A DNA stretch of 64,000 nt from Gekko japonicus (lineage: Eukaryota): contig NW_015169789.1 of assembly GCF_001447785.1 (NCBI RefSeq), positions 886,393 to 950,392 of the forward strand, given 5' to 3'. Below, one piece after another: positions 1 to 64,000 of this stretch. How positions within the stretch are numbered: position 1 is the first letter of the stretch; each line of letters begins with the position of its first letter. The position numbers were made by a program, and so were the translations under genes. Below the pieces are notes generated by a model. It was not told the DNA's origin. It saw nothing but the letters and a program-made list of their open reading frames with translations, and ran no database searches.

Positions 1-344
1 ATACCAGTTTATGTTATAATGCTGTTGTATGGTTCATTGTGAGGCACTTAAAAAGTGCAATAAAAAGTCTAAGCACAGTGTATGTGAGGCAGTGGCATAA
101 AGACTGGGACAGAGCAGATGCATCTGTGGATGGGGAGAAATGGTTGCCTGGCTCTGAGTTTCCATGGAGGCTGGCTGGCTGGCCGGCCTGCCTGCCTGCC
201 ACGTGGGGAGCCAGAGGTTGCTCTCCTAGCTGCGTGGTGGCAAAGAGCCAGCCTCGCACTCAGGGACCAAGGAGCAGCTGGGAACTGCTCACTCAGCGCT
301 TCCTTGCCGAGCTGCATTACAACCACATCATTGGCAGGATGGGA

Positions 345-359
345 TTGGCGAGCTGCCAA
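345..359. promoter_or_regulatory. Perfect NFI full site TTGGC-N5-GCCAA
   Basis: TTGGC GAGCT GCCAA matches the Nuclear Factor I consensus, in unique DNA ~0.5 kb downstream of the exon. Confidence 0.45.
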
Positions 360-842
360 GCAGGTAGATTACAAGTGATTAGGGACAAGAGGGGAGCCAG
401 GAAACTTAAGTGCTGAGCCACAAATGCCCATAGGGGCAGCAGGGTGCTACAATAGCCTCAACAGACACCTGCCTCCCGCAGCCCAAGCCCTCTACTGTTT
501 CAGCCCTCCCCCATCTTGATGCTGGCCCATAAATTCCCAGCTGTCTCTGGGTCTCAGTCATACTGTGGACAAGATGGCTAGAAAGATGGTGTGTGGCCTG
601 CTGCTTCCTGATGGGCCTCACTTCCCCCCATTTCCATCTACTTGAAATTTCTCCTTGGGCTTCACACCCAAGTTTGGGCATGGATTTCCCAGCCCCTTCC
701 TTCCATTTTGCATTCTTGCACAGACAACTGCCTTCCTTCTTCCTTGTTCAATTTGCTTTCCACAACTGCCCTGCACACGCCAGGCATTCTCCATGCCAAA
801 GCTGATTCCCTTTTCAGGCTGTCTTCACACAGAATCTCTTAC

Positions 843-1097
843 CGGTACTGTTTGTGTGCCCGCTATGGACTGCGTGCTGGCGTCAGTGCCCGGCTGTTCA
901 GTGTGGCTCTGTGCTGGCGTATAGAGAGTCAAGGCATGCTCAGGTACTGTGCTCTGCCCTGAGTAATCCTGTGCTGGGTGTGGGTGTGGCGGAGGAGCAT
1001 ACTCTGCAGGGATGCCATTCTGTGGGGGTGGTGGGTATGTGGCTGGAGGGTAGGGCTGGGCCATTGCGTCAGGCGGAGCCGTGGCGTCCTGGTTGCC
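843..1097 (-). CDS. RBFOX3: RBFOX3 (NeuN) N-terminal coding exon, 255 nt, phase 0/0; internal ATG (MAQPY) at 1064-1062
   Basis: The translation [85 protein letters not shown] closely matches the remembered RBFOX3 N-terminus. Acceptor tcctcag|GGC (AG at 1099-1098); donor CCG|gtaaga (GT at 842-841). Confidence 0.95.
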
Positions 1098-2266
1098 CTG
1101 AGGATACATAATGAGACAAACACGCTTACTCACTCCCTAAAACTTAATGAGAAATTGTAAACTTCGTCATGGCACATCATCAACTCCTCTTCAGAAGTGG
1201 CCGATACAGATGTGTCCGAGGGCTTCTGTCAGAGTACTTTTAGCTCCAAGCTGAAATCAAAGTATGTTCTACACACCACAGGCAGTGCTGGGTTGTGCTA
1301 AAAAATGAAAAGAAAAAGTGGTAGTCCAAATTCTGCATCATAGACATCTAGATTCTGAGGCAAAAAAAAAATAACCCTGAAGCAAATTGTGGACATTTGC
1401 AGATATGTACGAAGTTATTCTGATTTTCAGAGCACTTGAAATCTTTTGGCAAGCACAGGGGAAATTAAAGGAGAAAAGGGGCCTGGTAAGTGAAGAGAGG
1501 TGGGCTGCTGGGAGGCAGGGCAGGCACAGAGAGGCTGTTGGGAAAGATATGAAGCTCTGCTCGGCTCCTTCGGATATTGCACCAGGCGCTGCCCACACAT
1601 TATAATTTTTTTAACAGCTTCTTTGAGTGGAGACTTAAAAAAAAAAAAGCATATATTTCCAGGATGTTAGATTCTGTACTGGACACCAGCTTCTATGACT
1701 AAGTTAAAAACACAAGGAATATTACACAGCCTGGTTATGGTATATCCCTGGAGGGGAGAAAGGGTATCAGTCATGGTGGGCTTCCAGGCAGCAGGAGGCA
1801 CAGTTCCAGGTCTTGCTTATTCCAGAAGTAGGGGGTGTAATATGTGATTAACTGGATAGAATTTGAAAAAGGAGCAGGAAAGACCTGAGGAACAATACTT
1901 GTGTTTTTTTTAATGTTGACCATAGTAGAGCCATTTTCTGCAGCATCAGGCCTGCTAGATTAAAAGCGGTAAAGTTCTAAATGGAGACAACCTTTACTCT
2001 GAAATGTGTATGGAAACCCAACACCATTTGATCACGTTGCTATCCAGTTTGGTGTCTCCCACATGCCACCTAGTCCCCCACTCCTGGCCTCCAGCTGGGA
2101 TTAAACGGGTAAACCAGATTATCCTGAAACGATAAGCAAAATGCTGTCAATTTATTCAAAAGCTCTGGATTTCTGATGTCACTAACTATATCAGTACTTG
2201 AAATTGATCTTTCTTCCTGTAAAAACTGAAGCAGTTTTCAAAGGCACAGGGAATATAGGGTTTACC

Positions 2267-2688
2267 CAGGGGTCATTTCATAGAAAAAGAGGTGCAGGAG
2301 TTCATTATCATAACTCACAAGCATAACATATTTGCCTATGCCACACCCCCTGCCATCAGCGGAAGTGTGTCAGAAGGCAACGCCCACCGCTCAGGCTCCA
2401 CTGGACTGTTTTGAATTGCTAGCTATTGGGGGGGGGGGGAAGCGCACAGATCTGCCCTCACAGAGGAGAGAGAGCTTGTACCTGAATTAAACTTGGTCTG
2501 AAAGGTGCCACTGGACTGTTTTGGATTGCTATCTATGGGGGGGCTCTGCAATTTACTTGGCTGCTTCTTGCTCCTTGTGGCCCAGGGCTGCTGGGAGCAG
2601 GGGGCGGGGCTTCTTGCATGTGCCCACCCCCTGGGCTCTTTAATGCCGGAGCTCCACTCCTGTGCGCTCCTGCAGGAAATGACCCCTG
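2267..2688. mobile_element. hAT-type non-autonomous DNA transposon (MITE)
   Basis: 13-bp TIR CAGGGGTCATTTC/GAAATGACCCCTG and a perfect 8-bp TSD GGTTTACC (2259-2266, 2689-2696). Contains an internal duplication beginning ccactggactgtttt. Confidence 0.9.
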
Positions 2689-3835
2689 GGTTTACCTGTT
2701 GGTACCTGCTTGCAAGATTCATTGTGGCAGTGAGTGGTACTGTTGAAAAGAGGAGAAAAGAACTACCTTCACAAGCATTAGGCAAATTTCTGAAAACATT
2801 ACTTCCTGACCTAGAGCATTTCCAATCCCCACGCTGTCAATATTTTATCTGTGTTAGCGTGTAATTTTTATGTCTTTGTATGCCTGAACTTATGTTATGT
2901 TTTCCCTATATAAAACATTTATTTGTTTAAGATTATTAGTTTTCCTCAGGTTATTCTAAAATCTCTTGCCAGTTTTAATTCCACATGGTACTATGCTTCT
3001 TGAATAAAACAGTTCTGAGGAAACTGAAGGATGAGACTGAAAAAGAAATAAGGGATGGACAGACGTCTTGTCAGTTTCAGGGGTTCTATTTTGCATTAAC
3101 CAGGGGTTTCCTACCTATCTATGCACACATATGAGGATGGGGCAGACTGGTGGATAAAATGGCCCCCTGGAAAGCTCATTATAGTGATTGTGGCCCCTGA
3201 CCCTGCTGCCCCTTCTTCTGCTTCTTTCGCAGCTTGTTTCCTTGGTGTTATAATATGCTTTCCATAGCTGTGCTGTTGCTTTATTTTTGCGTGTTTCATT
3301 ATTTGCACAGAAGTGGTATGGGCCCTAAGGCAAGGCAAGGTTGTGCATAGGTCAGTTGGCAAAGGCTCAGCAGCCAGCCTGGCCTAGCTGGGAGCCAAGC
3401 AAGGTTGAGGCAGTGCCCCATGGAGTGAGGGTGAACTGAGCTTGGAGGGATCTCAGGGAGAGGTGACTTTCTAAGTAATGGCCCATTGGGAATTTCCCAT
3501 TGAGTTTAATGGGCAGTCTGCCCCATATGAGGAAGAGTGGTGGTGACACATCCTACCTCATATGCCCCAACATAAGATCTGGCTAATTTTGTCTTTATAT
3601 TTTAACATCAACCCAGGGTTGAGCCTTAATATGAGAAGCATGTTGACTGACTTCAACACTCCCTGGATTCATGACTGGAGTGCTAACAGTAGTTCAAAAG
3701 AGTAGCCAGTACAGGATGGCTGAGCTTGCACTATGATCTCCCATACCCTCCCGTTTGAGGAGAGAGATATGAGGGTAAATGAGAACATGTCTTCCCTCCC
3801 AAAACAAAAATCAAAAAAGACAAAAAACGAAAAAA

Positions 3836-5300
3836 GACAATTACCTACATCTCTTAAAAGTTATAAAGGAAGACTTAAAGCGTTGGGATAAAATACACCG
3901 GTCACTACTAGGTAGAATAGCGACGATTAAAAGGAATATATTACCTAGATTCCTGTTCCTGGCCCAAAATCTCCCAATAGTTAAAAAATACCAATACGTT
4001 AAAGACCTGGAGAGAGCTGTAGGGAAATTCATTTGGCAATCCAAAAAACCTAGGATTAAACTTAAAGATCTTCAGAGTACCAAAGAAACGGGAGGCTTTG
4101 ATTTGCCGAATTGGCAATTATATCATTATGCAGCCGTTATGACATGGATCAAAGATTGGGCCTCACTGGAAGATGTAACAACATTAGCTCTAGAGGGATT
4201 TGACTTAGTAATGGGTTGGCACGCTTATCTATGGTATGGAAAGGACAAAATCCATTCCAATTTCCATATGCAAATCATTAGAAGATCTCTCATTAAAGTC
4301 TGGAATATAGTAAAAGACAAAACCTATACTAAAGTGCCTATGTGGGTATCACTGTTAGAGGCTTTTGCCAAACCGTCTACAATAATGGGGGAAACGAAAC
4401 AAAGTTATGGCAATCTATTAAATGAAAAAAGAGAGTTGAAGTCTGAGGAGTTACTAATACGACAAAATATCTTGGTGGGAAAAAAATGTACCAAAAGTAA
4501 GGTATAATGAAGATAAAAAATAGGGTTTTATACGAGTTTAAATGAGATTGATAAGATTTGGTTATCGTCAAGCGATAAACTAATCCAGAAATTTTATAAG
4601 AAACTGATGGAGGATTTATTTCAAGAAGAAATGATAAAAACATATATGATAGCGTGGGTAAAAGAGATCAGACATACAATTGACACAGAGCAATGGGCAA
4701 AAACGTGGAAAACGATAAAATACTTGAGGGCAACCCCATACACTGAAAATATTTATAAAATGTTATATAGGTGGCACTGGACACCGGTAAAAATCGTAAG
4801 GTGTTTTCCAAGAGCATCCAAAATATGTTGGAGGTGTAGAAGGAATACAGGTTCATACCTTCATATATGGTGGACTTGTATTAAAATCCAGAGTTTTTGG
4901 CAAAAAATCCAAAAATATTTTTAAGGATTTTAAAAATTAATATTCCATTAACGCCAGAAATCTGTCTATTAAATATGTTACCGGATACAGTAAAATAACA
5001 TGGACATATAATAATATACATACTAACACCAGCTAGAATACTCATAGCAAAGAGATGGAAATCAGAAAATCTACCCTCTATAACAGAATTTAAAATCCTA
5101 GAAATAGCAGAAATTGACAAGTTGAATACTAACTTACAAAATAAATCAGAAAAGATCTTTTGGGATAGATGGGGAATAATATATGACTGGCTAAAGATAG
5201 AAAAAAAATTAGATAATAGAGAATGAATATGCTAGTATTTAGCACTTGATGTATTAGCAAAAGAGGAATTATATGTTGAGAAATGTATAATATTTTCAAC
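3836..5300 (+). mobile_element. 5'-truncated, disrupted L1-clade LINE (ORF2 C-terminal part)
   Basis: ORFs 3779-4507 and 4607-4924 carry L1/Tx1 ORF2 motifs (SLLGRIATIKRNILPRFLFL, FIWQSKKPRI, GGFDLPNWQLY) and a CWRC...HIWWTC zinc knuckle. The sense strand is A-rich and contains frameshifts and stops. Confidence 0.9.
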
Positions 5301-5499
5301 TAGAATGCTTTTATTTTAATTCTGTGAATGAAAAATGGAAAATAAAATTATTTTTAAAAATCAGCTTGCGGTTGGCATGTAAACACACACACACACACTC
5401 TCTCCCCCATCTTTGACTTCTACAAGTTATGACGGCCATGTGGAAAGTTGCTTGAAGCATTCTCTGTGTGGCAGCTGCACGTTGAGCTCCCAAAATTGC

Positions 5500-5947
5500 C
5501 TGGTTCTTCTGGGGCCTAAAGAGGCCAGGTTGGTTACAACGAGGGCCAGGGCCTTTTCGGTGGCAGCCCCTCACTGGTGGAACGAGCTCCCAGAGGACAT
5601 CAGGGCCCTGCGGGACCTTTTGCAGTTCCACAGGGCCTGTAAAATGGAGCTCTTCCGCCAGGCTTTTAAGTAGGGTGCCGCCTCGATTTTATGGCCCTGG
5701 CCCGATTGCCAACTGTACCAACAGCCCCACCAACTGAGGCTTTATAGCCAGGCGGGAGTTTGATGACACCATTCAGTGCACAGTAGATATCAGAAGATCA
5801 CCATCTTTTACTGTAAATTATGTCTAAACAGTATGATTTTATAGTGATAGTTTTATTGGAATGTTAATGTATATTTATTACATGGTTAGCCGCCCTGAGC
5901 CGCCATATGGCAGGGCGGGCGGGATATAAGTGTAATTAATAAATAAA
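5500..5947 (+). mobile_element. L2 LINE 3' end
   Basis: RARAFSVAAPHWWNELP...FRQAF is a typical L2 ORF2 C-terminus. It is followed by the 3' tail gccgccctgagc...gggcggga and an A-rich end. Confidence 0.85.
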
Positions 5948-6372
5948 GGGGTCAATGGTAAAGGTAAGGACTTACCTTTAAAGTTTAAAGACCAAACTGG
6001 CCTCCCTGAAGTCCCGGACTCCTCCGAAACGTTAAACTAAGGACCTTTTCTTTTTTAAAAAAAAACGAACGCCAGGGCATATCGCCGACCTTTTAAAAAA
6101 AAAAGGCGGGCGAAAATCGGAAGCCTCAGACTTCCGAACGGAAGCGGCTCTGCAACGGTGGAGAGCGATCAGACGGGGGGGGGGGTGTTAAGCGATTACA
6201 ACCGTTGTACTCAGAATACCACCACTTGGGGACCTAGTGGCAGAGTACAACGGTTTAAAGGGCTTTGCAACGGTTAGGGACGGAAGGCAGATGTTCTATG
6301 TGTGAACGCCAGTAAGTACACCGATTCCAACCGGCACCTATACCGTTGCAAATGCCCCGTCTGAACGCACCC
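5948..6372. mobile_element. CpG-rich fragment of a probable non-autonomous DNA transposon (one end visible)
   Basis: Internal inverted repeats (aaccgttgtactc 6200-6212 / gagtacaacggtt 6243-6255; tcggaag/cttccga), repeated tgcaacggt motifs, and a Harbinger-like end cgtctgaacgcaccc. No matching left TIR was found. Confidence 0.45.
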
Positions 6373-7359
6373 ATAATGTGTGTATCAGCTCATTAGTGGC
6401 TCTCTCACATTATGTGTTGGAATTTCTGTGATACCCCAGCCACTCGCTGTTGCCAGATATATCTGCTGGTGGTACAGACACTATCCATGTATATATATAT
6501 GGGAACAATCCAGAGGGTAATGTGGGTGACATGTTACTGCTCTCCTGTGGCGTGCACACACTCACACAGCCTCTTACAGGAACTCTCACACTTACAGCCC
6601 CTCTCCCTCTTCAATTACAATTTCTCTCAGTTGCCCACGAACACACCGTTTCACACTCCACTGCTCCCCTCCCATGCCACACCATGTCCCTGTTTCTTAT
6701 GCTGACAAACAGCCACAAACCCCTCTGGTTGGAGCCCAAGCGCTGCTCTCAGATGCTTTATAGCCCTCACACAGCATTGCCTCTCTCTCTCTCTCTCTCT
6801 CAGGATGAAATACATCTGCAGCTCCTGGAGCAGAGACAGGCTCCTTAATTGCGTGTGTGGTTAATTTATGACAAAGCAAGATCACAGTGGGACAGGCTTG
6901 GGTAGGCAGCTTTCTCTGCTGGAAGGGAGAAACCTTTCCACCCCAGGCCTTGTCCGTAGCCTGTTTTATTCCCCATTGTAGCCTGCTGACTGGAGGATGT
7001 CTGACAGCCCTCTTACAAGAAACACAGCAGTAACAGAAGTACATATAGAGCACAAGGAAAACACTTTTAACTTGGCAAAATCACTCAAGCACTACTCAGC
7101 TTCTTCCTGTACCATGTCAGCACCTGGTATTTTGGGAGGTAGGGTGGGGAAACATAGGTGCATCCATACTGAGGCAACGCTACCTGAGACCACATTGTGC
7201 CAACCATCTAGTTTGTTGGAAAGTAAACTGTTGAACTCGCTTGGTGCTATGCCAGAAAAGAGACACACTCAGGAACCTACGGACCCCAAATTAGGCTTCT
7301 CTGCTGGGGCGAAAGGGTGGGGCAGCACGGATGCTTCCTAGACAGTTTCCTTCAAAAGC

Positions 7360-8085
7360 TTATCATTTATTAATTTATTTTATTTACATCACTTATAGTC
7401 CACCTTTCCCACTGGGACTCAAGGCAGAGATTACGCAGAGTGAGAGTCAATACAATTAACAGGATGGGTTACTCAATAAACAATGAAATAGGATTAAGGT
7501 TGTATGAGGAAAGGCAGTCGGTCCCTCAGGTATGTCAGTCCCTGGCCATAAAGGGCTTTAAAGGTAAGGACCAGCACCTTGAAGCAAATCCGGTATGCTA
7601 TAGGCAGTCAGTGCAACACCTTTAGCACAGGCTGGATGTGCTCCCGAATTGGGAGTCCCATCAGAAGCCTGGCTACGGCATTTTGCACCAGCTGCAGCTA
7701 CCGGATTTGTGACAGGGGCAGCCCCATGTAGAGGACATTACAGTAATCCAGTCTCAAGGTGACCATCGCATGGATCACTGTTGCCAAGTCACCGCCTTCA
7801 AGGAAGGGAGCCAACTGCCTAATCAGCCAAAGATGGTAAAAGGCCGATTTGGCAGTGGCTGCTACCTGGGCCTCCATTGTTAAGGAGGCATCCAGGAGCA
7901 CTCCCAGACTCCTAACCTCCAGCGCTGGCACCAATGGCACCACTTCAAAGGTCGGGAGCGGGATCCCTACCCCCGAACCGCCGCAGCTCAAGCACAGGAC
8001 CTCCGTTGTCGTTGGATTCAATTTCAGCCATCTCAGCCTAAGCCAACCAGCCACAGCGTGTAACGCCTGTTCTAGATCTTCCGGT
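7360..8085 (-). mobile_element. L2 LINE 3' fragment
   Basis: ORF 7698-8201 contains WLKLNPTTTEVL, VRSLGVLLD, SAFYHL and RLDYCN. An (AAAT)n tail lies at ~7365-7385. Confidence 0.85.
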
Positions 8086-8089
8086 TTGG

Positions 8090-8785
8090 AGTTGGACTGG
8101 CCATTCCACAAAGTGGGGTCCACAATGGAGAAGGCATGTCTATGGGCAGCTTTTGATTTTGCCCATTTGCAGGGCTGCCACCTGCAGAAGACTTTGCTCA
8201 ACTCAGAATGCTGTCATAGGGGAAGAAGTGGTCCTGCAGATATGAGGGTCCAAGGCCACGAAGGGCTTTGTACGTGATAGCCAGTACTTTAAATTGAGTC
8301 TGGTGACTGATGGGCAGCCAGTGGGCTGACTAGAATGGGAGTAATACGTGTGCTCCATCTAGCTCCTGATAATAGCTGAGCTGCAGCATTCTGAACCAAG
8401 TGGAGTTTCCAAACTGATTCTGAGGTGAGACCAATGTACAGTGCATTACAGTAGTCTAGTCTGGATGTCACCGTGGCATGGATCCAGGTGACCAGATCAG
8501 CGGTATCAAGGTAAGGGGGGATATCTTACAGGCTCAGCTGAGCTGGGAGAAAGTCTTTTGTACAGCTGCATGAATTTGCTTCTCCAGCAATAACACTGGG
8601 TCTAATATAACCCCAAGACTCTTAACCGAGTCAGCAAAAGTCAGCTGAACTCCATCAGAAGTGGGGAGCGCAATGTTCTTCAGGATCTCTGCCTTCCCAA
8701 CCAACATTACCTCTGTCTTTCCAGGGTTTAGTTTCAGTTTGCTCTTAGCCAATTCACCACAGCAACCAGGCAGCGATTTAGGACT
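8090..8785 (-). mobile_element. L2 LINE fragment (different subfamily)
   Basis: LKLNPGKTEVMLVG, VKSLGVILD and TSRLDYCNALY...LVQNAAA motifs. Confidence 0.85.
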
Positions 8786-8809
8786 TCTGCCGTATCACCA
8801 GGAGACTTG

Positions 8810-9153
8810 CAGAGGTTCCCAACATTTTTGAGCCTGTGGGCACATTTGGAATTTTGACACAGCATGGTGGGTGCAGCAACAAAACGGCTGCCACTGAGTG
8901 TCTGCTGCAAGAGGTGGGACTGCCACAGCTTAATTTCAGTAGAACAGTGCAGATCTTTATGCTATGGTGGCAGCTGCTGCCAAAGCAATATTTTAAAAAA
9001 TCTGCATGGCCAATCAAATTTCCAATAGTCAATCAGAAGCCTTGTTGGGCAGAAGCCCTTCCTGGCCCCATCCGCTTCCTAAAAACTCTTGATGGGCGCC
9101 AGGAAAGGTGTTGGCGCGAGCCATGGCAATGGGCACCATGTTGGAGAGCCCTG
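8810..9153. mobile_element. Old hAT-like MITE
   Basis: Degenerate TIRs cagaggttcccaac / gttggagagccctg; no recognisable TSD. Confidence 0.45.
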
Positions 9154-9939
9154 GCATACAGATTAAAAAGCACTTATGGAATGCCACAGGTTAGGTCCCA
9201 CACTGATGATAACTGGTTTCTGACAGCAACCCTTAAGAGTCCGATCTGTGGGGAATGATTTGACCCAATTCGAAATGTTTTTATTTATTTATTGCTGTCA
9301 CATGAACTAGACGACCCCTCGTCGCTGTCGCAGGTCCCCTGCTGCTCCATGTATACGCCACCGCGTCCTGCCACCCGAGGAGTGGGGAGGGGGAACTACA
9401 GAGGCCTCAGACTGCCGGGATGGGAGGAGGTTACGTCACCACCCTCCGCACTCCCTTAGGTGCTGTCAGTGTTGCTTCCTCCTCCCCGGCCTCTGTTTCT
9501 GTTCCCCCTTTTATTCCTGCCCCGTGTCACCTGCTACTTCCTGTGGTCTGCCCTCCACCCTCAGTTACGGCCCCGCCCTCCCCTCTTGTACCAGGACGCT
9601 GGGCTGGGGTGTGGGTTCCTTCCAGCCCTAGCGTCCCTGCTTGTCCCGCATCTCTCTCCCTCCAGGCTGCTCTGTGCTGTGGGTGGGCCCTCACGCCGGG
9701 CCATTGGCCCAGAGCGGTCGTCTTCCCTCCTCCCGGGGCACCCCCCCCTGAGCTGGCTGTTCTCCAATGGAGGTGCTGCCCGGGTGCCTCGGGGCCGTCT
9801 TGGTGGGTCCCGAGGGCTACGGCGCGTCAGGTCGGCCCTGACCTCCGGTAGGTTCCGTTGTTGTCAGGGCTGGGGTGGGCGGTGGTGCCGGAGTCCCGAG
9901 CGGTGGCAGCCAGCCCTGGGGAGGCTCACCCTCGGGACA

Positions 9940-12090
9940 ATTGCATTTGTATTCCGCCCTTCCCACATGTGGGCTCAAGGCAGGTAACATCAAATTTCAT
10001 TTACAATATAAACAGTGATCAGATTAAAATTTAAAAATTAGAGTAAAAGTTTAACTAAAATGGCGACATAGCTGTCTATATTAGCTCCAGCAGCTGGATA
10101 GGTGGTAACCATAGGCAATTTCAGTAAGACCGCTATGCAGGGGAGGCCATGAGATTGAATGTAACCGAAGGCCTGGCAGAATAGCTCCATTCTGCAGGCC
10201 CTGAGGAACTGTAATAAGTCCCGCAGGACCCTGATCTTACGTGGGAGCTTGTTCAACCAGGTGGGGGCTAGGACTGAGAAAGCCCTGGCCCTGGTTGAGG
10301 CTAGATGGTCGTCCTTTGGGCCAGGGATAACCAGAAGCTGTTGCTCAGTGGAGCATAAGACTCTCTGGGGGGGTATATGGGGAGAGGCGATCTCTTAGAT
10401 ATGTCAGTCCTAGGCCGCTTAAGGCTTTAAAGGTTAAAACCCTCACCTTGAAGCAGATCCGGTACTCAAATGGTAGCCAGTGCAATTGGCAGAGCACCGG
10501 CTGAATGTGCGCCCACATAGGCATCGCAGTCAGTAGGTGAGCCACCGCATTTTGCACCAGCTGGAGTTTCCGGATCAGGTTCATGGGTAAGTCTGCATAG
10601 AGCGAGTTACAGTAATCCAGCCTGGAAGTGACAATTGCATGGGTCACAGTGGCCAGATCCTGAGTGGAGAGGTAGGGAGCCAGTTGCCTGACCTGCCGGA
10701 GATGATAAAAGGCAGACCTGGGCCTCCATAGAGAGCAAGGCATCCAGAAACATCCCTACATGCCTAACCCTCGAGGTTGGCACAAATGGCGCCCCCCAAG
10801 GTCCAGGAGCCTGATTCCCAACTCTACCCCACCCCGGTCCAGGCACAGGACCTCTGTCTTCAATGGATTAAGTTTCAGCCAAGTCTGCTTTATCCACCCA
10901 GACATGGTCTCTAAGCCCTCTCCAGATTTTCTGGGGCAGAGTCTGGGCGGCTGTCTATCAAAAGACAGAGCTGGGCATCATCAGCATACTGGTGGCGACC
11001 CAGCCCAAACCTCCATACCAACTGGGTGAGAGCCGCATATAGATATTGAACAGCATTGGCGAGAGGATAGCCCCCTGTGGCACTCCACACACTAAGCAGT
11101 GCCGCAGTAGACCCCCTCACCAAGTGCTACCCTCTGCCCCGACCATGGAGAAAGGAGGAAAACCATTGTAAGGCAGAACCCCTAATTCCCATGTCAGCGA
11201 GGCAGTGGGTCAATAGATCATAATCGACTGTGTCAAATGCCGTCAGATCAAGAAGCACTCGCAGCGCTGACCCGCCTCAATACAAATGTCTCCGGAGGTC
11301 ATCTGTGAGGGCGACTAATGCCGTCTCCCTCCCATGGCCAGGGTGGAAACCAGACTGGAATGGGTCCAGGATTGACATCTCATCCAGGAAGGTCTGAAGC
11401 TGGTCAGCCACCGACCTCTCAACCACCTTACCCAGGAACAGCAAGTTCGATACTAGACGGTAGTTGGCCAGGCCTGCAGGGTCCAATGATGGCTTCTTTA
11501 AGAGCAATCGTACCACTGCCTCCTTTAACCCCACCAGATGAAAGGGACAAGCTGATAATCTCTTCCAGGGGACCCAAGCTCCATTCCCATAGGCCTTAAT
11601 TAGCCAAGATGGGCACGGGTCAAGGCTGCAAGTAATAGGTTTTATAGCTGTCAGGATCCTGTCAATATCATCCTGGGAGAGTCCGCTGAAATGGTCCAAA
11701 AATGGACCCAAAGACAGATAAGGGACTTCTAGTTTCATTACTATATCAACTGTGTGAAGAGGTCCTGGTGGAGCAACATGACTGTATCTGTGGAATAGCT
11801 CACAAATCCCTCACAGCCCATAGCCAATTTTCTATTATTTTGTTTGCCTTGAGGCAGTTCAGTTAATGATCTAATAGTTCTAAATAACTGGGTCGGGTGA
11901 GAGCTCACAGACGCAATGGAGGCCACATAGAAATCTTTCTTCACGATCTTCATTACCTTCTCATAGGCTTTCATAAACATCCTATATGATGCTCTTGCCG
12001 CTTTGTCATAAGTACATCGCCACCCTCGCTCTAACCGTCTCAGGTCTCTTTTCATTCTTCATAGCTCTTGGGTATACCACATGGCTTGTT
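9940..12090 (-). mobile_element. 5'-truncated, disrupted L2 LINE (RT region to 3' tail)
   Basis: Fragments TCSLDPCPSWL, NYRLVSNL.FLGKVVE, FQSGF, QYADDAQL, SRLDYCNS and LHWLP in ORFs from 10345 to 12055; L2 tail at ~9940-9990. Confidence 0.9.
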
Positions 12091-12708
12091 TCAGGAAAGT
12101 GACACAGAATCCCTAACCAATGCTAAGCAGTCCACACTGCCAAGGATGACTCCTTCAACTTAAAGAAAAAGGCTTGGGAATTTTTAGTGGGGAAAATAAT
12201 TCCAACTTCTGCAATTGGCATTATGTGTTTTGTGCTAATTTACATGTGATTTGTGTACTCCATATTCTTGGCCACAGATGCACCATCTGGTTTTTGGAGG
12301 AATGTCTCTTTATGGGGAGTGTGGTTTCAGGCATCCTATTCACCTGGAAATGGTCATTATGGTGATTGCTGTGGGGCACGATCCAGATCCATGAAGAGAA
12401 CTTTCACTCTGGCTATGATAGATGTAGTTCAGTGAATGCACAGGGCTTTTTGTCTTCCATACACAGCAATGGGATACCTCTATTCCTGTATGCACGATGG
12501 AGGGGAACCTCCTTGGTTTGTGGCCACAGGATGGGAATGGCTGATCATTATAATGAATGAAGCTCCTCTCTCTGACTACTGGAGCCCCTATCTGGTCTAG
12601 TCTTCAGCAAACAAATAAATACATCTTCCCTGCAACAGTATGGGTTAGAAGCTAGCTAAAACATTTTAAAAGAAAGCTGTAATTTTCAAGATTGTGTCAT
12701 ACAGATTC

Positions 12709-12942
12709 TGCCCTGGCCTGGATAGCCCAGGCAAGTCCAATCTCATCAGATCTTGAAAGCTAAGCAGGGTCGACCTTGGCAAGTACTTGGAATGGTGACC
12801 TCCAAGGAATACCAGGGCCGGGACACAGAGTCAGATAATATCAAAGCCACCTCTCTGAAATGTCCTAGCCTCACTAGGCATCACCAGAAGTCACCATGAC
12901 TTCCAGGCCCGCAAGCACATACACACCCACACAAAATTAAAA
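12709..12942 (+). mobile_element. 5S rRNA-derived SINE with 21-bp TSD
   Basis: The head resembles the 5S rRNA internal promoter region (gatct...aagctaagcagggtcg...agtacttgga). TSD aagattgtgtcata(c/t)agattc at 12688-12708 and 12943-12963. Confidence 0.85.
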
Positions 12943-13168
12943 AAGATTGTGTCATATAGATTCCTACAATCTTGGCATGTCCTTACATTTGTATGTCACC
13001 TCTTCCCAAGGCTTTAGTGTGAATAATTTCATAAAATAAATAACAAAACCCACATAGTGAGTTCAGAAAACATTTAGACAGATGAGAAACATATGATGGG
13101 TTTCCAGTATGCTGAGAGTCAGGAGCTTGTTATGTAAATATTACCATATTATGATAATGGATATGGCT

Positions 13169-13276
13169 CACAGATCACCCATCTCCTGAACTGAGCCAGC
13201 TCGGGTTACTTTCCAATTTTTTTTACCACTCCTTCCTTCCTGCTTTGTTTGGAGTAGGGGAGAGAGAGGGTGTTTT
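13169..13276 (+). repeat. Left copy of the host-DNA direct duplication flanking the Ngaro element
   Basis: Identical to 16972-17099 apart from 14-bp and 6-bp indels. Confidence 0.95.
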
Positions 13277-13712
13277 GCCCCCATACTCGGAATAAAGAGT
13301 CAGACACAGAAAGTGGGATAAAACTATGGGCCACTTTATTAAATTCACAGTCGAGAACAACGGCAAGGGCAAATATGTGAAGCGGCACGATCCGGGCCAG
13401 GGGTCAGCGTTGACCCTTCCCCAGTTGTAGGACGCGGAGCCACCCACCCCCAGCTTGAGCCAACCTGTGTGGCTCCCCACTGGCGGGCACCACGAAAGAC
13501 ATGCCCTGGAGATCCAGCCCCAAGTCGTAGAACTTAAGCGGCCGATCGATCCATGCAGTCCCCAAGGTAGTTTGCCATATTATCCCCGGGTCGCTCAACC
13601 CAAAGGCTAATCTGGCCAAACTCCTATCGCCTGAAGTAATTAATTGGTGCTCGCGTTAGCCGCATCTCAGTTATCAGCCCCAATCCTGCCACAGCCGAGG
13701 TCAAGCCTCAGC

Positions 13713-14314
13713 TTAGGCCGATGCCCCCACCGAGAGGCTTAATGCCTCCTGCAGCCCTTGCCGTATGTCCTCCAAAAAAATGTCATTCCCTTGCTCAGAG
13801 AGGTGTACCCCATCCGGCCTATAAAGCTCCATGCATCTAGGATGAATGCGCGGATGGGGCAGAAAGCGGCCCAACCCCGCATCCAGAACTTTCTTAATAT
13901 CTCTGTTAGCTTTCTGGCGGGCCCGATCAATCCCCTCTGGGCTCAAGACATCGCGCCAGACCCTCCTGGGAATCATTGCCGACCATATTATACTCACCCC
14001 CGGCCAACGTGCCCGGATGATCTGCAAATCCTCAATAGCCTGGAGGGTCAAGGCTTTACCTTTTACCAACCCCAGGTCATTACCTCCCAGGTGCACCACC
14101 AGCACGTCAGGGGGAATGCGCGTGGGCCCCTGAAACAACAAAGACAAGAGGCCGGCCCAGTGAAGTCCATGGTGCCCCTGCCATTCAATGGTGGCCCATT
14201 GACTAAGGCCCAGCTGAGATCCACACGCAGTTCTCCTTGCCCGATGCGCTGCCCAAAAGACAAAGCTGTGGCCACAGATGAGAACCTGCTTCCTCTCAAC
14301 GGTCCCTAAACAAC
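13713..14314 (-). CDS. SGNH/GDSL-type hydrolase of the Ngaro element (~200 aa; frame open from 14333, no ATG before the catalytic Ser)
   Basis: Extending ORF 13713-14147 upstream in frame gives VLICGHSFVFWA (block I Ser, GHS at 14273-14265), then WQGHHGLHW, VVHLGGNDL (block III) and RPDGVHLS (block V). Confidence 0.85.
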
Positions 14315-14403
14315 CTACGAAGGAAATGACAGATTAATCCAAAGAACAGAAAACCATGAAGAGGAAACAGGGGCGCCCACATATTGAAACCACCGTGTAT
14401 ACC

Positions 14404-15350
14404 CTAAGTGGACGGAAAGGGGCGCGCATATGACTTATAGGCGGCAGAGCGCCACCTACCTAGTCGCTGAATGTCCGGAGAAGAGTAACCCATGGCTGCC
14501 GCCGTAGATGCTGCCCCAATCCGAAAGGAATGTGTGCCAAACCTTGCTCCCGACAAGCCCAACTTCGACAGGTCCCGCGTGGTCACTGTCCAAAATTGGT
14601 GCTTAGTAAGCGGACTGCCATCCTCATGGCGAAACAACCAGCCATCATCCCTTCCCCGAACTGCAACATAGCTAACCAGGGCCGACACTGGGCATAGCTC
14701 CGGATCCGCACATGGCCCCAGACTGAGCATAGCCCCCCTTCGGCGCTGGTCAGTCTTGGACCGCCGAACCTTTATGAAAGCCCGACCGGAATGCATGGTA
14801 AGGTCTGCCATAAACAAGGCCTGATCGGAGGAGTCCCCCTTGGACTGTGCGACCAGCTCGCTGACCCTGAGGGCCCCAAAGAAGGCTACCAGGGCTGCTG
14901 CGTGAAAGAGATGTGCCTCAAAGTCAGAGCTACAGACCTGGCCCCACACCCTCTTCAGGCCCTTGAGTACAGCTGGTGAAATCGGCTGCCTGGTGTCCAC
15001 TCGCTGGCCATCCTCCCTAGACCATCCCTCAAGCATTTTCCTAAGCCTAAAGTCATTAGTGTCCTCTCGGTATCCCAATGCCTTGCTGGCGAAAGCCAGG
15101 GCGGAAAGACGACCCTTAATAGAGCGGACTGCAAGCCCCTTACCTTTCAAATCAACGCAGTAGTGGATCAACTGGTCCACTAGCAGGGGCCAAAGCACAT
15201 GATATCCTACCTCCGACCTAAACTCTTCAAATTGGCGTATTGCCCGCTCATAAGATTTTCTGGTACTGGGAGCTATGGCAAGGCCTATTGCCCTACAGGT
15301 CTCTACCTTCCAAGCTGCCACAGCTCCGGGGGGATCCGTGCCGGATGAAG
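14404..15350 (-). CDS. Tyrosine recombinase of the Ngaro element (uninterrupted frame)
   Basis: Catalytic residues R (FFGALRVSEL), K (RRSKTDQ), HxxR (GTHSFRIGAAS), W (LGRWRS) and Y (AYKSYAR) are present, after an N-terminal APSTRKSY binding domain. Confidence 0.9.
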
Positions 15351-16900
15351 ATTGGCTCCAGGGGGTCAGCTGACGAAATCTCTCCATCTGTTTGCGAGAG
15401 AGAGCGTCAGCGACCCCGTTATCAACCCCCGGAACATGCTTGGCCAAAAAAAAATATTAAGTCTCAGACAGCGCAGCGTGAAGGCTCTGACTAGGGCCAT
15501 AACCCACGTGGACCTAGACGTCAATGAGTTAATAACGTGGACCACTGCTAAGTTATCGCACCAAAATTGAACCCTGTGATTAGCGAATGCATCGCCCCAG
15601 AGCCAAACAGCGACCAGTATGGGGAAAAACTCAAGGAAAGCTGAGACCTGCCACCACCCAATCCAGGGGCCAATTTTCTGCGCACCAATGCCCTTGGAAA
15701 AATACCCCGAAGCCCAGAGAACCTACCGCATCTGAGTGCACTTGCAGCTCTGCCCTAAGCCGAAGGTCCGTCCTCCAAAAAGACACCCCATTAAATTCAC
15801 GTAAAAACTCATGCCAGACCTGCATGTCAGCTCGCATGCTGGAAGTGACACGAGTCCTATGATGTGGGAGGCGGAGGCCGGACATAGCATCACAAAGCCG
15901 CCGCAGGAACGCACGGCCTGGGGCCACCACTTTACAAGCAAAATTAACGTGACCCGCTAACTGTTGAAGCTCCAACAGCGATACCTTCTGCTTAGACAGA
16001 AGACTGGAGACCCGGCTCAACAAATCTCGCACTTTGCTCTCAGGCAGGCGGGACAGCTGAGCTACCGTATCGAGCTCAATACCAAGAAAAGTCAAGCGCG
16101 AGACTGGTCCCTCTGTTTTTTCATGAGCAAGCTACACCCCCAATTCGGTGGTTAGCTCCAGAAAACCATCAAGCAGTGACCTACATTGCCCAGACCCTGC
16201 AGGCCCAACAAAAAGGAAATCATCCAGACAGTGCGCCACCCCCAGAAGACCCGAACTCTTTCGGACCACCCACTCCAAAAAGGAGCTGAAGCGCTCAAAA
16301 GCTGCACATGACACCGAGCAGCCCATAGGCAGTGCCCGGTCCATGTAAAACTGTCCCTCAAATGAGAAACCTAGCAGCTCAAAATCCCGTGGGTGCACGG
16401 GGAGGAGGCGAAACACGGACTTGACGTCGCATTTGGCCAACTCTGCGCCTGGACCACAGCGCCGTACCACCCGCACAGCCTGGTCAAAGACGTGTACCGC
16501 ACTGAGCATAAGTCATCCGGGATCCCATCGTTAACTGAGCTTCCCTTGAGAAATGAAAGATGATGAATGTGCCGGAATTCACCAGGTGCTTTTTTGGGTA
16601 CTACTCCAAGCGGAGAAACCCAGAGGTTGGGCACAGGGGGTGTGGCAAACGGACCCAGGATCCTGCCTTCCACCCTTTCCTTCTCAATCTTTTTCCTAAC
16701 TACTGCTTCCAAACCCCGAACAGAAGAAAGGTTGTTGGCCATAACGGGTCCCCGCGGGCCAACATATGGTATACGAAAGCCAAACTTAAAACCCTCTAAC
16801 AGATACGTGGCGTCATTTCTAAGGGGGTAATTCACCAGCCAAGCCTCAAGAACCGTCAGGTTAATGGGGCTGGGCCCCTTTACCATGAGCTTGGTTGCCT
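15300..16900 (-). pseudogene. Disrupted RT/RNase H of the Ngaro element
   Basis: Motifs SPLGVVPKK, AKCDVKSVFRLLPV, LPMGC, HCLDDF (YxDD motif with Y to C), TFLGIELD, HSDA and KHVPGVDNGVADALSR. Frameshifts near 16490, 15640 and 15363 and an in-frame stop at 16134-16132. Confidence 0.88.
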
Positions 16901-16971
16901 CCACCACCCCCTTGCCTCTTTTGCCCTCTCCTAGGTCGAGCCTTGGGGCAGTTGCTAAAGGAGTGTGGGCC

Positions 16972-17099
16972 CACAGATCACCCATCTCCTGAACTTTGTC
17001 CTGAAAACTGAGCCAGCTCGGGTTACTTTCCAATTTTTTTTACCACTCCTTCCTTCCTGCTTTGTTTGATGGTGGAGTAGGGGAGAGAGAGGGTGTTTT
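16972..17099 (+). repeat. Right copy of the host-DNA direct duplication flanking the Ngaro element
   Basis: cacagatcacccatctcctgaa...gagagagggtgtttt repeats 13169-13276. Confidence 0.95.
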
Positions 17100-17451
17100 C
17101 TCCTCCGGCCTCCCAGTTGCTGCTCCCTTTCCCTTTGTATATAATTGGTCAGAGCTGAAACTAGCAGAACTATGTAGTGAGTGTGAAAGATCCCACCCCT
17201 CCCTATTCCAGATCTTTGGAACAAAAGAGGCTGGAAAGAACATTTGGACCTTGTTGGACTCTTTTTTTCACCCAAATTGCATGACCCCCCATTGTTTGTT
17301 TCTTCTTCCCAGAATGAAAGTGCTGCAATCCAACTACAGCAATTAAACTAGAGTCTGTGAGCCTGGCAGCATCTAACACCAATCCTAAAATCAGGACCTA
17401 GAAAATCTGCTTTTTTTCCTCCTTCATTTCTTAATTTTCATAACTTCTGCC

Positions 17452-17530
17452 CTGGTGAAGAGTTCTGGTGAGCTCAAAAGCTTGCACAATGTTTTGTGTC
17501 ATTCTAGTTGGCCCCAATGAGTATAATATG
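17452..17530 (+). mobile_element. Penelope-like terminal remnant with a degenerate minimal hammerhead
   Basis: ctggtgaag-agttc-tggt-gagct-caaaagct resembles CTGANGA-stem-GAAA with both core boxes mutated. Confidence 0.45.
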
Positions 17531-17747
17531 GATTTTTATTCTTTCTGGAGAGCCAAAAGAACTGTCATTCCCCCCCCCCATTGTCTTAGTTGCAGCCCCT
17601 TTCTCCTGTTCCATACAAGATTAGACAGTTTTGCTTTAGGCACTTTCATGTAATACAGGAAACGAGGCTGCAAAATTCAGGGGGGGGGGGAAGGGGGAAG
17701 ACAAAAATGCTTTAACATCTCAGACCCTGTTTTCTTTTCTTTGGGAG

Positions 17748-17913
17748 AGGGGCCGTGGCTCAGTGGTAGAGTACCCGGTCTATACACAGAAGGTCCCAGG
17801 CTCAGTAACTGGCATATGTAGTTAAAAGAAGGAGGTGGTAAGAAAGGCTGCTACCTGTAATCTTGGAGAGCCACTGCCAGTCTTTGTCTGATCCAGCATA
17901 CAACAGCTTCATG
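17748..17913 (+). mobile_element. tRNA-derived SINE (Squam3-like)
   Basis: Box A tggctcagtggtagag, a degenerate box B, and body ggagagccactgccagtc shared with the copies at 21165, 52732 and 57231. Confidence 0.7.
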
Positions 17914-20346
17914 GGGTCATACGCTCAAGAGTCTGAAGGAAGGAACTGTATTTCTCCTTTTAGGAGTTCCAAAATAGTCTAGAATCCTTAAAGCTCATCT
18001 CAGGTAGGTAACTGACCTGCACATTAGGTTGGACAGGTCCTGCTTCTTGGTGATAGAAATGTTTGATAAGCCATCCATTTGGGATGTGGAACTGGTCATG
18101 GTGAGGGGGCTTAAATAATTCCTTTTTAAAAAAACAAAACACACAGTTCCGGAATTAGAAAAGAATATATGTATTCTCAATGGAAAACCAGGATTCCATA
18201 GAAAATATGTATGGTATATACATTTTGTGTATCTCACAAATTTAACTCCCTGATAATAGAATTTATGGCCAGATAATTAATAATGCCTGACCTCAGCATT
18301 TGCTGGAATGTGGGAACTTGATCATGTACAACAGTGTACTTCACTGTTTGAGCATGGTAAAATGGCCAGTTGACCCAGGCAGTCCAGTATTTTCACTGAC
18401 TGTTTAGGAAAAACTCTGAACAATATCAGACCTTTAAATGACCAGTATTTTTTTCAGTATCTCCCTGAAAATACCAGACTGTCCAAATCAATACTGGACA
18501 CCTGGTATTTACATACAATATTAATCCCTTCTATGTCACAAAGGCCCCAGGCAACAAATTTCCTTGCCCTTGATGGTATGTGAAGGACAGGCAAAAGTTT
18601 CAGTAGGACTGCAATTTCAGATTCACACAGCTGTCCTTAACTAGAGTTACTTTCCTTGTCTCTGGAGAAGGAAATTGGGTTTGCTAATCTACATGGCTCA
18701 CAGACAGTAATAAATAAATAAATACATCTTTTTGAATCGGGGGGGGGGGTGTCAATGGCAAGGAACAGTAGGTACTCTGCAATTTCCCACAGCTGCAACA
18801 TCAGCAAGCTGATATTCTGCAACATCCCCAACAAAAGGATAATGCAATACCTAATGCACAACTTGGCAGCTTCTTCAACCCATCAGCTCACATGCCAAGG
18901 AACTCCCACTTAATTAGGCCAGAAGAACTAAGGCAGGTATGACCACTGTGAACTTCCACAGCCTTGCCTACATTTGGAGGCTTTTCGTGTGTCCACTTGG
19001 TGTACTGCAGAGGTACAATGGCTGCTATGATGATGTGGCAGGTGTGACTATAAGTGGAAGAATAGCTCCATAGTGGTAACACGAACAAGGAAAAAAAACA
19101 TACCACAGGCTATAGAGGAGATTGGACTCAGTTTGCAAGTAATATCCATGCAGGGGACCATAAAAATACTTCTCCGTGGGCTATTATATTGCTGGCTCCT
19201 GACCAAAAGAAATACAAAACAATCCATGAACAAAAAAATTAATTTCTTCCCATCCACATGTTCACAACAGATACTCATCAAAAAAAAAAAAATTGAGGAA
19301 GTTGAGCCTTGGAATTAGGAAGAAAACATGTGACTTTATGAATACTGTGTACCTAATGATCAAGGGCAGAACTGGAGATTGGATGCAGACCTATTAATCG
19401 TTTCATACTAGGAAAAAAAATGTAGTGGGAGATACCCTGTTGCCTATCCTTGTTTCATCAAAGACCTTTCAACCTCTTTGGGGCTGTTATGAAGCTCAAC
19501 TATACTCCCACCCTGCACACGCACACTTTGTAGTCCTGTTTGTCAGCTTCAAAAAACCGCCCTTCTTTGGGGGGGGGCAGGTTCAGAAGAGGGTGAAGTA
19601 CTTGCAGTATGGTTGCATAGTTGCAAAGCTCGCCCTACCAACACACATACATTAGGCATCTGAGGCAACTGAGCCTCTTCATAATCCAGGTTCGCTGCTG
19701 TGATGCTATATATATATATTTTAAATCTTACCCTATGTAGTGGTGTCACTGAGAGCAAATGAAACGACACTAATTCAGGTGAGGGTGGAGTGAACATGCA
19801 TTGCCATCATTCTGAATGAGCTTCATCCCCAACAACACCATTGCATAGTTAAGTCTCATTGGCTACATGATAGCTTGTTTTTTTCAAGGGGGTACTTATT
19901 TTTTCTTGTTTTAACAGCATCAGAGCAGCAGATTACACTAAGAACTGGTGCCAAAGAGACAGGTATTTGCCACCCTCTCCTGCAACCCTCTTTCTGTGAA
20001 TGTGTGGCTCAGCTCTTGATTACTCAAAATGATGTTGATGTGTAGGGGTGACCTGGTCAGCTACACATGACAACATCTGATCCTGCTAGTTGTAGTTATC
20101 TAATGGTATATAAAAACTTGTGGCCCAGGTGGATGTGTCCCTGGGTGCATTTTATTTAAAAAAGACCAAAATACAACCAGCCAGTTCAATGGGACCTGGA
20201 TGAGACTGGAATGTGTACTTAGATGTGTTTATGCATCAGCTGGATGTATGGATGTCTGCTTTTGTACACATATCTGCCTTGCTGGATTGGAAAGGAAGAC
20301 TTTTTACATCTATTTAGAGATGACAATATGTCCCTAGAAAGAATAA

Positions 20347-20680
20347 AGATAAAGGTAAAGGTTTCCCTTCCTTGAAAGCTAGTCAAATCCGACTCTAAGG
20401 GGCGGTGCTCATCTCTGTTTCCAAGCCAACCAACCAGCGCTGTCCAAAGACGTTTCCGTGGTCATGTGGCCGGCATGACTAAACGCTGAGACGCACAGAA
20501 CACTGTTACTGTTGACCTTCCCACTGAAGCGGTACTTATTTATCTACTTGCAATTTCTTGCTTTTGAACTACTAGGTTGGCAGGAGCTGGGGCCAGAGAC
20601 AGGAGCTCACTCCGTCTCGAACTGCCGATTTACAGACCTTCCAGTCTGCAGCTTTAGCATCTTAACCTCTGAGCCACCGA
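20347..20680 (-). mobile_element. Sauria SINE
   Basis: (ACCTTT)n tail (aaaggtaaaggt on the plus strand) and the characteristic body gtggtcatgtggccggcatgact...tatttatctacttgca. Confidence 0.85.
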
Positions 20681-21164
20681 ATAGTCCATCATAAATCCCA
20701 CACATGTTTGCAATACAGAGGCACTAAATAACTAGCAAGGACTAAAATCGTGAACTTTGAGAAGCAGGTCCAAATCCAAAACAAAATCAAAACCACCTTA
20801 CAAAGATATGATGTTTTAACACATCTTAAATTTACTTATGTGGGGTTCATAACAGATATGGCAGAAAGTTTCTGACTAGCTCTCAAACCCCTTAAGGAGA
20901 AAGCTGTATGAGCTTTCTATGAAATGGAGGGCAAAAAGCCTATTGACTAAATAAAACCTGCAATAAAGCAGCCACTAACACTTTTTTTCACAGTGTCATC
21001 CTACTCACTCATTTGTGATATGAAATGCTGAGAACTGCTTTAATTAGAGAATATACTACTTGGGGATAAAAATTTGAGAAATCTCTGTATGTACACAGTG
21101 GCTTGCAATTTCTTCAGGTATGCAGAACTACTGCAGCCATTTATAAATTCAGCATGTTGTGGAA

Positions 21165-21343
21165 GGGCAGTGGCTCAGTGGTAGAACATCTGCTTGGCAT
21201 GCTGAAGGTCTCAGGTTCAATCCCCGGCATCTCTAGTTGAAAGGATCTGGCAGTAGGTGACACAGAGCTGCTGCCAGTCTGAGTAGCCAGTACTGACCTC
21301 GATGAGCCAATGGTCTGATTCAGTATAAGGTAGTTTTATGTGT
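21165..21343 (+). mobile_element. tRNA-derived SINE (Squam3-like)
   Basis: Box A tggctcagtggtagaa, box B ggttcaatcc, and 3' end aatggtctgattcagtataagg. Confidence 0.8.
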
Positions 21344-21897
21344 TGATGTTATCTGAACATTATTCATTGCTATACAACATATGAAAAAGAAACACTGGTT
21401 TCTGATGTTACCATTATCAAAGCAGTCCACACCCAGTATATTAGGATCAGACCACAGAGCTGGTGACACCAGAGTTGTTATTGAAGCTCCAGATATGTCA
21501 CTGGGTCCTGAAAAGCAACCATGGGAGTGATAGGGGGTCAGGTCTGTGGTACTGGGGAAGGGGAGGCAGTCCTTCCCTTTATAATATTTTGCTGATTCAA
21601 AATACACCCCCTTTAAGCTCTAGTAGGGAAAAAGGCACCCATAGAATTCCCATCTTTTTTCCCTATGAGGGTTTATAGTAGGTGGGGGAGCATTTTCTAT
21701 CAGGGTAACAGTACGGAAGAGTTTGAGGAGATGAGGAGGGATGGAAATAAACACATTTACATAGGACTCCCCATTCTACTGCAGCTGTTTCTAAAATCCC
21801 AATAATACTTCTAGAGTTTCAGCCATGGAGTCCCAAAAGTCATGCATAACTTGACCTAGTAGATCCAGATAACAAGGAGCCATGAGTGCTGCTGACC

Positions 21898-22089
21898 TAG
21901 GGTTACCAACATCCCGGAAGGGGCCTGAATTTCTTCTGGAATTGCTAGAGTGGTCAGTTCCCCTGGAGGAAATGGCACCTTTGGAGGGTAGACTCTATGG
22001 CATCACATCTTGAGTCCCCCCCAACTCAGCTCTCCCCAGGCTGTACCCCAAATATCCAGGAATTTCCAAACCCAGAGTTGGCTACCCTA
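21898..22089. mobile_element. hAT-like MITE (TAGGGTTGCCA family)
   Basis: Ends tagggttaccaac / gttggctacccta; decayed 8-bp TSD (tgctgacc/cacttacc). Confidence 0.65.
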
Positions 22090-22107
22090 CACTTACCTGT
22101 ATCACCC

Positions 22108-23040
22108 TAGAATCATAGAATCATGGAGATGGAAGGGACCTCCAGGAAATTCACAAAAACCTCCCCCTCCACACCCGCAGTGCCCGCTGTTCCACGCCCA
22201 GAAGATGACAAAAAAACCTCCAGGATCCCTGGCCAAACTGGCCTGGAGAATAAATTGCTTCCTGACCCCAAAGTGGCAATCAGCATTTCCCTGGGCGTGT
22301 AAGAAAGGGCCACAAAAACTAAGCACTGAGGCAACCCTTCCTGCACTCTCACTCATGATCTGCCTAAATTCACAGAATCCGTATTGCTGTCAGATGGCCA
22401 TCTAGCCTCTGTTTGAAAACCTCTAAAGAAGGAGAGCCCACCACCTCCCGAGGAAGCCTGTTGCACTGAGGAACCACTCTAACTGTCAGGAAGTTCTTCC
22501 TAATGTTTAGGTGAAAACTCTTATGATTTAATTTCAACCCATTGGTTCTGGTCCAACCTTCTGAGACAACAGAAACAACCCCGTACCATCCTCTAGATGA
22601 TAGCCCTTCAAGTACTTGAAGATGGTTATCATATTACCTCTCAGTCATCTCCTCTCCAGGCTAAACATACCCAGCTCCTTCAACCTTTCCTCATAGGACT
22701 TGGTCTCTATACCCCTCACCATCTTCATTGCTCTCCTCTGGACACATTCCAGCTTGTCTATATCCTTCCTAAATTGTGGTGCCCAAAACTGACCACAATT
22801 CTCTAGGTGAGGTCTAACCAGAGCAAAGTGGTACCATCACTCTGCGTGATCTGGACACTATACTCCTGCTGATACAGCCCAAAATCGCATTTGCCTTTTT
22901 AGCCACCGCATCACACTGCTGACTCCTGTTCAGTGTATGGTCCACTAAGACCCCTAGATCTTTTTCACACATACTGCTGCCAAGACAAGCCTCCCCAACC
23001 TATAATTCTGCATTTGATTTTCCTACCCAAATGCAGAACC
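22108..23040 (-). mobile_element. CR1 LINE 3' part
   Basis: (ATTCTATG)n tail at the left end; near-identical reverse complement of ~39370-40341. Confidence 0.9.
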
Positions 23041-23122
23041 TCTATGTTTCTTTGCTAGCATGTAAATGAAAAAGCATGGTGTGACATCACCACATTTGCA
23101 TGGTTCAGAAGGGACAGCCAAC

Positions 23123-23372
23123 TAGGGTTGCCAGGTCCCCCCTGGCCACTGGCAGGGGATGGGGTGAGTGGGTAGGGGTGTCAGGTCCAGGCTGGGAAAC
23201 TCCTGGAGCTTTGGGGGTGTAGCCTGGGGAGGACAAGGACCTCAGTGGGGCACAGTGTCAAAGTCCACCCTCCAAAGCATCCATTTTCTCCAGGGGAACT
23301 GATCTCTGTAGTCGGGAGGTGAGCTGTAATTCTGGGGGATCCCCAGGTCCCACCTGGAGGCTGGCATCCCTA
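23123..23372. mobile_element. hAT-like MITE (TAGGGTTGCCA family)
   Basis: TIR tagggttgccag / ctggcatcccta; 8-bp TSD cagccaac/cagccaat. Confidence 0.85.
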
Positions 23373-23494
23373 CAGCCAATGTAGCAGAGCAAGGTATGGA
23401 GAAATGCTAATATGGTGTTCCCATTTCAGCTGCATGTTGTAGAGGCGGCATATTTCTTAATCTAAACTACAAACCATGCCTGTTAAGCTACTGA

Positions 23495-23933
23495 GGCCCT
23501 GTTCACACGAGAGGTTTTGGGCCAGGAGAGGGACGGATCGGGGCCACAGCAAATGGGCGCGATCCCACAGCAACATCTGGGAATCGTGCTGTACCCGTTC
23601 CCAGCCCGTTCCCAATCCGCCCCTCCCGGCCAAACCCTGCAGCAAAAAAGAACCACCTACCTAGGTGGTTCTTTCCGAAAGGCCGCATCACTGCCGGCGT
23701 GTCTTTCCGCCGGCGCATCCCCGGCCTCCGGCCATACTGCGCATGCTCGAGCATGCGCAGTTCGGCAGCCTCCCCCTCCCAATTGTCTCTTCCTCCCCGG
23801 CATCTGATCGTGCCGGGGAGCAACGGCGCCGCGGCTCAGGGGATCGTGGGATCCCGCTGCGGCGTCTCTTTTTTGGTGCGGCTTTTAAAAGCCGCACTTT
23901 GGCCAGTGTTTTCCCTGCCGTGTGGCAGGGACC
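23495..23933. mobile_element. CpG-rich Harbinger-like MITE with central palindrome (copy 1)
   Basis: Imperfect TIR ggccctgttcacacg / cgtgtggcagggacc with tga/taa flanks. Perfect 26-bp palindrome actgcgcatgctcgagcatgcgcagt at 23736-23761. Homologous to 35156-35587. Confidence 0.7.
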
Positions 23934-25844
23934 TAAAATGAGGCTGAAACTGGATCTAGAGCTTTAGAAACAAAACAAAACAAACACAGAGATGAGCACT
24001 GTAGTTACTAGATACTTTCTGTAACTAGTATACCATCAGATATCAATAAAGACAGCAAAATTAATGAATTTTAGTTTTGTTTTTACTGTAATTGCATTTT
24101 GGTATTTTTGTGTGATGCTTTGGGTCTCTACACCCCTCTAAGACCACTGAAGTCAGTGGGTTTAAAAGTGTAAATTGTTTAGGGTTACACTATAAACCTC
24201 TTAAATAAAAATACATAAAAATTGACACATTTTCACAGAACGTTAAGTAAGAATAAAAGAATAAAATTCCGGATGATATCACTAAAGTGATCATGATGTG
24301 TTTAATTCTCCACATATATAAACCTTCATGTATATAGTGAACTATTGTAACAGGGAGGAGAGAGAAGGGTTCCACTAACCTTCTCTCTACCACTAATATG
24401 CTAGGTTACTACACTTCTTTTAAAAGTAGGAAACATTCAAAATGTTGAACTACCTGGTAGCCTGAATTAATACAGTCCATAGTCCTAACACCAAATTATG
24501 TATAAAATATAGAATTTAACTTCAGTGGGGGTTAGAAGCAACAAAGACAGAGAGTTCAGGGTTCCAAATGATCAGAAGTCCAACAAAAATAAAAGAGAAT
24601 TGTGCCTAATTCTGAAAGAGAAGAAAGACAATCATCTGTACACTGTGTACAAGCCACCTGGCACATTGACTCAAGAATGGACTGTGCTGCATTCCAGACA
24701 TGAAATCCATACCTTAACCACAGAATCTGAGCTCCCCTGTGCTGAGAGACACAGACATCCACTTGACACACAAATCAGTGATCTGTTCTTCCCATTGACT
24801 TTGGTAATGATTGCATATTTTATCATGCCAATTCAGTTTCTTAGAATAAATTTGGCCTGAATTACTTTCAGGTCTTACACTGCTTGGATCTTCTTTCCTG
24901 CCTCAATTTCTGGTTTGCCCTTCTAAGGTCCCCTGTAGCCAGTGTTCACAGTATGCCTTTCCCCCAAAGCTCTGGAAAAGGTTCTTGTGCCATCCTAAAC
25001 TGAAGGAAAGGCTGTCAGATGAACATGTCATACAAAGACACAGGAGGTACAGCTGAGTGGGCTATATAATGTTCTGAAACTAGTGGCAGACAACATATTC
25101 TATGTTGTGGTGATATCCTGGAATTAGAGGGGATTTTTCAAAACTGGAGATGTCTCTTAAAGTAACAGACATCTGCCAGTCATAACCAATGGCTTCTGGT
25201 GACAGAGTTTCTCTCTCTGTGGCCTGTTATCATGGAAGGAGCTCACCCCCCCCCCCAGCACAAACTGATCAAAGAAGCCAAAGCTCCCAAATGTATAGGG
25301 GGTAGGGTGGGGGTAGTGTAGCAGGAATAAAGAAACCAGGAACAACATCTACTGTACTGTGCTTTCTTCCCTGCCTCTGTGCTTTATCCTCCAGCAATCA
25401 CTCTCTATGCCACTATACCTGTGGAGTATGTGGGAGTGTTTCTATCTATACAACAGATGGGGCAGCAGGGGGTGGGAGAGTGGGTGGCTGGCGGGAAGGA
25501 TGCCAGAGGGGACAGGAAATTATGTAGTGCACACAACAGTGCCACCCTTGCCATCTCCTAATGTTTCAAGCCTCAGTTTCTCCGATAAACGCAACCACCT
25601 AGCTAATCTCCATTATTAATTTGGCCTGTCTTGGAGGTCATCATCCTGAAGATGATTCCTTTCAGGGCCCATTAGACTCACCTGATCTCCACAGTGTCTT
25701 TGTGTGACACATAGGCTCAGATCTATCGCTATCTGTGACAAACCTCCTGACAGAGAGATGATCATGATGTGCGCACGCACATGCAGGTTTGTCTGGAACA
25801 GGGAATGTGTGGGGTGCTAAGACTGAGTTGAACAATTTCCATCA

Positions 25845-25846
<2 letters not shown>

Positions 25847-25923
<77 letters not shown>
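25847..25923. repeat. Compound (TC)n(AC)n microsatellite
   Basis: Directly visible. Confidence 0.95.
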
Positions 25924-25927
<4 letters not shown>

Positions 25928-28900
25928 CCAATTAGTAATGAGATCTTCTTGAGGTTTGCTCAAGCAGGAAATCTTATCCATATATCACATTCCCATCATG
26001 CCACTCTCCCCAAATACACATAATGTTCCCCATCCTGTGTTGTCCACAAACTGCTCCTTCACTCACCTGCTGCAGGTCAGTCACCCTCCTTTAAACATCA
26101 TTTTTGTCCCCACCTGTGGTTTATACTTTAGTGAGAATGAGTGTTCGTGGATGGGGGGGGGGGACGCACATCAACTTTTACCCTGTGGTACTCCTGTGTG
26201 GCCTGTATGATGAGCCAGGAGTATTTCTCAGGAGGTGTCATGTCTTACTCACTGGTGTTAATGGAGACACCTCATTAGAGGTAAATTAGATCAGTACTAA
26301 GCGCCTTCAAGTGTGTTGTGCTCCCAGAGCTGCCTATCCAGGCTCCAGAGCAAGGGGCACAGAAAGAGAAACTGGTATTTACTCCAGAGCAATGTGGAAG
26401 CTAGAAACAGCTGTTGTACAACTGATGTGCCAATTTATGGCACACAGGGATTTTTTTCCATCAGTGAACATTTTTTTAAATACAGCCCTTCCTCTGAAGT
26501 GGTTCTACTATCTTATACTGAACATGATCTAAACATACAGACATTTTTAAATAATAAGGTAATAGACTGAGGCGGCAGAATTTTTGCTTGTATATATCTT
26601 TGAATGCTCTCCTTCCCTCAGTAAATAAAAAAAGTCCAGCAGATCAAAACCTAGAACATCAAAGAAAAAGATTCTAGCCCGGCCCTCTCTTAGCAGCACA
26701 GCAATATTTTAAAAAGATATCCCACCTCCAGTACAGACCATCCCACTACTTCATGCTGCTTGTATGGACCAGTATTTAAAGACTGGCTTGTACTGTCTCT
26801 TGAGCCTTGTCCTTCAATAGACTATACCTGGAACATCCAAGCCAAATGCAGGTGCTGTCTCCATCTCCTTAAACAAAGCCGGACACTAAGAGCCTAACAG
26901 CAGTCACTGGCATGGAAATATGATTGTAAGGAAGCCAAACAGCTGAGAAGATGTCTGTCTCTACATAGTTAGAGGCCACACTGGATGCTTGGGAGTTAAG
27001 GAACCTGGCTCATGTGCTCTTCTCCCCTGCCCCTTGCAAACACTCTTCCATAGGTGAACTGGGGCAAATGGAAATCCAAGATGAAGAAAAAACTGAAATA
27101 TGCACAAAATGTCAATGTGCATTTATCCATTTGTATCCTGCTTCAAATCTCTGTTGCTAGAAGAGATTTCTCTCAGTGGGACCTCTCTTTTCTGCCACTC
27201 CCTCTTGCCGCAGCTGCAAATCCCCCCCCCCGAAATGCTACAGCTGGGGGATGGGAGGTGCAGCATATGGGATGGAACGAATGAAAATCAACCCCCTTCC
27301 CTTCATCAGCAGAAATGATAGATGGGATTGAATCCATCACCTTCAAAAGTCCATCTCTTGTCCACCTGGATGAAGAAATAGCCAAAATAAAAATGGAGGA
27401 AACATCCAGTCCTCACTCTGTTGCTCAGAGGCAGCATCTCAAGCCCTTGACTTTCCCCTCCCAGGATCTTCCTCCAGCTCAGCCTGCCCACACTGTCTGC
27501 TGTGGGTGTCTCGTCTGCCTAGAGCTCCCTCCTCTCTGATGGACGCCTCTGCAGCGCCTGGCCCAGGCCGCCTCGCCTGCCTCATTGGCAAGACTTGGAG
27601 TTGGATCTAATCTTGCACTGATTAAATGTCCCTCATTAACGAGTTTCTTTAATTAATGGAGTTTTTGGGCTTGCTTGGCTTGCTCTCTCCCCACAGCTCT
27701 CTGCCGCCTCAGCACAAACACAGGGCCATTCCCTTTCGAGTCGTTTAGTGAGTGGGGCTGCTTCCTGCCGACACCGCACTTTGCTGATGGCGCCTGTCGC
27801 CTCACACCTGATGACTCCATTTTTAACATTTCCCCTTTTTATTTGGGGGAGGAGGAGGAGGAAGCAACAATCATACATTTATGTGAAGCTGAACCTACAC
27901 AGAAAAGGGCTTGCTATTAAGGTATCTGTCAGATCCACAAGGAGGAAGGCAAAAGAGGCAACTGAACCCAGGCTTAGGATGTGGGTTTTCAGTCTGTAAC
28001 ACCCCCTTTCCTACACCCCAGCAATCCATCTGCTGAGGTTTCAGAGTTCAAAGAACACCTTTTACTACAATGCCCCCCTATCTTTCTCCCTTGCCCCACG
28101 AAATCAATGAGACATTACTTCCTGTTTGGGAGCTCTTTCTTTGCCTTTTCCCGGCACACAGGAAACTGGAAACTGTACTACCAGGACTGAGACTTGGTGC
28201 CAAGATTCAAACTGCCATTCAGTTATAAAGCAGAGCAGGCAGCCTACAGCAAGCTGCAATCTCTGTCTAACTTTACAAGAGTTATTTTATTGTCAGGATA
28301 AATGAGAAAAAAGATCTAAAGCATGTTATCAACTGAAAGATGACATGGAATACTACTCTGGATCTGAAACACACTGCACTGTTTACCCAGTGGTGTTTCC
28401 AATGTAGACCCCTGCCTAGGATAAAGGACTCACAACAATCTTTAAGACAAGTTACAGCCACTTATTTCAAGATATATACATGGCCCAAGGAAGGCAGCAT
28501 AAGGGCCAGATCACAGATACCGCACACCGAGCCAAGCTTAGGAGGACTCATGCCCATCCTGAAAACAAGCCTTCTTACTCTGAATACAAAACAAAGCTTG
28601 ATTGAATGTTCAGTGTGACACTTGCGGAAAAGAAGAACTTACTTGTGTGGATCGCAAATACCTGCTACCTCCTTTATACTGGGACTTCAGATACTATACA
28701 TATAATGAAACAGCTTATATTAAGGACAACCAAATCAACATAAACAGTGTGCAAGACCCGAGTTCTTCAGAACTCATCATCACGTGGAATGTTAAAGGTA
28801 GTGCAGGGTGTGGGGAGACGTTTCAGACCATGGTTTCTCTTTCAGGCTTATTTTCGGCTTCCTACACATGCAGTGGTAGCATGCCAGTCAGGTAGCATAT

Positions 28901-29204
28901 GGAGGAGAAGCAATCTGGTTTAAGCAACAGACTGGGTATATGTAGTGCTGCATGGGTTAATTCTCCTTGCTTGCCTGGCATTATGTTCAAACTAGGCCTC
29001 CCTTTGAATCAAGAAGTTCTTTAACAGAGGAAATCACTGAAACCTTTTTATTTTCCATAAATCAAACCAATATATTTTTCTCTCCTCTCACCAGCCCATC
29101 TCTCCATGGATATCACTAATTCAAAACACAAAACAAAACAACCCCCCATAGCTAATCATATAGGGTGACAGAACCTCCAAGCGCTTACTCAACAATCATT
29201 CACA

Positions 29205-29340
29205 GTATATTTATTTATTTAGTTACTGGATTTATAGCCTGCCCTCCCCTTCACTCAGAGCGGCTTACAAACTCCTTTCCCCTCCCCTCCCCTCCCCTCC
29301 CCACAACAGACACCCTGTGAGGTAGGTGGGGCTGAGAGAT
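29205..29340 (-). mobile_element. 3' part of a tRNA-SINE with L2-type tail (Squam2-like)
   Basis: ccccacaacagacaccctgtgaggtaggtggggctgagaga is shared with the copy at 44862-45137. Confidence 0.7.
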
Positions 29341-31390
29341 GGAGACCGTTGCTGCCTCAGCCGTGAGCCTGGTGGAACAGCTCTGTTTTGCAGGCCCTGT
29401 TAAGAATGTTAATCATTTACACAGTCGCATACGTGCATCAAGAGCCAAAAGTATACATATATTCTAGATGTATCTAACAAGCTGGAGAAGGACAACTGCA
29501 GAAAAGGAAGTTGCTCCATGCACAGCACAGACTCTTTTCTAGCCATGGATTGCGGGGGGATCTGAAAGCTTGGCCTGTCTGAACCACTGCAGTGTCAAGG
29601 GTTCCATGCACTCACTGTAGTCTGTGTCTGAGTTTCCTGGGTCACTGCCAGAACAAAGCCGGCTGCCAGATAAAGCTATGCTCAGAGTGTTATGTTCCCA
29701 GCACAAAAGCTATTAAGCAGTGCAGCTAAGTCCAAGAGGACCATTCCCTCTCTCCTCCCTCCCCTCTCTCAGTCCCCATAGCCACCCCCTTGTGCTCCGC
29801 TCAGTACAATAAAGGCAATGGAAAGCTTATGGCAAACAGCCACCTGCCTCCACAGGTCTCTGGGAGCTTGAGTGGGGTGAAATATCTGACTAGAAATGCT
29901 ACGAAGTACAAGGAATTCTGGAGGCTGCAACCACAAAAGCACACAGAGCAATTCACACACGTTTAACCAGTTTGCAAAAGCTTATCTCTGTGGCCTATTT
30001 TTAAACCTTAATTCTATGTTATTTGTATTATATATCACTCTCTTACTAAAGCTACTCCTTCTTCCAAAAAGTTTTAAAAGTATAGCTCTTGCTAATTTGC
30101 AAATGAATTCCTTCTTTCACTTTCCGTGCCTGACACGGGGGACTGTGTCATGAAAACGGGGCTTAGGCTCGGGGTGACTTGCACGCTGCCTTCTCTTCAT
30201 GTTTGGCCTCCTTTCCACACTAATGCCTGTTGCCAGGAAGCGGAGGTCGTGCTGTGGAAGCAACTGCCTCCCTGAGAAGGAACTGACGGCTCCTGCCATC
30301 ATTCAGCAAAGCACTGACCTGTGAATATTTCATTACCCTAAACACTACACCATCCATACCAAGCAGAGAGCCTGGCCTGTGGGAACAAGCACTAGTCACA
30401 CTGCCAGGGAATGGGGGATCAGTGGGGTTGGGGATGGGCAAAGCGGGTTGCTGAAATGGACTTTCCAGACATTGTCAAGAAGGAATAGTAGTTCTGTCTC
30501 TGGAAAATGTGGTGAGAACTACAGCGCAGTTCAACTGCCCCTTGTTTGCAATGTCACAGGTAAAAAGCATTACGTTGTGGCAGATGACAGCTATGGCCTC
30601 ACTGGTCAGGGTAAAACATGCAAGACCATGAACAGCAATGGCGCTCATCACCCATTCCCTAGCCTGAGGAGGATGCCTCCTCTGCCCAGACTGTTCATTT
30701 AGCAAGGAATAGAGTCTCACTCCTGGTGTCCAAGGCCATGAATCTGTTATCCCAAGCACTAGGGGAATACTCACCTCATAATGGATTTGCATTTCAGTAC
30801 TTTAAACTGATTGGCTAGGGAAGTTACCCAGGTGTTACCAAGATGTGGAGAGCAGTTGCCAACAGAGGGATGGGCAGGTAAGTGCAAATCAGGTAAGTAG
30901 TGCCCAATTCCCAATTTTGGTTTTGATTCTCTGCGTCCATTACCACAACCAGCAGTCAGCTGCAACACAGCATCACAGAAATGCATTCAGTGAATCTCAG
31001 TCCTCCTTCCCCAATTCATTTGGCAGAGACTGCAGAATGTCCTGACATCATAGTGTGGATGTAGTTACAGGGCAGGGGGACAGATCCATAGTCTGGCTCA
31101 GCAAGAGAGACAAACTGACAAACTGAGCTGATGGATCCTGGAGCTGGAATCCAGGAAGAGCATCTGATAGGAGAGTAATCTGACTGAAAGGGGAACTTTA
31201 TAATCCAAGAAGCCTCTTCTGTCTCCCTTCCATTAAAGAAAACTCACCAGAGCCCTGACATTCCACTCCCCCACACAGAATTCTGCTCACCTATCCACAC
31301 CTCACAAAACCTACCAACTTCTCTATTGTATACTCTTCATTTTCAACCCCTCTGATTGAGGGCAAGGATTCATTCTGGTTTGCTTGTTTC

Positions 31391-31553
31391 CAGGGCTGCT
31401 TCTTCTTTTTTTGGAACAAGAGGTGCCGGAACTCTCAAGAGGGAAATGAAGTTTTCAGTTTGCATACTGAAAACTCATGAACTTTTAAAAATAATTCTAT
31501 CAAAGAGGTTCTGGAACTCTGTTCCGGTGTGTTGCCCCAGAAAAAAAGCCCTG
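31391..31553. mobile_element. Short hAT-type MITE
   Basis: Ends cagggct / agccctg; 8-bp TSD cttgtttc/cttgcttc. Subterminal aagaggtgccgga resembles the element at 2267. Confidence 0.75.
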
Positions 31554-34452
31554 CTTGCTTCTCACCTCGCTGTCTGACAATCTGGGATTCAATGAATTCA
31601 GTCACACAACGATAATGAAAAGGGCAAAAGAACGACTTGCTCACAACTCCTTGATGGTGAGAGTGTGGGTTCTCAGAAAGCTCAGCCTACGCTGGTCCAT
31701 TCTTCACCTATGCCAGATTGGGCCTCATATCAGGAAAGGTGCACTGCTAGCTAGCCAGAATGGCAGAAAGGAACCTGCATATGAATTGCCCCTTAATACT
31801 TCAGAAAAGGGCTTTGCATGTTTGGGCATTATTTATTTATTATTTATTATTTCAACTTGATATACCGCCCTAACCCGGGTAGGGGTCTCTGGGCGGTTTA
31901 CATTTTTGGGTGCTAGTCACACAGATGATCTCCACCTGCACAGAGATGCACAAGAGGACTGTACTACAGGGCCAGCAAGTGCTAGGGAACTAGCCACTGT
32001 ACACGTGGGGGGGTCTGGTTCTTGGCTTCCTTAGCTGGAAAGCAAGGAGCTGAGACTGCATGAAATATTAATGCTGTAAATGGTGCAATTTCATCTGCAT
32101 TCAGCCAACTTCATGTATATTTCAGAGTGTGATGGGATGATAATGTTGTGCCACTGAGGCAAAATGTGAGGGGTGCAAGGTGCTGGGATAAGGGGGCATT
32201 ACTTGAGTCTTGTGTACTGGCATACTCGATAGTCTGGCCAACCATGGGTCTCAGGTTCACTGGAAGAAACATTAGAATGTTCAGGATGGCAATTTGTAGA
32301 TAGGTGTTCTCTAAACTGGAAAGGCATGGCGTTGCCTCCCAAAGTATTAACTACATCCCGCGAAAAGGATGATCTCCTAGTGCCAATTCAAGACAGCCCC
32401 CAAAGCCCCCAAGAAACAGCCATCTTATTGCTAATGCTGGACACACCTGTGGTTTAAATCCCTGGGTTATGGGGCAAGAACAGGCCAGTTTGTGTATCCC
32501 TTGCTTCTCATATTCCTTCTAGATGATTGACTACGACAAGCAGCAGGTTCATGAGGAACCATGAGGGTAAGAAGATAATAATTTGAAAATGTCTCCCCTG
32601 CACACCAAAATTTCTCTATTGAGGCTTCTATGAAATCTCAGGGACTTGATCAGGCCAATTTCCCCATCTCCCTCTTTTTTGCCCTTTAATTCACACACCC
32701 CTTGTCGTTTCCTGTGAGGAAAAGACATACCCATGGGAAAACAACTGAGATCAGGAAAGCAGCACGGGAAAAGGTTTTAAAATATGCCTCCCCCTGTGCT
32801 GAAACCCTGTTCTGAAGCCCCTACTCCACCTGGCTGCAACAATTTTCGTCTTTTTAAATTTGGAGTAGATCTTAGAGACAAAGCTCCCTGGTCCTGTGGA
32901 CCTGAGCAACTTTTTTCCTGGCAAGAGGATCTTGTGACACAAGCTGAAATTCACCAGTGAAGATTTTCTTTGTATGGAGATTGAGGGATAGAAAAGCTTC
33001 TGTTGCTCAGTACCTGCTCATTGTACAGCTGTTACCAACCAGCAGCTCCAAATTCACTGAGCACATATGTACCTATAGTATGCTTACATGCTTCCTTGTG
33101 ACCACATATACAAGATCATTTCTATTTGTGAGCATTGTATGTTTTCCCCTAGAGATTGTCAGTTGGAGGCTCAGTATTTCCTCAAAATACAAAACTGGAT
33201 TTTACTTAGTTGAATTTTTAGTCTGACTAATGCCAAAAGCTTAATAGACAGAAAATTTCTAAAATCTCCCAGCATATTCCCATCTATTTTCCATCTACTG
33301 CTACTCACACCCTCTCCTATGCCTCCTCACAACCTAGATGTTTTCTCCAAGCTATCACTACCTTCCTCGAGGGGAATAATCCCCTCACTCTCCCATTTCA
33401 CCCATATTCTAAACCAGAAGGAATCTAGTCTTGACTTTCATTCCTTTCTTGTCCTTGCATCAGGGACCAATAGCAACCCCTCAACTCCTTTCTCAGTTCG
33501 AAACATTCCAGTTTAACAGCTCAGATGTGAGACAGAATAGGATAATTTTCAGTGTACAGTATTTTATATTGTAATAGGAAATTTATCTTGGGTTTTTATT
33601 GGATTGCTAATATTACCTGCCTTAAACTCAGAGCAAGTTACATAAATAAACGTGTGTTCGGCAAAATTGTCCCTCATATTTTCCTCTGCTTCCTGCATAG
33701 TGTTTCTGCCTGATTCAGAAGGGATTCCGTTCCGTCTGTGACAGATAACCAGACAGTGTCTGCTCACATAAGTGGCCAATCCAAGAATAAGCAGGTCCCC
33801 TCTTTTGTCTATTTCCAGAGACTGGGAAAAGAGGGACTTTACAGAAGTGGATTTATCCAAAAGGGACTCTGGAGGAATCCCAGTTGTATACCTCAATAGT
33901 TGTCTGATGTGCTATGAGCAGCCCATCAACGATGTTCTGGTCCACCCAAGTAAAGTATTTTATGGGGAAAAAGCTGTTTGCTGTAGGAAGAATATAAATT
34001 CAGCATTCAATTAAGATGCTTCCTGATTGCTCTTCCTTTGTGAGTTTCCCCTTCTTAATCTGTGTCTACTAAACATTAAATGGTTTCCTTCCTATTGCAA
34101 AAATCAATTCCTTTGCCCACTTCACTGGCACATCATATTCAGAAGCCAGCTTTGACTTTTAGAGCTATTAGCCCAATCACTTTGCAAGGAGACCTGCCAC
34201 CTATAGTTTCCCATTTGTCTCTTTGTTAGATATGTAATCCTGTTACCTACTGGCAAGTTCCAGAAGGAAATTAGGTTAGGTCTTATGCTTTTGAAATATG
34301 AATACTTAATTTATATTGAAAACCTGAGAAAGGATGTCTGGAAATACTTAGAAGGCATGCTTCAAAGGCCACACCAAAACATGGTTGGCGTTAAACCCTG
34401 AAAGTAGCAGCAGAACTGCATGCTCCTTTCTCCCCTCACACTATAAGCTAAT

Positions 34453-34641
34453 AAAGTTTGAGTCCAGTGGCACCTTTAAGACCAACAAAGTTTCATTCAT
34501 AGTGTAAGCTTTCATGGGCAAAGAAGTGTGCTTTGCACACAAAAGCTTACACTTTGAATAAAACTTTGTTGGTCTTAAAGGTGCCACTGGACTCAAACTT
34601 TGTTCTGCTGCTTCAGACCAACACGGTTACCCCACCTGAAT
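34453..34641 (+). mobile_element. Penelope-like element remnant with inverted terminal duplication
   Basis: 60-bp inverted repeat 34453-34512 / 34542-34601 (2 mismatches). The loop holds the hammerhead remnant aagaagtgtgctttgcacacaaaagc. TSD-like ataagctaataa at 34443-34454 and 34640-34651. Confidence 0.8.
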
Positions 34642-34989
34642 AAGCTAATAAGTTAATTCCTGGTTTTTGAAAAACTATCCTTGATCATTACATCCAAACT
34701 GGCAAGTTGTGTTCTGGCCCTCCAAATCAGAGTTACAAACTATGAACATACTTCCCCAAAACCAGTAACTGGTCTAATAATATGGACCCACAGAGGTCAT
34801 CACTACATTTTTATACCACCCTTCCTCCAAGGAGCTCACACATTTCTTTTGATCTTCTTAACAGCCCTGTGAGGCTCAGTTCAGACATCATGAACAAAAT
34901 GGTGAATTCATAGCAAGGCTTCATTCAGAGTGCCAAGATACAACATGGAAGTTTTCAATTCCAATTAATTATGATGTCTGAATTTTAAC

Positions 34990-35625
34990 ATTATTTATTC
35001 CCCACTTTCTCTCAAATGGAGACCCAAAAGAACTTACACTATTTCTCCTCTCCTTCATTTTAACCTCACAATATCCCTGTCAGGTAGGTTAGGCTGAGAA
35101 GTGTGTGACTGGCTCAGGGTCACTCAGGACCCTCAATGAAGAGTGGGGATTTGAAGGCCCCGTCCATACGAGCCCATTTGGGCCGGGAGCGGGACGGAAC
35201 CGGGGCGGAGCAAACAGGCGCGATCTCACCTCAACATCTGGCGAGCGTGCCGGCTCCGTCCCCGATCCGTTCCAACGGCCCATACCGCGCCGCAAAAAAC
35301 AACCACCTCTCTAGGTGGTTGCAACCACTGGTGCGGCGCAGGCAGGGCTGTGGGATCGGCGGCGCGTCCTTGCGCCGCCGCATCCCGGCCCCCAGCCGTA
35401 CTGCGCATGCCCGAGCATGCGCAGTTCGGCAGCCTCCCCCCTCCCCTCGGACTTTTCCTCCCCGGCATCTGAGCGTGCCGGGGAGTGCTGCGCCGCGGCT
35501 AGGGGATCCGTGGGATCCCGCCGCGGCGTAGCAAGTTTGGAGCGGCTCGGAGTAGCCGCGTTTCAGCCGGCCCTTATGCCCGGGGCCACAGTCTCTCAGA
35601 TCCCAGTGCAACAGTCTAATCACTG
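34990..35625 (-). mobile_element. Old tRNA/L2-tail SINE interrupted by a MITE
   Basis: The SINE sequence ...gagtggggatttgaa resumes as cagtctctcagatcccag...aatcactg after the insertion. Confidence 0.65.
35156..35587. mobile_element. CpG-rich Harbinger-like MITE with central palindrome (copy 2)
   Basis: TIR ggccccgtccata / tatgcccggggcc; central actgcgcatgcccgagcatgcgcagt at 35400-35425. Confidence 0.7.
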
Positions 35626-38600
35626 TATGATACCGTCTCTCTCTATGCAGAATGTAGGCAACTTTGCTAACTGAGGTATAATGTTAACCCAGAAACTGGG
35701 ATTCTTCACCAAGATTAAAGTGTAGTTAAGATTCCCAGTTACTAGGGAAAAACAAACTTCCATTAGTAAAGGTGCCTGCTGTCGGACATTACAGTTAATT
35801 CAAGCTGAAGAATTCCATCTTCGGTCCTAGCATGCCATGTGAGGGAGGGGGAGGAGGAATGCAGTTTACAAGACTGGCAGTTAAACAAGTTCATGGTGTC
35901 TGAACTGAGGCTGAGAGAAAGAGAGAGAGAGAGACAGACAGAGACAGAGAGAGACAGAGAATGAGAGGGACTGCCCCAAGTTCACCCTGAAAGCAACATG
36001 GCCAAGTGGGTATTTGAACCCAGTTCTCCTCTGCTTGGCACTCTAACGAGTATATCACTTGGGAGAAAACAAAACTATGCTTATGAATCAGGAAATCAGA
36101 TCCTTTGTGTGTGAAGCTGGCGTTCTAGAAATTGTTTGAGCTATTGACACTTAGGTCACAAGAATATTATATGCTTCACATAAACACCAATGAGAACCTC
36201 TTCATCTTATCTGTGCTAGTGCAGTGGAACACTAAGAGATAAAGGAGATTTTATATTTTCCCCTTAATTCTACTTCACCCCAACCACATCCCTCTACCTT
36301 CTCAGTTTCTCTCAGTTTTGTCTCTTGTTTAAGTGTAACTGTGATGTGGCTTAAGGAGTGCTGAACATAGGAGAATATATCACTCTAGATTACTATATTC
36401 TACTAAATCAATTAATTTTTGGATGGACCCCAAAGAGGGCAATGTGCTATTTGGCTTAGGTAAACTGAGTCAAGTTTGGTGATAAACCAGGTGTAATTTA
36501 TTTATTGTTTAGAAAGAAATGCAACCAAATAAATGCACATGGAAGTAATTTGCCCTGGTTTGGGGAAACAAGGTCTGGTCAGTGTGGGTTATCACAGAAA
36601 TATACAATCCTAAGTGTGCATGCTCCCCCCCCTCCCAATTCCATGCAATAGTACATTCCAAGAACCAAACAGATGTTTTCAAAACAAAAGTTACTGAAAA
36701 GATAAACCGTTTGACCAATTTGTGTGGATGTTTGCTGCCAGTTACCACCATGGCACTGAAATACCAATACTGAGTAAATCCTTGAGGATTTATTTTTGTA
36801 AGCACTACAAGAATTAATGATTTTCATGGGAAAAAATCCATAAAAATATGACACACTGTAAAAATACTCTCTCAGACAAAATCACGTGCATGCACATTGT
36901 TTGACATAAAACAGTGCACATACACTACTCACACCCCTCACAAGGCATTGAAAAACATCTGTAATGCTAGACAAAATGGCAAAGTCACACACAAGGCCTG
37001 CATCTGCTCAAACACATACACACGCAATGGTCCTCCCCCATGCGGACACGCTCTCTCACACACATACACCACACTAATAGGAATCAGGAGCATAATTTTT
37101 CCCTCTAATTACATATTCAGCACTTCTGAGAAAATGAGATTTGGGTAATTCAATTGGACTGAGAAACAGGGCTCTAATAAAATGGAATTTGTAACAATTC
37201 CACAGTTAAATTAGTTAAATGGAGAGGAAGGAGCTGTGGCAAATTGACCCTTTGCTCTCCTAACAACTAATCAGACATTTGAACCACATTGTGCTAACAA
37301 AGTCCACGGACTGCTGCAGAAACTGTGGGGTACAACCACAATGCCAGTAAAGGAATAGAACCGAACATGATGTGTTACAGTTTGGAATAACACAGGAAGG
37401 GGATGAAGGATACTAACTTTGGTGATTTAAAAACTAAACTAGGTTTGTTTGAATATGGGGACAGATCTAGCTGTTAAGATTAGAGGGACTGCAGCCTTTT
37501 CAGATGTAAAGCAGCACCTTCCTGACCATGGTGGAAATGCAGGTTCTGGAAAGAAGAAGGAACCTAGCGACCTGAAACAAGGAAAAGAGACAGGATGCCA
37601 GACAGATTCCATTATATGCCTTCATTTCACACGTCTGCTTGAATTCATAAACCTTAAATATCAATCGTTATTATTCAGGTAACCCTGGGTGGGGGAGGGC
37701 CTCAGATGGTTCTCAGGGTTTGTGTGCCAAAAGGGTTTTACATACATTGAGTTCTGACATGAACCTGCAATAGCTGCACTCTGCCCCAAACGTAGCAACT
37801 CCTGACATTTCACTAAGGCAGCTTCAGAGTTCGGAGAGATGTCAGGTATAGATGGTTATGTGCCACATAGTTCCTATCATTCCTTTGACTACTGTTCCTC
37901 CTACTTGAAATTGGAGAAAGATACAGGTTTAACAGAGGTATGGAATTCAGGTCTTGGACAAGATGGCACACAGGCAGCTCACCCTCGCTTCATTGCATTA
38001 TTTTAGTGATTTTTCCACAATAAGTTGCCACTTACTCTGCACTAGGTAATAGAAACTAAGGCGTATGAAGCCAAATAGAGCTCAGAGGAATATTGCTTGG
38101 CCTTTTAGTTAACAACATTGTTTTTTTTCTTTTCCCTCCATAGTAACTGGAAGGGGATGGGAGAAATAACTCAGTAGAGAGAAAATTAGTCAAGAGTACA
38201 CAAACTGAGGAGAACCTCTTTCTCTAGATCATGTGTTCATACACAGGCACTGAAAGTGAAACTCAAAGTATTAAAACAAATGACATATAAGCTGACCCAC
38301 TATGAGACCAGGGCCATCAATTTGTGCTCCAAAGCATGTTGGTCCACAGACGTGGCCAACTGTCTTGGTAGAAGAACCAATGTGGACACATATAGGCAGA
38401 TGTAGTTTTTCAGACAAGCATAGCCATTTTGGAAGCACCTGCACTGCATTTAGCATAAAGATATCTAGTACTCTCCAGAATCAAGTTCTCAATAATAAAC
38501 AAAAATGGTTGTGCGACATCGAAACAGAAGCCAGTTGTGCAGAATGCTGATTGGCCTGTCCTGATGGACTCTCACAATGTCACCCTACCCTAAAACCTGG

Positions 38601-39019
38601 AGTAGCTATTATACTTTAAAGTGCCCCTTTTTAATGAACAAAACACAAGTTACATACTTAATTTATTTATAATCCACACCTTTCTTGAAGAAAACCAAGG
38701 GAAATTGAAGAATAAAGACATGGTCCCTCATGTGGTGCTTTAACAGGGCTGGACAGCCTACATGAAGCACAAAGGAGAGACGGCAGTAATGTCTGGACCT
38801 GTGTTTGATTCCCTAACATGCAAGCCTGTCATTTCAGTTACAAAGCTAAAAGGAACGTGGGCTCATTCTGCAGTCAAAAGATGCCCTGCAAGCTCCTTTT
38901 CTATATTACATCACTATATTACAACTCAGGTGTCCATGATATTCATACACTAGGAATCCAGAGATCAAACAAAATAGTCAGCATTCAGATGAATAACCTT
39001 TAGACAAATAACAAATCTG

Positions 39020-40341
39020 ATTAAAATGTAGGAGTATCCGGGTAACTACCAACCCATCAGCTTGACATTTATACCTGGGAAAGTTTTAGAACAAATAATC
39101 CTTGCACCCAAAGAGTGCTTGTGAATGGTTCCTCATCTTCTTGGAGAGGAATGACAAGTGGACTGCCTCAAGGATCTGTCCTGGGAACAGTTTTGTTAAA
39201 CATCTTTATAAATGATTTGGATGAAGGGATAGAGGGAATGCTTATTAAATTTGCAGATGATACTAAATTGGGAGGGGTAGCAAATATGGTAGAAGACAGA
39301 GTCAGGATACAGGATGATCCTGACAGGCTGGAAAACTGGGCTAAAACAAATAACATGATTTTCAGTGGGGATAAATGTAAAGTTCTGCATTTGGGTAGGA
39401 AAATCAAATGCAGAATTATAGGTTGGGGGAGGCTTGTCTTGGCAGCAGTATGTGTGAAAAAGATCTAGGGGTCTTAGTGGACCATACACTGAACAGGAGT
39501 CAGCAGTGTGATGTGGTGGCTAAAAAGGCAGATGCGATTTTGGGCTGTATCAGCAGGAGTATAGTGTCCAGATCACGCAGAGTGATGGTACCACTTTGCT
39601 CTGGTTAGACCTCACCTAGAGAATTGTGTTCAGTTTTGGGCACCACAATTTAAGAAGGATATAGACAAGCTGGAACGTGTCCAGAGGAGAGCAATGAAGA
39701 TGGTGAGGGGTATAGAGACCAAGTCCTATGAGGAAAGGTTGAAGGAGCTGGGTATGTTTAGCCTGGAGAGGAGACGACTGAGAGGTGATATGATAACCAT
39801 CTTCAAGTACTTGAAGGGCTGTCATCTAGAGGATGGTACGGGGTTGTTTTCTGTTGCCTCATAAGGTCAGACCAGAACCAATGGGTTGAAATCAAATCAG
39901 AAGAGTTTTCAGCTAAACATTAGGAAGAACTTCCTGACAGTTAGAACGGCTCCTCAGTGCAACAGGCTTCCTCGGGAGGTGGTGGGCTCTCCTTCTTTAG
40001 AGGTTTTCAAACAGAGGCTAGATGGCCATTTGACAGCAATGCGGATTCTGTGAATTTAGGCAGATCATGAGTGAGAGGGCAGGAAGGGTTGCCTCAGTGC
40101 TTAGTTCTTGTGGCCCTTTCTTAAATGCCCAGGGAAATGCTGATTACCACTTTGGGGTCAGGAAGCAATTTTTTCTCCAGGCCAGTTTAGCCAGGGATCC
40201 TGGAGGTTTTTTTGTCATCTTCTGGGTATGGAACAGCGGTCACTGTGGATGTGGAGGGGGAGGTATTTGTGAATTTCCTGCCTCATGCAGGGGGTTGGAC
40301 TAGATGACCCTGGAGGTCCTTTCCAACTCTATGATTCTATG
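39020..40341 (+). mobile_element. CR1 LINE 3' part (RT C-half and 3' UTR, with an internal deletion)
   Basis: SGLPQGSVLG...FINDLD...IKFADDTKLGG...KCKVLHLG motifs; tail ccaactctatgattctatg. Confidence 0.92.
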
Positions 40342-43300
40342 TAGTAGTAAGACAAAATGAAGAAACATGAATTTTAGGGGAAGCCAAATTTTGTGTACAT
40401 ACACACAAACATCATAGCAGATTTTGCTTATGCTTACATGTCTATTCTTAAGTCTATAATCCTTATCACTTACTATGTGAAACTGGGGTGGGTGGGTTAT
40501 CATACACGGTCCCAATGCATAGTGTGCCACTGGGAACTCGTTTTGGCATTACCTTTTTCTGATTCTCAGTACATTTGTTCCACTTGCTCCCTCCATTATA
40601 TTTGTTTCAATACCAAATGGAATACAGTTTGTAAAGAAAGCTCCTAGACCCCATACAGCTCAAGTAGTCATGGGCCATATTGTCCTCATACATTTCCTGT
40701 AGTTTTAGCAAATAGTTTATGAAGAAATTCTCAGTCAGTGAGGCAGGCCCAGCACAAAGGTCTTAGCCAAGAACCCTAAAAATCACCAAAAGGAAAGGGC
40801 TTCAGAAACCATTCTAGGAGTGGTTCCAAAGAATTTTGCAGACTCATGAAGAGTGGCAATTGGGTATAAATGGAGTTGGGTTAGAATTGCCAGGCCATGT
40901 GGGTGGAGGGTGTGGTTAATATCCACCTGGGCTTTCCATGGGAGAATGAGGCACTTGGTATGTCCCTCAAAGCTCCCACATTTTGTGGTGCATCAGCAGT
41001 GAGAACAGGGAGGGAGGAAAGGTGCACAAGGCCACAGCATCTCTGATCCATCACCCTGGCAGCGCAGATTGGAAAGGAAAGGGGATCGATATAGAGCGAG
41101 AAGGTGTCGGCGTCAGGAATTCGTGGCTGTCAGGGGCTCTGAATGGGCTGGTGAGGGCCAGGGGAAAGTGCTCTGGCTCTGCTAGGTGGGAAAGTGCTGA
41201 AGTGGCCTCTTGGAAAGGGTGGGCGATTAATAGAATCAGGTTATAACAATAGTGCAGCGGAGGTGGTGCTAGGCAGGGGGAAATCAGCTCTGTCAGTATT
41301 TGCAGCTGGAGACTGACCATGCAAGGGATCTTGGTCTGTTTAATGCGGAGTTGCAAAACAGCTGAGGCTGGGGATGGTAAGGGTCTCATCCTGTTGCAAC
41401 TTTCCAGTAAAGCACGGAAGGCTTTTCCACAAAAATATCTGGAAATGGGTGGTTGTTGAAAGTGAAGAATGGAAAAGGAGATCACTTCCCCAAAGCAGGA
41501 ATTATTGTCAGTAAAGGAAAGTGAACACTTTCCTGGATTGAACTTCCTCATAATCACCCTACATTCCTACAGAGTTGCCCCATCCTCTCTCAACCAGATA
41601 ACAAGCTACAGTCCCACACTCACCATCAGAAATAGGGGTGGCCTTAGTGAATCTGGGGCACTAGGCCAAATGCAAGGACAGGGCCCCAGAAGCGCTGTAG
41701 TCAGGATGGCAATCAGGGCAGCACCCTACCATGCTCTACAGCTGATTGCTGGCCACAGGTCTGAAGCTACTGCCATGACTCTAGAGGAGATGATGGTAAG
41801 GGATGGATCCTTCACCGCTCACTGTTGTTGCCTTTGGGACTGTGAAGGTGGCAGTGGCTTCAGGGCAGCAGCCAACCTCTGACCATCCTACAGCTGATTG
41901 TTGGCAGTTGCCTGAGTGATGCCTGACAACACCTTTAAAGTCAAACATGGCAGATAAGGACAATTACAAAAAAGCTGTCTAAAGTCGTGTGTGGCAGTGA
42001 AATCTAAGGCCATGATAGCTGGGGGGGGGGGGAACTCTGTGGTGCCCCCTTCCCTTGGCTCTGTTACCAGTAATGTTCCTCCATTTAAACAAACAGATGG
42101 GCTATACGCCTTTAAAAATGTTTAAAAGGAACTTTTTTTAAAAAAAAGCCAAATTGCTCTAGTGAGGGTATTTCTTGGTATCATCACAAGGGGTCAGCCA
42201 ATCAGGACTGTGCACAGCTGACTTACGCTTTTAACTTAGCTGTCCCCCCCCCATTCAATCCTGAAGATGAATAGATATGTTTGTTCTGAGTGCAGACTAT
42301 GCTTCCAGAGGAGCTCCAAGGTTTCATAACTATCACACTGCCCTGATATCCTTAGCATATCATCTTACTGTGGTGAAGTCTATAGGTTTCCAGTTCAGCA
42401 GCTGTATTAGGGACTGGCCATCAAGGCAACACACATTTGAATAACAACTCAAAACATTCTCAAGCAAAGGGTGTTCTTGGGAGACCAGCAGAGGGTGTGA
42501 GCTGGGAAGTCCGGAGAATGACTGTATATGTGTGTGGTGCAGAAAGAACAGTGAAGATTCTCACACCAAAGAGAAGGGGCAGGAATAGCTGGGATGAGGA
42601 CTAGGGAGACAGAGGCTGCCATCAGATACTGCCACTGCCTTTGCTTCTAGATCCAGGACAGCCGCACTGTGATATTTATCTGGTTAGGATTTTCATAAGA
42701 AAGAAGAAATGTTAGGAAATGCTGAGTTTCATTTGCAAGCCAATTAGTCTAATTAACTCTAATTAACTCCCCACAACATGCAGCTCCCAAACCAACATGC
42801 TGTCTCATTCTCTTTCCCCCGTCTTCATATTCCTCTCAGAACAGCTCTTTTTCTTGGGGTGGGGCATTGAGGAGCTACTCCAGGCTACCCATCCATCCAG
42901 AGGCTACCATGCTCCAGGCCACCCATCCACCTAGGAGAGATTTCTTTTCCCTTAACACTTTGGTACCAAAAGTATAGTCAGTTCTCTTTATCTGCATCAG
43001 GGTTGGACCAGCATTTCCTCAGGTGGGGCAGCTCCCAGGGCTTCTGGTGGGGCCCTCTGCTCCTCCCCCTGTCCACATATTCTTCCCCTGCCCACTCACT
43101 TGTGAACACTTTACTCCCTCCCTCCCTCCCTCCCACCTGGCTGCATGTGCTGCCCAGCACTATCAGGCAAGGGTGATGCACAGTGGTAGTGCTCCTGGTG
43201 GCCACACACACTACTCAGCACCACTGGGGAAAAGACACGGGGGTGCAGGAGGGGGGGCTCACAAACAGGGGAACAATACAAAGGCAAGTGTGGGGCATGT

Positions 43301-44138
43301 GGGTGGGTGGGAAGGGGGCCTGATGGTGGGAAGAGGGGCAAGTGGGCCCTGGGCATTCTCTGCCAAGGGCCTCCCAGAACCTGGAACTGGCCCTGACAAG
43401 GAGGCTCACTGCCAACCCAATCCCTTCCCACTTGCTGATGAGGCAACCCTCTATTTTTCACAACCATTTTCCTCCCAAGGACTGACTAGGGGGTGGGCTG
43501 TAATTAGCAATTAAGAGACTCCTGCACCCCTCTCATCACATTTGTACAGGTACTAAGATATCCCTACTGAATTGGTTAATGCTGTGGTAAATTTAAAGGG
43601 GAAGTTGCTTCTATTGTTCTTCAGAAATAGTTAGGGCCACAAGCTTTAATCAGTTCATTTCCTGGGTGGTCAAACCTGCAATGCTGGTGTCACTAAGTGC
43701 CATAGACATTTGGGGCTTGTGGAATCTCTAGAGAAAAGCAGGAGGGGAAACAGCCAGGTCTTAAAAACAATAGTCTATATGTAGCTTCAGTGATGTGGCA
43801 GCGTAAGGGCCAAAGCATAAGAGAAACTGGCTTCATGTATGACACTTCCAATGTTCCTTTTCTTTTAAACAACTGGTGCACAAGGTTCAATTTGGATTGG
43901 GACAACACTGTGTGGGCAAATATACATGCCCTGATTTAAATGGGGCAAACAGCAGCCCTGTGGTATCCTTGTGGGTTGAAAAAATAGCATGGGAGAAAGA
44001 TTTAGTTCCTCCTGTCTCTGTAATCCCAATCCAAATTCAGGCCCCACAGGGCAGCTATTTTTTAAAAAATGTGGGAGCTCCATACACAGAATTCCCTGCA
44101 TCTTGTCGGATTTGACCTTAATCTTTTGAGCACTTTGA

Positions 44139-44395
44139 CAGTTTAGTGTAGTGGTTAAGGGTGGTGGACTCTAATCTGGAGAACTGGGTCTGATTCCCCA
44201 CTCTTCCACATGCAGCCAGCTGGGTGACCTTGGGTCAGTCACAGTTCTCTCAGAGCTGTTCTCTCACGAGCAGTTCCCTCAGAGCTTTCTCAGCCCCACC
44301 TACCTCACAGGGTGTCTGTTGGGGGGAGAGGAAGGGAAGGAGATTGTAAGCTGCTCTGAGACTCCAAGTGAAGAGCGGGGTATAAATCCTCCTCT
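44139..44395 (+). mobile_element. tRNA-derived SINE with L2-type tail (Squam2-like)
   Basis: Head gtgtagtggttaag...gattcccca; tail gtaagctgctctgag...gcggggtataaat. Confidence 0.85.
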
Positions 44396-44861
44396 TTCAA
44401 TACAAGTTATTTTATTATTTAGTTTTGTGATGGGGCAGTGAAGGCTTTAGAGGTTAGAGGCTGTCTAACCAGGAGGCATAATGCTTAGCATTTCCGATGG
44501 CCTTGTACAATAAAGGGGGTTTAGTTCCTTTTGTCCATCACTTGCTTGAAAACACAGAACAATCTGTACAGGGAACTGAAAACAACACCGTGGAATGAAC
44601 CAAGGATTTTCATCTCCACTGGCAGTATATTACTGTAAATCAAAGATTCCATGTAAACATGCTGCAAGCTATGGGGGGAGTGGGGAGTCAGCACTAACAC
44701 AAGCAGGAATAGAGACCAAGCCTGATTTGTGGAACCATGTGGTAGATCAAGGGTTTTCACTGTAGGAGAATGTATTGCCCCCAATCTTCTGCTCTAGCCT
44801 GGGCTATGCTGTGGATTGCTTCATTCCCTCATTCCCTGTCTAAACTGGTCTTATAAATATT

Positions 44862-45137
44862 AGAAGAAGAAGAGAAGAGATTGGATTTATACCCTGCCCT
44901 TCACTCGGAGTCTCAGACCAGCTTACATTCTCCTTTCCCTTCCCCTCCCCACAACAGACATCTCGTGAGGTAGGTGCGGCTGAGAGAGATCTGACAGAAA
45001 CTGCTCTTTTCAAGAACAGCTCTGACAGAACTATGGCTTGCCCAAGGTCATCCAGCAGCTGCAAGTGGAGGAGTGGGGGATCAAACCTGGTTCTCCCAGA
45101 TTAGAGTCTGGGCACTTAAGCACTACACCAAACTGGC
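44862..45137 (-). mobile_element. tRNA-derived SINE with L2-type tail (Squam2-like)
   Basis: Reverse complement of the family at 44139 and 63357; (TCT)n tail. Confidence 0.85.
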
Positions 45138-45743
45138 TCTCACACCAAACTGGCCCTCAAATATTATATTCAGACGTGTATCAAGAGAGAAGACCTGCAG
45201 TAGCTGTCCTTTGTTGTTGTTGTTGTTGTTGCACCATCAGCCCCACCACTAGGGCTCCTTTTCAGACTGTGTTCTCTGCCAGAGATTGCCTCACTCCTTG
45301 TAGAAGGTGCCCAGTGCCAGGGATTACATTCTTGCAGAATCTGATCCAAGCACATTCAGATGCTTGGATTGGATCCTGCTGATTCAATGCAAACTTCATT
45401 GGTAATGGATGTGCTTCTCAGATACAGCAACTATGTTTCTCAGAGCTGGCAGAGGCTGTTCAGAGATGGCATAGCCAAGAGCCAGCTAGACCCCTCTGGA
45501 TTCAGTGAGATGCCTGGGAAGGAGAAATCCAAGCTAGGACACACCAGGGTCCTATGACCATCTTCTTTCCAGATTTTTTTTTCTTTGTAAAGTACATCAC
45601 TTTGAAAGAACAAATAAAACATGTAACAACTCTAACACCAGATACTCTTTGAAAATGATCACATGCAAGCAGGGGAAGGAGCTGTCCAAAAATCTTCAGA
45701 ACCATGATTGTGCAACCGGGCAGATAATTAACAGAATCTAGTA

Positions 45744-46490
45744 TCTATATATCTAATAGCGAAAGGCGCCCCCTGCGTGCGGATACTTATTTCCGCACAT
45801 CGGGGGCACCTGGGGGGGAGGGAGATTTTCGTGCACACTTGGGGCAGTCCCCAGGTGTGCACAAAAATCTGAAAACTGTAAAAAAGTATCGGGGGGATAT
45901 TTAAATCCCCCAAAAAGTAAAAGAGCGTCCCCTGCGCATGCGCAGGGAATGCTCTGCGAACTGCCTCGCTTCAGTGCGGGGGGAGGGGAGAGAGAGACCG
46001 GCGAAAGCCACAGGCCTCACTTCGGAGGCAAAGGGGGGGGGAGAGACTGCCGAGGCTGCTCGGAGAGAAACTGGCGAGGCCCGCCGGCTGCAAGCCGTGN
46101 NNNNNNNNNNNNNNNNNNNNNNNNNNNNNNNNNNNNNNNNNNNNNNNNNNNNNNNNNNNNNNNNNNNNNNNNNNNNNNNNNNNNNNNNNNNNNNNNNNNN
46201 NNNNNNNNNNNNNNNNNNNNNNNNNNNNNNNNNNNNGGCTGCAAGCCACGCGAGCCTCGCTTCGGAGGGGGGGGAAAGAGAGAGAGACTAGGGAGCTGGG
46301 GGGGAGAGAGCCGGGGGGGAGAGAGAGAGACTGGGGGGCGGCGAGCCGGGGGTGGTAGTGGAGGGTGTGTGGAAGAGACAGGGGAACCGACGGGATTGGG
46401 GGGGAGCTTACCTGCTTCTTCCTCCTCCGCCTGCTCTGTGTGGAGCTCCCCCGCTCCTCCCCCCGCGATTTTCGCGGGTCCCCTTTCTTG
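45744..46490 (+). mobile_element. Non-autonomous Helitron spanning an assembly gap
   Basis: 5' end A|TCTATATATC. 3' hairpin cccgcga-ttt-tcgcggg (46462-46478) followed 8 nt later by CTTG|T (variant of CTAG). Inserted between A and T with no TSD, and carries internal GC-rich tandem repeats. Confidence 0.75.
46100..46236. other. Assembly gap (137 N)
   Basis: Run of N with ggctgcaagcc on both sides. Confidence 1.
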
Positions 46491-47431
46491 TCTCTTATAA
46501 AACTTTAACATACGATTTTTTAAAGACCAAGACTTTAACATTCACAGTCATGGTACAAAACTTTAAAATATATAGGTAATTTCTGCCAACAGAAAAGAAA
46601 CTTGGAGGGTCTGCATAGGACTTCCGGATTTTTTTTTGGGGGGGGGGTGGATATCTGCGTTGGATTGTCCCTTTCCACCACCCTGTCCCTCTCTTTCCAG
46701 ATTGTTTATAAACATGACTCATGAGTATTATCTTTGCCACCATTAATCTAGCCTGTCAAAAAGTTTGCATTATTCTCCCCTCCCCAATTTGCTTTGTTAA
46801 TCTTCACAATTAGATATAACAGAACTAAGGGAGTTTGGTTACAGAATTTTAATGCAAGATTCTAGGACTTGTAGGAATAGAGAACCAATACATCTTTTCA
46901 GTTTCATTATCCCAAACAGTGCAAAGATTCTCCCTCAAAATCTAAAGTTTGACCACAGTGGCCTGTGGAAAAGAACGAGACAGCAGAGATGGCACTGAGC
47001 ACAGGAACCATTTGCAGTGTGGGGAAGATGATGCCATGATTAAAAAAATTAATCTAGTGCTCGATTTCTACAATAAGATAAAAGCAGGCCCGAGCCATCC
47101 CAGAATCTGTGTTTGCTCACCTGGAAGCCCCTTTTCCTATTCCTGCTTGCATATGGTTAGTAGCAAGAGAAACTGATTTCATACATGCTCAAAAGCACTC
47201 TTTATTACACCAGCCAATTGAGAGGAGATGAAGTGGGTGAGGAAAGTCAAGCAAATCTAAGGAAAAGGTCATTTCCTAGGTTAGCAGACTTGTGTACTAT
47301 TCTGGACATGCTCCATTCTACAGGGACCTCTCCTGGTCTTTCTGCCCAACAGAGCCAAAGCATGAAATCAACAAAATGTAATCAGCAGAAGTAGAATATT
47401 ATGTTGGAACACATACAGTATTCATACATAT

Positions 47432-47649
47432 TGGTGGTGGAAAAAGCCATCAAATCACAGCTGTCTTATGGCAGCCCCGTAGGGTTTCCAAGGCAAGACA
47501 TGTTCAGAGGTGGTTTGCCATTGCCTGCCTCTGCATCATGACCCTGGTATTCTCTGGAGGTCTCCCATCCAAATACTAGCCAGGGCCAACTGTGCTCAGC
47601 TTCCGAGATCTGACAGGATTGGGCTAGCCTGGGCTACCCAGGTCAGGGT
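47432..47649 (-). mobile_element. 5S rRNA-derived SINE
   Basis: The reverse complement reads ...cagatctcggaagctgagcacagttggccctggctagtatttggatgggagacc..., matching 5S rRNA. Same head as the copy at 12709. Confidence 0.85.
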
Positions 47650-48399
47650 TTTCACATATTACCTTGCTGAATTAGCCAGTGTGGGATGTTCACTGTTATG
47701 GCACAGATCTCTGTCCACATTATTTCAAGTGGAATTATGTGTGGCAGGAGGAAAAGACCACTAATTAACTCCACAAGATGGTTTCTAGTTAAAACAGTAT
47801 ACCACCAGACATTTTTCTCCCTCAGCCCATTTCAACTGTACCCTTAAAACAAATACTGTAAATGAGCAACAGGATTGATAGATGCCAAAAGGAGAGCCTA
47901 TGAACATTAATGTTTGGACAAGAATAGAGGCTCACTGAATTTGTCACTGAGTTAAGTATATCGGAGATAGCAGAGATGATGAACTTGATTCCTTCTGTGT
48001 AAGCCTACGTTAGGCTATTGTGACAGTTGGAATAAAAATCTAAATCTAAATCTGTATGTGTAAGTGTATGAATTTGTAGAAGATATTTGACACTGGCTTG
48101 AGATTATTCCTAGACACTTCTTCAGTTCTATGAGTCTGTGTAACAGCATACTAGACACAGGGCCTAAACACAAATGGGGGATGGGAGGAAAGAAAACAGG
48201 TACATAAGGACATAAGAGCAGCCATGCTTGATCTGAGCAATGGTCCATCAAGTTCCGTTTCACACAATGGCTGGCAAGATGTTCCCAGAAGGCCCACAGG
48301 CAGGGCATCAAGTTTAAAGCCTCTTTCAGTTGTTTTCCCCCTCCCTGGCACTGGTATTTATTTATTTTATTTATACCCCGCTTTACAGTCTTTGAACAC

Positions 48400-49000
48400 G
48401 GAGGTTTCATTTAGTCATCATGGATGCTAACTGACTATTGTCCACAAACCTGTCTAATCCCTCTAAAAGCCAATTAAACTAGCAGCCATCACTGCAACCT
48501 CTGGCAGTGAATCCCATAAGTTAATTACTCTTTGAGTGAAGAAGTACTTCCTTTTGCCTGTCCTGCATCTGCTGCCTGGGTTTCTGTGAATTCTAGTGTT
48601 CTGGTACAGGGAGAAAAAGGTTCCTCTATCCACTTTCTTCACCCCATTCATAATTTTGAAATCCACTATCCTGTCCCCAAGTCATCTTTTCTCTAAACTA
48701 AAAAGCCCTGGACTCCTTAGTCTTCCCTTGTAGAGAAGGTGCTGCAACCTTTTGATCGTTTTGGTGGTTGTTGGTTTTTTCGCACCTTTTCTGGTGCTTC
48801 AATATCCTTTTGTAGATAAAGCAACCAGAACTGTACCTAGTATTTTAAGTGCGGCCACATAAATCTATACCAGAGCATTACAATATCATCCATTTTGCTT
48901 TCACTCCCTTTCCCAATAATCCCTAATACAGAAGTGTTCCTTTTTCATCACTGGTACACACTGAGTTGACATTTTCATTGAACTAACTACCACGTGCCCA
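48400..49000 (-). mobile_element. Old CR1 LINE fragment
   Basis: FKIMNG...FFS...RKYFFTQRVINLWDSLP is a CR1 ORF2 C-terminal motif. Confidence 0.8.
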
Positions 49001-50759
49001 GTTTACTAGGGCCCGGGACTCCAGAAGGCATGCTGTAGGCTACAAACCCATATGGTCTATTTGTGACATTTCTGAAATAAGATTCTTCCTTTCATGTTGC
49101 ATTAATATCCATCTGTAAGATGGGACTGGGCACGTTTGTATCAGGTGCAGAGAATTGATGCTTGAACCACAAGTGTGCACAGTCAATTGTATTATTTTGT
49201 GTGGAGCTGACAGTATGTGTTTGGGATGCAGAAGCCAGCTTGTGTGACTTTAAGTGGGGTGTGTACACACACAAATGGTATGACCCTACTTTGAAAATTC
49301 TCACTGGGGGGGGGGGTTGTTGTTGTTGTTGTTGTTTTGGTTCCTAAAAGAAAAAATCTTCTCCTGAATAAGCAACATGGTCTAAATAGCCACTAACTCT
49401 CATCTAGTCTCTCTCTCTGTCTGTTGTATTTTTAGTAATCTTTATTAAGGGAAAACTGGTTTGCCACATTAGCTGAAAACATGGGACAAAAAACAAATTA
49501 GCAGAACGTGTTATATTAGCATTGTTTCAAAAACTATTAAAAAATATGGACTGACAAAACACTTCCTTTGGCCCAGCTGTGCCTGCTACCCAAATGCCAC
49601 TTTGCGGGCAACTGACCTGGGGAGCAGAGAGGATCCTAGCTAGGCTATGATTGTCAAAAGTAAAGAAAACTGAAAAGTGTGAAGAGGCAGCACCAAGGAT
49701 AGAGAAATAAGAATGGATTTCACTGGCAACAATGTGGTTTGTAATGAAGGAACATTTATTCTCCAAAGATGTTTAACCTGATGGCATCACCCCCCACCCC
49801 CCAAGCTCCTTTAAGCTATGGCAATTTTCTGTTCAGGAAGGAGCTGTTAGTTTAGAGATGCACTCTACTTGGGGTGACCCAAAAGCTTTACAGGAGCCCC
49901 AGATGCCTTCTAACTTCAAACAACTTGCAGTGGCCATGCAAGCACAAATTTTACAGTAGCTTTGACCCGCTCTGCAAATTAGCATACATTAATAGAGTCA
50001 CCCATCGGCAACAGAATCTGCCGTACACATTACCAGACACCTAGGGCATTTCATGGCAACACGTGCACCAACTGGGTCAGCAAGATGGCTGCTTGCTGCG
50101 GGAACCATTAAGGATTCTGTCCTAATTATGCCAAAGGCAGGTTTTAAACACCAAGCAACACAGCAGGATGATCGCAATCTCTGCCTATCATACCGTACTA
50201 AGAAAAGAATTCTGCAGTTGTAACAAGCCCTCATACAGATAGAGACACTCTTTTAAATTATTTTCCCCATCCTAAAACTACCTCTGATTTAGCACAGCTT
50301 CAGTCCATAGTCTTGAAGATAACCCCCTTTTTTGCACAATGGGCCACACAAATATACTGGTGTACCCCCTCTTCCTTCTAAGGACCAACCACCTGCAACT
50401 ATGTCCCTCAAAGAACGTTACACTCATCTGAACAACAGCTGCTGCTGGTCCCTGGCCCTAAGGCCTTTCTGGCTCTGGCTCTGGCTCTGGCTTGGTGGAA
50501 CACTCTCCAGAATGAGATCAGGGCCCTGTGGGATCTGCTTCAGTTCTGCAGGGCCTATAAAATGGAGAAGTTTCTCCGGGCCTTTGGTTGAGGTGATGGG
50601 TGTCCCATTATTCTGGCTTCCCCTGCCTCACACCCCCACGATACAGCCTATTTAATCATTAGGAGGGGTGTTCGCCCACTGTCCTTTTAAAAATCTTGGG
50701 CATTTTATAGACCCTCAAACCATCTTGGTATTTTTTTAAAAAATTTATTGTGCTGTAGA

Positions 50760-51008
50760 ATGTTTTACTTTTTTATTCTATTTATTGTGTTTAAAAAATG
50801 TTGTGAGCCGCCCTGAGCCCTGCATGCAGGAAAGTTTTCAAGCGAAGGCTGGACGACCATCTTTCGGGTATGTCGTAGGTATGTAGGGCTATCTTTCAGC
50901 TATGCTCCTGCAGAGTTGGACTAGATGATCTGCAAGGTCCCTTCCAACTCTAACATTCTATGATTCTATGAAAGGGCGGGATAAAAATCTAAACAGTAAA
51001 CAAATAAA
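50760..51008 (+). mobile_element. L2-type 3' tail with a nested CR1 3' end (~50831-50970)
   Basis: The tail gtgagccgccctgagc...gggcggga is split by a CR1 end ttggactagatgatc...ccttccaactctaacattctatgattctatg. Confidence 0.75.
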
Positions 51009-52731
51009 CGAGTATGAGAAAACAGCTAGCTTTAAGGCCACAAAGGAAACTAAGCCTTCCCAGGCCTCTGGCTGATCATGGGTTCCCAAACAAACTGGTT
51101 TTGAAGACCCCCTACGAAATAAGTACTGTTAATAGGATCAGAGGCATTCTTGCTAATGACTAAAAGAGAAACAGTTACTGGATTCTGTCAGGGTTGTTTT
51201 GCAACATATTCCCCCCCCCCCCCCGAACTGGTAGTTCAGGCAGAAACTGGGGTGCATATTGGGAATGAAGGGTACTATGGCTATATTTCTGTGCCACTTT
51301 CCATGGCCAGAAGCCTTCTCTCACATGCCCTTTGATATAACAGAACAAACATGCAAAGTGCTGGGAGTACCACCTGAATTTTTCCAACATACTTGTAAAC
51401 AAAATTTACTTTACACTTGCAGCCAGCTAATTGCAAAATAACTGTGCAAAGAATTAATCTGTAACATGACTCGTTGTGTGGGTCACCTTGTTGTTGGATG
51501 AACAATTTTTAAACAATTTAAAATATAAAGCATTAATCAATATTAAAGCGATTCAGCTAAAATTTTGGCTTTACTAGGGGCTGAATAAATCAAACTTAAT
51601 GAACCAAATGTTTAAATTTTATTTGAGCAGTGGTAACACCCAATTTCTTTCAGCCCTGCCATCTACTAGTGGCTCTCACTGCCAACAGAGTCTGGGAACA
51701 TTCATATCAGCACTCAGCCTGGTTGTTAGAAACACAACAACAATATTCTGCTTCAGCTCTGTGTTTACTCTCTGGTTCTACAAATACATGTACACACCAG
51801 AAACACAGAGACAACATTATTAATCTTTTTAAAACAGGTATCATTACACTTATGCCATAAATACACAAGAACACACTGGAAAGGCACCTTGATTTATGAA
51901 CACATGTTCAATTTACCTACTCACTGAAGAATCCCCACTATCTGCACCCCAATTTTCCAGCTCCCAGTTCCTTGGCTCTATTCTTTCAAAGAAACATCAC
52001 AAATGTGTTTTGGAGGGTCTCCCCCTCCAAGCGGGTCAGATAAAGTTGCATACAATACATAAATGTATACACACATCCTCGTGGCTGGCCACACCAAGGG
52101 TATTAAGCAATTAACAACTGAAAGAGCTAGTGAAGGAGAAGCTGAACTGGTTTGTTCCTGTGGCTGATTTTATTGTTTGCAACCTCAAAGTTCAAAAAGA
52201 GAGGCCACAGTCTGAACACTTAATGGGCCTGTGGGAAATAAAGAGTCACTAGAGACTGTATCAGCAGTTCCTTCTGCACTTGGCATCCAAAAATGTATAC
52301 ACATGTTAAAAATGCATGAATACAACCCTTTTATGACAGGGCATTTTAGCAACATTACTGTTAGACTGAGTGAGGTTCAATACTCAGTTTTTGCTTCTCA
52401 GGGACACACATAATTTTTAAACAGGTTGTAAAATTAAGGGCAAAGTTTGCTGCTACGCTTTGTTAGACCAATGGCCCATATCTAACACTACCCACAAAAG
52501 CACTGTTGACTTTGATGGAGCCCACAGAAAAGTTATGGAATGATCCCCATGAGGCAGCCCAGCCCTACTGTTAGGCCATCAGGTCCCTCCTCAGGTCACA
52601 GATCTGAAGCTCCACTAGAGGGGCAGCAAGCTGTACTGTGTAATGTGAAGGAACACGTTCACATTTGCGGCCTTAAAAGCCAAAATGTCTTAGGCCAAGC
52701 CTGATGTACAGTGTGCTTGTCCACAACCAGC

Positions 52732-52959
52732 TGGCTCAGTGGCACAGCACAAGCATTGCATGGAGAGTTACGCAGGGTTAGCATGAGAATGTCCCAGACT
52801 CAGCCAGTGGCATCGCCAGTTAAAGAATCCCAAGCAGCAGGTTTCAGAAAGCGTTTTCTCTGCACAGGACACTGGGAAGCTGCTGCCAGTTAGAGCAGAC
52901 ATTACTGAGCCTAGATGGACACAAATGGCTTGACTCAATATAGCGTCACTTCATATGTT
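52732..52959 (+). mobile_element. Degenerate Squam3-like SINE
   Basis: tggctcagtgg head; gctgctgccagt...actgagcctagatggac body. Confidence 0.6.
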
Positions 52960-53162
52960 AGGATAATCTGACTGAGATTATCAGTAGACCACCAACGGCA
53001 TATAAATGTTTGCTCATGAATCTATGTATGGCAGATTAGTTTTTGAACTGTGAATACACAAGTTTTCTTTTGAGGTTGAGGAAATTTGTTTATAGGCCCC
53101 AAGGAAGCTCCACAGCCTGCTCTCTGGATGCTCTGCCTACTCACCGCAAAGCACTAGGCTTA

Positions 53163-53194
53163 AACATTAGACAACATTAGACAACATTAGACAA
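53163..53194. repeat. 10-bp tandem repeat (AACATTAGAC)x3
   Basis: Directly visible. Confidence 0.85.
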
Positions 53195-53379
53195 CGGCAT
53201 TCAGAACAGGCTGCATTCAGAACAGGATGCTAGGCCAAAGTAGAAGATAACATTAATGCCTCCATCTATTGAGAAATATAGAAAGTGACCTGAAAAGATA
53301 CAGAAAAGGTGTTGAGGGCTTACACTGTGCCACCATGGAGTATGCCACAAGACTTCACAAGAGGCAGACATGGAATAAT

Positions 53380-53595
53380 AACATTTATTTATCTCGCACA
53401 TATTTATCCTGCTTTCTTCCAAGGAGCTTGGGGCAGTATGTGCTGTTCTGTGTGCCTCCATTTATCTTCACAACAACCCTGTGAGATAAATTAGGCTGAG
53501 AGAAACTGACTGGCCCAAGGCCACCAAACTGGCTTCCAGGCAGAGTCGGGATTTGCACCTGGGCCTTCCAAATTCTAGACCACTACACCACACTG
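53380..53595 (-). mobile_element. Old tRNA/L2-tail SINE
   Basis: cacaacaaccctgtgag...ggctgagag...tggcccaagg...ccactacacca pattern. Confidence 0.7.
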
Positions 53596-55602
53596 CGGCA
53601 GAATGAGAACAATTATGTCAGGGGAGCTCCAGATTTTGAATGCATCTAACATTTTGCGCCTTTGCATGCGCTTCTTTTACTTTTCCATCTTGCAATTTTT
53701 TTAAAAAAATGCTATTGTAAATTCACAGGGGTTCTGGATGCAGAATACTGAGTTCTGTCAAATACAAGAGGAGAGAAATTTCATCCCAAACTCAAGATAA
53801 AACCCTAACTCATTCCCCACCCACTCATCAGCATACATGTACAGTTTTCTTCTTATCCAGGATCTGAAATTCTGCAACCCAAGTGAAGGAGGCCAAATAA
53901 AAAGCCAATAGGACAGAAAAAGTGGATGAAGCTATCAAGTGAAGCTCCTCCTAAATTCTTCTGTGCTGGTGTTGTGGGCTCTAGCCACTCGTTTAATGAA
54001 CTTGCTTGCAATATTTTCCTGCACAGTCTCATGGAAATGCAATAACCACCAAGCTAAACGTGTCCATGCAGCTTTCCTGAAGAGTTAGCAAACTGAAGTG
54101 CTACGCAGTGCGACCAAAAAGCAGAAACCCAAAGGGATTCCACTAAGAGAATACACTCCCTGCTTTAATCATCTCAGCCTAGACTGTCGTCTAGTTCAAA
54201 ACAAGACAGATTCCCCCACTGTTCCTCCCCCACCAGACATCCATAAATTCCACCAGCAACCGTTTAGAACATATGGATTTTATGAATGAGCTTTTCCTTT
54301 CATAGGAAGCCCCACTGAGTCCCAAGTACAAGGTGCAATATGTGGGAATCTATTCGAAGACCTCCACCCAGCCAATTCCTTCTTCCTCTAGGACTGTAAA
54401 GTATACTATTTGGGCGCGCTCTCTCTCCATGCCTGGCACATTCTATGCTCAGAGAACATTTCAGAGAATTCCCATTTTTCATACAGCGCTGAAACGAAGA
54501 AAAAGCCACCTCACTCCACAAAACTTGAGGAAGTCCTGGGTCTGAGCTACCTCGTTCCTGCAGCTTCAAAGCCTTTCATTTCAAAAGGTTAAAGAATTAA
54601 GCCAAAGAAGCAGTTGCCTTTCTTCCCTCAACTAAGTGCTTAGAACAAAGCAGCAGAGCCCCCACCTCCCCAAAGCTGGTTGGCCACGTCGACAGATCAC
54701 TTAGTGCCAGCGGTTAGGATGCCATGAATTTTTTAAACTCCTTCAAGCGCAAATGGAAGGGTTAGCCCAGCTGGGAAATGGGGATTTCCGATGCTGCAAA
54801 GAGGTTTTTAAAGCAACGGCTCCCCCCCCCCCCCCCCCCCCCCAAAAAACTGGAGATTCCAGGCAAGGAAACATGTGCGGTTCTAAAGACCACAGTGATG
54901 AGGTGAAAGGAAGTGCAGTGCTGGTGGAGGGTGGGGTAGGCACAAGAAGCGCCCCCCCCCCTCGGGAGAACTTAAGGAACTAGACTCACATCACAGTGAG
55001 ATTCTTCAGCTAAGGGAGACACGCCTGGGATTCAGCTGGCAATACCAAACCTGGCTGGAAATTGGGTTGCAGCAATTTAGAGGGCCAAGTTGAGACAGAC
55101 AGGTTTATATATTACATTACTTCACATATATACATACAGAACAGCCACATCCAACCACCCCAGGGGCCACAGAATTTGACTGCAATGGGGGAGGGGGGGG
55201 AGGACAGCGCACACATGCCACTGGGTGACATCTATGATAAAGGTCTACAATAAAGAGATTTTCATGGCACTGTACTGACACATGCCGTACATATGCAACA
55301 TCTATTTTTCTAAGCATGCATTTACCAAAAGTTGAGCATGGATGCGCCCACACTTAACAATATCAAAATGCAGGGAAAGTGTCATCTCCTTGATCTCAAG
55401 CCCACGGCTGATGCCATAGTGCCTCTGCAGCCAGACAGCACACAGGTGCTGCTGCCCCAGAACCCTTGACAACTCGTGTGACAACTGTCTGGGACACCCA
55501 AATGGACATGCCGTTTAAGGAAAGGGGGTAATCCCAGCCTTGACCTTTGGCTCCGGGGATTCCGCCACGTGGAAAGTAAGAGGCACCAGACGGCAGACTT
55601 AC

Positions 55603-55704
55603 CTGCTGGAGGTAGAGGAAGGCCGGGGGACACGGTAGAGAGTGGGGGAGCAAGGCTGAGTTGGAGACCAGGAGGCAGCCCGAGTTAGCCATCGAGCAGA
55701 GCAT
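55603..55704 (-). CDS. RBFOX3: RBFOX3 alternative first coding exon, 34 aa (MLCSMANSGCLLVSNSALLPHSLPCPPAFLYLQQ)
   Basis: ATG at 55704 is followed by exactly 34 codons ending at a consensus donor CAG|GTAAGT (GT at 55602-55601). Phase 0 joins it in frame to GNQ at 1097. The layout parallels the RBFOX1 alternative N-terminus ending ...LIQ|GNQ. The surrounding DNA retains CpGs and lacks TEs. Confidence 0.85.
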
Positions 55705-55799
55705 GTGTTGCCGGCAAGCCCAGGAGCGGCTATGCTGGCAGCTCTGCTCCCAGACCCTCTGCTTCTTCCCTTCACGGCACTTGCGTTTTCTCCGTGGTT

Positions 55800-55958
55800 T
55801 TTCCTTTTGGCAGGCTCCCCCGTGTGGAGCTATTTAAGAGGGCTCCATTGGAGGAGCCGCATGCTGTGCCCTCGGCTTAAACAGAGAAGGAGCAGCACGG
55901 AAAGCTGCGAGTCACTTGGTGCCATTAGACGAAGGCGCTGAATGAATGCCTGGTCCGC

Positions 55959-55996
<38 letters not shown>

Positions 55997-56190
55997 CGTG
56001 CGCGTGTGGGGAGGGGAGGGAGAGAGAGCAAAGGAGGGAGGGAGCGAGGGTTGAGAGGCGGGGGAGTCCCCTGTGCATCCAGACATCAAACAGCTCACTG
56101 CAAAACCAAGAAAATCCGGAACAGCTGAGCCTGCACTTAACCCCTCACCTGCTGCAGGTCTGCCTCCTATCCTGGGATAAATAGGCCACT
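55800..56190 (-). promoter_or_regulatory. Putative internal promoter of the alternative first exon
   Basis: TATA-like TTAAATAG on the minus strand at 55837-55830, ~126 nt upstream of the ATG. CpG-enriched flank, (GT)n tract, and E-boxes CAGCTG (56122-56127) and CACCTG (56146-56151). Confidence 0.5.
55963..55993. repeat. (GT)n microsatellite upstream of the alternative first exon
   Basis: Directly visible. Confidence 0.95.
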
Positions 56191-57230
56191 AAGCCAGCCT
56201 TGACACACAGGAAAGGTACCTTGTTTAGGCCTGCCACCTGTCTTGCATCAGTTCAGAGAAACAGTGTAAGCTCTTGTCAGTAGCTCCAGCGACATAGTCT
56301 AGGGAATTCTGGTGCTGTGGCTTCTACGCTTCTAGAAGTCTGTCCTCAGGGACTGAAAGATTCTCTATGATACAGTCACAAGGACAGGAGACATCTAGCA
56401 CAAAAAAACTGTGGGTTGAACACACACACCCAAATGTCATGAACACATTGCTTCAGTGGATAAGCTAATTCATGGACTTGAACAGCCCCCAAGAACTCCA
56501 TTTGGAAACAACTGCATTTATCCAGAAAGAAATGCAGAGAGACCTTGATTCTCAGCCACAGATGCCTGCACACGGACGACTGATGGACTTGCACACCTAA
56601 AGGCACACTGACATTGTTGCACGCCAGGCCTACACAGATAGAAGCCAACTCACCTCTCTTGAATATAAGCTGAATTTGGTGGGAAACACATTTGCTGGAT
56701 CATTCCTGTGCTGGGTTGTCCCTCAAGAGTTCCAGCAGATTCCAACTCACTGCAGAGAGCTAATTCTCAGCCCTACTTGCAGGAACAAAAAGACATCTTC
56801 TGCCTTCCCAGTACTCGGCCAGCATTGTCTGAGGACATTCCTTTTCAAGGTATGGTTTCCCTGGGGCTGCAGGAAGGCAGGAATGGGTGTCTCTCCATTT
56901 TGGGGGGGCTAAGAGCTGCCATTTGGATAGCACATAGCAGGGCAGTCACATCTCACAGCCTGTTGTGATTTGAATACACATGACCAGTCTCTATGGCCTG
57001 CACTCTAGTTCTATAAACTATTAGAATGAAATCTATCTCACTGAATGAATGAGTGAGTGAATGAATGAATGAAATCTAACTCGCTGAAATCCAAAGGGTT
57101 TTTCATACACTATGCATTTGCTAGCTCAGTAACATGGCACTGCGGTTGTGACTATAGATGGCACTAGCCAAATTTCTTCACAAGCTCCTCTCTCAACTGT
57201 CCTTGAATAGGCTCCCCTTTCTCTTGCTTT

Positions 57231-57437
57231 GAATACATAAAGCTGCCTTATACAGTGTAAGACCACTGGTCTATCATGGTCAGTATTGTCTACTCTGGTT
57301 GGCAGTGGCTCTTCAGGGTCTTGGGTAGAAGTCTCTCACATCACCTAAGGCTTGGTCCCATTAACTGGAGATGCCAGGGATTGAATCTAGGACCTTCTGC
57401 ATGCCAAGCAGAGTCCTTACCACTGAGCCACATCCCT
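57231..57437 (-). mobile_element. tRNA-derived SINE (Squam3-like)
   Basis: Reverse complement of the family at 21165, with box A, box B and a 3' end taaggcagcttt. Confidence 0.8.
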
Positions 57438-60400
57438 ACTCCAGCTTTGAGACAGGGTGATTAATAGAAACTACTAGAAATGGAGTGAGAAGTGGTGGTT
57501 ATTCTCAAGTAACATCCTCTTCCTTGCTCCTTTGAAGTTTGTGGGAAGGACGGGGTAGATGTAGGTATATATTCTACAGCTGCCACCTTTTAATTTAAAA
57601 ATTTCTAGGGCTACAAGCAGAGTGTCTCTGAGCATGCACAGAGTTCCTTTCAATTGGATTAATCCCCTTCTCAAAAACTGTCTTAAAGATACAGGTCTTC
57701 AGGCTCATCTACTTGAGAGACGATCAAGTTGGGTCAGGGACTCCCAGCCCAGCTCAGTCATACGTACCATCGGGGGACTCACCTTAGAAAGCACTCTGTC
57801 ACTCGATGCAGCTCAGGAGCACTGCATGGGGAGGGGAGCTTTGGCCTTCTCTCCTGCACCATTTTCCAGAGTGGAAAAAGTTGCAGGGGGACCCTGCATG
57901 GCCCTGTCTTAGGCTCCACATGTCCTCAATCACATGATCAAAGGACACATAGCCCAAGAAAGATGCACACAGCTGCCCTGCCACTACGGCCCCTGCTGCT
58001 CTGGAAAACAGTGTGAGCGGGAATGCAGAAGCCCCTCTTCCTTCACACAGCGCCACCAAGTCACACTGAGTAATACAGCGCTTTCTAAGATGAGTCCCTG
58101 ATGGTAAGTGTGACTGTGGGTCAGGCTGAGGAAACCCTGACCTTGTGTCACTTATTTACGAGCCCTTCTATGTGCAAGCATGTCTTTCCTTTGTAAAGGG
58201 AACTAGTGTCTCGTTCAAAACACTGCCTTATAGAAGAGGATATAAGAAACAAGGATGCTTACATGTATGTTTACATGTTCAATGCTTCCTGTTGTGATAC
58301 TCAAAGGTGCACAGGATGCCCGTCTCACAGAAGATGCATGAGAGACAGAAATTGTGTTACATATAGTATCTCCCAGTATTCACAGTACCAATGATATTGT
58401 ACAAGTTATGTCTGGAAGAAATGTCCCTTTGATGCAATGTCCACTGGACAACAATCCTCCACCTTGAAGATATGTATTAAAAGAAGCCTTCCTCCAGGTG
58501 CAGCATTCAGAGGTGATGAAAGAACCATAACAAGTGAAAATCCTCCCTTCAACATAACTTGTACACATTTCCCCCTCCCCTGACTTTACATTCTTCCTGG
58601 ACTGGCACTTGGGTGGAAGACAAAATTCTGGACAGGCAAGTAAGAGCCTATAGCCCATGCAACTGTCTTCATTCCTCTCCTGCTTATTAACCTTGAATTA
58701 CATACTGTTCTGTTATATATAAACATTGAAATAAAAGGCAATTCTCTTCATCACTTCATAGCACATTACAGAGACAAGAAGCTTATCAAATGGTTACACA
58801 CACATTGTGTCAACTAAATCATTATCTGCACTCACCCCTCTCCCCCTTATCAATTTCATAGCATGCCACTACAGTTACACATGCTGACAAGAGTCCATTT
58901 GCAGAGTCCCGTTATGGAGAAAGCCTAACGTGATGCCTTTGCTTCCGCCTTTTCTGATGTTTAAGATGTTTGGACCAATAGGGATAGGCTGATAAATCAT
59001 ACAGAGGCCTCCATAACCCAAAGCCCTTTCTGAGGGCTGACTGAAGTCACAGCTAGGTGAGATTCTGGAGATCCATGGTGAAATTTCCAGACTTCCTTAA
59101 TTTTCTTTAAAAGCAGCTGAACATCAGCTGTATGTCACAAATTAAGATTAACCCAGGACTAGTTAAACAAGAATGTCTCACAGCACTTCTAATAAGTGCT
59201 CAGGTCCAGACTCTACTGCTTTGGGGAAAGGGAAGTCCACTGTTGGGGGCTACCCCCTAAAAGAGTCAATGACTCATCTGAACATGTTGCATGGATGGCG
59301 CTCGATAGCTTAGAGAGTGAGACAGCTGTCTGTTTCTCAACTGACTTCAGAGCTCCTAGCTCCAAGTGCTGCTTGCAAATGTTGGGGACAGTCAGGGCTG
59401 GTCTGCCTATCATAACAAAAGGGTTTACATTATCCCGAGGCCAGCCCTCCAAGACCCTGGTCCATCTTTTCCGAATGTTCAAAGCTGATGTACTGCAGGG
59501 CCCTGTTTAAATGTTCTGCCCAGCTGCAGAGCCACCTGTGCTAGGCTTCACTGCGCAGTGTAGAAGAGCAGCATAAACGTGAATCCTGCATTCAGTACAG
59601 CCACAATGTGGGGTTCACTGCAATTGGGCTGCCTTCCAAGGCTCAGAATATTCCCCGCCAGGCAGAGATGCTTCTAAGTGAGTTTTATTGGGTGATTCTT
59701 CCTGGTGCAGCAACCATTTGAAAAATGCAGAGTGCAGGATCAGGGGCTTGAATTGTTTTCAGATCTGACACAACACACACAGACACTCTGTCAGGGCAAT
59801 GATAGTTTGGTGTGTCCCTGCTCCTCTTTGCTATACTGTGGGTTCCTGAGGGAATATCATCTCCTCCCATGAGGGCTCTATGTAAGCTCCATATGGCATG
59901 GATATTTGGTGAAAATGTGTTGAGTGCAGCTGCATTTGATAGCTTTGGGATAAATGGGGTGTAGGCAGTTGCAGATTTACAGCATGAACAGAAGCTGCCA
60001 TAAGCCACAACATCTTGGCCCATCTGAAGAAATGGTGCATAACAGCAGCCTTAGCAAAGAGCCGCCTGAGTACTCAGGACTCGTAAGTAGCTTCCACAGT
60101 CAGGCAAATTATGGATTTGTGAGTGTTGTCACAGTTCTCTTAGTAGAAAGGGATATATGGCAAGAGCCACAGAGTTGAAGGTGTGTCGGGGGTTGCCCAT
60201 TCTGAGAACAGATGAAGATGGGACAGATGGCGCTTCAGCAGAGTTGGCTGGTTAGGTCGCCGATCGGCAGTCACCTCTATGTGCTAAGTCCTGACAGCAA
60301 AAGGGAGACTCACAACCATCCAGAGGATTCTGCCAGGTCCTCCAGTGTAGCCTGGCATTGTTTTTGCTCCCTATCCTATACTAACTACGGAGCTACCTTC

Positions 60401-63356
60401 AGATTCTGAATGTGATGTGCCCAGAATGATGCCATGATCCTCCTGAAATGAAAGAAGGTCAATTTTCTCAAGAATATTTTCAGTATACAGTCTCATCCTT
60501 CTTGCTCCACACAGCTTGACGGGAACAAACACACTCTAGCAAATGGGAGAGGGCAGTAGCAGGTGTCACTGAGGTCAGATATCGGTCTTAACGGACTGCC
60601 CATGCAAATCATTTGGTATAATTTTCACCACACTCTCTCTGTTCTCAGACATAACATCTTACAACAATCCTCCAACATGTTTGGACTCCACACTCTAAAC
60701 TTTCATTCCGTTTCATGCTCATCTAAAGCACACCTTTGCAGCAGCCCGTGCTCCCACTGGAGAGTTTATTGTTACATAGTAATGGGAACTATTCTGTTCT
60801 TCCTCCCAACAAATAGGAACCTAGTGACACCCGAGCCTGTGCTGTAGCCAAGGAATCCACTAGGACTCAAGAGTTCTAGACATCTGAACAACTCATGATA
60901 AATATACGTTCATTTTCTGACACCTCACACTAATATTAATATAACACAATGTCAAAGGCACACAAGAACAGTGTAATTTGGCAGCAAGTGGGCCTGCAAA
61001 TCTGATGGTGACACAGTAATTCTGATAAAACAGTCTGTGAAAAAAGGAGTTTCAGATGGGGGGGGGGGCTGAATCTCCAAACCACAGTCTTGAGAATGGG
61101 GAAGCCAACATTATCTGGCAAAAGTGAAAAGGAAAACCCTGTCTGTGCCCCAGAAAAGTACGGTAGGATATCATAGTGTTTCCATTTCATAAAACCTTTT
61201 CACGAGCTATATTCTGCATAGTACTCGAGTTCTGACTATTCCCTCCCCTTTCATTTCCTTTTAGTTACACACGCACCACCTGCCTTTTAGTGCGATATTG
61301 CCCAGGACACAGCTGGTGTAGTCTGCACCTGATCTCACCTAGTGCTGCTGCTTGAGACAGAGATTATCAGAAACATGGTTCTTGAAAGATTGCTGGAGGT
61401 ATTGGCAGGCAGGTGCACTTACTTGCATGCTTGTATTGCTCACAAGGAACTGGTCTGGCCCGCTTTTGAAGAGGCATATGGGAAGCCTTCCTTGTAGACA
61501 CCTACACTGGCATGTCAAATAACATGCACACCTTTGCAAAGGGATCTGTTGGTGAGGAAGGCCTTTGACATCCTGTGTTGAATGGCAGGTTAGAATACTC
61601 CCTTGCCAGATAATCTACTTGTATGGAAGCAGGTCCAGGGACTGTTTGTCACTTATTACCCCACTAGTATTTTTGTGTTTTGATCATGAACACGCACAGA
61701 GCAATACAGGAACAAAGATGGACAAAGGAGAGACAACAGAATACAAATCAACACTGAACAACATGGAATAAGGGACAGCATTCAGTCATGGAAAAATACT
61801 CTCCATCCCACAAATACACTCAACGCTTTCTGCAGGCTCATTTGCTATTCTCCTTTTGCCCCTTCAAAGCTGCTTCCTTCTCCTTCAGTAATCTCCCCCC
61901 CCAAACATACTTTCTTTGGATCACTCCAGCCTCACTTGTTCTGCATTCTGCTACCCTTCTTCTTATTCCTTTGCCAGGCCCTAGCTCTTTACCCCACCCC
62001 CCCCTTGCCCTTTCACATTTATCTTGTCTTGCCCTCCAGGTGATTATTATGTTATTTCTGCATTCCACACAGTCTAAGACATTCTGTGCTCTTGGTGGCT
62101 GCACCACAAATTTTGAGAGGTGCAGGCCCAGAAATGCTGGATCGCAACTTTTGGATAGCATGCACATCTGGACACAATTTAAAGTTTTATGCCTTGGTGC
62201 TCTCTGCGTTATTGCAAAGGTTCCTGTGCCCTCTTTTTTAGATTGTATGGTGCTTGGCTTACTTGTGCAGTCACGCTGGCCCCTATGCATGGTGCCTTAG
62301 ACATAGCTTGTATGAAGTTAATGCTAACTATTACTAGGGAGCTCATTCTGCCACAGAAAAGTGAGTTTGTTCACTGCTAGAAATATTTGTCAAAATCTAC
62401 CAGCTGCCAATTGGCCCCTAAGATTTCCATGAAGGCTGTATGCAATCTTATTTTTCTGTGTAGCACATGCAGCTTCTTTCTCTTCTATGCACTGAACTGC
62501 ATAGGAATCCTGTCCTCTACAAAGTGGCTTAGTTTGCCTCTAGAAGGATGTACTTAGAAACAAGCAGGAGTGAGAAGGGTTTCCCTGCAGGGCAAGCTCT
62601 ACTTCTCCCCTGTTTCACTCTTGTACTAGCATGCTGCACCTGGCACCAGAGAGAAAACAAATGGAAAGATTTGGAAGGGAGGGGCAACAGGAAAGCTCCT
62701 CCCCAAATAAAGATAAATAATTTATTTACAACTGCTTATCCTAAGTCTTTGTTTCTATGTCACTCTGAAATTGGCCTGGAATTTGGGGCGGGGGAATCTT
62801 CATTACTGACACAGTGATCAGCCAGTCGACATGGGGCATGATCTTTTATGACTAGTACAAGGATGGGCCAATCAGTGCTGTGCAAATTTGGCTTCACTCC
62901 CAAGATGAAGAGAAAAATATGAGTCCCCTGCATCCAGTCCCTACTGGGCAGAAGAATTTATCTCTGTTACATCTGTGGTGAATGCACTTCCACAGTGGGC
63001 TCATCACTGAATTTATGCACATGTATACACAATGTTACTCAAGTCACATGTGTTTCTGATATTCATTGCGTATTTAACTGGTGAGAACTGATGAGGCTCT
63101 TTACAGTTTCTTTACCTGCCAAAACTTGTAAAGTGAGCAAGTGATGGTATTATTGTCATGAATATTCAAATGTGCTTTGTTAGTCTTCCTGTTCAAGTAG
63201 CTCCGTCCCTCATTCATGCCCTGAGAATATACCAGTCAGTTTTTCTGCCAAGTTTGAATCCTGGGATATTTCAATTGCCCTGAAGGATCAGTGTGTGCCT
63301 ACGATGCAGAAAAGAGGTGAGCAACTTGTTCAGTGTGCAAAACTGTGGCAGACATC

Positions 63357-63590
63357 CGTTTGGTGTAGTGGTTAAGTACGCAGACTCTAATTTGGGAGAA
63401 CCGGGTTTGATTCCCCACTCCTCCACTCGCAGCTGCTGGATGACCTTGGGCAAGCCATAGTTCTGTCAGAGCTCTCTCAGCCCCACCTACCTCACAGGGT
63501 GTCTGTTGTGGGGAGGGGAAGGGAAAGGAGTTTGTAAGACGCTTTGAGACTCCGAGTGAAGGGCAGGGTATAAATCCAATCTCCTCCTTT
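63357..63590 (+). mobile_element. tRNA-derived SINE with L2-type tail (Squam2-like)
   Basis: Highly similar to the reverse complement of 44862-45137. Confidence 0.85.
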
Positions 63591-63601
63591 ATTATATAGT
63601 A

Positions 63602-63645
63602 CTAGCAGTAAAGCCCGTTGTGAAAGCAATACAACGGGATCTAGA
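63602..63645 (-). mobile_element. Isolated Helitron 3' terminus
   Basis: The minus strand reads cccgttgt-9 nt-acaacggg (hairpin), 8 nt, then CTAG|T. Confidence 0.6.
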
Positions 63646-63724
63646 AAGAGGCTCTGGGGCAGTGCTCTGGCTTTGGGCAAACAGTGTCAATTTGCTGTGG
63701 TGACCTTAGCAGGGTATAATGACA

Positions 63725-63968
63725 GAGTCCACTGTTTTCTCCAGAGGAACTGATCTCTGCTACCTGAAGAGCAGTTGTAATTGTGAGTAATCTGTAGCCC
63801 TCACCTGGAGATTGGCAACAATTGTTACCCAGGACAAAATGGCTGGTTTGGAGGGTGGAGTCTATGGCATTCTACCTGTCTGAGGTCCCACCCCTCTGCA
63901 AACCCCACCCTCTCCAGGCTCCACCCCTCAAATCCCCAGGAATTTGTCAGCATGTAGTTGGCAACCCC
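63725..63968. mobile_element. Fragments of the TAGGGTTGCCA-family MITE
   Basis: Shares ttttctccag.ggaactgatctctg and the gttggcaaccc end with the copies at 21898 and 23123. Confidence 0.65.
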
Positions 63969-64000
63969 ATCTCCTTCCCAGCTAGCCACCAACCTACCAT

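Follow-up and report, generated by a model that had tools for sequence, protein, structure and literature searches.

The DNA between positions 13277 and 16971 of the window (the whole 64,000-nucleotide stretch of Gekko japonicus sequence analyzed here) is ordinary transposon debris, and adds a new squamate member to the hydrolase-bearing Ngaro retrotransposons known from amphibians. Our preferred explanation is a joint one, to which we give a probability of roughly three in four: the copy is a young, neutrally decaying Ngaro fragment, 5'-truncated and dead on arrival, and the family from which it came splices one leader to either its tyrosine recombinase (YR) or its SGNH hydrolase. The splicing result matters more than the locus, as it suggests what a puzzling esterase is for. 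As a family-level scheme it is well supported and possibly unreported. A larger reading, which in our judgment could equally well prove right or wrong as a whole, is that hydrolase-bearing Ngaro elements, whether in lizards, frogs or distant animals, share an undescribed, retrovirus-like splicing system, in which the leader is joined to recombinase or esterase through conserved phase-1 acceptors, the esterase isoform is dominant, the leader co-assembles Gag, recombinase and esterase, and the hydrolase is the functional counterpart of the esterases of LINE ORF1 proteins.

Identity of the Element

Pfam matches and a six-frame reading locate reverse transcriptase (RT)/RNase H, YR and SGNH hydrolase on the minus strand of 13277-16971. 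The YR matches PF00589 (E 3.7e-8) and PF02899 (E 2e-4), and the HMM search of the hydrolase that an earlier note on this DNA had proposed returned PF13472 (E 1.4e-9). The features of the copy and its flanks are as follows.

13169..13276, plus strand: left copy of a duplicated host target, 108 bp, without 14 bp and 6 bp of the right copy
13277..13712, minus strand: 3' untranslated region, from sequence and from high family depth in relatives' runs
13713..14314, minus strand: exon of the SGNH hydrolase (199 codons), with its catalytic blocks and without an ATG upstream
14315..14345, minus strand: pyrimidine tract and AG (14316-14315), putative phase-1 acceptor of the hydrolase exon, from sequence and a relative's RNA breaks
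14404..15387, minus strand: YR exon, catalytic residues present, frameshift at 15361-15365 near the exon start
15388..15410, minus strand: putative phase-1 acceptor of the YR exon, AG at 15389-15388, from sequence
15303..16971, minus strand: remains of RT/RNase H (four frameshifts, one stop, CLDD), from translation, Pfam and alignment
16860..16971, minus strand: probably the final ~36 codons of ORF1 (gag), which overlap the start of RT, named from translation with no homolog aligned there
16972..17099, plus strand: right copy of the duplicated host target, 128 bp, the form carried by two relatives

The closest gecko proteins are 53-66% identical to the RT/RNase H, 62% to the YR and 64% to the SGNH frame, and geckos are the source of the best named protein matches. 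The ORFs run in the order RT/RNase H, overlapping YR, then SGNH. The RT/RNase H frame closes ~30 codons past its ADxLSR motif, with no methyltransferase after RNase H; likewise, 108 of the 112 homologs having this motif end within 51 residues of it, and none of 120 RT/RNase H matches carries a methyltransferase Pfam family. A methylase is described for DIRS and PAT elements, and Ngaro elements are described as being without it, some having a hydrolase instead (available text of PMC7192593, PMC4157794, PMC9210276). PAT-like membership was considered and set aside, there being no methyltransferase after RNase H. DIRS1-like membership was rejected as well, as neither a methyltransferase nor inverted terminal repeats with an internal complementary region are present. 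Within the window we found no inverted repeats of the DIRS1 type and no split direct repeats (A1...B1-A2-B2), features that the truncation of this copy could have removed. The absence of a methyltransferase, unlike that of the repeats, is not explainable by truncation.

In an RT tree of 44 rows, made up of selected search matches rather than DIRS1, PAT or labelled Ngaro references, the copy nests with gecko and anole sequences (94/87), and amphibian and sea-urchin groups stand apart. The copy is 5'-truncated, lacking ORF1 and terminal repeats, and a few bases at its truncation point resemble the target. The gag part of a 906-residue gecko protein (P0141) has no tblastn match in the window; close relatives of the copy have gag. 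At the other end, the 3' untranslated region holds AATAAA at 13340-13335 followed by a GT-rich tract and probably stops at the end of the B repeat; no second B or A repeat was found in the window. ORF order, the missing methyltransferase, the gecko matches and the tree all favor the earlier call of a squamate Ngaro-type element, and on these sequence grounds the assignment of the copy to the hydrolase-bearing group is supported.

Damage to the Reading Frames

The RT/RNase H had been described as carrying at least three frameshifts, a stop and a YLDD-to-CLDD change, and every one of these is there: the reading frame shifts near 16487, 15640 and 15450, a stop codon occupies 16132-16134, and the CLDD change lies at 16219-16230. 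A fourth frameshift lies in a G-run at 15361-15365, inside the RNase H/YR overlap and 9 codons past the YR acceptor. In the relatives' family this run differs by one base in three contigs of run X1, two contigs of X3 and 3 of 13 reads of X10. No stop interrupts the YR frame between 15363 and 14407 (319 codons), in which the R, K, HxxR, W and Y motifs can be read; the 199 codons of the open SGNH frame include the GHS, G, GGND and DxxH blocks. The earlier view that both frames are intact is thus right as to their open length and catalytic residues, and wrong as to the YR exon, which closes after 30 further codons because the G-run frameshift sits near its start. The same YR frame is open in all three distant relatives that have the anchor motif. 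The first Met comes only at codon 110 of 319 in YR and codon 113 of 199 in SGNH, so that neither frame has a usable ATG, and each, as read from sequence, appears to begin at a phase-1 splice acceptor.

Three of the four frameshifts are single-base differences in mononucleotide runs. Repeats are hard to polish in assemblies, and some of these frameshifts may be assembly errors that make the real copy look more broken than it is. We regard this as unlikely, given that run errors do not account for the stop, the CLDD change or a larger deletion near 15640. The copy would be dead even if the runs were misassembled, because of its 5' truncation.

The Insertion Site and Its Age

A host duplication (13169-13276 and 16972-17099) flanks the copy; its two copies show 0 substitutions in 108 bp and are set apart by a 14-bp and a 6-bp gap. 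The duplicated sequence is single-copy in the host: no raw read fits two places, and three X1 contigs and one X3 contig are the only contigs to do so. We rejected a reading of this repeat as Ngaro A1/A2 on that ground and on its presence only once in relatives. In public runs, a contig of organism B follows 12890-13168 and then leaves, and a contig of organism A begins at 16972, the same point of the duplication. The depth of bin 13052-13213 in organism B is 5.34, exactly what the organism B contig alone would give. From contig ends and depth, with a joint contig across the empty site not among the matches listed, the site is apparently empty in organisms A and B, which would hold one long-form copy of the target. 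Over 382 bp, 7 substitutions and 3 gap letters separate organism A from the window. An orthologous copy, which the earlier note would have compared between species, is apparently missing from both of the organisms that have contigs here. The insertion is young, since the duplicates are <2.7% apart (0 substitutions in 108 bp) and CpG is largely kept (observed/expected 0.53-0.72 inside the copy vs 0.22-0.35 outside).

The most likely route of insertion, with its 128-bp target duplication, would be the capture of an incomplete cDNA during break repair, and not the action of the element's own recombinase. Recombinase-driven integration should have kept the element's termini. We prefer cDNA capture because the duplication is 128 bp long and gapped, the termini are lost, and DIRS-1 is described as producing linear single-stranded cDNA (PMC7192593, available text). 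The copy might instead be a LINE-made retrocopy of unspliced Ngaro RNA, arising by target-primed reverse transcription, as its 5' truncation, the T-run at its 3' junction, the flanking duplication and the many LINE fragments in the window would allow. This seems to us rather unlikely: most target duplications made by LINEs do not exceed 20 bp (available text of PMC6007223 and PMC13295347), a poly(A) tail is absent, and ~60 nt beyond AATAAA are kept, GT-rich tract included, so that the copy probably does not end at an mRNA cleavage site. The notion that long duplications are a signature of RTE/Bov-B is unsupported by the available text of the same two papers, whose search spanned 10-49 bp.

Even Decay of All Three ORFs

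The earlier note had asked whether the uneven damage is chance in a young copy or retention of a YR-hydrolase module. Four of the five breaks fall in the RT-only part (p 0.17), so disabling mutations are not significantly concentrated by ORF in this copy. Counted the earlier way, the values are p 0.035-0.056, from 5/5 with the shared G-run break assigned to the RT-only part (p 0.035) or 4/4 (p 0.056). At columns that are at least 90% conserved among selected homologs (20 for RT/RNase H, 20 for YR and 15 for SGNH), the copy differs at 9/208 in RT/RNase H, 4/105 in YR and 1/48 in SGNH (Fisher p 0.78); with the threshold lowered to 80%, the counts are 10/263, 8/127 and 4/73 (p 0.28). These counts are small (48 columns for SGNH) and weak selection would for this reason be missed. 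Within that low power, the sequence evidence supports neutral decay of all three ORFs, which agrees with chance in a young copy. The excess of frameshifts in RT/RNase H would be due to chance and to the larger number of mononucleotide runs there: RT/RNase H alone has 15 runs of at least five, whereas the overlap and YR have 2 each and SGNH has 4.

The notion that YR and hydrolase are retained together as an exapted host gene, with RT left to decay, draws on the catalytic residues kept in both frames, on the unbroken SGNH exon and acceptor, on the p values of 0.035-0.056 above, and on host-gene models in other lizards that are fused to such hydrolases (P0126, P0129, P0131). We find it barely credible, as the YR exon is frameshifted, start codons and the ORF1 exon that would supply one are absent, amino-acid decay is even across the ORFs, and the site is apparently empty in two relatives. 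Nor did a scan of 44 long ORFs in the window reveal a host protein family, only LINE RT pieces and one sub-threshold match. A domesticated gene would have constraint confined to the retained ORFs and an expressible frame; at the power available we saw neither.

A non-autonomous sub-lineage might also be the source of the fragment, one in which RT died earlier while the hydrolase, together with YR, was kept under element-level selection, and which was mobilized in trans. DIRS-1 RT is described as working in trans (PMC7192593, available text), family reads in organism A are mostly <90% alike, with the longest contigs differing by 8-15%, and five disabling changes are many for a young insertion. 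Family contigs and reads, however, have neither the G-run break nor the stop at 16132-16134, amino-acid decay is not RT-biased, and in no ORF does the copy exceed its homologs by more than a few percent of conserved sites; such a lineage is in our view very unlikely. We retain a young fragment decaying neutrally.

Proposed Splicing of a Shared Leader to YR or Hydrolase

Many YR homologs of the family are 450-530 residues long and many SGNH homologs 320-450, and their extra N-termini are the same sequence. The leader is identical at 145/145 residues between P0003 (YR) and P0141 (gag-RT) and at 137/138 between P0005 (YR) and P0127 (SGNH), and a YR and an SGNH model from Pogona (P0019 and P0134) agree at 96% over 150 residues. 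Such cross-matches were found for 10 of 26 YR forms and 10 of 15 SGNH forms. In Anolis, XP_067322027.1 and XP_067322028.1 are given as isoforms X3 and X4; a short piece of the YR exon precedes SGNH in the former and is missing from the latter. XP_054830429.1 is a further example of a leader-SGNH protein. These leader-fused lizard proteins are predicted gene models, in which one ORF1 5' exon (a basic peptide and two helices) is joined to gag, YR or SGNH. Acceptors matching the models are present in the window at AG 15389-15388 for YR and, after a pyrimidine tract, AG 14316-14315 for SGNH, both in phase 1; the YR-acceptor AG falls in the Gln codon that follows the RNase H ADxLSR motif.

RNA from organism A points the same way for the hydrolase. 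Forty reads break at 14316, with agreement 1 and a single upstream sequence, which by hand translation is open in frame; the reads come from other family copies, in another organism and an unstranded library, and the upstream exon could be a host exon. No RNA junction at the YR acceptor was found among the organism A matches listed. RNA/DNA depth in organism A is 1.5-7.6 over the four SGNH bins vs 0.02-0.5 over 13 bins spanning 14672-16777. It is also high at 14348-14671 (1.2-1.3) and 16778-16939 (2.4), and a three-isoform model leaves both of these unexplained.

In the scheme we propose, the ORF1 5' exon would encode a peptide rich in Lys/Arg together with two short helices and a loose linker, and would end at a phase-1 donor within gag. 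Unspliced RNA would give Gag, splicing into the acceptor in the RNase H tail would give leader-YR, and splicing into the acceptor after YR would give leader-SGNH, apparently the commonest transcript.

Recurrence of the Acceptors in Distant Loci

A metagenome scan gave 29 loci, mostly 26-39% identical, with YR upstream of SGNH in 12 of them. The hydrolase start motif could be matched in 15 of 30 sequences (the window and the 29 loci). When acceptors were scored blind to phase, the best one was in phase 1 in 12 of the 15 loci with the motif, or 9 of 11 counted by similarity group (p 0.0014), mostly distant relatives; phases were even in a random-anchor control. Nine of the 12 phase-1 loci have no in-frame Met. 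The other three of the 15 are phase 0, and each has an ATG and no linked RT or YR. The YR anchor is present in four of nine sequences, the phase-1 frame being open into YR in three distant loci and closed in the window, and Gln supplies the YR-acceptor AG in 101 of 112 homologs. Two loci (L008 and L010) have arginine-rich ORF1 starts, with one phase-1 donor candidate in L008 and none in three further distant loci examined. In both loci the order is SGNH, gag, RT, the one expected of a tandem element or a collapsed direct-repeat element. Among viral contigs, none of 46 pattern matches was a relative. Separately, the ESM Atlas yielded SGNH clusters from chordates, molluscs and cnidarians, which we note as a lead only.

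The Leader and the Hydrolase

Of 27 proteins, 24 have a leader with a net charge of at least +6, and in 20 the leader has two [RK]hxxhE motifs. In a predicted model of P0121, the basic end is disordered, two helices span 36-54 and 76-95, and a loose linker leads to the SGNH domain. The SGNH frame of the window is itself predicted to take the SGNH hydrolase fold (pLDDT 89), and with its Ser, Gly, Asn and His blocks the predicted protein belongs with the SGNH hydrolases. A structure search with this model matched many SGNH structures, 4c1b ranking 20th; against PDB sequences, the only match of the SGNH profile was this same 4c1b, the esterase of ZfL2-1 ORF1p (E 2.8e-5).

Given the shared leader in the models, the 40 RNA breaks and the recurrent acceptor phase, the hydrolase is probably made as basic peptide-helices-esterase. 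By analogy with LINE ORF1 proteins, the shared leader would most likely serve for RNA binding or nuclear targeting and as a self-assembly tag that takes recombinase and esterase into the Gag ribonucleoprotein. The esterase would then act on or bind membrane lipids, as proposed for zebrafish ZfL2-1 ORF1p. In the available text of PMC3905857, that protein combines a coiled coil with an arginine-rich motif and an esterase, the latter binding negatively charged phospholipids; esterase activity and lipid binding are shown there for ZfL2-1. The Ngaro hydrolase has been described as having 'no proven function' (PMC9210276, available text).

Implications

The family-level result bears on the function of the Ngaro hydrolase and on how YR and hydrolase frames that have no start codon could be expressed. 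If the splicing scheme is true, leader fusions and not bare ORFs are the right proteins to study, the esterase becomes directly testable against the ZfL2-1 lipid model, and many lizard gene models called 'uncharacterized' or 'XerD homolog' are Ngaro isoforms. The results also extend hydrolase-bearing Ngaro elements beyond amphibians to geckos, anoles, agamids, cordylids, amphisbaenians and distant hosts. The founding 2004 Ngaro paper reportedly mentions introns in some Ngaro elements. In the literature searched, which did not take in the founding Ngaro papers, we found no account of Ngaro splicing or of a squamate hydrolase-bearing Ngaro, and none of leader splicing in the available text of PMC9210276, PMC6681497, PMC7192593, PMC4157794, PMC13465315, PMC2632668, PMC9004415 and PMC3783388.

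Comparison with Known Systems

DIRS1-like and PAT-like elements share RT/RNase H and a YR with the window copy (available text of PMC7192593, PMC4157794, PMC6681497). They differ in carrying a methyltransferase, and DIRS1-like elements in having inverted repeats, neither of which the window has. The amphibian hydrolase-bearing Ngaro elements have gag, RT/RNase H, YR and then an SGNH ORF, overlapping frames and no methyltransferase; the placement of hydrolase-bearing Ngaro in amphibians in the earlier note holds, and the amphibian order of SGNH after YR recurs here. The window copy differs in being squamate, truncated and without split direct repeats. PMC9210276 presents the four Ngaro ORFs as separate, and 'splic' and 'intron' occur 0 times in its available text.

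Likeness to L1 ORF1p lies in a positively charged N-terminus and in RhxxhE motifs in the coiled coil, both described for that protein (PMC5940361, available text). L1 ORF1p has a long trimeric coiled coil with an RRM, and the motif is only six residues long, so no homology is claimed. The available text of PMC3905857, the account of ZfL2-1, contains 'Ngaro' and 'DIRS' 0 times. ZfL2-1, an L2/CR1-type LINE, makes its protein from one ORF1, whereas the Ngaro product would be assembled by splicing, from a leader common to Gag and YR. The coiled coil of ZfL2-1 comes before the arginine-rich motif, whereas in Ngaro the basic motif comes before the helices, and ZfL2-1 is a demonstrated antiparallel dimer. 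Common to ZfL2-1 ORF1p and the proposed Ngaro product is an SGNH esterase that follows a helical oligomerization sequence, an RNA-binding basic peptide and a linker of low conservation (PMC3905857, available text).

Read depth along the Ngaro fragment

Depth over 15320-15481 is 10-50x that of the remainder of the Ngaro element in both relatives whose reads were compared with the window (organisms A and B), and the rise is accompanied by loose ends at 15362-15368. Given this excess depth and these ends, either a much larger related subfamily or a short derivative has the RNase H end and the YR splice acceptor in common with the element. At the RT stop (16132-16134), comparison with family reads shows a changed block of three bases, which a single point mutation rarely produces.

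Other repeats in the window

The window also holds the following repeats, and an assembly gap of 137 N at 46100-46236.

3779-4924, + strand: two A-rich frames with a Cys-His motif, resembling the C-terminal part of ORF2
7698-8213, - strand: decayed LINE reverse-transcriptase fragment
10038-12058, - strand: decayed LINE reverse-transcriptase fragment (RVT_1 match 11280-11810)
39046-39468, + strand: decayed LINE reverse-transcriptase fragment (RVT_1 match 39046-39465)
about 12710-12930, 17747-17828 and 21162-21243: high-copy SINE-like repeats
21945-23311: 50-bp inverted repeat pair, 1.3 kb between
23495-23941 and 35109-35683: two mutually related GC-rich stretches

The ORF2 that the A-rich frames resemble is probably of L1/Tx1 type; their only Pfam match is NNH2, below threshold. 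The LINE fragments are presumably L2- and CR1-like, and the SINE-like repeats, we assume, 5S- and tRNA-derived. The GC-rich stretches resemble a non-autonomous DNA transposon of palindromic structure.

Distant hydrolases and host-gene fusions

Among the metagenome loci, L008 (1329-5491) and L010 (126-3044) have the order SGNH, ORF1/gag, RT, a permutation expected where direct repeats have collapsed or where the element exists as tandem copies or as circles. Five others (L022-L025 and L027) carry SGNH homologs with a phase-0 acceptor and an ATG, without linked RT or YR, and may belong to another kind of element or be domesticated genes.

Three predicted lizard protein models (P0126, P0129 and P0131) join host genes (keratin, vomeronasal receptor, ZNF318) to the Ngaro hydrolase. 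The strong hydrolase acceptor may capture host transcripts, and such capture would be a route to exonisation.

What the first reader, a model, noticed from the sequence alone, without database searches (positions are those of the whole stretch)
14305..14375. The retrotransposon hydrolase appears to be expressed by splicing
Seen: the hydrolase frame opens after a TAA at 14336-14334 and has no ATG before the catalytic GHS motif. The YR-hydrolase spacer is a long pyrimidine tract with a branch-like ttaat and two acceptors (ttcgtag|GT, exon from 14314; tgtttag|GG, exon from 14305). Both enter the hydrolase frame in phase 1. Inference: in the full element a phase-1 donor, plausibly in gag or the leader, makes a spliced, env-like subgenomic mRNA or a Gag-esterase fusion. 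This would recall the SGNH esterases found in ORF1p of some LINEs.
Basis: partly seen in the sequence, partly recalled or inferred. Interest (0 to 1): 0.72.

Follow-up and report, generated by a model that had tools for sequence, protein, structure and literature searches.

The report
Spliced Gag fusions in lizard retrotransposon
A lizard jumping gene appears to splice its RNA so that the front part of its Gag protein is joined either to an esterase or to its DNA-integrating recombinase, which would explain how two genes with no usable start codon are made.

Summary
The window holds a broken, 5'-truncated Ngaro-like retrotransposon whose SGNH frame opens after TAA 14336-14334 and has no ATG before residue 120. 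Relatives support splicing. In 30 of 30 homologues carrying an N-terminal leader, the residue at the codon split by the 14314 acceptor is G, D or A (24 G), the trace of a phase-1 junction. The leader is the N-terminus of full-length Gag-like ORF1, whose unspliced forms show a donor footprint (G-K/E, 8 of 9). The 14305 AG is unsupported. New here: the same leader is also joined to the tyrosine recombinase through a second phase-1 acceptor inside the RNase H coding region (window 15387). So one gag donor appears to serve two acceptors. The published guess for Ngaro recombinase expression is ribosomal frameshifting. The esterase product (basic peptide, two helices, linker, SGNH) resembles LINE ZfL2-1 ORF1p. 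Limits: all evidence is from predicted proteins; no reads or relatives' DNA were seen. This copy has lost the donor. An in-frame ATG lies seven codons before the TAA. Amphibians were not tested.

The parts
16972..17099 (-). Upstream copy of a ~110-128 bp duplication, presumably host sequence, that brackets the insertion
   Evidence: exact matches apart from two indels of 6 and 14 nt
16861..16975 (-). Remnant of the 3' end of Gag-like ORF1 (last zinc-knuckle residues, basic tail, stop). The gag 5' part with the leader and donor is missing from this copy
   Evidence: Best local match among 1725 six-frame peptides for the C-termini of P0140 (59 vs next 49) and P0072 (48 vs 42); the HMM test (E 2.1) and BLASTP were not significant. 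No leader match in the window
15303..16900 (-). Reverse transcriptase / RNase H, broken into several frames with an internal stop at 16134-16132; the RNase H frame ends at TAG 15305-15303
   Evidence: (RVT_1 E 0.00098 for one piece)
15388..15427 (-). Candidate phase-1 splice acceptor for the recombinase (ctctctcgcaaacag|ATGGAG; AG at 15389-15388, exon from 15387), inside the RNase H coding motif ADALSRKQ|MERFR
   Evidence: 49-nt AG-free stretch, rank 10 of 241, but only 19 of 40 pyrimidines
14404..15387 (-). Tyrosine recombinase exon. The first Met after 15339 is at 15036. This copy is frameshifted shortly after the acceptor, near the C-run at ~15365
   Evidence: Pfam Phage_integrase E 3.7e-8 and Phage_int_SAM_1; 59% identity to P0041 over 310 aa
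14454..14460 (-). Phase-1 donor-like site inside the recombinase (G|GTAGGT); the Gekko japonicus model P0001 joins to the esterase at the equivalent residue
14315..14403 (-). Recombinase-hydrolase spacer read as the intron 3' end: 87-nt AG-free, T-rich stretch, branch-like TTAAT 14337-14333, acceptor AG 14316-14315
   Evidence: junction register shared with homologues
14334..14357 (-). In-frame ATG (14357) followed by TAA after seven codons; basis of the unspliced-start rival
14305..14307 (-). Second AG (exon from 14305), in phase but not supported by homologues
13713..14314 (-). SGNH hydrolase exon, uninterrupted, with GHS (14273), GGND (14087) and DGVH (13814) motifs
   Evidence: Pfam Lipase_GDSL_2 E 1.4e-9, above curated cut-off
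13277..13712 (-). 3' non-coding region with AATAAA at 13340-13335; no internal B1/B2 repeat found
13169..13276 (-). Downstream copy of the flanking duplication

Best explanation
In intact squamate Ngaro-like elements, one transcript gives at least three proteins by alternative splicing. Unspliced RNA gives full Gag-like ORF1 (leader, WPWG motif, core, zinc fingers). A phase-1 donor in gag, a few codons before WPWG, is spliced either to an acceptor inside the RNase H coding region (window 15387), giving Gag(N)-recombinase, or to the acceptor after the recombinase stop (window 14314), giving Gag(N)-SGNH esterase. The shared leader supplies the start codon and, by inference, two helical segments that could co-assemble both enzymes with Gag particles. 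Shown: the window signals, the lack of usable ATGs, and the three protein forms with fixed junction registers in predicted homologues. Inferred: that the junctions are spliced in vivo, that this family's lost 5' half had the donor, and the co-assembly role. This copy is a broken relic and cannot make the gag fusions.
For: (1) 22 of 22 named squamate gene models with the block I motif have G (19), D (2) or A (1) twelve residues before it, the codon split by acceptor 14314; no other column from -26 to -1 has more than 7 Gly. Among all 182 fetched proteins, 30 of 30 with leader plus SGNH have G 24, D 5, A 1. They form 16 groups at 70% identity, median 50%. (2) Full-length ORF1 proteins P0072 and P0140 start with the same leader and end in zinc fingers. 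P0048 (esterase form) and P0072 align to the junction residue: DGPSTSS-G vs DGPSTST-G. P0100 joins the gag core to the esterase start. (3) Donor footprint: G-K/E, as G|GTRAG would encode, lies within 16 residues before the WPWG-like motif in 8 of 9 proteins carrying leader and motif (the ninth has G-N), against 13 of 116 control windows and 0 of 5000 shuffles. (4) P0017 (esterase) and P0041 (recombinase), both Eublepharis models, share 137 of 138 leader residues and then diverge; P0134 and P0172 are a second pair. (5) P0041's recombinase exon fits the window at 15387: 6 minimal mismatches against 9-16 at 24 other offsets. Its overlapping frame can encode 7 of 8 window RNase H residues; 1 of 36210 other positions reaches 7. 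Six leader-recombinase proteins share this register, with D in four, V and G in one each. (6) 7 of 10 sequences that appear to read through the spacer, the window included, have a YAG|G-compatible residue pair at the junction. (7) The window has no canonical slippery heptamer in the RNase H/recombinase overlap or in the spacer.
Against: All relatives are predicted proteins; no read, cDNA or DNA of a relative was seen, and gene predictors can propagate one model to many loci. The families are related, so the counts are not independent. Residues with G-initial codons are common in the leader (19 of 22 at column -20), so only the G/D specificity is informative. 8 of 32 esterase proteins without a scored leader have other residues at the junction. 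The window has an in-frame ATG at 14357, and four read-through proteins (P0061, P0069, P0084, P0096) begin with Met 18-25 residues before the block I motif. The recombinase acceptor has a weak pyrimidine tract, and RNase H-frame compatibility is only 4-5 of 7 for three of the six proteins. The tie of P0072/P0140 to the window's gag remnant is not significant by HMM or BLASTP. A search for longer leader-bearing proteins found none, but it also missed the known P0041.
Confidence: 0.78

Rival explanations
1. The esterase is translated without splicing, from an ATG in the spacer (by reinitiation or an internal promoter), and the TAA is a private mutation of this dead copy.
For: In-frame ATG at 14357, seven codons before the TAA; the frame is open from at least 14405 to that TAA. 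Four read-through proteins start with Met 18-25 residues before block I. PMC9210276 (section 8) says all four ORFs overlap in the Xenopus families.
Against: Those Met positions differ from each other and from the window's (-26), and may be GTG/TTG starts written as Met (recalled behaviour of ORF callers). The TAA lies in the branch-like motif. This does not explain the 30 leader fusions with one register or the donor footprint.
Confidence: 0.08
2. The recombinase, and perhaps the esterase, are made by programmed ribosomal frameshifting from RT/RNase H; the leader-recombinase models are minor or artefactual.
For: This is the published suggestion (Poulter and Butler 2015, seen only as quoted in PMC13003380 section 3.4). 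The recombinase frame is -1 to RNase H and overlaps it between 15407 and 15303.
Against: No X XXY YYZ heptamer with Y=A/U in the overlap of this copy. Six leader-recombinase proteins enter at one register. An in-frame stop separates the esterase from the recombinase region here. Both routes could coexist.
Confidence: 0.07
3. The fusions are gene-prediction artefacts: predictors join an ATG-bearing upstream ORF to ATG-less domains at the nearest AG and copy the model by homology.
For: Clearly artefactual joins exist in the set: P0081 (esterase start joined to unrelated sequence), P0043, and P0001/P0092 (recombinase piece joined to esterase). Transcript support for the models could not be checked.
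Against: The G-K/E donor footprint is in unspliced ORF1 proteins and does not depend on any join. The donor sits at the matching place in esterase, recombinase and Gag forms of one family. Several RefSeq models are labelled isoform X1/X2, which usually reflects transcript variants (recalled).
Confidence: 0.05
4. The esterase acceptor mainly takes a donor inside the recombinase (G|GTAGGT at 14460|14459), giving a recombinase-esterase fusion that lacks the recombinase C-terminus.
For: The closest relative, G. japonicus P0001 (75% identical), is modelled this way; P0092 and P0087 also have recombinase sequence before the junction.
Against: P0001 is a partial model on a short contig (longest contig 9566 nt). 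The recombinase-side join points differ between models. 28 of 30 leader-esterase proteins join directly.
Confidence: 0.02

Closest known systems
Ngaro-like YR retrotransposons with a Hydro-SGNH ORF (Xenopus DIRS-53_XT, DIRS-54_XT; PMC9210276)
   Same: Order gag - RT/RNase H - YR - SGNH; hydrolase after the recombinase; overlapping frames.
   Different: Reported there for amphibians, with no proven function and no mention of splicing (0 hits for 'splic' or 'intron'). Here it is in squamates, with spliced Gag-N fusions for both SGNH and YR. Split direct repeats were not found in this truncated copy.
Esterase-type ORF1p of non-LTR elements (zebrafish ZfL2-1, PDB 4C1B; PMC3905857)
   Same: Basic N-terminal peptide, helical/coiled-coil segment, poorly conserved linker, then SGNH esterase. 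4C1B is the best PDB match (E 0.0056). The model of P0017 shows helices 36-52 and 74-90, low-confidence coil 94-144 and the first strand at 147 (mean pLDDT 52.7).
   Different: ZfL2-1 encodes it as one continuous ORF1 in place of Gag. Here the architecture is built by splicing, alongside a full Gag. Coiled-coil formation and lipid binding were not tested.
Drosophila idefix-subclade errantivirus Env (bioRxiv 10.1101/2023.08.03.551782)
   Same: A 3' ORF is spliced to a Gag peptide.
   Different: The cargo there is an F-type envelope protein; here the cargoes are an esterase and the integrating enzyme, with a 125-205 residue Gag segment.
Foamy virus Pol (PMC7828637)
   Same: An enzyme gene is expressed from a spliced subgenomic RNA instead of by frameshifting, with the acceptor inside another coding region (gag, per a cited title).
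   Different: Foamy Pol is separate from Gag; here the recombinase carries the Gag N-terminus and the acceptor lies in RNase H.
Bdelloid Vesta LTR retrotransposons with GDSL ORF3 (PMC5408684)
   Same: An SGNH/GDSL ORF in the env position of a Gag-encoding element; the paper notes that ORF3s are typically expressed from spliced messages.
   Different: DDE-integrase elements; their GDSL ORFs lack coiled-coil or TM segments and no Gag fusion is described in the passages read.

Membership tests
Order DIRS (YR retrotransposons) | Tyrosine recombinase together with RT/RNase H | tested here: met
   Pfam Phage_integrase and RVT_1. RNase H motifs were read by eye (recalled motifs; no Pfam hit for those pieces).
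Order DIRS (YR retrotransposons) | Gag-like ORF1 upstream of RT | tested here: inconclusive
   Only a 38-codon remnant remains; it is the best window match to P0140/P0072 C-termini but not significant by HMM or BLASTP.
Ngaro-like superfamily | No methyltransferase domain after RNase H | tested here: met
   The RNase H frame stops at 15305-15303, about 27 codons after the acceptor, overlapping the YR; no methyltransferase Pfam hit.
Ngaro-like superfamily | SGNH hydrolase ORF after the YR (some members) | tested here: met
Ngaro-like superfamily | Split direct repeats A1 ... B1-A2-B2 | tested here: inconclusive
   No element-internal direct repeat longer than 18 nt in 13100-17200 apart from the flanking duplication. 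A1 is lost with the 5' half and the 3' end may be cut, so the test is not fair. Filed as Ngaro-like by gene content only.
Ngaro-like superfamily | RT groups with the Ngaro clade in a tree | not testable with these tools
   No labelled DIRS/Ngaro/PAT reference RTs were returned by any search.
SGNH hydrolases | Catalytic Ser, block III Asn and D-x-x-H intact | tested here: met
   GHS, GGND and DGVH are present; Pfam score above cut-off. Activity was not tested.
Esterase-type LINE ORF1p | Encoded as ORF1 of a non-LTR element upstream of an endonuclease-RT ORF2 | tested here: not met
   The SGNH frame is the last ORF of a YR element. It resembles that protein in architecture but is not a member.
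Spliced subgenomic expression | Split reads or cDNA across the junction | not testable with these tools
   No RNA data or eukaryotic genome collection was available.

The most novel reading that the evidence does not exclude
Hydrolase-bearing Ngaro elements across vertebrates use a retrovirus-like alternative splicing programme: one gag donor and two acceptors put both the recombinase and a lipid-binding esterase behind the Gag N-terminal helices, so that both are built into the particle. This would replace the frameshift hypothesis for recombinase expression, and would mean the esterase acts like a LINE ORF1p membrane-targeting module displayed on a Gag particle.
Probability: 0.4. Interest if true: 0.85.

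Novelty: new variant of a known kind. Interest (0 to 1): 0.74.

Why it matters
How YR retrotransposons express their ATG-less downstream ORFs is open: the standing suggestion for Ngaro is ribosomal frameshifting (as quoted in PMC13003380), and the hydrolase has no proven function (PMC9210276, PMC6681497). This gives exact, testable junctions for both proteins and defines their real N-termini. Experiments on the bare ORFs would miss the Gag leader. It also explains a class of ~340-residue 'uncharacterized' squamate gene models as transposon splice products, and suggests that a Gag-encoding element reached the ZfL2-1 ORF1p architecture by splicing.

Tried and rejected
Second acceptor 14305: rejected as the main site; homologues join at the 14314 codon and it ranks 129 of 241 by AG-free gap. 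Donor or leader within the window: none by tblastn or HMM. Search for longer leader-bearing proteins: 0 hits among 2795 candidates, weak because it missed P0041. ESM Atlas on the leader: no usable hit. On the gag core: unnamed eukaryotic clusters, one with zf-CCCH at 10%; compatible with an ORF1 family but not identifying. Pfam names nothing in P0072 or P0140; 'Gag-like' rests on position, zinc fingers (motif read by eye) and P0100. BLASTP of the gag remnant against P0140: not significant. AlphaFold model of P0017: low confidence, used only for secondary-structure layout. No leader-plus-RT-core protein appeared among 123 leader-bearing proteins, so RT expression stays unexplained. Split direct repeats were not found. 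Host gene context: 40 of 128 long window ORFs were scanned; only two RT fragments hit. Source names for unnamed proteins could not be obtained, so their taxa and whether any come from transcripts stay unknown. Supplements of PMC9210276, which list the Xenopus ORF coordinates, could not be read.

Full report
Observation. The minus strand from about 16975 to 13277 holds part of a tyrosine-recombinase retrotransposon: broken RT/RNase H, a recombinase (Pfam Phage_integrase E 3.7e-8) and an SGNH hydrolase frame (Lipase_GDSL_2 E 1.4e-9). The hydrolase frame opens after TAA 14336-14334, has GHS at residue 21 and its first Met at residue 120. The AG before 14314 ends the longest AG-free stretch, 87 nt, among 241 AGs scored in the element; 14305 ranks 129. 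Such a gap occurs at a given position in 4 of 1000 resamples but somewhere in the element in 354 of 1000.

Esterase junction. The hydrolase search returned 39 proteins, including named models from Gekko, Eublepharis, Heteronotia, Rhineura, Pogona and Sceloporus; a leader search added five more. Many are about 340 residues, with an N-terminal extension (basic start, Ser/acidic run, two helical segments, variable linker) before the SGNH domain. Of 24 named squamate models I left out P0036 (no block I motif) and P0041 (no esterase). In 22 of the remaining 22, the residue twelve places before block I is G (19), D (2) or A (1). That is the codon split by the 14314 acceptor. A phase-1 join of an exon ending in G to one starting with G gives Gly, which explains the pattern. 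No other column from -26 to -1 has more than 7 Gly, although G-initial residues as a class reach 19 of 22 at column -20. A profile search of 1.84 billion representatives gave 148 hits. Over all 182 stored proteins, 123 carry the leader. 30 carry leader and SGNH block I, all 30 with G (24), D (5) or A (1) at the junction, and two of them (P0087, P0092) have a recombinase piece in between. Of 32 esterase proteins without a scored leader, 21 have G, 3 D and 8 other; 6 more were too short to score. The 30 fall into 20, 16 and 7 groups at 80, 70 and 60% identity. Ten sequences, the window included, have a hydrophobic stretch upstream as expected for read-through of a T-rich tract; 7 of the 10 have a residue pair compatible with YAG|G.

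The leader is the Gag N-terminus. P0072 (519 aa) and P0140 (450 aa) start with the leader and continue through a WPWG-like motif and a conserved core to two Cys/His zinc-finger motifs (motifs read by eye, no Pfam hit). Their C-termini each pick the window peptide 16977-16864, which overlaps the RT start, as best of 1725 six-frame peptides (59 vs 49; 48 vs 42). The HMM version (E 2.1) and BLASTP are not significant. P0100 joins the same core to the esterase start. P0048 (leader-esterase) and P0072 align through the leader to the junction residue, DGPSTSS-G against DGPSTST-G (98 identities over about 205 residues). In the 9 leader proteins that lack SGNH and contain the WPWG-like motif, G-K or G-E, the phase-1 reading of G|GTRAG, lies within 16 residues upstream in 8, and G-N in the ninth. 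Controls: 13 of 116 other windows and 0 of 5000 shuffles. This footprint does not depend on any predicted join, though relatedness inflates the statistics.

A second acceptor, for the recombinase. Eublepharis model P0041 shares 137 of 138 leader residues with esterase model P0017 and then enters the recombinase. P0172 and P0134 form a second pair. The P0041 exon start maps to window cgcaaacag|ATGGAG at 15387, inside the RNase H motif ADALSRKQ|MERFR: 6 minimal mismatches against 9-16 at 24 other offsets, and its overlapping frame can encode 7 of 8 RNase H residues, a level reached by 1 of 36210 other positions. Six leader-recombinase proteins share the register, starting with D (4), V or G, with RNase H-frame compatibility of 7, 7, 6, 5, 4 and 4 of 7; two other leader proteins with recombinase pieces (P0162, P0170) do not show this region. 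The recombinase also lacks a usable ATG: the first is at 15036, and its frame is closed by TGA at 15409-15407. No canonical slippery heptamer lies in the overlap. This acceptor's pyrimidine tract is weak (19 of 40), as might be expected under coding constraint. This copy is frameshifted just after the acceptor.

Mechanism. One gag donor and two acceptors give Gag, Gag(N)-recombinase and Gag(N)-esterase. The window signals and the protein forms are shown; splicing in vivo is inferred. A low-confidence model (pLDDT 52.7) puts the junction in low-confidence coil between two leader helices and the first SGNH strand. That the helices tether the enzymes to Gag particles is inference by analogy with ZfL2-1 ORF1p, whose esterase is the best PDB match (E 0.0056). 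The window copy lacks the leader and donor and is a relic bracketed by a ~110-128 bp duplication. Rivals are an unspliced spacer start, frameshifting, annotation artefact and an internal recombinase donor; each explains only part of the evidence.

Literature. PMC9210276 (abstract, introduction, part of methods, section 8, passages; supplements not available) describes the hydrolase ORF in amphibian Ngaro with no proven function and has no hit for 'splic'. PMC13003380 (passages and section 3.4) quotes Poulter and Butler 2015 that recombinase translation is probably by programmed frameshift; I did not see that review or Goodwin and Poulter 2004. Passages only: PMC7192593, PMC6681497, PMC4157794, PMC3783388, PMC8547959, PMC3266345 (no element-intrinsic splicing in the passages shown), PMC3905857 and PMC5408684 (esterases), bioRxiv 10.1101/2023.08.03.551782 and PMC7828637 (splicing analogies). 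Ten searches (seen as listings, 30 of 61 and 20 of 45 listed in two of them) showed no paper describing spliced Gag fusions in Ngaro or DIRS elements. The library lacks most subscription papers and Repbase notes, so novelty is conditional.

Verdict. The element type and its hydrolase are known; the splicing programme appears undescribed and conflicts with the standing guess for the recombinase. It is a new variant of a known kind, well supported at the level of predicted proteins and unproven at the RNA level. Amphibian conservation was not tested because no named amphibian protein was returned. Interest 0.74.

Noticed in passing
window 16972-17099 and 13169-13276: The 5'-truncated element is bracketed by a ~110-128 bp direct duplication, exact apart from two indels. 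YR integration is not expected to make target duplications (recalled), so repair-mediated capture or a later rearrangement is likely.
   Followed up: partly
window 13277-13712 (minus strand): The 3' region has AATAAA at 13340 followed by a GT-rich stretch, and the insert runs about 60 nt past it with no poly(A) tail; no B1/B2 repeat is visible.
   Followed up: partly
window 16884 region (minus strand): The RT frame overlaps the gag end (KGPSPIN vs KGAQPH) and has an ATG there, but P0140 and P0072 have other residues at the matching place, and no leader-RT fusion was found. How RT is expressed is unexplained.
   Followed up: no
window 13713-14314 vs 15303-16900: The esterase exon is uninterrupted while RT/RNase H carries several frame breaks and a stop; with 600 nt this may be chance.
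   Followed up: no
window 14382-14296 (minus strand): A short out-of-frame ORF starts at ATG 14382 in the spacer and runs across both AGs.
   Followed up: no
proteins P0055, P0146, P0157: Long unnamed proteins with two SGNH domains related to the element's esterase; possibly tandem or host-captured copies.
   Followed up: no
window 10345-12058 (minus) and 39046-39468 (plus): Fragments of other reverse transcriptases (RVT_1 hits at 11280-11810 and 39046-39465), probably non-LTR elements.
   Followed up: no
window 22143-23039 and 39382-40280: Two inverted copies of a ~900 bp young repeat, 94-100% complementary.
   Followed up: no
window 34450-34604: Near-perfect palindrome with 74-nt arms and a 7-nt loop, possibly a MITE.
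   Followed up: no
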